Assembly: GCF_024502345.1 (NCBI RefSeq)
Contig: NZ_JALDNN010000001.1
Length of the DNA: 64,000 bases
Direction: 5' to 3' (one strand)
DNA from: Escherichia coli
GTDB lineage: Bacteria > Pseudomonadota > Gammaproteobacteria > Enterobacterales > Enterobacteriaceae
The translations under genes and the position numbers were made by a program. Shown here piece by piece: positions 1 to 64,000 of the stretch (positions are counted from its first letter, which is position 1; each line of letters begins with the position of its first letter). A model generated the notes under the pieces. The model was not told the DNA's origin and did not search any database. It saw nothing but the letters and a program-made list of their open reading frames with translations.

Positions 1-10828: not shown

Positions 10829-11941
10829 ATGACGGATAATCCGAATAAAAAAACATTCTGGGATAAAGTCCATCTCGATCCCACAATGCTGCTGATTTTA
10901 CTGGCATTGCTGGTTTACAGCGCCCTGGTTATCTGGAGCGCCAGCGGTCAGGATATTGGCATGATGGAGCGTAAAATCGGCCAAATCGCGATGGGTCTGG
11001 TCATCATGGTGGTGATGGCGCAAATTCCTCCACGCGTTTATGAAGGCTGGGCCCCCTATCTCTATATCATCTGTATTATTTTGCTGGTGGCGGTAGATGC
11101 TTTCGGTGCCATCTCTAAAGGCGCTCAACGCTGGCTGGACCTCGGTATTGTTCGTTTTCAGCCGTCGGAAATTGCCAAAATAGCCGTACCACTGATGGTT
11201 GCGCGCTTTATCAACCGCGACGTTTGCCCGCCATCGTTGAAGAACACTGGCATCGCGCTGGTGCTGATATTTATGCCCACGCTGCTGGTGGCTGCACAGC
11301 CTGACCTGGGAACATCAATCCTCGTTGCGCTTTCCGGTCTGTTTGTACTGTTCCTCTCTGGCCTTAGCTGGCGTCTGATTGGCGTCGCAGTAGTGCTGGT
11401 AGCGGCGTTCATTCCGATTCTGTGGTTCTTCCTGATGCATGATTACCAGCGCCAGCGCGTAATGATGCTCCTGGACCCGGAATCAGACCCACTCGGCGCG
11501 GGCTATCACATTATTCAGTCTAAAATTGCTATTGGCTCCGGCGGATTACGCGGCAAAGGCTGGCTGCACGGCACTCAGTCACAGCTTGAATTTCTCCCCG
11601 AACGCCATACCGACTTTATCTTCGCGGTACTGGCGGAAGAGCTGGGATTAGTGGGCATTTTGATTCTGCTCGCTCTCTACATTCTGCTGATCATGCGCGG
11701 GCTGTGGATAGCCGCCAGAGCGCAAACCACCTTTGGTCGCGTAATGGCTGGCGGCTTAATGCTGATATTATTCGTTTATGTCTTCGTAAATATTGGTATG
11801 GTAAGCGGTATTCTGCCGGTTGTAGGGGTTCCGCTCCCACTGGTCAGTTATGGAGGATCGGCGCTAATTGTGCTGATGGCTGGGTTCGGGATTGTAATGT
11901 CAATCCACACCCACAGGAAAATGTTGTCGAAAAGCGTGTAA
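10829..11941 (+). CDS. mrdB: SEDS peptidoglycan polymerase RodA
   Basis: 370-aa polytopic membrane protein immediately downstream of mrdA. Confidence 0.97.
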
Positions 11942-11951
11942 GAGGTGCGCA

Positions 11952-13040
11952 ATGCGTAAGCAGTGGCTCGGGATCTGCATCGCGGCAGGAATGCTCGCGG
12001 CATGTACAAGCGATGATGGTCAGCAACAGACGGTAAGTGTACCGCAGCCTGCGGTATGTAACGGCCCCATAGTTGAAATTAGCGGGGCGGACCCGCGTTT
12101 CGAACCACTGAACGCGACGGCAAATCAGGATTACCAGCGCGACGGTAAAAGCTACAAAATCGTGCAGGATCCGTCTCGATTTAGCCAGGCGGGACTGGCG
12201 GCAATCTATGATGCCGAACCAGGCAGTAACCTGACGGCCTCTGGCGAAGCTTTCGATCCGACACAGCTGACGGCGGCCCATCCAACGCTTCCGATCCCCA
12301 GCTACGCCAGAATCACTAACCTGGCTAACGGGCGAATGATCGTGGTGCGCATTAATGATCGCGGCCCTTACGGCAACGACCGCGTTATTTCGCTTTCTCG
12401 CGCGGCAGCTGACCGTCTTAACACGTCAAACAACACCAAAGTTCGTATCGATCCGATTATTGTCGCCCAGGATGGTTCGCTTTCTGGTCCTGGTATGGCT
12501 TGTACCACAGTCGCCAAACAGACTTACGCCCTGCCTGCACCTCCCGATTTAAGCGGTGGCGCGGGAACAAGTTCAGTGTCTGGCCCGCAGGGTGACATTC
12601 TTCCGGTCAGTAATTCGACGCTAAAAAGCGAAGATCCGACCGGCGCGCCGGTAACCAGCAGCGGTTTCCTCGGCGCACCAACGACCTTAGCGCCAGGTGT
12701 ACTGGAAGGCAGCGAACCGACGCCTGCGCCACAGCCCGTTGTTACAGCTCCGTCGACAACGCCTGCAACCTCGCCTGCAATGGTGACACCGCAAGCCGCC
12801 TCGCAAAGCGCCAGCGGCAACTTTATGGTGCAGGTCGGGGCCGTTAGCGATCAGGCTCGTGCGCAACAGTACCAACAGCAACTGGGACAGAAGTTCGGCG
12901 TCCCCGGTCGCGTAACTCAAAATGGCGCAGTCTGGCGGATCCAACTTGGCCCATTCGCCAGCAAAGCCGAAGCCAGTACCTTGCAGCAACGTTTGCAAAC
13001 CGAAGCCCAATTACAGTCATTTATTACCACCGCGCAGTAG
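11952..13040 (+). CDS. rlpA: septal ring lytic transglycosylase/lipoprotein RlpA (SPOR domain)
   Basis: 362 aa; lipobox LAAC; Pro/Thr/Ser-rich linker; C-terminal SPOR-like region. Confidence 0.93.
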   Translation: MRKQWLGICIAAGMLAACTSDDGQQQTVSVPQPAVCNGPIVEISGADPRFEPLNATANQDYQRDGKSYKIVQDPSRFSQAGLAAIYDAEPGSNLTASGEAFDPTQLTAAHPTLPIPSYARITNLANGRMIVVRINDRGPYGNDRVISLSRAAADRLNTSNNTKVRIDPIIVAQDGSLSGPGMACTTVAKQTYALPAPPDLSGGAGTSSVSGPQGDILPVSNSTLKSEDPTGAPVTSSGFLGAPTTLAPGVLEGSEPTPAPQPVVTAPSTTPATSPAMVTPQAASQSASGNFMVQVGAVSDQARAQQYQQQLGQKFGVPGRVTQNGAVWRIQLGPFASKAEASTLQQRLQTEAQLQSFITTAQ

Positions 13041-13179
13041 CGTAAAGCAGGCATCTGATGTGTCAATTTCTGTAAATGACGTTAACAAAGTCACGCGGAA
13101 AGTCAGATGCCTGCCGGTAGTGCATTTGCTATAGTAGGGCACTTTTTTTAATTCCATCACGGATGTCGTAGTTCAGACC

Positions 13180-14391
13180 ATGAATACCATTTTTTCCGCT
13201 CGTATCATGAAGCGCCTGGCGCTCACCACGGCTCTTTGCACAGCCTTTATCTCTGCTGCACATGCCGATGACCTGAATATCAAAACTATGATCCCGGGTG
13301 TACCGCAGATCGATGCGGAGTCCTACATCCTGATTGACTATAACTCCGGCAAAGTGCTCGCCGAACAGAACGCAGATGTCCGCCGCGATCCTGCCAGCCT
13401 GACCAAAATGATGACCAGTTACGTTATCGGCCAGGCAATGAAAGCCGGTAAATTTAAAGAAACTGATTTAGTCACTATCGGCAACGACGCATGGGCCACC
13501 GGTAACCCGGTGTTTAAAGGTTCTTCGCTGATGTTCCTCAAACCGGGCATGCAGGTTCCGGTTTCTCAGCTGATCCGCGGTATTAACCTGCAATCGGGTA
13601 ACGATGCTTGTGTCGCCATGGCTGATTTTGCCGCTGGTAGCCAGGACGCTTTTGTTGGCTTGATGAACAGCTACGTTAACGCCCTGGGCCTGAAAAACAC
13701 CCACTTCCAGACGGTACATGGTCTGGATGCTGATGGTCAGTACAGCTCCGCGCGAGATATGGCGCTGATCGGCCAGGCATTGATCCGTGACGTACCGAAT
13801 GAATACTCGATCTATAAAGAAAAAGAATTTACGTTTAACGGTATTCGCCAGCTGAACCGTAACGGCCTGTTATGGGATAACAGCCTGAATGTCGACGGCA
13901 TCAAAACCGGACACACTGACAAAGCGGGTTACAACCTTGTTGCTTCTGCGACTGAAGGCCAGATGCGCTTGATTTCTGCGGTGATGGGCGGACGTACTTT
14001 TAAAGGCCGTGAAGCCGAAAGTAAAAAACTGCTAACCTGGGGCTTCCGTTTCTTCGAAACCGTTAACCCACTGAAAGTAGGTAAAGAGTTCGCCTCTGAA
14101 CCGGTTTGGTTTGGTGATTCTGATCGCGCTTCGTTAGGGGTTGATAAAGACGTGTACCTGACCATTCCGCGTGGTCGCATGAAAGATCTGAAAGCCAGCT
14201 ATGTGCTGAACAGCAGTGAATTGCATGCGCCGCTGCAAAAGAATCAGGTCGTCGGAACTATCAACTTCCAGCTTGATGGCAAAACGATCGAGCAACGCCC
14301 GCTGGTTGTGTTGCAAGAAATCCCGGAAGGTAACTTCTTCGGCAAAATCATTGATTACATTAAATTAATGTTCCATCACTGGTTTGGTTAA
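13180..14391 (+). CDS. dacA: D-alanyl-D-alanine carboxypeptidase PBP5
   Basis: 403 aa; signal peptide; SLTK active-site and KTG motifs. Confidence 0.96.
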
Positions 14392-14448
14392 AAATTGAAC
14401 ACTTGAAAGTGTAATTTCCGTCCCCATATACTAAGCATCAGTAAAAAA

Positions 14449-14478
14449 ACTCCCGCCTTCTGGCGGGAGTTGCTATTT
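14449..14478 (+). terminator. stem-loop terminator downstream of dacA
   Basis: ctcccgcc-ttct-ggcgggag hairpin flanked by A-run upstream and T-rich tail. Confidence 0.5.
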
Positions 14479-14501
14479 AATTACGTTACGCCGGAGCTGA
14501 C

Positions 14502-14765
14502 ATGAAAACCAAACTTAACGAACTGCTTGAATTCCCTACTCCTTTTACTTACAAAGTTATGGGGCAGGCGTTACCTGAGCTGGTTGATCAGGTGGTTGAA
14601 GTAGTACAGCGCCATGCGCCAGGTGACTACACCCCAACGGTAAAACCAAGCAGCAAAGGCAACTACCACTCGGTATCTATCACTATCAACGCCACTCATA
14701 TCGAGCAGGTTGAAACACTATATGAAGAACTGGGCAAAATCGATATTGTCCGCATGGTTCTGTAA
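14502..14765 (+). CDS. ybeD: DUF493 family protein YbeD
   Basis: 87-aa [24 protein letters not shown]..., upstream of lipB. Confidence 0.9.
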
Positions 14766-14865
14766 CTCGCTTCTCCGTTACCCGGCTCCTGGTCGGGTAA
14801 CTCCCCCCTCCTCGCTGTGATATACTTTTCCCCCACTTTTACTCATTCTCCACGGAGATGCCGTT

Positions 14866-15507
14866 TTGTATCAGGATAAAATTCTTGTCCGCCAGCTCGG
14901 TCTTCAGCCTTACGAGCCAATCTCCCAGGCTATGCATGAATTCACCGATACCCGCGATGATAGTACCCTTGATGAAATCTGGCTGGTCGAGCACTATCCG
15001 GTATTCACCCAAGGGCAGGCAGGAAAAGCGGAGCACATTTTAATGCCGGGTGATATTCCGGTGATCCAGAGCGATCGCGGTGGACAGGTGACTTATCACG
15101 GGCCGGGGCAACAGGTGATGTATGTGTTGCTTAACCTGAAACGCCGTAAACTCGGTGTGCGTGAACTGGTGACCTTGCTTGAGCAAACAGTGGTGAATAC
15201 CCTGGCTGAACTGGGTATAGAAGCGCATCCTCGGGCTGACGCGCCAGGTGTCTATGTCGGGGAAAAGAAAATTTGCTCACTGGGTTTACGTATTCGACGC
15301 GGTTGTTCATTCCACGGTCTGGCATTAAACGTCAATATGGATCTTTCACCATTTTTACGTATTAATCCTTGTGGGTATGCCGGAATGGAAATGGCTAAAA
15401 TATCACAATGGAAACCCGAAGCGACGACTAATAATATTGCACCACGTTTACTGGAAAATATTTTAGCGCTACTAAACAATCCTGACTTCGAATATATTAG
15501 CGCTTAA
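14866..15507 (+). CDS. lipB: octanoyltransferase LipB
   Basis: 213 aa; TTG start codon read at 14866. Confidence 0.93.
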
Positions 15508-15766
15508 TTCCATACATCAATGGCCCAATTTACACTGGGTCATTACTCATAATACCTGCTAATGCTTTACATCTCCTTCGCGTTTGTATATTTTCTTTAT
15601 CACTTGCAGAAATGCGATGCTACGCCTTGCTCCGTAACTCACCCCATTGATTAACTTATTGAAATAGTTGATTATGGTGAGCAAAAGCGTTCCGTTCCAA
15701 TTAGACATAAGATTATTGTAATTTTTTTAAATATTATTTTTCCATGAATAAAATTGGAGTAAGTGC

Positions 15767-16720
15767 GTGGATAGTAATAATCAAATCGAACCCTGTTTAA
15801 GCAGAAAGTCGTCAGAAGGTAAACCACAAATATTTACAACCTTACGAAATATTGATCTTAACCTTCTGACTATTTTTGAAGCTGTATATGTACATAAAGG
15901 GATCGTTAATGCAGCGAAAGTGCTTAATCTGACCCCCTCGGCAATCAGTCAGTCTATTCAGAAACTGCGCGTTATATTCCCTGACCCATTGTTTATTCGC
16001 AAAGGCCAGGGTGTCACTCCTACCGCATTTGCGATGCATCTACATGAGTATATCAGTCAGGGCCTTGAGTCCATTCTTGGCGCGCTGGATATCGAAGGAA
16101 GCTATGATAAGCAACGAACGATAACTATTGCGACCACCCCCTCGGTCGGAGCCCTGGTCCTTCCTGTCATTTATCGGGCGATTAAAACTCACTATCCGCA
16201 GCTTTTACTGCGCAACCCGCCCATCAGCGACGCGGAAAACCAACTCAGTCAGTTTCAAACCGATCTCATCATCGATAACATGTTTTGCACCAATCGTACG
16301 GTGCAACATCATGTTCTGTTCACCGACAATATGGTGTTAATTTGCCGCGAGGGAAATCCACTACTCTCTTTAGAAGATGACAGAGAGACTATCGACAACG
16401 CTGCACATGTACTCCTGTTACCGGAAGGACAAAATTTCAGCGGTCTGCGGCAGAGAATTCAAGAGATGTTTCCGGACCGGCAGATCAGCTTCACCAGCTA
16501 CAACATTTTGACAATAGCTGCACTGGTTGCCAACAGTGACATGTTAGCGATTATTCCCAGCCGTTTTTATAACCTGTTTAGCCGTTGCTGGCCGCTGGAA
16601 AAACTGCCTTTTCCGTCCTTAAATGAGGAGCAAATAGATTTCTCTATCCACTACAACAAATTCAGCCTGCGTGATCCCATCCTGCACGGAGTAATAGATG
16701 TTATCCGTAATGCATTTTGA
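15767..16720 (+). CDS. ybeF: LysR-family transcriptional regulator YbeF
   Basis: 317 aa with N-terminal HTH (LTPSAISQSIQKLR); GTG start; between lipB and lipA. Confidence 0.85.
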   Translation: MDSNNQIEPCLSRKSSEGKPQIFTTLRNIDLNLLTIFEAVYVHKGIVNAAKVLNLTPSAISQSIQKLRVIFPDPLFIRKGQGVTPTAFAMHLHEYISQGLESILGALDIEGSYDKQRTITIATTPSVGALVLPVIYRAIKTHYPQLLLRNPPISDAENQLSQFQTDLIIDNMFCTNRTVQHHVLFTDNMVLICREGNPLLSLEDDRETIDNAAHVLLLPEGQNFSGLRQRIQEMFPDRQISFTSYNILTIAALVANSDMLAIIPSRFYNLFSRCWPLEKLPFPSLNEEQIDFSIHYNKFSLRDPILHGVIDVIRNAF

Positions 16721-16928
16721 AAAAGTATTGTTACAGCCAGATCACAGCGCAGAACGATAAAATGGCACAATCCAACAACAATTTTACATTTTCGCGACCG
16801 CTTTGGCTGCTTTCAGGTCCGTTTCAATGATATACTGCCAGTCGTTAATTCAAAAATAGTTGATAATTACAACAATCTATTGAATTGAAACGCTTTCCTT
16901 CGTAATTCGCAACTGGAACACGCACGCT

Positions 16929-17894
16929 ATGAGTAAACCCATTGTGATGGAACGCGGTGTAAAATACCGCGATGCCGATAAGATGGCCCTTATCCCGGTT
17001 AAAAACGTGGCAACAGAGCGCGAAGCCCTGCTGCGCAAGCCGGAATGGATGAAAATCAAGCTTCCAGCGGACTCTACACGTATCCAGGGCATCAAAGCCG
17101 CAATGCGCAAAAATGGCCTGCATTCTGTCTGCGAGGAAGCCTCCTGCCCTAACCTGGCGGAATGCTTCAACCAAGGCACAGCAACGTTTATGATCCTCGG
17201 CGCTATTTGTACCCGCCGTTGTCCGTTCTGTGACGTTGCCCACGGTCGCCCGGTAGCTCCTGATGCCAATGAACCAGTGAAACTGGCGCAGACCATTGCC
17301 GATATGGCGCTGCGTTATGTGGTTATCACCTCCGTTGACCGTGATGACCTGCGCGATGGCGGTGCCCAGCACTTTGCGGATTGCATTACTGCCATTCGGG
17401 AAAAAAGCCCGCAAATCAAAATTGAAACTCTGGTGCCGGATTTCCGCGGTCGTATGGATCGTGCTCTGGATATTCTGACTGCAACGCCACCAGATGTGTT
17501 CAACCATAACCTGGAAAACGTACCGCGTATTTACCGTCAGGTACGGCCTGGTGCAGATTACAACTGGTCGCTGAAGCTGCTGGAACGCTTTAAAGAAGCG
17601 CATCCGGAAATCCCGACCAAGTCTGGTCTGATGGTGGGTCTGGGTGAAACCAATGAAGAAATTATTGAGGTAATGCGCGACCTGCGCCGTCATGGTGTGA
17701 CGATGTTAACGCTGGGGCAATATTTGCAGCCAAGCCGCCATCACCTGCCGGTTCAACGTTACGTTAGCCCGGATGAGTTCGACGAAATGAAAGCCGAAGC
17801 GCTGGCGATGGGCTTTACCCATGCTGCATGCGGTCCGTTTGTCCGCTCTTCTTACCACGCCGATTTGCAGGCGAAAGGGATGGAAGTTAAGTAA
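16929..17894 (+). CDS. lipA: lipoyl synthase (radical SAM)
   Basis: 321 aa; CxxxCxxC radical-SAM motif (CTRRCPFC) plus N-terminal Cys cluster. Confidence 0.97.
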
Positions 17895-17923
17895 ACCTGT
17901 AATAATTACTTACATCTGTCTGA

Positions 17924-17955
17924 TAAAAAACCCGCTTTTTGAAGCGGGTTTTTTG
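17924..17955. terminator. bidirectional intrinsic terminator between lipA and tatE
   Basis: aaaaaacccgctt-tttg-aagcgggtttttt; A-run and T-run on both sides. Confidence 0.7.
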
Positions 17956-17994
17956 TATCGAACAAGATATTGAGGGAGCGTCCTGCTCGCCACG

Positions 17995-18198
17995 TCACTC
18001 TTTATGAGAGAGCTTTTCAGCCTGAAGATCAACGTCTGCGCCTTTTTTCGCCGCAGCATCGTCATCATTCATCGCCTTCTTGAACCCTTTAATGGCCGCT
18101 CCAAGGTCTCCGCCCAGCGTACGTAACTTCTTAGTCCCAAACAGCAGAACGACCAGCGCCGCAACTACCAGCAGTTTGGTAATACTAATCTCACCCAT
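17995..18198 (-). CDS. tatE: twin-arginine translocase subunit TatE
   Basis: 67 aa [33 protein letters not shown]... Confidence 0.93.
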
Positions 18199-18326
18199 AG
18201 ATACCTTCTTGACATATAACCGGCAACAGAACGCGCCTTAAAAACCAGAGAATATTAACGGTCATTCGACGCGCGCACACAATAGCAATCTGTAACAAGG
18301 TGAATCAAGCGCCGAGTAAAAAAACA

Positions 18327-19121
18327 TCATAATAATTGCGGCGACGCAAAGCGACGGTTGTTTAAGACGGGCAGTTGCGCGCGCACCTGACGCACACGTT
18401 CGGGCGTCACTTCCGCCATAATGAGTGCAGGCATTTCTGACGCTGCCGCAATGGTGACGCCAAAGGGATCTATAATCCGGCTTTGCCCGATATTTTTGTT
18501 CCCGCACTCCCCCGCCGCCACCATATAACAGGTGGTATCCAGCGCACGAGCGGCAAGCAACGTTGACCAGTGATGCTCTTTGAGCGGCCCGCGAACCCAG
18601 GCGGCAGGAAGCACCAGGATTTCAGCTCCCTGTAATGCCTGTGCCAGCGCCAGCTCTGGAAAGCGTAAGTCATAACAGGTCATCAGACCGACCTTCATCC
18701 CTTCCACCTCCAGTAACGGAGCTATTTCATTACCAGCATCAACATGGCGTGATTCCTGAATGGCAAATGCATCATAGAGATGCAGTTTGGCATAACGGGC
18801 GACAATGTTTCCTGCCTGTAGCGCCACCAGCATATTCCATGCGCGCCCCGGCGTTGAAGGAACATGAATCGTCAGAATTGTCGTCATCATGTTACGTTTA
18901 CTTTCTCGCCGTAAACGTCCGAGGAATTCGCCTTCCAGCAGCTGTGCTGATTTAACCGATAGATCTGCATCATGATCATCGCGTGCCAGCAATGCTTCCG
19001 GCAGGACAAACAGCGATACGTCGTTTTCCGCCGCCTGCGCCATCAACGAGGCACAAATCTCAGCGTTCTTTTCCCACACAGATGTAACAGCAAACTGTCC
19101 TGCAGCAACCAGCATTGCCAC
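18327..19121 (-). CDS. ybeM: carbon-nitrogen hydrolase (nitrilase superfamily; deaminated glutathione amidase-like), intact
   Basis: Uninterrupted 264-codon ORF upstream of tatE; nitrilase-superfamily fold expected from locus and length. Confidence 0.85.
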
Positions 19122-19207
19122 CTCCTGTCAGAGTCGTAAAATTCGCCAACGACGATTATTCGGCGTTACACTTATCACTCATACAAATCAAATAGCAGGA
19201 TTTTGCA

Positions 19208-19591
19208 GTGTTACAACTTCTTTTAGCAGTTTTTATTGGCGGTGGTACAGGAAGCGTGGCGAGATGGCTGTTAAGTATGCGATTTAACCCGCTGCATCAG
19301 GCGATTCCGTTGGGGACGCTGGCAGCAAACCTGATTGGGGCATTCATCATAGGAATGGGATTCGCCTGGTTCAGCAGGATGACGAACATTGATCCAGTGT
19401 GGAAAGTATTAATCACCACCGGATTTTGTGGCGGTCTAACAACCTTCTCAACATTTTCGGCAGAAGTGGTGTTTTTGTTACAAGAGGGCCGCTTTGGCTG
19501 GGCGTTACTGAACGTTTTCGTCAACCTTCTGGGGTCTTTTGCCATGACAGCACTGGCTTTCTGGCTGTTTTCGGCCTCAACCGCACACTAA
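19208..19591 (+). CDS. crcB: fluoride ion channel CrcB/FluC
   Basis: 127-aa four-TM ORF, GTG start, adjacent to cspE. Confidence 0.9.
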
Positions 19592-19595
19592 AGAC

Positions 19596-19627
19596 CAAAA
19601 AAAAACCCGCTGATTAAGCGGGTTTTG
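19596..19627. terminator. bidirectional intrinsic terminator between crcB and cspE (convergent)
   Basis: aaaaaaaaacccgct-gattaa-gcgggtttt. Confidence 0.7.
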
Positions 19628-19645
19628 AATTCTTGCTGACGTATC

Positions 19646-19855
19646 TTACAGAGCGATTACGTTTGCAGCAGAAGGGCCTTTGGCACCGTTAGTGATTTCG
19701 AACTCTACGCGCTGACCTTCAGCAAGAGTTTTAAAACCATTAGTCTGGATTGCAGAGAAGTGTACGAACACGTCTTTGCTGCCGTCTTCCGGAGTAATGA
19801 AACCGAATCCTTTGGACTCATTAAACCACTTAACGTTACCTTTAATCTTAGACAT
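19646..19855 (-). CDS. cspE: cold-shock-domain protein CspE
   Basis: 69 aa [37 protein letters not shown]...; track ORF is a 5' extension. Confidence 0.95.
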
Positions 19856-20029
19856 CAAAATTACCTTTACATGAAAAATAGACACAAATGCTGTGTCGGT
19901 TACCAGTACACCAATTGTGGTACGCTTTGTCCAGTGCAACTTTACTAAAAAGTGATAAAAGTCGCGTTATTTTTGATGTTACTTATTTTAGCTATTGATT
20001 TTAAAGAAGTTACTAAAACTTCATTTGTC

Positions 20030-20590
20030 TCAAAACTGAAAGCGCATCCAGGCAAAGTACACATTGCCATTGTTGTAGGTACCCGGAATGTAGGTCATCT
20101 GAAAAGTCACTGGGCCATAACCCACGGAGGCCAATGGCAGTAGAACCGGGAGAGGGATGTAATTCCAGTTATCGCGTGCCGTTACGCCAGCGGTGAATCC
20201 CAGACCTAAATGAAAATTTTCATCCGCCAGCGGTCGCCAGGTACTTTCCCATCCGTATCCGGCAATCGGTTCCCATTTGTTCCACGAGTCCTTAAATGCC
20301 ATGGCATACAGGCCATGCCAGTTTCCTTTTTCATCCCAACGCGACAGGCCAAAACCGCCACCCCACGGTCGCTCGTTATAGCGATCGGTTTTTTCTTTGT
20401 CGTAAGCGAAACGTGCATGCCAGGTGATGGCAGGAATATATAAATCATAATGTTCAGGCTGTTGCCAGGTTTGTGCAATATTTTCTCTAAACGTTGTCAT
20501 CCACTCATCTGCGTTAGCAAAAACTTTACCAACGCTGATTAACTGAATAAAAACAAAGGAAAAGATAGCGACATATTTACTCACGTTCAT
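20030..20590 (-). CDS. pagP: lipid A palmitoyltransferase PagP
   Basis: 186 aa starting [16 protein letters not shown]; outer-membrane beta-barrel. Confidence 0.93.
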
Positions 20591-21178
20591 TTGTGACCAT
20601 AAAACATTTATCAAAAATCTACTACTAGCATAGCAAAGCTACAATTAACATAACCTTAATAGACCCAACATAAAGAATAATCTGAATAGCTGCTCTATTT
20701 ATTTCCGCTTGTTCAAGTTAAATATTTCCGCGCATCGATTAAAGATGATGCGTCGTTTTCTGCGATGGGAATAGTCAAAAAAGAAAAACCAAGTCTTTTT
20801 TGATGACAAAATGCAATCAAGGAAAAATTATTTTATTTTTTAACTAGATACAACAATCATCTTAACGAAGTATATAATATAAATCGTCAACCTATGCTCA
20901 TGTTAGATTATTTTTTGAGCGCACAGCCGCAGCTAACACCATTGCAATTAACAAATTTGCATCAATCCACCATCAATTTACACACATTATTATGTGATAA
21001 TTGCCAACCGCTAAATATGCGTTTTGTTATCTATGTATAAAAACAGCAACTTCAATGTCTTAATGGCAGTTTTTCTTGATTTTAATCAGCATTCATCGCC
21101 AATTTATTGGGCATATTTTTTCCTTAAGCTTTAGGAATTTTTTATTATTTACTTTGGGGCCTGGAGACAGGAAAAATT

Positions 21179-22564
21179 ATGCTGACATTCATTGAACTCC
21201 TTATTGGGGTTGTGGTTATTGTGGGTGTAGCTCGCTACATCATTAAAGGGTATTCCGCCACTGGTGTGTTATTTGTCGGTGGCCTGTTATTGCTGATTAT
21301 CAGTGCCATTATGGGGCACAAAGTGTTACCGTCCAGCCAGGCTTCAACAGGCTACAGCGCCACGGATATCGTTGAATACGTTAAAATATTACTAATGAGC
21401 CGCGGCGGCGACCTCGGCATGATGATTATGATGCTGTGTGGATTTGCCGCTTACATGACCCATATCGGCGCGAATGATATGGTGGTCAAGCTGGCGTCAA
21501 AACCATTGCAGTATATTAACTCCCCTTACCTGCTGATGATTGCCGCCTATTTTGTCGCCTGTCTGATGTCTCTGGCCGTCTCTTCCGCAACCGGTCTGGG
21601 TGTTTTGCTGATGGCAACCCTATTTCCGGTGATGGTAAACGTTGGTATCAGTCGTGGCGCAGCTGCTGCCATTTGTGCCTCCCCGGCGGCGATTATTCTC
21701 GCACCGACTTCAGGGGATGTGGTGCTGGCGGCGCAAGCTTCCGAAATGTCGCTGATTGACTTCGCCTTCAAAACGACGCTGCCTATCTCAATTGCTGCAA
21801 TTATCGGCATGGCGATCGCCCACTTCTTCTGGCAACGTTATCTGGATAAAAAAGAGCACATCTCTCATGAAATGTTAGATGTCAGTGAAATCACCACCAC
21901 TGCTCCTGCGTTTTATGCCATTTTGCCGTTCACGCCGATCATCGGTGTACTGATTTTTGACGGTAAATGGGGTCCGCAATTACACATCATCACTATTCTG
22001 GTGATTTGTATGCTGATTGCCTCCATTCTGGAGTTCCTCCGCAGCTTTAATACCCAGAAAGTTTTCTCTGGTCTGGAAGTGGCTTATCGCGGAATGGCAG
22101 ATGCGTTTGCTAACGTGGTGATGCTGCTGGTTGCCGCTGGGGTATTCGCTCAGGGGCTTAGCACCATCGGCTTTATTCAAAGTCTGATTTCTATCGCTAC
22201 CTCGTTTGGTTCGGCGAGTATCATCCTGATGCTGGTATTGGTGATTCTGACCATGCTGGCGGCAGTCACGACCGGTTCAGGCAATGCGCCGTTTTATGCG
22301 TTTGTTGAGATGATCCCGAAACTGGCGCACTCTTCCGGCATTAACCCGGCGTATTTGACTATCCCGATGCTGCAGGCGTCAAACCTGGGCCGTACCCTTT
22401 CGCCCGTTTCTGGCGTAGTCGTTGCGGTTGCCGGGATGGCGAAGATCTCGCCGTTTGAAGTCGTAAAACGCACCTCGGTACCGGTGCTTGTTGGTTTGGT
22501 GATTGTTATCGTTGCTACAGAGCTGATGGTGCCAGGAACGGCAGCAGCGGTCACAGGCAAGTAA
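21179..22564 (+). CDS. dcuC: anaerobic C4-dicarboxylate transporter DcuC
   Basis: 461-aa polytopic membrane protein, uninterrupted; preceded by long AT-rich control region. Confidence 0.95.
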   Translation: MLTFIELLIGVVVIVGVARYIIKGYSATGVLFVGGLLLLIISAIMGHKVLPSSQASTGYSATDIVEYVKILLMSRGGDLGMMIMMLCGFAAYMTHIGANDMVVKLASKPLQYINSPYLLMIAAYFVACLMSLAVSSATGLGVLLMATLFPVMVNVGISRGAAAAICASPAAIILAPTSGDVVLAAQASEMSLIDFAFKTTLPISIAAIIGMAIAHFFWQRYLDKKEHISHEMLDVSEITTTAPAFYAILPFTPIIGVLIFDGKWGPQLHIITILVICMLIASILEFLRSFNTQKVFSGLEVAYRGMADAFANVVMLLVAAGVFAQGLSTIGFIQSLISIATSFGSASIILMLVLVILTMLAAVTTGSGNAPFYAFVEMIPKLAHSSGINPAYLTIPMLQASNLGRTLSPVSGVVVAVAGMAKISPFEVVKRTSVPVLVGLVIVIVATELMVPGTAAAVTGK

Positions 22565-22572
22565 ATAGTAAT

Positions 22573-22600
22573 GCCGGAGGCAAGTTTCCTCCGGCTTTAT
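22573..22600 (+). terminator. intrinsic terminator downstream of dcuC
   Basis: gccggagg-caagttt-cctccggc followed by tttat. Confidence 0.65.
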
Positions 22601-22604
22601 CATG

Positions 22605-23285
22605 TCACCCACTGTGGTATATGCGTTGTGGTCTGCCAACTTTGCCGTGAACAATTTCAGCAATAATCAGATGGCGGCTGGCGCAATATTCAAGATAACG
22701 CCTGGCAGTGGTGCGACTGATGGTCAGTGCCTGCGCCACCGTTTCTGCCGTATGTTGCACACCAGGCTCTTTAAACAGTTTTCGCACCGCGTTTAGCGTC
22801 AAGGGATCAATGCCGGTCGGCAGTTCGTCTTTAGGTTCACCGCGAGCATAGGCATTAAACATCTCATCAATTTGCTTCTGGCTGGCGCTATCAATACTTT
22901 CCAGCATATGTTTACGCTGGCGGAAACGGGTTAGCGTTTGCCCCAGCCGTTCATAGGCAATGGGCTTAATGAGATAATCAAATACACCACAACGTACGGC
23001 TTCAGACACCGTTTCCATATCGCTGGCTGCAGTGGTAAACACCACGTCGCCGGGATAATGCGCCTGCACCAGTTCATGCAATAAATTAATCCCTCTGCCG
23101 TCAGGAAGATAGTTATCGAGCAAGATTAGCCCCGGCTTAAAACGCTCGATCATCATTCGGGCCTGCGCCAGGTTTCCCGCCAGTAATATCTGACTGAATC
23201 CGGGAATGTGACGAATATATTCCGCATGCATCTCTGCCAGCGGCGTTTCGTCCTCAACGATCAATAGGGTTAATGGAGCTGTCAT
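22605..23285 (-). CDS. dpiA: two-component response regulator DpiA (CitB)
   Basis: 226 aa; receiver domain with phospho-acceptor Asp (LILLDNYLPDG) plus C-terminal HTH. Confidence 0.93.
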   Translation of the reverse strand: MTAPLTLLIVEDETPLAEMHAEYIRHIPGFSQILLAGNLAQARMMIERFKPGLILLDNYLPDGRGINLLHELVQAHYPGDVVFTTAASDMETVSEAVRCGVFDYLIKPIAYERLGQTLTRFRQRKHMLESIDSASQKQIDEMFNAYARGEPKDELPTGIDPLTLNAVRKLFKEPGVQHTAETVAQALTISRTTARRYLEYCASRHLIIAEIVHGKVGRPQRIYHSG

Positions 23286-24912
23286 TAGGTTTCACTTTCG
23301 GAATATAGATTGAAAATAAGGTACCGCAGGGATCATTATCTTCGAGAGTGATAACACCACCGCAGCGCGTTACATAGCTGGCAATCAAGTACAACCCAAT
23401 GCCATGTTCACCGGGCTCGTCAGCACGCGTACTGACCCCCTGCTCAAATATTTTGTCTCGTAGAGACTCTGGAACGCCGCAGCCCTGATCGGCGACTTCA
23501 ATCACCACATCATCGCCTTCATCGCTGAGGAATAATTCAACGATCTTGTTTCCTTCATCGCTACGCAGGCTGGCTTCGAAGGCGTTATCAAGTAAATTTC
23601 CCACAATGGCGGCAAACTCGGTGCTATCCAGTCCTGGCGGCAGTTGCGAAAGCTGGCTACCGGGGACGATGATCATTTTTAGCCCCAGTTCGCGGGCGCG
23701 CTGAACTTTACCAAAAAGCAGCCCCGCCACCTGGCGATCGGCAAACGCCTCGCGCAGGCTGTCAATAAGCTGTTGCTGGGCCTGAGACTCCCCCTGCACC
23801 ATCGCCAGCACGCGATCATACTCTTTCATCTGCAACAGACCATTGAGCGTCGACATCCAATTGAGATGCTCGTGTCGCAATGTACGAAGGCTCTCGACGT
23901 ATTGTTTTATTTGCGTCAGTTGCGCATTGAGGGTGGAAATTTCGTCTTTACTACGAAAGCTGATAATGGCCCCCAGCAAATCATCACCTGAACGAATAGC
24001 TTCCCGATTGGCAATAACGCTCAGACCGTTAAAGTTAGCCACCACATCCTGACGTTTTTCATCAATCTGTTCGGTAAAGAAATCGGCGGGCCTGACCACT
24101 TCAGCAATGGGTTTACCCAACCATTGCCGTCCGGGGGAACTCAGCCCCAGCATCTTTCTTGCGTTACGATTGATGGCGGTAATGTAACCGTGCGGATCCA
24201 CCGCAATCAGCCCTTCATAAACCGAACTAAACAGCGCCTCTTGCTGACGGACCACGCGTGCGATTTGCTTTGGCTCCATGCCCATCATCTGCCGACGGAT
24301 ATGCGCGGCCAGGAACCACGACAGCAACATCAGAATCCCTAACAGCACGACAAACACACCTGCCATCGGTAATAAAAACTCAGCCCGCCAGCTATCGATT
24401 TTACTCACCAGGTAGCCAATCGACACCACGCCGATGACTTTTCCATCGTCATCAAAGATTGGCGTTTTGGCGCGCATCGCCATACCCATTGACCCTTTCC
24501 CGGTAATGAAGTAGCTCTCCCCTTTCTCCAGCGCGCCCTGTTTGGTGAACTGCATAGGATAACCAATTTTCTCCGGATTAGGATGGTAAAGGCGGATCGA
24601 GTGCCGGTCGCCAATCACCACATAATCAAAATCGGTATCTCTTTGTAATTTGTTAGCGATGGTCGCCAGCCGTTTGTAGTCACGCGTTTTTACTGCGCTG
24701 ATGATACTGTCATTGGAGGCAATAATTTTCGCCTGATTCATTGCCATGTCGCGTACATGAAGCGTTAAATAGTCCTCAAAACTGGCCGTAAAATATTGCG
24801 CCAGGGCTGCAATGACAAATATTGAGAACACCAGAATCAGCAAAAAGATACGCAGCGGAAATGCCAGTCTTTGGAAAAATGCAAACTGTTTATTCTCGTT
24901 AAGCTGCAACAT
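23254..24912 (-). CDS. dpiB: sensor histidine kinase DpiB (CitA)
   Basis: 552 aa from MLQLNENKQ; two TM segments, periplasmic domain, HATPase; overlaps dpiA start by 32 bp. Confidence 0.93.
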   Translation of the reverse strand: MLQLNENKQFAFFQRLAFPLRIFLLILVFSIFVIAALAQYFTASFEDYLTLHVRDMAMNQAKIIASNDSIISAVKTRDYKRLATIANKLQRDTDFDYVVIGDRHSIRLYHPNPEKIGYPMQFTKQGALEKGESYFITGKGSMGMAMRAKTPIFDDDGKVIGVVSIGYLVSKIDSWRAEFLLPMAGVFVVLLGILMLLSWFLAAHIRRQMMGMEPKQIARVVRQQEALFSSVYEGLIAVDPHGYITAINRNARKMLGLSSPGRQWLGKPIAEVVRPADFFTEQIDEKRQDVVANFNGLSVIANREAIRSGDDLLGAIISFRSKDEISTLNAQLTQIKQYVESLRTLRHEHLNWMSTLNGLLQMKEYDRVLAMVQGESQAQQQLIDSLREAFADRQVAGLLFGKVQRARELGLKMIIVPGSQLSQLPPGLDSTEFAAIVGNLLDNAFEASLRSDEGNKIVELFLSDEGDDVVIEVADQGCGVPESLRDKIFEQGVSTRADEPGEHGIGLYLIASYVTRCGGVITLEDNDPCGTLFSIYIPKVKPNDSSINPIDR

Positions 24913-25291
24913 TGTTTTCCTTGCGGGTTGTCCCGAGCCTCTTTGACGGATGTAATTAAAATGTTGAATCAAAATACATAGATATTAATTATAATCGTGG
25001 CAAATTTTATTCATTAAATCAATTAAATCACTTAAACCTGCGGGTCATTTCGTAATTACATTAATTAAAAAACTTAAAACCATTAAATAAATAAAAAACC
25101 ACTAACTCTATGTGAAATAAATCAAAATTTCACGCCGAAATACTCCTTAGGATGTATAGCGAAAGGAGAAAAAGATATACCTCAATCACCCCCCTTTCTC
25201 CCAAGTGAAAATAAAAGGTTATCAGTTTGCAACATTGAACAACATTCGTTGCAAATCGATAACAACATGCACCTTCAGGATACTATTTATT

Positions 25292-26350
25292 ATGTTCGGC
25301 AATGATATTTTCACCCGCGTAAAACGTTCAGAAAATAAAAAAATGGCGGAAATCGCCCAATTCCTGCATGAAAATGATTTGAGCGTTGACACCACAGTCG
25401 AAGTATTTATTACCGTAACCCGCGATGAAAAGCTTATCGCGTGCGGTGGAATTGCCGGAAATATTATTAAATGCGTTGCTATCAGTGAATCCGTTCGCGG
25501 TGAAGGACTGGCGCTGACATTAGCCACTGAACTGATAAACCTCGCCTATGAGCGGCACAGCACGCATCTGTTTATTTATACCAAAACCGAATACGAGGCG
25601 CTGTTCCGCCAGTGCGGTTTTTCCACGTTGACCAGCGTACCAGGCGTGATGGTGCTGATGGAAAACAGCGCCACGCGATTGAAACGCTATGCCGAATCGC
25701 TGAAAAAATTTCGTCATCCCGGGAACAAGATTGGCTGCATTGTGATGAACGCCAATCCCTTTACGAAGGGTCACCGTTATCTGATTCAACAAGCTGCGGC
25801 ACAGTGCGACTGGTTGCATCTGTTTTTAGTCAAAGAAGATTCTTCACGCTTCCCCTATGAAGACCGGCTGGATCTGGTGTTAAAAGGCACCGCCGATATT
25901 CCACGCCTGACTGTGCATCGCGGCTCCGAATACATCATCTCCCGCGCTACGTTCCCTTGCTACTTCATTAAAGAACAGAGCGTCATTAACCATTGTTACA
26001 CCGAAATTGATCTGAAGATTTTCCGTCAGTACCTCGCTCCCGCACTGGGTGTAACTCACCGCTTTGTCGGTACTGAACCCTTTTGTCGCGTTACCGCCCA
26101 GTACAACCAGGATATGCGCTACTGGCTGGAAACGCCGACTATCTCCGCACCGCCCATCGAACTGGTTGAAATTGAGCGGCTGCGTTACCAGGAGATGCCG
26201 ATATCCGCTTCCCGGGTACGTCAACTGCTGGCGAAAAACGATCTCACGGCTATCGCGCCGCTGGTCCCTGCAGTCACGCTGCATTATTTGCAGAACCTGC
26301 TTGAGCACTCCCGCCAGGACGCGGCAGCTCGTCAAAAGACCCCCGCATGA
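25292..26350 (+). CDS. citC: [citrate (pro-3S)-lyase] ligase
   Basis: 352 aa from MFGNDIFTRV; first gene of cit operon divergent from dpiB. Confidence 0.93.
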   Translation: MFGNDIFTRVKRSENKKMAEIAQFLHENDLSVDTTVEVFITVTRDEKLIACGGIAGNIIKCVAISESVRGEGLALTLATELINLAYERHSTHLFIYTKTEYEALFRQCGFSTLTSVPGVMVLMENSATRLKRYAESLKKFRHPGNKIGCIVMNANPFTKGHRYLIQQAAAQCDWLHLFLVKEDSSRFPYEDRLDLVLKGTADIPRLTVHRGSEYIISRATFPCYFIKEQSVINHCYTEIDLKIFRQYLAPALGVTHRFVGTEPFCRVTAQYNQDMRYWLETPTISAPPIELVEIERLRYQEMPISASRVRQLLAKNDLTAIAPLVPAVTLHYLQNLLEHSRQDAAARQKTPA

Positions 26351-26364
26351 GAAACAGGTGAAAA

Positions 26365-26661
26365 ATGAAAATAAACCAGCCCGCCGTTGCAGGCACCCTT
26401 GAGTCTGGGGATGTGATGATACGCATCGCCCCACTCGATACGCAGGATATCGACCTGCAAATCAACAGCAGCGTTGAGAAACAGTTTGGCGATGCAATTC
26501 GCACCACCATTCTGGACGTTCTCGCCCGCTACAACGTGCGCGGCGTACAGCTGAATGTCGATGACAAAGGCGCACTGGACTGCATTTTACGTGCACGACT
26601 GGAAGCCCTGCTGGCACGCGCCAGCGGTATCCCGGCTCTGCCATGGGAGGATTGCCAATGA
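26365..26661 (+). CDS. citD: citrate lyase acyl carrier protein (gamma subunit)
   Basis: 98 aa [23 protein letters not shown]... Confidence 0.95.
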
Positions 26662-27566
26662 TTTCCGCTTCGCTGCAACAACGTAAAACTCGCACCCGCC
26701 GCAGCATGTTGTTTGTGCCTGGTGCCAATGCCGCGATGGTCAGCAACTCCTTCATCTACCCGGCTGATGCCCTGATGTTTGACCTCGAAGACTCCGTAGC
26801 ATTGCGTGAAAAAGACACCGCCCGCCGCATGGTTTACCACGCGCTGCAACATCCGCTGTATCGCGATATTGAAACCATTGTGCGTGTCAACGCGCTGGAT
26901 TCCGAATGGGGTGTCAACGACCTGGAAGCCGTCGTTCGCGGTGGTGCGGACGTTGTGCGTCTGCCGAAAACCGATACCGCTCAGGATGTTCTGGATATCG
27001 AAAAAGAGATCCTGCGTATCGAAAAAGCCTGTGGTCGTGAACCCGGCAGCACCGGCCTGCTGGCGGCGATTGAATCTCCGCTGGGCATTACCCGCGCAGT
27101 GGAAATCGCTCACGCTTCCGAGCGTTTGATCGGTATCGCCCTCGGTGCAGAAGACTATGTGCGCAACCTGCGTACAGAACGCTCCCCGGAAGGAACTGAA
27201 CTGCTGTTCGCTCGCTGCTCCATTTTGCAGGCCGCGCGCTCTGCGGGTATTCAGGCGTTCGATACCGTCTATTCCGACGCTAACAACGAAGCTGGATTCC
27301 TGCAAGAAGCCGCCCACATCAAACAGCTGGGCTTTGACGGCAAATCGCTGATCAACCCGCGTCAGATTGATCTGCTGCACAACCTCTACGCACCGACCCA
27401 GAAAGAAGTGGATCACGCCCGCCGCGTCGTAGAAGCCGCTGAAGCCGCCGCTCGCGAAGGCCTCGGCGTGGTTTCCCTGAACGGCAAGATGGTGGACGGT
27501 CCGGTTATCGATCGCGCCCGTCTGGTGCTCTCCCGTGCAGAACTTTCCGGCATCCGCGAAGAATAA
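26658..27566 (+). CDS. citE: citrate lyase beta subunit (citryl-ACP lyase)
   Basis: 302 aa from [10 protein letters not shown]; overlaps citD stop. Confidence 0.95.
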
Positions 27567-27576
27567 GGCAATCAAA

Positions 27577-29109
27577 ATGACGCAGAAAATTGAACAATCT
27601 CAACGACAAGAACGGGTAGCGGCCTGGAATCGTCGCGCTGAATGCGATCTTGCCGCTTTCCAGAACTCGCCAAAGCAAACCTACCAGGCTGAAAAAGCGC
27701 GCGATCGCAAACTGTGCGCCAACCTGGAAGAGGCGATTCGTCGCTCTGGTTTACAGGACGGCATGACGGTTTCCTTCCATCACGCTTTCCGTGGCGGTGA
27801 CCTGACCGTCAATATGGTGATGGACGTCATCGCGAAGATGGGCTTTAAAAACCTGACCCTGGCGTCCAGCTCCCTGAGTGATTGCCATGCGCCGCTGGTA
27901 GAACACATTCGCCAGGGCGTGGTTACCCGCATTTATACCTCCGGCCTGCGCGGTCCACTGGCGGAAGAGATCTCCCGTGGTCTGCTGGCGGAACCGGTGC
28001 AGATCCACTCTCACGGCGGACGTGTGCATCTGGTACAGAGCGGCGAACTGAATATTGATGTGGCTTTCCTCGGCGTCCCGTCATGTGATGAATTCGGTAA
28101 TGCCAACGGCTACACCGGTAAAGCCTGCTGCGGCTCCCTCGGTTATGCAATGGTTGATGCCGACAACGCAAAACAGGTCGTGATGCTTACCGAAGAACTG
28201 CTGCCTTATCCGCATAATCCGGCAAGCATTGAGCAAGATCAGGTTGATCTGATCGTCAAAGTTGATCGCGTTGGCGATGCTGCAAAAATCGGCGCTGGTG
28301 CTACCCGTATGACCACTAACCCGCGCGAACTGCTTATTGCCCGTAGCGCTGCGGATGTGATTGTCAACTCTGGCTACTTCAAAGAAGGTTTCTCCATGCA
28401 AACCGGCACCGGCGGCGCATCGCTGGCGGTAACCCGTTTCCTGGAAGACAAAATGCGTAGCCGCGATATTCGCGCCGACTTCGCCCTTGGCGGTATTACC
28501 GCGACGATGGTTGACCTGCACGAAAAAGGTCTGATCCGCAAACTGCTGGATGTGCAGAGCTTTGACAGCCATGCTGCGCAATCGCTGGCCCGTAACCCCA
28601 ATCACATCGAAATCAGCGCCAACCAGTACGCTAACTGGGGTTCGAAAGGCGCATCGGTTGATCGTCTCGACGTGGTGGTACTGAGCGCGCTGGAAATTGA
28701 CACGCAGTTCAACGTTAACGTGCTGACCGGTTCTGACGGCGTACTGCGTGGCGCTTCCGGTGGTCACTGCGATACCGCGATTGCCTCTGCGCTTTCCATC
28801 ATCGTCGCGCCGCTGGTACGCGGTCGTATTCCGACTCTGGTGGATAACGTGCTGACCTGCATCACCCCGGGCTCCAGTGTCGATATTCTGGTCACAGACC
28901 ACGGTATCGCAGTTAACCCGGCACGTCCGGAACTGGCAGAACGTCTGCAGGAAGCGGGCATTAAAGTGGTTTCCATTGAGTGGCTGCGCGAACGCGCGCG
29001 TCTGCTGACCGGTGAACCACAGCCGATTGAATTCACCGACCGCGTCGTTGCCGTTGTGCGTTACCGCGATGGCTCGGTGATCGATGTTGTGCATCAGGTG
29101 AAGGAATAA
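27577..29109 (+). CDS. citF: citrate lyase alpha subunit (citrate CoA-transferase)
   Basis: 510 aa from MTQKIEQSQRQ. Confidence 0.95.
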   Translation: MTQKIEQSQRQERVAAWNRRAECDLAAFQNSPKQTYQAEKARDRKLCANLEEAIRRSGLQDGMTVSFHHAFRGGDLTVNMVMDVIAKMGFKNLTLASSSLSDCHAPLVEHIRQGVVTRIYTSGLRGPLAEEISRGLLAEPVQIHSHGGRVHLVQSGELNIDVAFLGVPSCDEFGNANGYTGKACCGSLGYAMVDADNAKQVVMLTEELLPYPHNPASIEQDQVDLIVKVDRVGDAAKIGAGATRMTTNPRELLIARSAADVIVNSGYFKEGFSMQTGTGGASLAVTRFLEDKMRSRDIRADFALGGITATMVDLHEKGLIRKLLDVQSFDSHAAQSLARNPNHIEISANQYANWGSKGASVDRLDVVVLSALEIDTQFNVNVLTGSDGVLRGASGGHCDTAIASALSIIVAPLVRGRIPTLVDNVLTCITPGSSVDILVTDHGIAVNPARPELAERLQEAGIKVVSIEWLRERARLLTGEPQPIEFTDRVVAVVRYRDGSVIDVVHQVKE

Positions 29110-29112
29110 GCC

Positions 29113-30517
<1,405 letters not shown>

Positions 30518-30567
30518 TTATTTAAACACTTGATAAATTTTGAAATATTAATTTTCGGAGAACCCGT

Positions 30568-32031
30568 ATGTCTTTAGCAAAAGATAATATATGGAAACTA
30601 TTGGCCCCACTAGTGGTGATGGGCGTCATGTTTCTTATCCCTGTCCCCGACGGTATGCCGCCGCAGGCATGGCATTACTTCGCTGTGTTTGTGGCAATGA
30701 TTGTCGGCATGATCCTCGAGCCAATTCCGGCAACAGCGATCAGTTTTATTGCGGTTACTATTTGCGTTATTGGCAGTAATTACCTGCTCTTTGATGCCAA
30801 AGAATTAGCTGACCCAGCGTTTAATGCGCAAAAACAGGCGCTGAAATGGGGTCTGGCTGGTTTTTCCAGCACCACGGTATGGCTGGTATTTGGCGCATTT
30901 ATTTTTGCATTAGGGTATGAAGTTTCCGGGTTAGGTCGTCGCATTGCCCTTTTCCTGGTGAAATTCATGGGCAAACGCACGCTGACGTTGGGTTATGCGA
31001 TTGTCATTATCGACATTCTGCTGGCACCGTTTACACCGTCCAACACCGCGCGTACCGGGGGTACGGTTTTTCCGGTCATTAAAAACCTGCCGCCGCTGTT
31101 TAAATCATTCCCGAACGATCCGTCCGCGCGTCGTATTGGCGGCTATTTGATGTGGATGATGGTCATTAGTACCAGTCTGAGTTCGTCCATGTTTGTCACC
31201 GGTGCGGCACCAAACGTGCTGGGTCTGGAGTTCGTCAGCAAAATTGCCGGTATCCAGATTAGCTGGTTGCAGTGGTTCCTCTGCTTCCTGCCGGTTGGGG
31301 TTATCTTGCTTATCATTGCGCCGTGGCTTTCCTACGTGCTGTACAAACCGGAAATCACACACAGTGAAGAAGTGGCAACCTGGGCAAGTGATGAACTAAA
31401 AACCATGGGTGCGCTGACACGCAGAGAGTGGACGCTGATTGGCCTTGTATTGCTCAGCTTAGGTTTGTGGGTATTTGGCAGTGAAGTCATTAATGCTACT
31501 GCGGTTGGTCTGCTGGCAGTTTCGCTAATGCTGGCCCTGCACGTTGTGCCGTGGAAAGACATTACCCGTTATAACAGCGCATGGAACACGCTGGTCAACC
31601 TGGCAACTCTGGTTGTGATGGCTAACGGCCTGACTCGTTCTGGTTTTATTGACTGGTTCGCCGGTACCATGAGTACGCACCTGGAAGGATTCTCACCAAA
31701 CGCAACGGTGATTGTACTGGTTCTGGTGTTCTACTTTGCACACTACCTGTTTGCCAGCCTGTCTGCGCACACGGCAACCATGCTGCCGGTTATTCTGGCC
31801 GTCGGTAAAGGTATTCCGGGCGTACCAATGGAACAACTGTGTATCCTGCTGGTGCTGTCTATCGGTATCATGGGCTGTCTGACGCCGTATGCAACCGGTC
31901 CTGGGGTGATTATTTACGGCTGTGGCTATGTGAAATCAAAAGATTACTGGCGTCTTGGCGCAATCTTCGGGGTGATTTACATCTCTATGTTGCTGTTGGT
32001 TGGCTGGCCGATTCTCGCCATGTGGAACTAA
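30568..32031 (+). CDS. citT: citrate:succinate antiporter
   Basis: 487-aa polytopic membrane protein at end of cit operon. Confidence 0.93.
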   Translation: MSLAKDNIWKLLAPLVVMGVMFLIPVPDGMPPQAWHYFAVFVAMIVGMILEPIPATAISFIAVTICVIGSNYLLFDAKELADPAFNAQKQALKWGLAGFSSTTVWLVFGAFIFALGYEVSGLGRRIALFLVKFMGKRTLTLGYAIVIIDILLAPFTPSNTARTGGTVFPVIKNLPPLFKSFPNDPSARRIGGYLMWMMVISTSLSSSMFVTGAAPNVLGLEFVSKIAGIQISWLQWFLCFLPVGVILLIIAPWLSYVLYKPEITHSEEVATWASDELKTMGALTRREWTLIGLVLLSLGLWVFGSEVINATAVGLLAVSLMLALHVVPWKDITRYNSAWNTLVNLATLVVMANGLTRSGFIDWFAGTMSTHLEGFSPNATVIVLVLVFYFAHYLFASLSAHTATMLPVILAVGKGIPGVPMEQLCILLVLSIGIMGCLTPYATGPGVIIYGCGYVKSKDYWRLGAIFGVIYISMLLLVGWPILAMWN

Positions 32032-32052
32032 TACGTTCGCCAAACGCTGAAT

Positions 32053-32087
32053 AAATCATCACGCCCGCCAGGTAAGCCCACCTGGCG
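32053..32087 (+). terminator. intrinsic terminator downstream of citT
   Basis: cccgccaggt-aagccc-acctggcggg followed by tttttt. Confidence 0.75.
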
Positions 32088-32144
32088 GGCTTTTTTATGA
32101 TTTAATAGATAGTATTCAGTGTATGTATGAGTTCCACACCCATT

Positions 32145-32951
32145 ATGAAAGCATTCTGGCGTAACGCCGCGTTGCTCGCGGTTTCTCTGCTTCCCTTCTC
32201 TTCTGCCAACGCCTTAGCGTTGCAGGCAAAACAGTATGGCGATTTTGATCGCTATGTCCTGGCTCTCTCCTGGCAAACCGGATTTTGCCAGAGTCAACAC
32301 GATCGAAATCGTAACGAACGAGATGAATGTCGCCTGCAAACCGAAACGACCAACAAAGCTGATTTTCTGACCGTACATGGTCTGTGGCCAGGATTACCTA
32401 AATCGGTCGCTGCCCGTGGTGTTGATGAACGCCGCTGGATGCGCTTCGGTTGCGCTACTCGCCCAATCCCGAATCTACCAGAAGCGCGCGCCAGCCGGAT
32501 GTGTTCATCGCCGGAAACCGGATTATCACTGGAAACGGCCGCTAAACTAAGTGAAGTCATGCCAGGAGCTGGCGGACGTTCCTGCCTGGAACGCTACGAA
32601 TATGCCAAACACGGTGCCTGCTTTGGTTTTGATCCGGACGCATACTTCGGTACGATGGTACGCCTGAATCAAGAAATTAAAGAGAGCGAAGCCGGAAAAT
32701 TCCTTGCGGATAATTACGGTAAAACAGTGAGCCGCCGTGACTTTGACGCCGCCTTTGCCAAAAGCTGGGGAAAAGAGAACGTGAAAGCAGTTAAGCTAAC
32801 GTGCCAGGGTAACCCTGCGTATTTGACTGAAATTCAGATCTCGATCAAAGCTGACGCCATCAACGCTCCGCTTTCTGCAAACTCATTCTTGCCACAACCT
32901 CACCCAGGTAACTGTGGCAAAACCTTTGTGATTGATAAAGCGGGTTATTAA
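32145..32951 (+). CDS. rna: periplasmic ribonuclease I (RNase T2 family)
   Basis: 268 aa from MKAFWRNAALLAVSLLPFSSANA (signal peptide); HGLWP catalytic motif. Confidence 0.93.
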   Translation: MKAFWRNAALLAVSLLPFSSANALALQAKQYGDFDRYVLALSWQTGFCQSQHDRNRNERDECRLQTETTNKADFLTVHGLWPGLPKSVAARGVDERRWMRFGCATRPIPNLPEARASRMCSSPETGLSLETAAKLSEVMPGAGGRSCLERYEYAKHGACFGFDPDAYFGTMVRLNQEIKESEAGKFLADNYGKTVSRRDFDAAFAKSWGKENVKAVKLTCQGNPAYLTEIQISIKADAINAPLSANSFLPQPHPGNCGKTFVIDKAGY

Positions 32952-33087
32952 TCCTCTGATTTACAAAACACGCTAATTCGTCTTCCATAATCATGACGAT
33001 TAAGAATTATACATAATGCGCTGCATTGAGGAATTCCCTGAATGTGACGCAAATCACTTCAAAGAGTGAGCAACAGTCAGTATCATC

Positions 33088-33121
33088 ATGTGAGTTAAAC
33101 CCTCGCCGCCTGACGGTGAGG
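33088..33121 (+). terminator. intrinsic terminator between rna and rnk
   Basis: ccctcgccg-cctga-cggtgaggg followed by ttttctttt. Confidence 0.65.
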
Positions 33122-33179
33122 GTTTTCTTTTGGGTATGTTTATCTGCGACACTCGCAGTACCGACGACATGGAGTAAAA

Positions 33180-33590
33180 ATGTCCAGACCAACTATCATC
33201 ATTAACGACCTGGATGCCGAACGCATCGATATTCTGCTGGAGCAACCCGCCTATGCTGGTTTGCCAATCGCCGACGCGTTAAACGCAGAGTTGGATCGCG
33301 CCCAAATGTGTTCGCCAGAAGAGATGCCACACGACGTGGTGACAATGAACAGCCGGGTTAAATTCCGCAATCTTAGCGATGGCGAAGTGCGTGTGCGCAC
33401 GCTGGTGTATCCGGCAAAAATGACCGATAGCAATACTCAGCTTTCCGTTATGGCTCCGGTAGGTGCCGCACTGCTGGGACTGCGCGTTGGCGATTCCATT
33501 CACTGGGAACTTCCGGGCGGCGTTGCAACCCACCTTGAAGTGCTGGAACTCGAATACCAGCCAGAAGCTGCTGGCGACTACCTGCTTTAA
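33180..33590 (+). CDS. rnk: regulator of nucleoside diphosphate kinase (GreA/GreB-like)
   Basis: 136 aa [22 protein letters not shown]... Confidence 0.92.
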
Positions 33591-33727
33591 TCCCATCTGC
33601 ACAAGCGATAACTCGCTTTGCCCAGAGGATGCACTCGCATCCTCTTTACGCAAAATCAGCAATTTTTCCTGGTTCTCACTGTTCACTTTTGCTGCAAAAT
33701 TATTCCGTTTCGTTTGTGGGAATAACC

Positions 33728-33817
33728 ATGGCAGAAGCATTTTACATCCTGATAGGATTTCTGATTATGGCGGCGATTATCGTCATGGCTGTCCTTTACC
33801 TCGAAAACCACTCCTGA
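33728..33817 (+). CDS. candidate small hydrophobic protein (29 aa, single predicted TM helix)
   Basis: Hand translation MAEAFYILIGFLIMAAIIVMAVLYLENHS; weak GGGAA SD-like sequence upstream; lies inside a 62-aa track ORF. Confidence 0.3.
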   Translation: MAEAFYILIGFLIMAAIIVMAVLYLENHS

Positions 33818-33820
33818 CGA

Positions 33821-34655
33821 TCATATTGTTCCCCCCGGCATCGCATTCACCAGACCTGAAACCGCCTTCTGCGCCGCCTCTGCGCTTTGTGCACCGGGTA
33901 CCAGAATCACCTTACGGCACTCCTCTTCACGTTTTTCGAAAATCTCATATCCCCGGGCGGCCTCTTCAAACGGCATATAGTGGGTAACAATTTCTTCTGG
34001 TTTCAGTAATCCTTTCTCAATTAACGGTAATAATTCTCCCAGCCATGCGTGAACGTGGGTCTGTCCCATTTTAAACGTCAACCCTTTATCAAAGGCGTCG
34101 CCAAACAGGAAACCGTGAATAAATCCAGCGTAGACGCCCGGTACGCTAACAATGCCGCCACGCCTGACCGCCCCAATACACTGACGCAACGCTTTACCGC
34201 TGCTGCCCTCCAGTTTCAGGTTAGTCAGCACCGTTTCCGTGGTGCTGCCTTTCGCTTCAAAACCGACGGCGTCTATTACTGCATCCACGCCCCGGTGACC
34301 TGCCGTTTGTTCAATAATTGACTGTGCCGGATCGCTATCTTCATCGAAATTAATCGGGATCGCGCCGTAGCGGTCGGCGGCGAAACGCAAGCGGTAGGGA
34401 TGATGATCAACAACAAAAATCTGTTCCGCACCGAGCAACCGTGCACAGGCGATTGTCAACAATCCCACAGGACCAGCACCATAGACTGCAACGCTTGAAC
34501 CTTGTTGGATCTGCGCATTTTTTGCTGCCTGCCATGCCGTTGGCAGAATATCAGAAAGGAAAAGCGCTTTATCATCTGCAAGCAAAGGCGGTACTTTAAA
34601 CGGCCCCACATTCCCTCTAGGGACGCGGACATATTCCGCCTGCCCACCATGTTCA
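33821..34655 (-). pseudogene. ybdR: 5'-truncated Zn-dependent alcohol dehydrogenase family gene (Rossmann and C-terminal part only)
   Basis: 262-aa ORF retains the GAGPVG NAD-binding motif and C-terminus but lacks the N-terminal catalytic domain; homology stops at an in-frame TAA about 45 nt upstream and AT-rich sequence follows. Confidence 0.7.
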
Positions 34656-34772
34656 GTGAGAATATATTAATCACAGAAACCGTTTGTAAGGAAAAAGAAC
34701 CAGACAAATATCAGGGATAAATATTATAATCATGGTGAATGATTTGTTCATGATTAACAGGGAGAAAGGGTT

Positions 34773-35201
34773 ATGTATAAGACAATCATTATGCCAGTTG
34801 ATGTATTTGAAATGGAATTGAGCGACAAAGCTGTTCGCCACGCTGAATTCCTCGCCCAGGATGACGGAGTTATTCATCTACTTCACGTACTACCCGGGTC
34901 AGCCAGCCTGAGCCTGCACCGTTTTGCCGCTGATGTGCGTCGTTTTGAAGAGCATCTGCAACATGAAGCAGAAGAACGTCTGCAAACGATGGTCAGCCAC
35001 TTCACCATCGATCCTTCCCGCATTAAACAACATGTCCGTTTTGGTAGCGTGCGGGATGAAGTCAATGAGTTGGCAGAAGAACTGGGGGCTGATGTTGTAG
35101 TTATTGGTTCTCGCAACCCATCGATTTCGACCCATCTGTTAGGTTCTAACGCCTCGAGCGTGATCCGCCACGCCAATCTGCCTGTACTGGTCGTTCGCTA
35201 A
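34773..35201 (+). CDS. uspG: universal stress protein G
   Basis: 142 aa [29 protein letters not shown]... Confidence 0.93.
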
Positions 35202-35221
35202 CAGATAAAAGTATTTATGCC

Positions 35222-35254
35222 GCCCTGCCTGGAACATCCCGGCAGGGCTTTTTA
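35222..35254 (+). terminator. intrinsic terminator downstream of uspG
   Basis: gccctgcc-...-ggcagggc followed by ttttt. Confidence 0.7.
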
Positions 35255-35261
35255 ATGCCAT

Positions 35262-35292
35262 AAAAAAGCCGCCAGGTTTGACCCCGGCGGCT
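35262..35292 (-). terminator. intrinsic terminator downstream of ahpF (minus strand)
   Basis: Reverse strand reads agccgccggggtcaaacctggcggc followed by tttttt. Confidence 0.65.
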
Positions 35293-35321
35293 AAGCAATT
35301 GCAGGTGAATCTTACTTCTTC

Positions 35322-36887
35322 TTATGCAGTTTTGGTGCGAATCAGGTAGTCAAAAGCACTCAGAGAGGCTTTGGCACCTTCGCCAGTGGCGATGATGATC
35401 TGCTTGTACGGAACCGTCGTACAGTCACCCGCTGCGAACACGCCTTTGACGTTGGTTTCGCATTTCGCATCAATGATAATCTCGCCCATGCGGTTACGTT
35501 CGACTGCGCCTTCCAGCCAGTTGGTGTTCGGCAGCAGACCAATCTGGACGAAAATACCGGCCAGTTCGATGTTGTGAATATCGCCGCTGACACGATCTCG
35601 ATATTCCAGACCAACGACTTTGCTGCCGTCGCCTTTCACTTCCGTGGTTTGCGCATTCAGAATAATGTCGACGTTTTTCAGGCTGCGCAGTTTGTCCTGC
35701 AGCACCTGGTCGGCTTTCATTTCTGGCGCAAATTCCAGCAGCGTTACGTGCTCAACGATACCCGCCAGGTCGATTGCCGCTTCCACGCCGGAGTTACCGC
35801 CGCCGATAACCGCTACGCGTTTGCCTTTAAACAGCGGGCCGTCGCAGTGCGGGCAGTAGGTCACGCCTTTGGTGCGATACTGATCTTCGCCCGGAACGTT
35901 CATGTTGCGCCATTTTGCTCCGGTCGCCACGATAATGCTGCGTGCTTTCAGTACCGCGCCAGAAGCTGTTTCAATCTGATGCAGACCACCTTCAACTGCT
36001 GCTGGGATCAGTTTGCTGGCGCTCTGGCTGTCGATCACATCAACGTCGTATTCATCAACGTGAACTTTCAGTGCGCCTGCCAACTTCTGCCCTTCAGTCT
36101 TCGGTACAGAAATGTAGTTTTCGATATCAACGGTATCGAGGATCTGACCACCAAAACGTTCGCCCATCAGACCGGTACGGATGCCTTTACGTGCGGAGTA
36201 AATTGCTGCCGCTGCACCCGCCGGGCCGGAACCAACGATTAATACGTCATAAGCATCACGCTTGTTCAGCTCTTCTGCCGCACGTTTTTCCGCGCCAGTA
36301 TCAATTTTGGCAACGATTTCAGTCAACGTCATGCGGCCCTGACCAAACTCTTTCCCGTTTACGAACACTGCCGGAACGCCCATCACGTTACGATCGGTGA
36401 TTTCGTTCTGGAAGGTGCCGCCATCAATTGCAGTGTGCTTGATGCGCGGGTTCAGTACGCTCATCAGGTTCAGCGCCTGCACCACGTCCGGGCAGTTGTG
36501 GCAAGAGAGCGAGTAATAGGTTTCGAATTCAAAATCACCGTCAATATGGCGAATCTGCTCCAGCAGAGACTGCGCTTCTTTCGACGGATGACCACCGGTC
36601 CACAGCAACGCCAGTACCAGCGAGGTGAACTCATGGCCCAGCGGGGAGCCTGCAAAACGTGGCCCCTGGTTGGAACCTGGGTTGGTGATCAGGAAAGACG
36701 GCTTACGCACTGGCAAGCTGTTATCTTCTTTAAAGGTGACTTTGTCTGACAGTTCTGCGATTTCAGCCAACAGTTCCTTGATTTCTGCCGATTTAGCGCT
36801 GTCATCCAGCGTGGCAATTAACTCAACAGGCTTGGTCAATTTCTCAAGGTAAGCCTTGAGTTGAGTTTTCATATTTGTGTCGAGCAT
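35322..36887 (-). CDS. ahpF: alkyl hydroperoxide reductase subunit F
   Basis: 521 aa from [17 protein letters not shown]; CxxC redox motifs; FAD/NAD Rossmann motifs. Confidence 0.97.
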
Positions 36888-37131
36888 GTTTATCTCCTGG
36901 GCTTTAAACATCATCATGCAAGCGGCCTCTACGGCTACCTGGATGCAGCTTGCATCATGGTGCGGGGAAGAAAATCGGGTGCCGCAGCACCCGAAGAATT
37001 AGGTGAATTTCCGAAGTATTTCGCGTCAGAGCAAGGCGGCTAGCCTGTGAATCCCCGGGAGCTTACACAAGTAAGTGACCGGGGTGAGCGGGCGACGCCA
37101 ACGCCGCTATGGCGTGAAAGACGAAGGAAAT

Positions 37132-37695
37132 TTAGATTTTACCAACCAGGTCCAGAGACGGAGCCAGAGTTGCTTCACCTTCTTTCCATTTAGCCGGGCA
37201 AACTTCACCTGGGTGAGAAGCTACGTACTGTGCTGCTTTGATTTTACGCAGCAGGTCAGACGCGTCACGGCCAATGCCTTCAGCGGTAACTTCGATTGCC
37301 TGGATGATACCCTGCGGGTCAACAACGAAGGTCGCACGGTCAGCCAGACCTTCATCTTCACGCATGTTGTCGAAGTTACGGGTCAGGGCGCCAGTCGGGT
37401 CGCCGATCATCGCATATTTGATTTTAGCGATGGTTTCAGAGCTGCTGTGCCATGCTTTGTGGGTGAAGTGAGTATCGGTAGATACTGCGTATACGTCTAC
37501 GCCCAGTTTCTGCAGTTCTTCGTAGTGGTCAGCAACGTCACCCAGTTCGGTCGGGCATACGAAAGTAAAGTCAGCCGGGTAGAAGAAGAAGACGCTCCAG
37601 CGGCCTTCGGTATCTTTTTCGGTGATTTCGATGAATTCGCCGTTTTTGAATGCCTGGTTTTTAAAAGGTTTAATTTTGGTGTTAATCAAGGACAT
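37132..37695 (-). CDS. ahpC: alkyl hydroperoxide reductase subunit C (peroxiredoxin)
   Basis: 187 aa [28 protein letters not shown]...; peroxidatic Cys motif FTFVCPTE. Confidence 0.97.
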
Positions 37696-38066
37696 CTATA
37701 CTTCCTCCGTGTTTTCGATGAGATGTAAGGTAACCAATTTTTACCGATTCGGCTAATGCGTTTCCATTATCAAATCGATAAGTTTTACCTTACAACCTTC
37801 GTAAGACAACTTTGTGAACTTTGCACCGCCAGCGGCGATAAAAAGTAAAATGGCCCCCTTTCCAGGTGACCGTGTAATCTGAACTACCCTTTGGTATCTT
37901 CAGCGCCTGCCTGCAGGCTGAGGTGTTGCCCTTACAAATGCAACAACGACATGGATTACAACACCCTCATAAACAAAGGGCAATCACCTGATCTAAGCTC
38001 TTACCTATGACAGTGATAGGTTATGCCTTTTACTCGACTTTTGCACTGACTGAAAAGGACAAATTA
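37696..38066. promoter_or_regulatory. ahpC / dsbG divergent control region (expected OxyR-dependent ahpC promoter)
   Basis: Position only; OxyR regulation of ahpCF is established knowledge, the site itself was not pinpointed. Confidence 0.3.
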
Positions 38067-38813
38067 ATGTTAAAAAAGATACTTTTACTGGCTCTGCTTC
38101 CTGCAATCGCCATCGCAGAGGAACTTCCTGCTCCAGTAAAAGCGATTGAAAAACAGGGCATTACAATCATCAAAACGTTCGATGCCCCCGGAGGAATGAA
38201 AGGTTATCTCGGAAAGTATCAGGATATGGGCGTCACCATCTACCTGACTCCAGATGGTAAGCACGCTATCTCTGGTTATATGTACAACGAGAAAGGTGAA
38301 AACCTGAGTAACACACTTATCGAAAAAGAAATTTACGCACCAGCCGGACGCGAAATGTGGCAACGGATGGAACAATCCCACTGGCTCCTCGACGGTAAAA
38401 AAGACGCGCCGGTCATTGTCTACGTCTTCGCCGATCCGTTCTGCCCATATTGTAAACAGTTCTGGCAGCAGGCGCGCCCGAGGGTAGATTCTGGCAAAGT
38501 GCAATTAAGAACATTGTTGGTTGGGGTTATCAAGCCAGAAAGCCCGGCGACAGCAGCGGCAATTCTTGCCTCCAAAGATCCCGCAAAAACCTGGCAACAA
38601 TATGAAGCCTCTGGTGGCAAGCTTAAGCTAAACGTGCCTGCAAACGTAAGTACAGAGCAAATGAAAGTGTTAAGTGACAATGAGAAACTGATGGACGATC
38701 TGGGGGCAAATGTCACGCCGGCTATCTATTACATGAGTAAGGAAAATACGCTACAACAGGCCGTGGGGTTGCCCGATCAGAAAACGCTTAATATCATTAT
38801 GGGGAATAAATAA
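38067..38813 (+). CDS. dsbG: periplasmic thiol:disulfide isomerase DsbG
   Basis: 248 aa from [15 protein letters not shown] (signal peptide); CPYC thioredoxin motif; track start at 38007 is an upstream extension. Confidence 0.93.
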
Positions 38814-38825
38814 AAGGTAATTCAT

Positions 38826-38861
38826 GGATGGTTGAACTATATCTCTGCTTTTCAACCATCC
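38826..38861 (+). other. stable stem-loop downstream of dsbG (no T-run)
   Basis: ggatggttgaa ... ttcaaccatcc inverted repeat with 14-nt loop. Confidence 0.3.
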
Positions 38862-39021
38862 TAAAAAAGCATGAATTGCTCGCTCTGCCCTAAGTGGCTG
38901 TGCTATTTTAGAAAAACTTAATCCTGAGTTAAGCAAAAAAACATAATCAATAAAAATATATACGCAAAAAACATTGATTAAGTGAATATATCATGGAAGA
39001 AAAATATAACCGGAGTAGTGT

Positions 39022-39924
39022 ATGGCCAATCTCTACGACTTGAAAAAGTTCGACTTAAATCTTCTTGTCATATTTGAGTGTATTTACCAGCATTTAAGCA
39101 TTAGCAAAGCTGCTGAATCACTATATATCACCCCATCAGCCGTGAGCCAGTCGTTACAACGCTTACGTGCGCAATTTAATGACCCTTTATTCATTCGCTC
39201 AGGAAAAGGTATCGCGCCGACGACAACAGGGTTGAATCTGCATCACCATCTTGAGAAAAATCTCAGAGGCCTTGAACAAACAATTAATATAGTCAATAAG
39301 TCCGAACTAAAGAAAAACTTTATTATCTACGGCCCTCAGCTCATTTCTTGCTCTAATAATAGTATGCTGATCCGCTGCCTACGGCAAGATGCCTCTGTCG
39401 AGATTGAGTGCCATGATATCCTCATGTCAGCAGAGAATGCTGAAGAACTGTTGGTTCACCGCAAAGCCGATCTGGTGATCACCCAAATGCCAGTGATCAG
39501 CCGTTCCGTCATTTGCATGCCATTGCATACGATTCGCAATACTCTCATTTGTAGTAATAGGCATCCACGAATTACTGACAATAGCACTTATGAACAAATT
39601 ATGGCAGAAGAGTTCACCCAATTAATATCTAAATCAGCAGGGGTTGATGATATTCAAATGGAAATAGACGAGAGATTTATGAATCGCAAAATTTCATTTC
39701 GTGGTTCCTCTTTGCTGACAATCATTAATAGCATTGCAGTTACAGATTTACTGGGAATAGTCCCCTATGAACTTTATAACTCCCACCGTGACTCTCTTAA
39801 TTTAAAAGAGATAAAACTAGAACATCCGTTACCTTCAATAAAGCCTTACATTTCCTATAATAAATCTTCTTTAAACAATCTGGTGTTCTCACGATTTATT
39901 GACCGTCTAAATGAGTGTTTTTGA
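39022..39924 (+). CDS. ybdO: LysR-family transcriptional regulator YbdO
   Basis: 300 aa; N-terminal HTH (ITPSAVSQSLQRLR); AT-rich gene. Confidence 0.88.
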   Translation: MANLYDLKKFDLNLLVIFECIYQHLSISKAAESLYITPSAVSQSLQRLRAQFNDPLFIRSGKGIAPTTTGLNLHHHLEKNLRGLEQTINIVNKSELKKNFIIYGPQLISCSNNSMLIRCLRQDASVEIECHDILMSAENAEELLVHRKADLVITQMPVISRSVICMPLHTIRNTLICSNRHPRITDNSTYEQIMAEEFTQLISKSAGVDDIQMEIDERFMNRKISFRGSSLLTIINSIAVTDLLGIVPYELYNSHRDSLNLKEIKLEHPLPSIKPYISYNKSSLNNLVFSRFIDRLNECF

Positions 39925-40176
39925 TATATAACCTCAGACAGCTACTATAACTTTCACCTATTTATTCACAGCGCGAATGAAAAATAAAACACTCTGCTTT
40001 TCAGTGTTTACTTTATAATTAACAGTCTTATCTCACTGATCACCCTGTAACGTTCAGAGAGCGTCTTCAGATGTCTATTTATAAAATTCCTCTTCCGCTC
40101 AATATTCTGGAAGCTGCACGAGAGCGTATTACCTGGACACTCAACACCCTACCCCGCGTTTGTGTCTCATTTTCTG

Positions 40177-40185
40177 GCGGCAAAG
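40177..40185. repeat. target-site duplication, left copy
   Basis: GCGGCAAAG immediately 5' of the left repeat; identical 9-mer at 41243..41251. Confidence 0.85.
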
Positions 40186-40203
40186 GGCTTTGTTGAATAA
40201 ATC
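40186..40203. repeat. IS903-family left terminal inverted repeat
   Basis: GGCTTTGTTGAATAAATC. Confidence 0.9.
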
Positions 40204-40262
40204 GAACTTTTGCTGAGTTGAAGGATCAGATCACGTATCTTCCCGACAACGCAGACCGTTCC

Positions 40263-41186
40263 GTGGCAAAGCAAAAGTTCAAAATCACCAACTGGCCCAC
40301 CTACAATAAAGCCCTCATCAACCGTGGCTCCATAACTTTCTGGCTGGATGATGAAGCTATTCAGGCCTGGTATGAGTCAGCAACACCTTCTTCACGAGGC
40401 AGACCTCAGCGCTATTCTGACCTTGCCATCACGACTGTGCTGGTCATTAAACGCGTATTCAGGCTGACCCTGCGCGCTGCGCAGGGCTTTATTGATTCCA
40501 TTTTTTCTCTGATGAACGTTCCGCTACGCTGCCCGGATTACAGCTGTGTCAGCAGGCGGGCAAAGTCGGTTAATGTCAGTTTCAAAACGCCCACCCGGGG
40601 TGAAATCGCACACCTGGTAATTGATTCCACCGGGCTGAAGGTCTTCGGTGAAGGCGAGTGGAAAGTCAAAAAGCATGGCCAGGAACGCCGCCGTATCTGG
40701 CGTAAGCTGCATCTCGCCGTTGACAGTAAAACACATGAAATCATCTGCGCTGACCTGTCGCTGAACAACGTTACGGACTCAGAGGCCTTCCCCGGGTTAA
40801 TCCGGCAAACCCACCGGAAAATCAGGTCAGCCGCCGCCGATGGCGCTTACGATACCCGGCTATGTCACGATGAACTGCGGCGTAAGAAAATCAGCGCGCT
40901 TATCCCTCCCCGAAAAGGTGCGGGTTACTGGCCCGGTGAATATGCAGACCGTAACCGTGCAGTGGCTAATCAGCGAATGACCGGGAGTAATGCGCGGTGG
41001 AAATGGACAACAGATTACAACCGTCGCTCGATAGCGGAAACGGCGATGTACCGGGTAAAACAGCTGTTCGGGGGTTCACTGACACTGCGTGACTACGATG
41101 GTCAGGTTGCAGAGGCTATGGCCCTGGTACGAGCGCTGAACAAAATGACGAAAGCAGGTATGCCTGAAAGCGTGCGTATTGCCTGA
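40263..41186 (+). CDS. IS903-family transposase (DDE)
   Basis: 307 codons from GTG (track ORF starts at an upstream TTG, 40218); fills almost the whole element; strong resemblance to IS903/IS102 transposase as recalled. Confidence 0.88.
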   Translation: MAKQKFKITNWPTYNKALINRGSITFWLDDEAIQAWYESATPSSRGRPQRYSDLAITTVLVIKRVFRLTLRAAQGFIDSIFSLMNVPLRCPDYSCVSRRAKSVNVSFKTPTRGEIAHLVIDSTGLKVFGEGEWKVKKHGQERRRIWRKLHLAVDSKTHEIICADLSLNNVTDSEAFPGLIRQTHRKIRSAAADGAYDTRLCHDELRRKKISALIPPRKGAGYWPGEYADRNRAVANQRMTGSNARWKWTTDYNRRSIAETAMYRVKQLFGGSLTLRDYDGQVAEAMALVRALNKMTKAGMPESVRIA

Positions 41187-41224
41187 AAACACAACCCGCT
41201 ACGGGGGAGACTTACCCGAAATCT

Positions 41225-41242
41225 GATTTATTCAACAAAGCC
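41225..41242. repeat. IS903-family right terminal inverted repeat
   Basis: GATTTATTCAACAAAGCC, exact reverse complement of the left repeat. Confidence 0.9.
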
Positions 41243-41251
41243 GCGGCAAAG
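41243..41251. repeat. target-site duplication, right copy
   Basis: GCGGCAAAG immediately 3' of the right repeat. Confidence 0.85.
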
Positions 41252-42329
41252 ACTCTGGTTTAATGCTGCATCTGACAGCCGAACTTGCCCGACAAATGGG
41301 CAAAAAAATCTGCGTTTTGTTTATCGACTGGGAGGCGCAATTCTCTTGCACCATTAACTATGTTCAGTCCCTGCGCGAGTTGTACACCGATGTCATCGAA
41401 GAGTTTTACTGGGTTGCGCTCCCGCTTACGACGCAAAATTCCCTTTCACAATACCAACCCGAATGGCAGTGCTGGGAACCTGATGTCGAATGGGTGCGTC
41501 AGCCCCCGCAAGATGCGATAACCGATCCTGACTTTTTCTGCTTTTACCAGCCAGGCATGACCTTCGAACAATTTGTACGTGAGTTTGCCGAATGGTTTTC
41601 ACAAAAACGTCCGGCGGCGATGATGATCGGCATCCGTGCGGATGAGTCCTACAACCGTTTTGTCGCCATCGCCAGTTTAAATAAACAACGTTTTGCCGAC
41701 GATAAACCCTGGACTACGGCCGCACCAGGCGGTCATAGCTGGTACATTTATCCCATTTACGACTGGAAAGTGGCTGATATCTGGACCTGGTATGCAAATC
41801 ATCAAAGTCTCTGCAACCCACTGTATAACCTAATGTATCAGGCAGGCGTTCCTCTGCGTCATATGCGAATTTGCGAACCTTTTGGCCCGGAGCAACGACA
41901 AGGATTATGGCTCTATCACGTTATCGAACCGGATCGCTGGGCTGCTATGTGCGCACGAGTCAGCGGGGTAAAAAGTGGCGGCATTTACGCCGGACATGAC
42001 AATCATTTCTATGGGCATCGGAAAATCCTCAAGCCAGAACATTTAGACTGGCAAGAATATGCATTATTGCTGCTCAATAGCATGCCGGAAAAAACAGCTG
42101 AGCATTACCGCAATAAAATCGCCATTTATTTGCACTGGTATCAGAAAAAAGGCATCGAGGTTCCACAAACCCAGCAAGGGGACATTGGCGCGAAAGATAT
42201 CCCCTCCTGGCGGCGGATATGCAAAGTTTTACTCAATAACGATTACTGGTGTCGGGCATTATCATTTAGTCCTACGAAAGCGAAGAACTATCAGCGTTAT
42301 AACAAACGGATAAAAGGAAAACGTCAGGA

Positions 42330-42959
42330 ATGGGGGATACTATGCAACAACGATTAACGCAGGATTTAACGCAATTTCTCGCCAGCTTGCCGGAAGATGA
42401 TCGCATCAAAGCGATTAATGAAATCCGCATGGCGATCCATCAGGTTAGCCCCTTTCGTGAAGAGCCAGTGGATTGCGTTCTGTGGGTTAAAAACAGCCAA
42501 CTTATGCCTAATGATTACAACCCAAACAACGTGGCACCACCCGAAAAAAAACTGCTGAAAAAATCCATTGAAATAGATGGTTTTACCCAACCCATTGTGG
42601 TCACGCATACGGATAAAAATGCCCTGGAAATCGTGGATGGTTTTCACCGCCATGAAATTGGTAAAGGCTCATCATCATTAAAATTACGCTTAAAAGGTTA
42701 TTTGCCGGTGACCTGTCTGGAAGGTACGCGTAATCAACGCATCGCCGCGACTATTCGTCATAATCGCGCTCGTGGACGCCATCAAATCACCGCCATGTCG
42801 GAAATCGTCCGTGAACTTAGCCAGTTGGGATGGGACGATAATAAAATTGGCAAAGAGCTGGGAATGGACAGCGACGAAGTGCTGCGCCTGAAGCAAATTA
42901 ACGGCCTGCAAGAGTTGTTTGCCGACCGTCAATATTCCCGCGCCTGGACGGTTAAATAG
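42330..42959 (+). CDS. ybdM: ParB/Srx-like nuclease-domain protein YbdM
   Basis: 209 aa; start overlaps ybdN end by 28 bp; ParB N-terminal-domain-like protein. Confidence 0.85.
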   Translation: MGDTMQQRLTQDLTQFLASLPEDDRIKAINEIRMAIHQVSPFREEPVDCVLWVKNSQLMPNDYNPNNVAPPEKKLLKKSIEIDGFTQPIVVTHTDKNALEIVDGFHRHEIGKGSSSLKLRLKGYLPVTCLEGTRNQRIAATIRHNRARGRHQITAMSEIVRELSQLGWDDNKIGKELGMDSDEVLRLKQINGLQELFADRQYSRAWTVK

Positions 42960-44120
42960 CTAAAGCTGGCGCAGGCGTTCAGCGGCTGCCAGCAACGTCG
43001 ATTCCTTCTTGGCAAAACAGAGACGAATCAGTTTATGAGGGAAGGGATCGGCGCAAAACACCGATAGCGGAATCGCCGCTACGCCGTGCTCCTGCGTCAG
43101 CCACTGGCAAAACTCAACATCATCCAGGGTAGATACGGCGCTGTAATCCACCAGCAAAAAGTATGTACCTTCACACGGTAAAATCTCCAGCCGGCTTTCA
43201 TTTAAAGCATTCACCAGAATATCGCGCTTCTGGCGATAAAAGTCCGGTAACGCAAGATAATGCTCAGGTTCTGCACGTAGCATATCCGCAATTGCCAGCT
43301 GTGCCGGGGTATTTACCGAAAATGTCAGATACTGATGTACCTTGCGAATTTCGGCACTGATGGGCGCTGGCGCTATGCAATAACCCACTTTCCAGCCGGT
43401 CATATGATAGGTCTTGCCAAACGATGACACCGCCACTGCCCGCTCACGCAGCTGCGGATGCGCCAGCACACTGGCATGGCCCTGTTGTGAAAAGTTGATG
43501 TGCTCGTAGACTTCATCGCTAATGACAAAAATCTCGTGCCCGGCGATCGCCTGCCACAAAGCGGCGAAATCAGCCTGCTGCCAGACAGTTGCACTGGGAT
43601 TATGCGGAGTGTTGAGGATCACCAGTCTGGTGCGCTCGCTTAACAATGCGGCAAATTCCTGCCAGTCAACGCGAAAATGCGGTGGTTGCAGTGCCATACG
43701 CTTCACTATTCCCCCAGAAAGCGCGATAGCGGGAGCGTAACTGTCATAGCTGGGATCAAAACAAATCACTTCATCGCCATTGCGCACCAGTGCGGTAATC
43801 GCCGCGTATAACGCTTCCGTCGCCCCTGCCGTTACGGTGATATCGCTATCGGCATCTGGTTGATAGCCATACAAACGTTCCGTTTTCTGAGCAATCGCCT
43901 CGCGCAAGGCCTGCACGCCGGTCATGGGCGCGTATTGGTTTGCCCCCTGGGCAACGTGGTACGCCAGCCGCTCCTGTAAATAGCGCGGACCATCAAAATC
44001 AGGAAAGCCTTGCGACAGGTTAATCGCCTGGTGTTGCTGCGCCAGCGCGCTCATCTGGGTGAAAATAGTGGTGCCAAGTTGTGGAAGTTTGCTTTGTGGA
44101 ATCAGAGGGTTATTTGTCAT
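42960..44120 (-). CDS. ybdL: PLP-dependent methionine aminotransferase
   Basis: 386 aa; class-I aminotransferase with PLP-lysine motif (SFGKTYHMTGWKVGY). Confidence 0.93.
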   Translation of the reverse strand: MTNNPLIPQSKLPQLGTTIFTQMSALAQQHQAINLSQGFPDFDGPRYLQERLAYHVAQGANQYAPMTGVQALREAIAQKTERLYGYQPDADSDITVTAGATEALYAAITALVRNGDEVICFDPSYDSYAPAIALSGGIVKRMALQPPHFRVDWQEFAALLSERTRLVILNTPHNPSATVWQQADFAALWQAIAGHEIFVISDEVYEHINFSQQGHASVLAHPQLRERAVAVSSFGKTYHMTGWKVGYCIAPAPISAEIRKVHQYLTFSVNTPAQLAIADMLRAEPEHYLALPDFYRQKRDILVNALNESRLEILPCEGTYFLLVDYSAVSTLDDVEFCQWLTQEHGVAAIPLSVFCADPFPHKLIRLCFAKKESTLLAAAERLRQL

Positions 44121-44228
44121 TTTTATTGTACCTGACGAAGTTGCGTGTTGAAGGCACTATAACACGATGCTAGTATTTGGCAATCAAGACGTTTAGATGT
44201 CTAAATAAAACAATAAGGACAACACAAC

Positions 44229-45317
44229 ATGCCTCACAATCCTATCCGCGTGGTCGTCGGCCCGGCTAACTACTTTTCACATCCAGGAAGTTTCAATCAC
44301 CTGCACGATTTTTTCACTGATGAACAACTTTCTCGCGCGGTGTGGATCTACGGCGAACGCGCCATTGCTGCGGCGCAAACCAAACTTCCGCCAGCGTTTG
44401 GACTTCCAGGGGCAAAGCATATTTTGTTTCGTGGTCATTGCAGCGAAAGCGATGTACAGCAACTGGCGGCTGAGTCCGGTGACGATCGCAGCGTGGTGAT
44501 TGGCGTCGGCGGCGGCGCACTACTCGACACCGCGAAAGCCCTCGCCCGCCGTCTCGGTCTGCCATTTGTTGCCGCTCCAACGATCGCCGCCACCTGCGCC
44601 GCCTGGACACCGCTCTCCGTCTGGTATAACGATGCCGGACAGGCGCTGCATTATGAGATTTTCGACGACGCCAATTTTATGGTGCTGGTGGAACCAGAGA
44701 TTATCCTCAATGCGCCGCAACAATATCTGCTGGCGGGGATCGGTGACACGCTGGCGAAATGGTATGAAGCGGTGGTGCTGGCTCCGCAACCAGAAACGTT
44801 GCCGCTAACCGTGCGACTGGGGATCAATAATGCGAAGGCCATTCGCGACGTCTTGTTAAACAGTAGCGAACAGGCGCTGAGCGATCAGCAAAATCAACAG
44901 TTAACGCAATCATTTTGCGATGTGGTGGATGCCATTATCGCCGGAGGTGGAATGGTCGGTGGTTTGGGCGATCGTTTTACGCGTGTGGCGGCGGCTCATG
45001 CCGTGCATAACGGTCTGACCGTGCTGCCGCAAACCGAGAAGTTTCTTCACGGCACCAAAGTCGCCTACGGAATTCTGGTGCAAAGCGCCTTGCTGGGTCA
45101 GGATGATGTTCTGGCGCAATTAACCGGGGCGTATCAGCGTTTTCATCTGCCGACTACGCTGGCGGAGCTGGAAGTGGATATCAATAATCAGGCGGAGATC
45201 GACAAAGTGATTGCCCACACCTTGCGCCCGGTGGAGTCCATTCATTACCTGCCAGTCACGCTGACACCAGATACGTTGCGTGCAGCGTTCGAAAAAGTGG
45301 AATCGTTTAAAGCCTGA
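44229..45317 (+). CDS. ybdH: iron-containing alcohol dehydrogenase family oxidoreductase (hydroxycarboxylate dehydrogenase HcxA)
   Basis: 362 aa with GGGALLD nucleotide-binding motif. Confidence 0.9.
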   Translation: MPHNPIRVVVGPANYFSHPGSFNHLHDFFTDEQLSRAVWIYGERAIAAAQTKLPPAFGLPGAKHILFRGHCSESDVQQLAAESGDDRSVVIGVGGGALLDTAKALARRLGLPFVAAPTIAATCAAWTPLSVWYNDAGQALHYEIFDDANFMVLVEPEIILNAPQQYLLAGIGDTLAKWYEAVVLAPQPETLPLTVRLGINNAKAIRDVLLNSSEQALSDQQNQQLTQSFCDVVDAIIAGGGMVGGLGDRFTRVAAAHAVHNGLTVLPQTEKFLHGTKVAYGILVQSALLGQDDVLAQLTGAYQRFHLPTTLAELEVDINNQAEIDKVIAHTLRPVESIHYLPVTLTPDTLRAAFEKVESFKA

Positions 45318-45326
45318 CGTGCAAAT

Positions 45327-45524
45327 TTAGCAGCAGCGCGCGCCGCCTTTTCCACCGTAGCGCGCGTCCTGCCGCTCACGGAAAAACTCCTCGTAGGTCA
45401 TCGGCGTTTGATCGGGATGGTTAACCCGCATATGTTCGACATAGTTGTCGTAATCAGGCATACCAATCATCAGCTTCGCCGCCTGACCTAAATATTTTCC
45501 GGCTTTTGCCAGTGAATCAAACAT
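45327..45524 (-). CDS. ybdD: DUF466 small protein, cotranscribed with cstA
   Basis: 65 aa [33 protein letters not shown]... Confidence 0.88.
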
Positions 45525-45556
45525 CTTGGCCTCCGCTAACCATGTTGCTGAAAGAG

Positions 45557-45593
45557 TGCCGGATGCGGCGTGAACGCTTTATCCGGCCTACAA
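45557..45593. repeat. REP (repetitive extragenic palindrome) element
   Basis: gccggatgcggcgtgaacgctttatccggcctaca matches the canonical E. coli REP consensus. Confidence 0.75.
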
Positions 45594-45613
45594 ATGCTAT
45601 CAACGCACTCGGT

Positions 45614-45700
45614 CAGTCCCCTCGCCCCACCGGGGAGAGGGTTAGGGTGAGGGGGAACCCTCGGCGCCATGCCAACATTCGCCAACATTCTCCCTCACTC
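45614..45700. repeat. GC-rich extragenic repeat element (ccc ctc gcc cca ... ggg tga ggg type), copy 1
   Basis: gtcccctcgccccaccggggagagggttagggtgaggggg; near-exact reverse complement of 53090..53131. Confidence 0.6.
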
Positions 45701-45705
45701 TGACT

Positions 45706-47811
45706 TTAGTGCGCGCCTTTCGCCTGCGCCACGATCTCCTCGACATTTTCCGGCATCGGCTCATACGGCGTTTCTTTCGCCGTTGGCTTCGGATCTTTCA
45801 ATGCCGCAAGTGCCGTCTTAATCGAGAACAGTGCCAGAACCACCACGACCACCATAAAGAAGATGGTTAACCCAGCATCCAGACGGTTGTTGAACACCAG
45901 TTGCGCCAGTTGTGACTCAGTATACTGCGACGGAATATTGCCGCTGTCGATCATTGCCTGGAACTTGTTAGCAATCGCCAGGAAGCCGACTTTCGCATCC
46001 GGGCTAAACGCTTTCTGCCAGCCTGCGGTCAGGGTACAAATCAGCAGCCAGGCCGTTGGTACCAGCGCCACCCAAGCGTAACGTTGACGTTTCATCTTGA
46101 ACAACACCACGGCACAGAGCATCAGCGCCATCCCTGCCAGCATCTGGTTGGCAATACCAAACAGCGGCCACAGAGTGTTAATACCGCCCAGCGGATCGAC
46201 CACACCCTGATGGAGGAAGTAGCCCCACGCCAGCACGCACAGCGCTGTTGCCAACAGGTTAGCAGGCAGTGAATCGGTCCGTTTCAGGCCCGGAGAAACC
46301 ACGCCCAGCAGATCCTGCAACATAAAGCGCGCAGCACGCGTACCTGCATCCACCGCTGTCAGAATAAACAGTGCTTCAAACAGAATGGCGAAGTGATACC
46401 AGAACGCTACATCCATCATACCACCCAGCGCACCGTGCAGGATGTAAGCCATCCCCACCGCCAACGTCGGCGCACCGCCCGCACGGGAAATGATCGACTG
46501 TTCACCCACTTCGCTGGCAATCTGGTTGAGCGTATCCGGAGTAATCGCAAAGCCCCAGCTACTCACCACTTGCGCGGCAGAAGCGACCACATCCGCCGTC
46601 CCTGCCGGAGCCAGCACCGCCATCGGGCTGTTCATGGCGAAGTAAACGCCCGGATCGATGATACAGGCGGAAACCAGCGCCATAATCGCCACGAAGGATT
46701 CCATTAACATTCCACCGTAGCCGATAAAACAAGCCTGCCCTTCGTTCGCCAGCATCTTCGGCGTGGTGCCGGAAGAGATCAGCGCATGGAAGCCTGACAC
46801 CGCGCCACAGGCGATGGTGATAAACAGGAACGGGAACAGATTACCGGTCCATACCGGGCCAGTGCCATCGACAAATTTGGTCAGCGCAGGCATGGTCAGC
46901 GTCGGACGCATAATCAAAATGCCTACCGCCAGACCGACGATAGTCCCGATTTTCAGGAAGGTAGAGAGGTAGTCACGCGGGGCCAGCAGTAACCACACCG
47001 GCAGCACCGCCGCCACAAAACCGTAGCCCACCAGCATCCAGGTCAGCTGCACGCCGGTAAAGTCAAAGTACGGTGCCCAGGTCGGGCTTTCTGCCACCCA
47101 GCCGCCAGAGATAATGGCGAAAATCAGGAATACCAGACCGATGACCGACACTTCACCAATACGCCCCGGACGCAGATAGCGCAGGTAGATTCCCATAAAA
47201 ATCGCCAGCGGAATGGTGAACGCAACGGTATACGTTCCCCACGGGCTATGAGTCAGGGCTTTCACCACGATCATCGCCAGTACTGCAAGGATAATGACCA
47301 TGATCATAAAGCAGGCCACCAGCGCTATCACCCCGGCGGTTGGCCCCATCTCTTCTTTGACCAGCTCACCCAGCGAACGACCGTCACGGCGCGTAGAAAC
47401 AAACAGCACCATAAAATCCTGCACCGCACCGGCGAGAACCACCCCGGCGAGCAGCCAGATCATCCCCGGCAGGTAACCCATTTGCGCCGCCAGTACCGGA
47501 CCCACCAACGGACCTGCTCCGGCAATGGCCGCAAAATGGTGACCGAACAGCACTTTCTTGTCCGTCGGCACATAGTCCAGCCCGTCGTTATGGCGCACCG
47601 CTGGCGTCATACGCGTCGGGTCAACCGCCAGCACATTTTTGGCGATATACAACCCATAAAAACGGTAAGCGATCAGATAGATACAGACCGACGCCACCAC
47701 AATCCACAGCGCGTTGATCTGTTCCCCACGATTTAAAGCAATGTATCCCAGAGCAAATGCTCCCATTACAGAGAGCACTGTCCAGACGAGGTATTTCCCT
47801 GATTTGTTCAT
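45706..47811 (-). CDS. cstA: carbon starvation protein A (peptide/pyruvate transporter family)
   Basis: 701-aa polytopic membrane protein upstream of ybdD. Confidence 0.95.
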   Translation of the reverse strand: MNKSGKYLVWTVLSVMGAFALGYIALNRGEQINALWIVVASVCIYLIAYRFYGLYIAKNVLAVDPTRMTPAVRHNDGLDYVPTDKKVLFGHHFAAIAGAGPLVGPVLAAQMGYLPGMIWLLAGVVLAGAVQDFMVLFVSTRRDGRSLGELVKEEMGPTAGVIALVACFMIMVIILAVLAMIVVKALTHSPWGTYTVAFTIPLAIFMGIYLRYLRPGRIGEVSVIGLVFLIFAIISGGWVAESPTWAPYFDFTGVQLTWMLVGYGFVAAVLPVWLLLAPRDYLSTFLKIGTIVGLAVGILIMRPTLTMPALTKFVDGTGPVWTGNLFPFLFITIACGAVSGFHALISSGTTPKMLANEGQACFIGYGGMLMESFVAIMALVSACIIDPGVYFAMNSPMAVLAPAGTADVVASAAQVVSSWGFAITPDTLNQIASEVGEQSIISRAGGAPTLAVGMAYILHGALGGMMDVAFWYHFAILFEALFILTAVDAGTRAARFMLQDLLGVVSPGLKRTDSLPANLLATALCVLAWGYFLHQGVVDPLGGINTLWPLFGIANQMLAGMALMLCAVVLFKMKRQRYAWVALVPTAWLLICTLTAGWQKAFSPDAKVGFLAIANKFQAMIDSGNIPSQYTESQLAQLVFNNRLDAGLTIFFMVVVVVLALFSIKTALAALKDPKPTAKETPYEPMPENVEEIVAQAKGAH

Positions 47812-47991
47812 AGTTGTTATCCGTGTGCGTGTCCATAGAGATGTTACATTTTGTTTCTATAACATCTTTGTACAATTTAACAACACGGCAACCATGTAAA
47901 TCGGAGTTGAAACCAATATTTAACTTAACAATGTTAACTCGATCACTCCGTTAACCGAGTTTTCCTGCAATCTCATTTAATTCTGTCGGGC

Positions 47992-49153
<1,162 letters not shown>

Positions 49154-49154
<1 letters not shown>

Positions 49155-50011
49155 TATTTCACCTCGCGGGAGAGTAGCTTCCACCAGGCGTCGATGGTCG
49201 GGTTTTTCGCCAGCATGACAAAGTCGATATCACCATGCACTTTGCGCCAGCGCGCCGCCAGCGCCATCATGCGCACCGAATCCAGACCGTAGTCGATCAG
49301 GTTGTCGTCATCGAACGGTTCATCGGACTCGTCCAGCAACGGCAGGATAACCTCACGCAGCGCCGCTTTGCTGGCGGGGACAGGTGCTGGCAGTAATTCT
49401 TCAGTCATCACCACCCGGCCAGACCGCCCGGCCACATATTTCAGCGACATCAAATGCTCGTCACGGCTGAAATCGGCCAGCGCATCCGCCACCATAAACG
49501 GTTTAATATCGCGCATAAATGCGTCGGTTGCGGTGGTCATACAGCCAATGTGGGCATATACCCCGGTAATAATCAGCTGGTTACGTCCACTCTCTTTGAG
49601 CATTTGCTCCAGCGGAGAACGATGAAACGCGCTGTAGCGCCACTTCACCAGCACCGTGTCGTCGGCATCTGGCGTCAGGCGATCCACCACCTTTTGCTGT
49701 TCCGGCGAACGGGTCAGGCCCGGCCCCCACATATCATTCAACAGCGCCCGATCTTCATCGCTCTGCTCTTTCGGCTGGGCGGTGTAATAAACCGGGATAT
49801 TGTGCTGTTTGCAGTAGTCGCGCAGCGCAGCAATATTCGCGATCACCTGCTCCATCATCGGGCAGTTCTCGCCCCAGAAGCTGACAAAATAGTCCTGCAT
49901 ATCATGGATTAACAACGCGGCACGTTGCGGTTCAAAGGCCCAGTCAACTTTATTCTGCGGAATATCGTGAGACTCCGGCAGTGCGTAAGCCTGTAATTTT
50001 GGAATAGCCAT
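49154..50011 (-). CDS. entB: isochorismatase / aryl carrier protein
   Basis: 285 aa; C-terminal carrier-protein serine motif (DYGLDSVRMM); overlaps entA start. Confidence 0.96.
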
Positions 50012-50024
50012 CGTGTTCTCTCCT

Positions 50025-51635
50025 TCAGGCTGATGCGCGTAACGCCAGCCACTGACGTAATTGTTTTTTATCGACTTTCCCGACCGCCGTCAGCGGAAGT
50101 GAATCCACACACTCCACGCGATCCGGTAATTTAAATTCGGCAATACCCTGTTCACGCAGGAAACGACGCACCTGCACCGCGCGCAGCGGCTCTTTTACCA
50201 CCAGATAAGCACAGCTTTTTTCGCCCATCAGCTCATCTTCCATGCTCACCAGTGCGGCATAGATCACCGCCGGATGGCGCAGCAGCAGGTTTTCGATCTC
50301 TTCGGCAGCGATCTTCTCGCCGCCACGGTTGATCTGATCTTTCTCGCGCCCCTGCACGGTGATGTAACCCTCTGGATCAATAGAGATCAGATCGCCGGAA
50401 CAGTAAAAACCGTTGGCATCAAAGGCACTGGCATTGTGCTGCGGACTTTTGTAATAACCGCGGAAGGTGTACGGCCCGCGCGTCATCAGGCGTCCAACTT
50501 CCCCTTGCGGCAGTGGATTTCCTTCAGCATCAGCAACCCATACTTCATCGTCCGGACACATTGGGTAACCCTGGGTATGGATAATTTTCTCCGCGCTATC
50601 ATCAAGTCGGGTGTAGTTCACCAGCCCTTCCGCCATGCCAAACACCTGCTGCAACAGGCAGCCAATCTCAGCGGGAATACGCGCCGCAAGGGTGGCTGAA
50701 AGACGTGCGCCGCCGACCTGTAACAGTTTCAGCGAGGCAAGCTGCGCCCGGCTTTCACCTTCGGTCAGCGCCTGCAACCACAGGCTGACTGCCGGTGGCA
50801 CCAGCGCGGTGACGTTCACCTGATGTTTTTCAATCAATGGGAAGCAAAGCGTGGCGCTGGGATCGGCCGCCAGAACAACCGTTCCTCCGGCAAGAAAGAC
50901 GCCCAGCGATCCCGGCGAACTCATGGCGTAGTTATGAGCCGCCGGGATCGCGCACAGGTAGCGTGTCTGTTGTGTGAACTGACAAATCTCGACGCTACGA
51001 CGCACGCTGTAGTAGTAGTCGTTATGAGTGCGCGGGATCAGTTTCGGTGTGCCGGTGGTGCCGCCGGAAAGCTGGAAATAGGCCACTTCATCAGCAGGTG
51101 ATGGCGTGGCAGTAAAATCCTCAGCCGGATGGTTAATCGCATCCTGCAAGTTATGCTCACCGCTGTCGTTGTGCAGTTGCACCACGCGAATGGAGGAATG
51201 TTCTGTGACGAAAGTATTGAGGAAATCATCCCCGCTAAACAGCGCATGTTGGCGATCGGCAATCAGCAATGCGGGTTCAATCTGGCTGGCATAGGCGTTC
51301 AGTTCACTACGCTGATGGCTGAACAGCGCCAGCACCGGCGCAACGCCCAGTTTCAGCAGCGCGAAAAAGGTAATATACAATTCAGCGACGTTACCCAGTT
51401 GTACCAGCGCGGTTTCACCAGGTTTAATGCCCTGACGGCGTAAACTACACGCGAGGTTATCCGCCGCCTGATTCAGCTCCCGGTAACTCAACTGTCGCTC
51501 GCCGTCGATAACCGCGATGCTGTCACTCGCAGCGTGGCGAGTCAGAATGTCGGTCAGCGGCAAATCCTGCCAGTAGCCTTTTTCCCGATAGCGACGGGCA
51601 AACTCTTCCGGCCAGCGGGTGAATGGAATGCTCAT
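50025..51635 (-). CDS. entE: 2,3-dihydroxybenzoate-AMP ligase
   Basis: 536-aa adenylate-forming enzyme (SGGTTGTPK motif). Confidence 0.96.
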
Positions 51636-51644
51636 CCTCGCTCC

Positions 51645-52820
51645 TTAATGCAATCCAAAAACGTTCAACATGGTAGAAAGTTTGACGCCTGTTTCGCGCC
51701 ACTCACCCAACGGTGACGACGCAGGCACAATCCCCGCTCCGGCAAACAGACGCACCTGATTTTCCCGCAGCTTCGCGCAGCGGATGGTCACCACCCATTC
51801 GCCGTTACCTTCGCTGTCACACCAACCCACAATGCCGCCAAACAGTTCGCGGTCGAATGGCTCCAGTTCAGCAATAACCTGGGTCGCGGCCTGATGCGGG
51901 AAACCGCTCAGCGCGGGGGTTGGATGCAGCAGACAGGCCAGAGTCAGTGCGTTTTCTTGCGAATTCGCTTTACCTTCAAAGGGAGTTGCGAGATGCCACA
52001 GCGTCGGCGTGGTAATCAATTGTGGAGAGGAGGGAACGTGTAACTCACTACTGCGTTCGCGCAGTACCTCTTTCATCGCCTGAGTCACCAGTTCATGTTC
52101 ATGGCGATCTTTTTCTGACGCCAGCAGACGATTACCCGCTTCGCGATCGAGCACTTCATCCGGCTGACGACGCGCGGAACCGGCTAACGGAATGGAGCTA
52201 AAACGCTCGCCGTCTTTACGTAGCAGCAGTTCCGGGCTGGCCCCCAGCAGGACGCCACCATCAGCCAGCGGGACATGGAAGTTGTAACTAACCGGGTTTT
52301 GCGCAATCAACCGTTCCAGCAATACGCCACTATCAATGGCGGCGTCAGTGGTGATATCAATCAATCGTGACAACACCACTTTGTCGACCTGCGGCGTGGC
52401 GGTAAGTGCGGCGGCGCGGGCAACCATCTGTTCAAACGTGGTTTGTTCAGGAATTGCCTGGCGTTCCACCACGTTCAGCGACTGGCTGCGGGTAAAACGG
52501 CGGGCTGAGGTCTGTTTTTCCTGGCGGGAGAACGACTGCCAGGATTCGGGAATATACAGCGACGAAGGCTGACGTGGATCGAAGGGAATCGCCCCGACCA
52601 TCACCGGATTTTTGATGCCCTGCGCTTTGGCATCGGCAAACAGCGCGGCGAGTTTTTGCTGGAAGGGACTGTCGGGCGAATCCCCGTTCACAGCCGGTTC
52701 ATCGAAGCGGGCGAAACATCCTGACGTCGTAAAACTGCGGTACGGCGACATAAAGAAAAAGCGATTGGGCGCAAGTGTTGCCATGGTCTGCTGTACTTCC
52801 TCAGCCAGTGACGTATCCAT
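51645..52820 (-). CDS. entC: isochorismate synthase
   Basis: 391 aa from [18 protein letters not shown]. Confidence 0.95.
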
Positions 52821-52848
52821 ATCATCCTCCACAAAATGATAAAGGCTT

Positions 52849-52867
52849 TAATAATGATTATCATTTA
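52849..52867. promoter_or_regulatory. Fur box in entC / fepB divergent promoter region
   Basis: aataatgattatcatttat is a close match to the GATAATGATAATCATTATC consensus. Confidence 0.55.
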
Positions 52868-53026
52868 TATTTTCGGTCGCTAACCTAAAAGCAAACGCGC
52901 ACTATGTCAACTCTTGAGGTAACGCAATCTGCAACTCGGGGTTGCATCTGGTTGTGGTTACAATGAAAATGAGAAGCATTATTGATGGATTCGCATAAGC
53001 GCAATGTGATGTCCTGCGCCGTTCTG

Positions 53027-53131
53027 CCCCCTCTCCCTTCCAGGGTGAGGGCTGGGGTGAGGGTTAATGTTCGCACCAGTGCTGGCTGTTCCCCTCACCC
53101 TAACCCTCTCCCCAAAGGGGCGAGGGGACGG
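53027..53131. repeat. GC-rich extragenic repeat element, copy 2, with an adjacent partial copy
   Basis: cccctcaccctaaccctctccccaaaggggcgaggggac (reverse complement of copy 1) preceded by ccctctcccttccagggtgagggctggggtgaggg. Confidence 0.6.
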
Positions 53132-53194
53132 ATTGTGCGCTTTGTCGAATTTGTCATTACGCCCTTAACCTTATTAATAACAGGAAGCTGATTT

Positions 53195-54151
53195 GTGAGA
53201 CTCGCCCCGCTCTACCGCAACGCCCTTCTAGTAACAGGACTTTTGCTTTCAGGAATAGCCGCAGTTCAGGCCGCTGACTGGCCGCGTCAGATTACTGACA
53301 GCCGTGGCACACATACACTGGAAAGCCAGCCGCAGCGTATTGTTTCCACCAGCGTCACCCTGACCGGCTCACTGCTGGCGATTGATGCTCCGGTGATCGC
53401 CAGCGGCGCGACCACGCCGAATAACCGCGTCGCGGATGACCAGGGCTTTTTACGCCAGTGGAGCAAGGTGGCGAAAGAACGCAAACTGCAACGGCTCTAT
53501 ATCGGCGAACCGAGCGCCGAAGCCGTTGCCGCGCAAATGCCGGATCTGATTTTAATTAGCGCAACCAGCGGGGATTCGGCGCTGGCACTGTATGATCAGC
53601 TTTCCACCATCGCCCCGACATTAATCATCAATTACGACGACAAAAGCTGGCAGTCGCTGTTAACGCAGCTTGGCGAAATTACCGGGCATGAGAAACAAGC
53701 GGCAGAGCGGATTGCACAGTTTGATAAGCAACTGGCAGCGGCGAAAGAGCAAATCAAATTACCGCCGCAGCCGGTCACTGCCATTGTCTATACCGCCGCT
53801 GCACACAGTGCCAATCTCTGGACGCCGGAATCAGCACAAGGGCAGATGCTGGAACAACTCGGCTTTACGCTGGCGAAGTTGCCCGCAGGGTTAAACGCCA
53901 GCCAAAGCCAGGGCAAACGCCATGACATCATTCAGCTTGGTGGGGAAAATCTGGCTGCGGGGTTAAACGGTGAATCGCTATTCCTGTTCGCTGGTGATCA
54001 GAAAGATGCCGATGCGATTTATGCCAATCCACTGCTCGCGCACCTTCCCGCAGTACAAAACAAGCAGGTTTATGCGCTGGGAACCGAGACGTTCCGTCTG
54101 GATTACTACAGCGCCACGCAAGTGCTGGAACGACTTAAGGCGCTGTTTTAA
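53195..54151 (+). CDS. fepB: periplasmic ferric enterobactin-binding protein
   Basis: 318 aa, GTG start, signal peptide [26 protein letters not shown]. Confidence 0.95.
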
Positions 54152-54154
54152 GCA

Positions 54155-55405
54155 TTAACTGTCAGACGCTGTCACCTGCGGCGGCGTCTGGCGAAAACGT
54201 CGCAACTCCACCAGCACCAGCAATAACAACACGCCGATAATCAACAAACCAAAACCGCTCGCGCTTGCGGAAGCAACCGGTGTCATCATCGCGCCCAAAC
54301 CACCCAGCAGCGCCGCGCCTATGGCATCGCCCGTCACGTTCTGCGCCGTCCACAAACCGTTAATCCGCCCTAACATCGCTTCCGGGGTTTGCGTTTGCAG
54401 CATTGTATATTGCAGCAACGAACTAACCGCGCTCAGCCAGCCGAACAGCGCCAGACAAACCACGCCTAAAATCCACATCGGCATCAGGCCAAACAGACCA
54501 ATGGCGAGGAACGATCCCAGCGTGGAGAGCAGCATCAATAACCCTGGTCGCGCACTATGTGCCAGCTTCCCGCTGGTTAACGCACCAATAGCCGCGCCGA
54601 GCGGGATCGCCGCGTAGAGAAAACCAATCTGTGCCGCTGACATCTGCCAGTTGTCAGCCAGCGCCGGATACAGTACCCGCACCGCGCTCGCCATCGTCAA
54701 TAAACCACCCAGCAGCGCAATCCCGCCCACCAGCGGGCTGGCAAGCAGAAAACGAAATCCTGCCAGTAATGATTTCAACGGATGCTCACGCGGCTGCGGT
54801 GGCGGTGGCAACGCCGGAAGGCTTAACAACGGTAGCAAGGTAATAAACGTGCCCGCCGCCGCCAGCCCGTAGTTCCAGGCTACGCCACCGGTCGCCAGCA
54901 ATAAACCGCCAATCATGGGCGAAATCACCGACCCCAGACGCACGGTCAACATGGTGATCGCCCCGGCCTGCATTAAGTTTTCACGCCCTACCAGTGCTGG
55001 TGTCGCCGCCAATAGCGCCGTAACGCCAAGCGATGCGAAAAAACCATCCCATAAACCAAGTAAATAGATTGCCAGCAATGACGGCTCCGGCAGCAGTGCA
55101 TTAAGGCACAGTCCAATGAAGCCAATGCCACAGGTGCCGCGCGCCAGCAAAATCACTTTTTTGCGCTCATAGCGATCCGCCAGCACACCGCCAACCATCA
55201 GGCCAACAAACATCGCGCCGCCGGTCAGCGTCACCGAAAGCCCCACCTGCCAGGTAGAATGCGTCATCATCTGGATCTGCACCGGCACCGCGACGCCGAG
55301 CAAACCCAGAGACACAATTGAGATAAAACGAGCGAGGAATACTGCGCGAAACGCCGGGTGCGTTTTCAACAGGCTGAGGTTAAGCAGCCAGGATTGTTTA
55401 TTCAT
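54155..55405 (-). CDS. entS: enterobactin exporter (MFS)
   Basis: 416-aa 12-TM ORF convergent with fepB. Confidence 0.93.
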
Positions 55406-55478
55406 TACAATGCCTTGCCATCAAATATTTTAAATACCTATTCTTAGGCTGCACATGCTAACATATCCAAATAATATC

Positions 55479-55503
55479 GATAACGATAATTAATTTTATT
55501 ATC
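55479..55503. promoter_or_regulatory. Fur box-like sequence in entS / fepD divergent promoter region
   Basis: gataacgataattaattttattatc, in an AT-rich divergent promoter. Confidence 0.5.
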
Positions 55504-56520
55504 ATGGAAGTTCGTATGTCTGGTTCTGTTGCCGTGACACGCGCCATTGCCGTGCCCGGATTGCTGTTATTACTGATTATCGCGACGGCATTAAGCCTGC
55601 TCATTGGGGCAAAATCACTCCCCGCTTCCGTAGTGCTGGAGGCCCTCTCCGGCACCTGCCAGAGCGCCGACTGCACCATCGTGCTCGACGCGCGACTGCC
55701 GCGCACCCTTGCCGGTTTACTTGCAGGCGGCGCGCTTGGCCTTGCCGGGGCGTTGATGCAAACCCTCACCCGAAATCCACTTGCCGACCCCGGCTTGCTT
55801 GGCGTGAATGCCGGAGCCAGCTTTGCCATTGTGCTGGGTGCGGCGCTGTTTGGTTACTCATCCGCGCAGGAACAACTGGCGATGGCCTTCGCCGGGGCGC
55901 TGGTGGCCTCATTGATTGTTGCCTTTACCGGCAGTCAGGGCGGCGGGCAGTTAAGTCCGGTGCGTTTAACCCTGGCGGGCGTGGCGCTGGCGGCGGTGCT
56001 GGAAGGACTGACCAGCGGCATCGCCCTGCTTAATCCTGACGTCTACGATCAACTGCGTTTCTGGCAAGCCGGTTCGCTGGATATTCGCAATCTACATACC
56101 TTAAAAGTGGTGCTGATCCCGGTGCTGATCGCCGGAGCAACCGCGCTATTACTGAGCCGCGCGCTGAACAGTTTGAGCCTCGGCAGTGACACCGCGACGG
56201 CGCTGGGCAGTCGCGTGGCGCGCACACAGTTGATTGGTCTGCTGGCGATTACCGTGCTTTGTGGTAGTGCGACGGCGGTAGTTGGCCCGATTGCCTTTAT
56301 TGGCCTGATGATGCCGCATATGGCGCGTTGGCTGGTGGGTGCCGATCATCGCTGGTCGCTGCCCGTCACGCTACTTGCTACCCCTGCCCTGCTGCTGTTT
56401 GCCGATATCATCGGGCGGGTGATTGTGCCCGGTGAACTGCGCGTTTCTGTGGTCAGTGCGTTTATTGGTGCACCGGTGCTGATCTTCCTCGTGCGACGTA
56501 AAACGCGAGGTGGTGCATGA
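55504..56520 (+). CDS. fepD: ferric enterobactin ABC transporter permease
   Basis: 338-codon ORF (alternative ATG 12 nt downstream); FecCD-family permease. Confidence 0.93.
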   Translation: MEVRMSGSVAVTRAIAVPGLLLLLIIATALSLLIGAKSLPASVVLEALSGTCQSADCTIVLDARLPRTLAGLLAGGALGLAGALMQTLTRNPLADPGLLGVNAGASFAIVLGAALFGYSSAQEQLAMAFAGALVASLIVAFTGSQGGGQLSPVRLTLAGVALAAVLEGLTSGIALLNPDVYDQLRFWQAGSLDIRNLHTLKVVLIPVLIAGATALLLSRALNSLSLGSDTATALGSRVARTQLIGLLAITVLCGSATAVVGPIAFIGLMMPHMARWLVGADHRWSLPVTLLATPALLLFADIIGRVIVPGELRVSVVSAFIGAPVLIFLVRRKTRGGA

Positions 56521-57509
56521 TTTACGTCTCTCGCCGATTACTAATCACCTGTTTGCTGCTGATTTCCGCCTGTGTGGTTGCAGGTATCTGGGGATTACGC
56601 AGCGGTGCCGTCACGCTGGAAACCTCGCAGGTATTCGCCGCGCTGATGGGCGATGCGCCGCGCAGTATGACGATGGTGGTCACCGAATGGCGTTTACCAC
56701 GCGTGCTGATGGCGCTGTTGATTGGCGCAGCACTGGGCGTCAGTGGCGCGATTTTTCAGTCGCTGATGCGTAACCCGCTCGGCAGCCCTGACGTAATGGG
56801 TTTTAACACCGGGGCGTGGAGCGGCGTGCTGGTGGCGATGGTGCTGTTTGGTCAGGACCTGACGGCTATCGCGCTGGCAGCAATGGTGGGCGGCATTATC
56901 ACTTCGCTGTTGGTCTGGCTGCTCGCCTGGCGTAACGGTATCGACACCTTTCGGTTGATTATTATCGGTATCGGCGTTCGCGCCATGCTGGTGGCCTTTA
57001 ATACCTGGCTGTTGCTGAAAGCGTCTTTAGAAACGGCGCTAACAGCAGGTTTGTGGAATGCCGGATCGCTCAACGGCCTGACGTGGGCAAAAACCTCGCC
57101 TTCCGCACCCATCATTATATTGATGCTAATTGCCGCCGCCTTACTGGTACGCCGGATGCGCTTGCTGGAAATGGGCGATGATACCGCGTGTGCGCTGGGC
57201 GTCAGCGTCGAACGTTCGCGTCTGTTAATGATGCTGGTTGCAGTGGTGCTTACCGCTGCGGCAACAGCGCTTGCCGGGCCGATTTCCTTTATTGCTTTAG
57301 TCGCGCCGCACATTGCCCGACGCATTAGCGGCACCGCTCGCTGGGGGCTAACCCAGGCGGCGCTATGCGGGGCGCTGTTACTGCTGGCGGCCGATCTCTG
57401 CGCCCAACAACTGTTTATGCCGTATCAACTTCCGGTTGGCGTCGTTACCGTCAGCCTCGGCGGTATTTACCTTATCGTCTTGTTAATTCAGGAGTCTCGC
57501 AAAAAATGA
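56517..57509 (+). CDS. fepG: ferric enterobactin ABC transporter permease
   Basis: 330 aa; overlaps fepD stop. Confidence 0.95.
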   Translation: MIYVSRRLLITCLLLISACVVAGIWGLRSGAVTLETSQVFAALMGDAPRSMTMVVTEWRLPRVLMALLIGAALGVSGAIFQSLMRNPLGSPDVMGFNTGAWSGVLVAMVLFGQDLTAIALAAMVGGIITSLLVWLLAWRNGIDTFRLIIIGIGVRAMLVAFNTWLLLKASLETALTAGLWNAGSLNGLTWAKTSPSAPIIILMLIAAALLVRRMRLLEMGDDTACALGVSVERSRLLMMLVAVVLTAAATALAGPISFIALVAPHIARRISGTARWGLTQAALCGALLLLAADLCAQQLFMPYQLPVGVVTVSLGGIYLIVLLIQESRKK

Positions 57510-58321
57510 CCGAATCAGTAGCCCGTTTGCGCGGCGAACAGTTAACCCTGGGATATGGCAAATATACCGTTGCGGAGAATCTGACAGTAGAAATACCTGA
57601 TGGTCACTTCACGGCAATTATCGGGCCAAATGGCTGCGGTAAATCCACTTTACTGCGTACCTTAAGCCGCCTGATGACGCCTGCTCACGGGCATGTCTGG
57701 CTGGATGGCGAGCACATCCAACATTACGCCAGTAAAGAGGTTGCACGCCGGATTGGTCTGTTGGCGCAAAATGCTACCACGCCGGGCGATATCACCGTGC
57801 AGGAGCTGGTGGCGCGTGGGCGTTACCCGCATCAACCGCTGTTTACCCGCTGGCGCAAAGAAGATGAAGAAGCGGTAACGAAAGCGATGCAGGCCACGGG
57901 AATAACTCATCTGGCGGATCAAAGCGTGGATACCCTTTCTGGCGGACAACGCCAGCGCGCGTGGATCGCGATGGTGCTGGCCCAGGAAACGGCAATTATG
58001 CTGCTCGACGAACCCACGACCTGGCTGGATATCAGTCATCAGATTGATCTACTGGAACTGTTAAGCGAACTGAACCGCGAGAAAGGCTATACCCTGGCGG
58101 CGGTGCTGCACGATCTTAATCAGGCCTGTCGTTACGCCAGCCATTTGATTGCATTGCGGGAAGGGAAAATTGTTGCTCAGGGAGCGCCGAAGGAGATTGT
58201 CACTGCTGAACTGATTGAGCGCATTTATGGTCTGCGATGCATGATCATTGACGATCCGGTAGCCGGAACGCCGCTTGTGGTGCCGCTCGGACGAACGGCA
58301 CCTTCAACCGCAAATAGTTAA
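57506..58321 (+). CDS. fepC: ferric enterobactin ABC transporter ATPase
   Basis: 271 aa from MTESVARLRGEQ; Walker A GPNGCGKST; track ORF is a 5' extension. Confidence 0.95.
   Translation: MTESVARLRGEQLTLGYGKYTVAENLTVEIPDGHFTAIIGPNGCGKSTLLRTLSRLMTPAHGHVWLDGEHIQHYASKEVARRIGLLAQNATTPGDITVQELVARGRYPHQPLFTRWRKEDEEAVTKAMQATGITHLADQSVDTLSGGQRQRAWIAMVLAQETAIMLLDEPTTWLDISHQIDLLELLSELNREKGYTLAAVLHDLNQACRYASHLIALREGKIVAQGAPKEIVTAELIERIYGLRCMIIDDPVAGTPLVVPLGRTAPSTANS

Positions 58322-64000: not shown

Follow-up and report, generated by a model that had tools for sequence, protein, structure and literature searches.

A type-A BoxC element beside a single REP in the cstA-ybdD spacer of Escherichia coli, and its relation to an inverted copy in the fepB leader

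The 64-kb stretch of Escherichia coli DNA analysed here (hereafter the window) carries a REP palindrome followed by a GC-rich motif in the spacer separating ybdD from cstA, and an inverted near-copy of this motif some 7.4 kb away, between entC and fepB. The initial annotation of the locus considered that the two copies bracket the cstA-ybdD-entHABEC block and could mediate its inversion, mRNA stabilisation or protein binding. This arrangement raises the questions of what the motif is, and whether its two distant copies act together on the genes lying between them. Comparative analyses identified the GC-rich motif as a type-A copy of BoxC (also called PIT element or TMECO), located beside an ordinary single REP. 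Both belong to already known repeat families, and the finding is real but ordinary; as it was flagged, it matters little, consisting of the rediscovery of two textbook E. coli repeats, REP and BoxC/PIT/TMECO. The overall interpretation that we consider very probable is that this is a member of the dispersed BoxC family lying next to the REP and having no joint role with the distant copy, the BoxC elements having presumably arrived by insertion and now being near-neutral passengers.

Comparison with the annotated K-12 and other E. coli genomes gave the gene order hcxA(+), ybdD(-), cstA(-), entH-A-B-E-C(-) and fepB(+), and the gene context described initially matches that of annotated K-12. Both loci carrying the motif are intergenic, the first one being the 181-bp cstA-ybdD spacer, with the cstA stop codon at 45706-45708, and the second one the 374-bp entC-fepB spacer. 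Both are also transcribed spacers represented in the sense RNA, as the cstA-to-ybdD intercistronic region and as the 5' leader of fepB, respectively.

The cstA-ybdD spacer contains a single REP, GCCGGATGCGGCGTGAACGCTTTATCCGGCCTAC, at 45558-45591 (+). It shows one mismatch over 34 positions with the REP consensus, for which the sequence used for scoring was taken from established knowledge, whereas no such match is expected by chance, and it is the sole consensus-grade match in the 64-kb window. The canonical REP proposed at this position is thus a genuine one. A scan against Rfam gave a partial match to naRNA4, a family derived from a REP cluster, over positions 45547-45588 (32.2 bits versus a gathering score of 59.5, E=0.012). 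As other REP/BIME elements of enterobacteria, this sequence is an imperfect palindrome of about 34 nt, extragenic and located within an operon spacer. A BIME is a cluster of REPs (at least two, in alternating orientation), whereas only one REP head motif was found in the whole window and the element is a lone REP instead. The adjoining BoxC belongs to a family unrelated to REP; spacers are nevertheless often common to the two, a REP being present within 75 nt of four of the 13 BoxC copies that were aligned.

The GC-rich motif spans positions 45616-45655 and contains a 36-nt core, CCCTCGCCCCACCGGGGAGAGGGTTAGGGTGAGGGG, at 45619-45654 (+), which starts 27 bases past the REP. The inverted near-copy of this core is found at 53091-53126 (-) in the entC-fepB spacer, and the coordinates initially reported for the motif and its near-copy were exact or within a few bases. 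According to a repeat finder, the inverted arms are 83% complementary over 54 nt, with mismatches located mainly in a 3-4 nt loop. Two occurrences of the 20-mer GAGAGGGTTAGGGTGAGGGG were counted in the window, for an expectation of 0.00 derived from 100 shuffles, and the resemblance of the two copies is therefore significant and not a product of chance. Each BoxC copy is composed of three blocks, CCCTCNCCC, GGGAGAGGG and GGGTGAGGG. A regular expression for this three-block architecture, i.e. a C-rich CCCTCNCCC followed by a G-rich GGGNGAGGG and a second G-rich GGGNGAGGG, with short loops between them and a total length of 34-37 nt, matched exactly three sites in the 64 kb: 45619-45653 (+), 53029-53063 (+) and 53092-53126 (-). 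The copy at 53029-53064, also in the entC-fepB spacer and absent from the initial annotation, is of type B and in direct orientation relative to the 45619 copy. It lies 27-28 nt from the 53091 copy, and the two constitute an inverted pair.

The family was traced by a full-text literature search with the literal sequence of the motif, which led to the study of Holder et al. 2015 (PMC4666352). According to this study, BoxC was first recognized among E. coli repeats in 1991-92 (Leung 1991; Bergler 1992) and was redescribed by Hoyne & Maher in 2000 (also 2002) as the PIT ("potential intrastrand triplex") element, TMECO being the name given by Holder et al. (PMC4666352). Their Table 1 reports 23 TMECO copies in MG1655, all intergenic and comprising five A+B inverted pairs, type A being characterized by a TTA linker and type B by a CNG linker, and the number of conserved loci listed in their study is 62 (PMC4666352). 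Both copies of the entC-fepB spacer are letter-for-letter identical to entries of this table. The 53091-53126 copy (CCCTCGCCCCTTTGGGGAGAGGGTTAGGGTGAGGGG, type A mm, on the - strand), which is the inverted copy named initially, corresponds to TMECO #7 (624,579-624,614, type A with one mismatch), and the 53029-53064 copy (CCCTCTCCCTTCCAGGGTGAGGGCTGGGGTGAGGGT, type B, on the + strand) to TMECO #8 (624,676-624,641, type B) (PMC4666352). The surroundings of the latter are identical to K-12, the entC-fepB spacer of the window being 100% identical to that of K-12 over 241 nt aligned. These exact matches to catalogued copies prove right the early guess of a boxC repeat; RSA, which had been mentioned as an alternative family, was set aside as this identity settles the affiliation.

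The cstA-ybdD copy, which can be written CCCTCGCCC-CACC-GGGGAGAGGG-TTA-GGGTGAGGGG (45619-45654, +), was recognized both by the regular expression and by the "type A mm" pattern (one mismatched pair) of Table 1 of Holder et al. (PMC4666352), from which it differs in the loop only (CACC). Unlike the two other copies, it does not appear in the MG1655 table, an omission explained by the point-mutated third block that K-12 carries at this locus (GGGTGAGAGGG); the form found intact in the window strain is also present in E. coli C. Apart from this difference, the window copies share with the published elements the three-block sequence, the type A and B variants, the intergenic site and the A+B inverted pairing (PMC4666352). 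No RNA family covering BoxC was retrieved by an Rfam scan of positions 44000-55000 at E<=1, which returned, besides the REP/naRNA4 match, only chance microRNA and frameshift-element matches over the hairpins.

In comparison to the published core of 34-37 nt, the conserved unit is longer. An alignment of 13 type-A copies (eight K-12 singles, the A-sides of four pairs and the cstA-ybdD copy of the window) revealed that the type-A unit extends 5' of the 36-nt core by an arm some 20-38 nt long (...AAAGCGCAC..GGTCAGT); in four of the 13 copies, this arm reaches a common end, TGATGACAA. About 14 nt of spacer after the third block, AACAGGCCAGCA, also belong to this conserved unit. In the cstA-ybdD spacer, the 5' arm AAATGCTATCAACGCACTCGGTCAGTC occupies positions 45592-45618 (+), with the REP abutting its outer end; this arm is semi-conserved among the 13 type-A copies and accounts for the 54-nt length of the inverted match mentioned above. 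Moreover, four tail-to-tail A+B pairs (hrpB-mrcB, fepB-entC, ygfF-gcvP and alx-sstT) have their arms and spacer in common, and each pair therefore constitutes one composite unit.

The cstA-ybdD locus presents, in this order, the REP, the A arm, the A core, the spacer and then the third block only of a B copy. The spacer of the element (45655-45691, +), as read from the sequence, includes a tandem duplication of GCCAACATTC (45671-45680 and 45681-45690) and can be aligned with the corresponding sequence of the K-12 pairs (GCGAACATTA-CCCTCAC versus GCCAACATTCT-CCCTCAC). The third-block remnant of the inverted type-B copy (CCCTCACTCT on the + strand) is located at 45692-45701 (-), aligns with the start of the inverted B in the four K-12 pairs and ends 4 nt from the cstA stop codon. 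A shorter, 112-bp allele of this spacer was identified in 1189 of 5426 E. coli genomes (~22%), including the type strain ATCC 11775. It contains no REP and no BoxC hairpin, and keeps diverged outer parts of the element. In Citrobacter koseri and C. freundii, the cstA-ybdD spacers are 60 and 113 bp long, respectively, and contain neither REP nor BoxC.

Using a sensitive search, the motif was found in 5425 of 5426 complete E. coli genomes, with a median of 18 places per genome (range 2-31). The genome-wide count suggested as a check in the initial annotation accordingly describes BoxC as a multi-copy dispersed repeat, with roughly 18-23 copies per genome, and the idea of a special inverted pair does not withstand it: the two copies in question are two of the three present in the window alone. 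Structurally, the 53091 copy is paired with its neighbour at 53029. The likeness of the 45619 and 53091 copies reflects their membership of one dispersed family and no joint action on the genes between them, and the bracketing of the enterobactin genes is a coincidence produced by a many-copy family. Even the bracketing itself has to be reworded, since the copies do flank cstA-entHABEC, as proposed, but ybdD lies outside the bracketed segment, the first copy being located between ybdD and cstA.

That homologous or site-specific recombination between these copies inverts the 7.4-kb cstA-entHABEC segment would be in line with their inverted orientation and with their 83% complementarity over 54 nt, and Holder et al. 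allow that distant TMECO sites could recombine in principle (PMC4666352). The disposition of two inverted repeats flanking a multi-kilobase segment is also shared with invertible segments such as fimS and hin. The comparison of the block orientation across strains argues strongly against such an event. With a 10.5-kb query running across both copies and required to match in one place at >=80% coverage, when an inversion would limit the coverage to ~71%, 5417 of the 5425 matching E. coli genomes showed a colinear block and no inverted arrangement was encountered; the ybdD/cstA junction was intact in all the genomes considered for it (5419/5419). The longest exact run common to the inverted copies is 23 bp, a length close to the lower limit for RecA-dependent exchange, and the K-12 annotation of the block includes no recombinase gene. 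The locus thus departs from fimS and hin by the lack of a recombinase in the block, the lack of a second orientation in 5417 genomes and the origin of its repeats from a many-copy family. An inversion would in addition part ybdD from cstA, and fepB from its Fur-regulated promoter, as positioned from the footprint discussed below. As a regular event, inversion is effectively excluded, and we consider a role of the copies in mediating it to be extremely improbable.

The BoxC pair of the entC-fepB spacer is included in a 183-bp imperfectly palindromic segment (52982-53164, +) of the fepB 5' leader, which displays a presence/absence polymorphism. Of 5426 E. coli genomes, 2720 (~50%) matched a 186-base query (52983-53168) over >=80% of its length. 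The entC-fepB spacer of strains MY504, RM13514 (O145:H28) and B1S11 measures 188 bp instead of 374 bp, and what is missing corresponds to positions 52982-53164 plus one TTA. C. koseri and C. freundii, reached through their FepB homologues, have spacers of 187 and 186 bp that align base for base with the short E. coli allele. The empty junction, in the short E. coli alleles as in both Citrobacter, reads GCA-TTA-AC and the filled one GCA-TTA-[183 bp]-TTA-AC, so that the comparison of the two alleles delineates the left (52979-52981) and right (53165-53167) copies of a putative 3-bp target-site duplication, TTA. Relatives of FepB at 90-91% identity retrieved from metagenomes were accompanied by the E. 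coli long allele, unchanged, and were uninformative as outgroups. Because the segment is flanked by TTA and is lacking in Citrobacter and in one half of the E. coli genomes, these alignments are most simply read as an insertion event within the Escherichia lineage that duplicated 3 bp. In the fepB leader as in the cstA-ybdD spacer, laboratory K-12 has the long allele. In view of these alleles, both loci are polymorphic and the repeats that they carry are dispensable.

Coordinates of the Fur footprint of the fepB promoter are available in Table 3 of PMC2189734. Converted to NC_000913.3 and then to the window, and checked against Fur-box-like sequences, they would place this footprint at 52958-52988. 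It would therefore straddle the left junction of the inserted segment, which would lie within the fepB transcript, close to its start, and border the operator.

Absences at TMECO loci were read by Holder et al. as deletions driven by a transient triplex, and no duplications were described (PMC4666352). Conversely, at fepB-entC the absent allele appears to be the ancestral one and the present allele carries the TTA duplication, a situation not described in their study (PMC4666352). From the empty site and the duplication, insertion seems to be the origin of one BoxC pair at least; were this general, the published view of these elements as sources of instability would be reframed.

The generalization according to which the A+B BoxC pair is the core of a MITE-like element of ~180 bp, inserting at TTA and duplicating it as a property of the whole family, seems to us rather doubtful. 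On such a reading, the fepB-entC copy would have been acquired by insertion in a particular lineage, ~13 nt downstream of the fepB transcript start and bordering the Fur operator. Similarly to bacterial MITEs (ERIC/IRU), the 183-bp segment is small, non-coding, imperfectly palindromic, intergenic and strain-variable, with an empty site in the outgroup and a short TTA duplication, and it folds, as DNA, into one long hairpin (z=-4.5). It differs from them by its two arms, which are only ~52% identical outside the BoxC cores, and by a duplication found at one locus only. No clean empty site or duplication was found at five other BoxC loci (alx-sstT, ygfF-gcvP, hrpB-mrcB, fimH-gntP and adk-hemH). 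Replacements or ragged deletions were observed there instead, at alx-sstT in BL21, at ygfF-gcvP and adk-hemH in O157:H7, at hrpB-mrcB in Eco889 and at fimH-gntP in O55:H7. The alx-sstT locus of strain KS21 showed still another outcome, the pair being collapsed between two CCCTCTCCC direct repeats into a simple hairpin, which is of the type named "palindrome effect" by Holder et al. (PMC4666352). A clean empty site accompanied by a duplication thus comes from a single locus and therefore does not establish a general insertion mechanism. We know of no partner transposase of the BoxC pair. Should these pairs nonetheless be MITE-like, half of E. coli would have had their fepB leader extended from ~40 to ~225 nt, and insertion polymorphism would explain some of the published "genomic instability" at TMECO loci. 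Under this assumption, the presence of the motif, tail-to-tail pairs included, in Myxococcota, Alphaproteobacteria and Gammaproteobacteria would suggest that a mobilising enzyme recognising this structure is widespread.

The secondary structures of the two loci were predicted with a nearest-neighbour folding considering hairpins only. The RNA of the cstA-ybdD spacer is predicted to form three successive hairpins (z=-2.6), i.e. one in which the B remnant pairs with the A third block, the BoxC hairpin and the REP hairpin, and the RNA of the fepB leader one long hairpin (z=-4.6). As DNA, single-copy BoxC hairpins are not significantly more stable than shuffled sequences (z from -0.15 to -1.96), and hairpin energy alone is consequently no marker of BoxC elements. 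A motif scan detected no terminator-like site at either locus, and the only promoter-like matches of a promoter scan at both loci are in the region of the entC Fur box. REP elements are known to stabilise upstream mRNA segments. Since both loci are transcribed and are predicted to fold strongly, the mRNA stabilisation proposed initially, or another effect of RNA structure, is plausible.

These characteristics are compatible with a modest scenario in which the BoxC elements would have arrived by insertion and would persist as near-neutral passengers. The RNA or single-stranded DNA of both loci is predicted to fold into stable hairpins, which at most might provide the cstA-ybdD and fepB transcripts with additional secondary structure, buffering degradation or decoupling cistrons as REPs do, and internal direct repeats may render the spacers prone to small deletions. 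A more definite role as a cis-acting RNA can be envisaged, where the BoxC hairpin and the REP of the cstA-ybdD spacer would block 3'-to-5' exonucleases or partly decouple the two cistrons, setting the CstA:YbdD ratio, and where the 165-nt hairpin of the fepB leader would modulate the stability or the translation of the mRNA when iron is limiting. The presence of both elements inside transcription units and in the sense RNA (deduced for fepB from the position of the Fur footprint), their strong predicted folds and the stabilisation of upstream mRNA by REPs established in the literature are in favour of this role, as is the requirement of both CstA and YbdD for pyruvate uptake (PMC5847655). It is harder to reconcile with the frequency of alleles devoid of these structures, 22% at cstA-ybdD and ~50% at fepB, and with Citrobacter, which lacks both structures. 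Neither locus displays a terminator-like motif, and earlier experiments summarised by Holder et al. detected neither promoter nor terminator activity, nor any effect on RNA polymerase (PMC4666352). On balance, such a regulatory function appears unlikely.

The role favoured by Holder et al. is of another nature, as a transient intrastrand triplex or G-quadruplex formed in single-stranded DNA during replication or transcription would stall polymerases and raise local mutation, deletion and rearrangement, the main role of the element being then to generate variation (PMC4666352). It relies on the formation in vitro of a very stable purine-motif intrastrand triplex by the isolated G-rich strand, obtained with consensus oligonucleotides of types A, A mm, B and B mm, on the stop imposed on a polymerase by this triplex in primer extension, and on a variability around TMECO loci higher than in control spacers (PMC4666352). 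Our data bring some elements in the same direction: both loci of the window are polymorphic in E. coli, an internal deletion took place between direct repeats of the pair in KS21, spacers are replaced at other BoxC loci, and GGGAGAGGGTTAGGGTGAGGG also fits the quadruplex pattern G3N3G3N3G3N3G3. However, the triplex was undetected in duplex DNA and by in vivo DMS footprinting (PMC4666352). The "missing" allele of fepB-entC is moreover the empty site of the outgroup, which indicates an insertion polymorphism at this locus rather than a triplex-induced loss, and the entC-fepB spacer is 100% identical to that of K-12 over 241 nt, whereas the closest E. coli genomes differ by ~2% in the adjacent cstA region. 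Variation as the main role of the element is thus an explanation that we hold as possible but not probable, and a near-neutral passenger acquired by insertion remains our preferred reading. Whichever role they may have, the long and short alleles of the fepB leader and of the cstA-ybdD spacer constitute natural controls for the expression of the iron-uptake and pyruvate-uptake genes.

Beyond E. coli, the G/C-rich motif has been reported in >260 genomes (PMC4666352). A pattern scan of species-representative genomes, whose listed matches come from a handful of genomes and do not represent a taxonomic census, agrees with this report as to the abundance of the motif in distant phyla: dozens of full three-block copies are among the matches listed, in Candidatus Contendobacter, Afipia, Archangium and one MAG, and those listed for Archangium include tail-to-tail BoxC pairs. 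Archangium, Microcystis and Neisseria are among the BoxC-rich genomes. The exact recurrence of the three blocks in unrelated phyla does not fit easily with a strictly neutral passenger, and may reflect a conserved constraint on structure or on recognition by a protein.

The BoxC copy of the cstA-ybdD spacer (window 45619-45654) presents an intact motif in the window strain and in E. coli C. The corresponding copy of K-12 (L001 11060-11100) is altered by one base relative to the window, its third block reading GGGTGAGAGGG, and this single-base change accounts for the omission of the locus from the published list of 23 TMECOs of MG1655. On the 3' side of the BoxC core, the spacer also displays a perfect tandem duplication of GCCAACATTC (window 45671-45690), which is shared with K-12 and E. 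coli C and missing in a shorter, 112-bp allele of the spacer.

This 112-bp allele, represented by E. coli MY504 (L127 1526-1637), contains neither the REP nor the BoxC hairpin and was found in 1189 of the 5426 E. coli genomes, including that of the type strain. It retains, immediately upstream of ybdD, a small hairpin (GCCCTCT...AGAGGGC) which is common to Citrobacter (cstA-ybdD spacers of C. koseri, L135 2635-2694, and C. freundii, L136 2577-2689) and whose place is taken by the REP in the common allele. The REP and BoxC families tend to occupy the same intergenic spacers: in the set of 13 type-A BoxC copies that was inspected, 4 have a REP at most 75 nt away (those of sequences L144, L146 and L148, and that of the window, with its REP at 45558-45591).

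Compared with the 5,426 complete E. coli genomes, the best identity of window 44000-54500 was 99.0% over 10.5 kb, and that of the cstA region 98.2%. The entC-fepB spacer is nevertheless identical between the window and K-12 across the 241 nt aligned. Either the collection lacks the source strain (or a Shigella), or the region is mosaic. In E. coli O145:H28 RM13514, an additional 423-nt ORF annotated as hypothetical is inserted between cstA and entH (L128 4124-4546); it is absent from the window and from K-12.

Once converted to window coordinates, the Fur footprint published for the fepB promoter is placed at 52958-52988, across the left end of the putative 183-bp insertion (52982-53164), so that the 6-7 bp of this footprint farthest from the promoter are not the same in the long and short alleles of the fepB leader.

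Holder et al. (PMC4666352) report that plasmids yielded no copy of the motif; our motif search of complete E. coli genomes retrieved 68 plasmid places matching BoxC overall. A 155-kb E. coli plasmid (NZ_CP074792.1) carries a perfect 38-nt BoxC match at 1627-1664 (hits H37, H45, H69 and H85).

Among the matches listed from the pattern scan of species-representative genomes (L007-L126), copies of this three-block motif abound in Candidatus Contendobacter, Afipia, Archangium and one MAG (e.g. L073 6348-6471, L079 3844-3951 and L021-L048). Within these listed matches, those of Archangium include tail-to-tail pairs, approximately 85-100 nt apart, and those of the MAG include two near-identical 46-nt subfamilies, starting with GTTGCCCCCTCCCTCGCCC and GTTGTTTGCACCCTCGCCC.

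Follow-up and report, generated by a model that had tools for sequence, protein, structure and literature searches.

Several systems described in bacteria resemble the repeat pair analysed here. REP elements are mostly found at 3' ends and stabilise or attenuate mRNAs from there, whereas the Correia/NEMIS elements of Neisseria and the ERIC/IRU elements of enterobacteria are MITE-like repeats inserted into transcribed leaders, whose terminal inverted repeats are defined and which duplicate a TA target; for Correia elements, RNase III processing and the creation of promoters have been documented. The 5'UTR of ompA is an example of a 5'-terminal stem-loop that stabilises an mRNA. Closest of all is a family of E. 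coli intergenic repeats whose name BoxC reportedly goes back to Bachellier et al. and whose members, under the name PIT elements, are said to have been described by Hoyne and Maher. Holder et al. (2015, PMC4666352) treated their TMECO motif as one and the same with the PIT elements and with this BoxC repeat, which dates from the 1990s, defined it by the pattern 5'-CCCTCNCCC N3-6 GGGNGAGGG N3 GGGNGAGGG-3' and listed 23 MG1655 copies in Table 1, and an independent survey recovered BoxC, as an E. coli repeat already described, in approximately 22 copies. Five K-12 sites carry inverted TMECO pairs, always composed of one type A and one type B unit, the family as a whole has no association with gene function, and published tests of PIT elements revealed neither promoter nor terminator activity, nor any influence on RNA polymerase (summarised in PMC4666352).

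Here we analysed a window of 64,000 nucleotides of Escherichia coli DNA, i.e., the whole stretch under study, which contains the enterobactin locus with entE followed by entC on the minus strand. Window position x corresponds to position 677705 - x of NC_000913.3. A first-pass annotation, made from the sequence alone, had described two tandem GC-rich repeat units at 52985-53131, between the divergent entC and fepB promoters and inside a long fepB leader whose structure they might affect, and had proposed a comparison with the K-12 spacer. That comparison gave 100% identity of the entC-fepB spacer to K-12-type strains, because K-12 itself carries the element. The cstA-ybdD spacer of the window differs from MG1655 at approximately 8 of 200 positions, so that the window DNA is not MG1655 itself. 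The features of the locus, together with a third copy of the repeat elsewhere in the window, are as follows.

45619-45653, plus strand: third BoxC/TMECO copy in the window, in the cstA-ybdD spacer, adjoining a REP element at ~45558 (regular-expression match)
minus strand, same locus: entS
ATG at 52820, minus strand: entC (open reading frame and strain comparison)
52821-53194: entC-fepB spacer, 374 bp
52825-52873: entC footprint
52958-52988 (-20 to +11): published Fur footprint at the fepB operator (PMC2189734, Table 3)
52966-52983: Fur box 1, AAAATGAGAAGCATTATT (PMC5020551)
52978-53194, plus strand: fepB 5' untranslated leader, 217 nt, its start deduced from the construct of PMC4666370
52980-53003: left arm of the outer inverted repeat
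52982-53167: palindromic insertion carrying the repeat pair, 186 bp (absence from ST131 and O157:H7, junction comparison)
52983-53156, plus strand: predicted imperfect RNA hairpin, 174 nt (minimum free energy fold)
53029-53064, plus strand: BoxC/PIT/TMECO unit, K-12 TMECO no. 8, type B (TMECO regular expression, identity to the Table 1 entry)
53065-53090: 26-nt spacer between the units, the predicted apical part of the long hairpin (sequence and RNA folds)
53091-53126, minus strand: BoxC/PIT/TMECO unit, K-12 TMECO no. 7, type A, one mismatch (TMECO regular expression, identity to the Table 1 entry)
53136-53159: right arm of the outer inverted repeat, a flank common to other double-BoxC elements (alignment of alx-sstT, ygfF-gcvP and gldA-yijF)
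53182-53197, plus strand: Shine-Dalgarno sequence AGGAAG and fepB GTG start codon, the published RyhB pairing region, outside the repeat element
GTG start at 53195, plus strand: fepB

Both quoted strings were found in the window (unit 1, 53029-53063; unit 2, 53091-53129), flanked as described by entC on the minus and fepB on the plus strand. Their relatedness as GC-rich repeats was borne out, and both fit one published repeat pattern. The TMECO regular expression matched at 53029-53063 (+), 53092-53126 (-) and 45619-45653 (+). Letter for letter, the two units are copies no. 8 (MG1655 624676-624641) and no. 7 (624579-624614) of Table 1 in PMC4666352, an identity that the first-pass annotation had missed. 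Supplementary Table S2 of the same paper places no. 7 and no. 8 between fepB and entC, labelling them only as '5' of entC/E/B/A/H', and the pair is one of the five K-12 sites with inverted units. The unit on the plus strand reads CCCTCTCCC-TTCCA-GGGTGAGGG-CTG-GGGTGAGGG-T and the unit on the minus strand CCCTCGCCC-CTTTG-GGGAGAGGG-TTA-GGGTGAGGG-G; accordingly, no. 7 has the TTA loop of type A and no. 8 the CTG that the authors assign to type B, and the two lie on opposite strands in an intergenic region, as in the other BoxC pairs. At the level of the units we found no difference from the described family, of which they are exact members. Judged by their sequence, the units are thus an inverted pair of an already catalogued E. 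coli intergenic repeat, and what this study adds to the TMECO catalogue is a 186-bp insertion polarised by outgroups, its position at +5 of the fepB mRNA and an approximately 51/49 split of alleles in 5426 genomes.

The units are far from a chance occurrence, since the motif CCCTCTCCC-N3-8-GGGNGAGGG was found three times in the window against 0.00 expected and GGGTGAGGG five times against 0.29 expected. A search with the 186-bp sequence returned a median of 16 places per genome, as for a dispersed multicopy family, and similar double-unit elements with 83-87% identity over ~120-140 nt were present at alx-sstT, ygfF-gcvP and gldA-yijF. An Rfam 15 scan of the region gave no family at the gathering threshold, the best match scoring 28.6 bits against a threshold of 72; sub-threshold matches to microRNA precursors were dismissed as generic matches to a GC-rich hairpin. 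The term tandem does not describe the arrangement. The units are on opposite strands, Tandem Repeats Finder reported no array apart from a trivial 6-nt period with a score of 30, and the two are related chiefly as an inverted repeat, the arms of which measure 41 nt (53023-53063 and 53092-53132, 76% complementary), which is enclosed by an outer inverted repeat (52980-53003 and 53136-53159; 24 nt, 71% complementary). The direct similarity between the units (23 nt, 74%, at a spacing of 75 nt) goes back solely to the small palindrome within each unit. Three mechanically called ORFs run across the element, at 52982-53191 (+, 69 aa), 52885-53076 (-, 63 aa) and 52979-53098 (-, 39 aa); the TTG start of the longest is the first base of the insert and lacks a ribosome-binding site, and all three are probably artefacts of the repeat.

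The range 52985-53131 given by the first-pass annotation does contain both units, yet the actual feature is wider, namely an indel of 186 bp at 52982-53167. The entC-fepB spacer of ST131 and O157:H7 is 188 bp long compared with 374 bp here, and the junctions read GCA[TTA]TTGATGG...ACGCCC[TTA]ACC in the filled and GCA[TTA]AC in the empty site. As TTA stands at both junctions, the insertion can equally be written as 52979-53164. In a biased sample of 5426 complete E. coli genomes the insert was present in 2754 and the uninterrupted site, which leaves a leader of 31 nt, in 2662 (2333 by a stricter search), so that these two clean alleles together account for 5416 genomes (99.8%). Among the strains named in the matches, the insert is present in K-12, BL21, ECOR29 and an O121 strain and absent from ST131 and O157:H7. 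The 45-nt left flank (52982-53026) occurs once per genome and in exactly the 2754 genomes with the insert. Nearly all long alleles are at least 99% identical, the allele of E. whittamii being the only divergent one. The long allele of strain SJ2D (L040) has lost 6 bp (ACCCTA) within unit no. 7 and differs by a substitution nearby, which indicates that units decay in place.

Outside E. coli, a scan of one genome per species recovered the conserved promoter word in 29 contigs. The short, uninterrupted leader was found in E. albertii, Escherichia sp. MOD1-EC7003, Escherichia L017, approximately 20 Citrobacter species and Siccibacter colletis; S. turicensis was left out of this list of empty sites, as the sequence of its locus ends too soon for a decision. 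With all of these outgroups empty, the insert is the derived state. To the right of the junction the empty E. coli alleles read CTTCAT and E. albertii CTTCAC, compared with CCTTAT in the filled alleles, and this outgroup-like motif common to the empty alleles points to ancestral haplotypes and not to excisions. E. whittamii has the same insert at the same site and with the same flanks (L027, ~5358-5500), in which the BoxC pair has collapsed to GCCCCTCGAAGGTTGGGGCGAGGGG, a simple hairpin. Such a collapse corresponds to the 'palindrome effect' described by Holder et al. (PMC4666352). The presence of the insert in this species implies either an old age with repeated replacement or a transfer between species. 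In Citrobacter amalonaticus S646 (L018, ~2941-3060) the fepB leader is interrupted at the corresponding TTA|A by a different palindromic insert of ~90 bp, which other C. amalonaticus genomes (L023, L024, L036) lack; the very start of the fepB transcript may be a preferred place for small insertions. We considered a relationship of the S646 insert to the BoxC flanks, for which the similarity was not convincing, and an Rfam scan of this insert found nothing.

Regarding the position of the element in the transcript, Wang et al. (2015) cloned the 'entire 5' UTR' of fepB as -217 to +24 (PMC4666370, main text and Table S1, plasmid pJXW036), which places the start at 52978; this start was taken from the literature, because the fepB promoter hexamers fall below the consensus cut-off of our promoter scan. 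The insertion begins 4 nt downstream of it, with +5 as its first position in the mRNA; the units, which span about +52 to +149, are consequently located in the fepB leader instead of between the promoters. The first-pass annotation had therefore correctly put the repeats into a long fepB leader, with a published MG1655 5'UTR of 217 nt and a Fur footprint consistent with its start, and misplaced them with respect to the promoters, as they are downstream of the fepB promoter and inside the transcript. The footprint of Brickman et al. was used as tabulated in PMC2189734, with the older NC_000913 numbering converted (+778) to the window. The junction 52981|52982 falls within this footprint, whose final 7 nt are insert sequence. 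Fur box 1 also spans the junction and takes its last two nucleotides from the insert (...CATTATT in the filled, ...CATTAAC in the empty allele). Both alleles agree with the 19-nt Fur-box consensus at 15 of 19 positions in a count by eye, and by this comparison the Fur operator appears to be essentially unchanged by the insert. RyhB pairs at the Shine-Dalgarno sequence and start codon of fepB and controls the gene post-transcriptionally (PMC4666370); this pairing region lies downstream of the insert. Reporter constructs with the whole intergenic region and with the 217-nt leader alone each drive expression (PMC5020551, PMC4666370).

At the RNA level, the insert folds into one imperfect hairpin (52983-53156) with a predicted energy of -91.3 kcal/mol (z = -6.9), and none of 200 shuffled sequences was as stable. 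Folding from the transcription start gave the same hairpin after 5 unpaired 5' nucleotides, with 53157 to the start codon remaining outside, and the 31-nt leader of strains with the empty site had no significant structure. The folds predict Watson-Crick hairpins only. The suggestion of the first-pass annotation that the repeats might affect leader structure thus holds for the prediction, albeit trivially, as they dominate the predicted leader fold. No U-run follows the stem, the hairpin being succeeded by UUACGCCCUUAA, which gives no sign of an intrinsic terminator or attenuator; moreover, the promoter and terminator scan of 52780-53260 returned no terminator-like sites, and together with the absence of an Rfam family match this speaks against a dedicated function. 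Taken together, the insertion would have lengthened the fepB leader from 31 to 217 nt, and in the mRNA the units would pair with each other and the flanks with each other to form one hairpin of 174 nt that begins 5 nt from the 5' end and would leave the Shine-Dalgarno sequence and RyhB site free.

With REP elements and BIMEs the repeat pair has in common that these are short, GC-rich, palindromic and dispersed intergenic repeats which are often co-transcribed with their neighbours; in addition, a double-BoxC element and a REP pair alternate between strains in the gldA-yijF slot, and a REP element stands beside the third BoxC copy. They differ in belonging to another sequence family, the REP consensus (GCCGGATGCGGCG-type palindrome) being absent from 52982-53167 and found at 45558 only. 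The Correia/NEMIS and ERIC/IRU elements are alike in being small, palindromic, located in untranslated regions, able to form long mRNA hairpins and present in some strains and absent from others, but the defined ends, TA duplication, RNase III processing and promoter creation described above are not established for BoxC. As to the stabilisers of the ompA type, the likeness lies in a stable hairpin, predicted in the case of fepB, very near the 5' end of an E. coli mRNA, whereas 5 unpaired nucleotides precede the predicted fepB stem, so that the resemblance would concern the possible mode of action only. Work of the Belasco laboratory reportedly sets a limit on the unpaired 5' nucleotides that stem-loop protection tolerates, for which five may be too many.

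Other BoxC loci vary between strains as well. In the gldA-yijF spacer, strain Ecol_316 has a double-BoxC element (L007, 560-775) where K-12 and APEC O2-211 have a REP pair (BIME; L041 and L042, 190-480), with the common sequence resuming at TCTGAAACT, and by sequence comparison two unrelated repeat families alternate in this intergenic slot. Three alleles were seen at alx-sstT (L005, 540-960; L038, 172-518; L039, 180-818), i.e., a full BoxC pair, a form collapsed by deletion between two CCCTCTCCC direct repeats in ATCC 25922, and an unrelated GC-rich replacement of ~350 bp in SCEC020023, which had no match in an Rfam scan. In the alternative allele of ygfF-gcvP a whole side is missing. In the cstA-ybdD copy of MG1655 the third block reads GGGTGAGAG, so that this copy does not fit the TMECO pattern and has no entry in the K-12 catalogue.

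Considering the origin of the element, a local tandem duplication or slippage is scarcely credible. The 23-nt direct similarity at 75-nt spacing is what such an event would leave behind, but it is refuted by the opposite orientation of the units and by near-identical copies at distant loci, in line with the missing array in Tandem Repeats Finder. We regard as possible, though rather doubtful, an origin of the 186-bp unit by transposition, as a miniature non-autonomous element of the MITE type for which TTA/TA served as target. A short, non-coding palindrome whose terminal inverted repeats are imperfect would suit such an element, TTA flanks both sides of a clean presence/absence polymorphism, the sites in the outgroups are empty, and in one C. 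amalonaticus genome a small palindromic insert of another kind occupies this TTA|A. However, the terminal inverted repeats (24 nt, 71%) end ~8 nt before the right junction, a 3-nt duplication can arise by chance, and the 45-nt left flank occurs at the fepB locus only, so that the whole unit including its ends is not itself repeated in the genome. Furthermore, clean empty sites as found at fepB in E. coli and the outgroups were sought at alx-sstT, gldA-yijF and ygfF-gcvP and none was seen, the alternative alleles there being collapsed or replaced forms. We know of no transposase for the BoxC element, and in the published survey the family was not associated with mobile elements (PMC4666352). 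Similarly tentative is the view of Holder et al. when applied to this locus, namely that the element acts as DNA, each unit being able to form an intrastrand (purine-motif) triplex and the pair a cruciform, and thereby constitutes a hotspot at which replication stalls and deletions and rearrangements arise. Oligonucleotides with the TMECO sequence fold into stable triplexes in vitro and strains differ more at TMECO loci (PMC4666352), and collapsed forms deleted between CCCTCTCCC direct repeats at alx-sstT (ATCC 25922) and in the fepB leader of E. whittamii, as well as the 6-bp deletion in unit no. 7 of strain SJ2D, fit this picture. In vivo DMS footprinting, on the other hand, did not support a stable triplex (PMC4666352), and one of two clean alleles in 5416 of 5426 genomes is unlike an unstable site. 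Instability at the DNA level is in any case compatible with a passenger role of the element.

With respect to function, the hairpin might be a working cis-regulatory part of the leader that tunes the stability or translation of the fepB mRNA, for instance by hindering 5'-end-dependent decay through RNase E as a 5'-proximal stem-loop, or as a substrate of RNase III. The element is transcribed, its very stable predicted structure starts 5 nt from the 5' end and fepB is controlled post-transcriptionally by RyhB; we nevertheless consider this quite improbable, because a 31-nt leader suffices in half of E. coli and in all outgroups, the same repeat stands at many unrelated loci in no functional pattern, the RyhB and Fur sites are outside the element, and long alleles which are nearly all at least 99% identical leave no covariation to test. 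Taken as a whole, the evidence is best explained by an inverted BoxC pair on a 186-bp insertion 4 nt past the fepB start that is most probably a tolerated passenger. This rests on a family without association with gene function, on the empty sites in half of E. coli and all outgroups, on the position of the Fur and RyhB sites, on the inactivity of PIT elements in published tests and on the good expression of constructs with the whole spacer or the 217-nt leader. A dedicated regulatory device is unlikely, and any effect would most plausibly, if speculatively, be a modest change of mRNA half-life through the 5'-proximal stem-loop, by way of 5'-end-dependent decay or RNase III processing. Two observations could speak against a passenger: the ~50/50 split persisting across lineages could reflect selection rather than neutrality, and the insert in E. 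whittamii implies one of the two histories named above, old age with repeated replacement or interspecies transfer.

In itself, the finding matters little, given that the family dates from the 1990s and both copies are listed individually in the 2015 catalogue, and it is an ordinary one, because the repeat is known and about half of the E. coli genomes do without the insert. It would weigh more if the insert were not neutral, i.e., if the 174-nt hairpin and the altered 3' edge of the Fur operator changed the half-life of the fepB mRNA or its iron responsiveness and if BoxC had spread by insertion, which we hold to be unlikely. In that case, the ~51/49 split would be a natural regulatory polymorphism of ferric-enterobactin uptake, and the locus would provide a clean, outgroup-polarised case of BoxC spreading by insertion and not by decay only. 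The copies labelled '5' of entC/E/B/A/H' in the 2015 catalogue are actually transcribed as part of fepB, and the locus offers an unusually clean pair of filled and empty sites for studying the effect of a BoxC pair on an mRNA. Finally, the long fepB leader of K-12, on which reporter and expression vectors have drawn, owes its length to a lineage-specific repeat insertion, and results on fepB leader structure or post-transcriptional control obtained in K-12 need not hold where the leader has 31 nt, as in ST131, O157:H7 and others.
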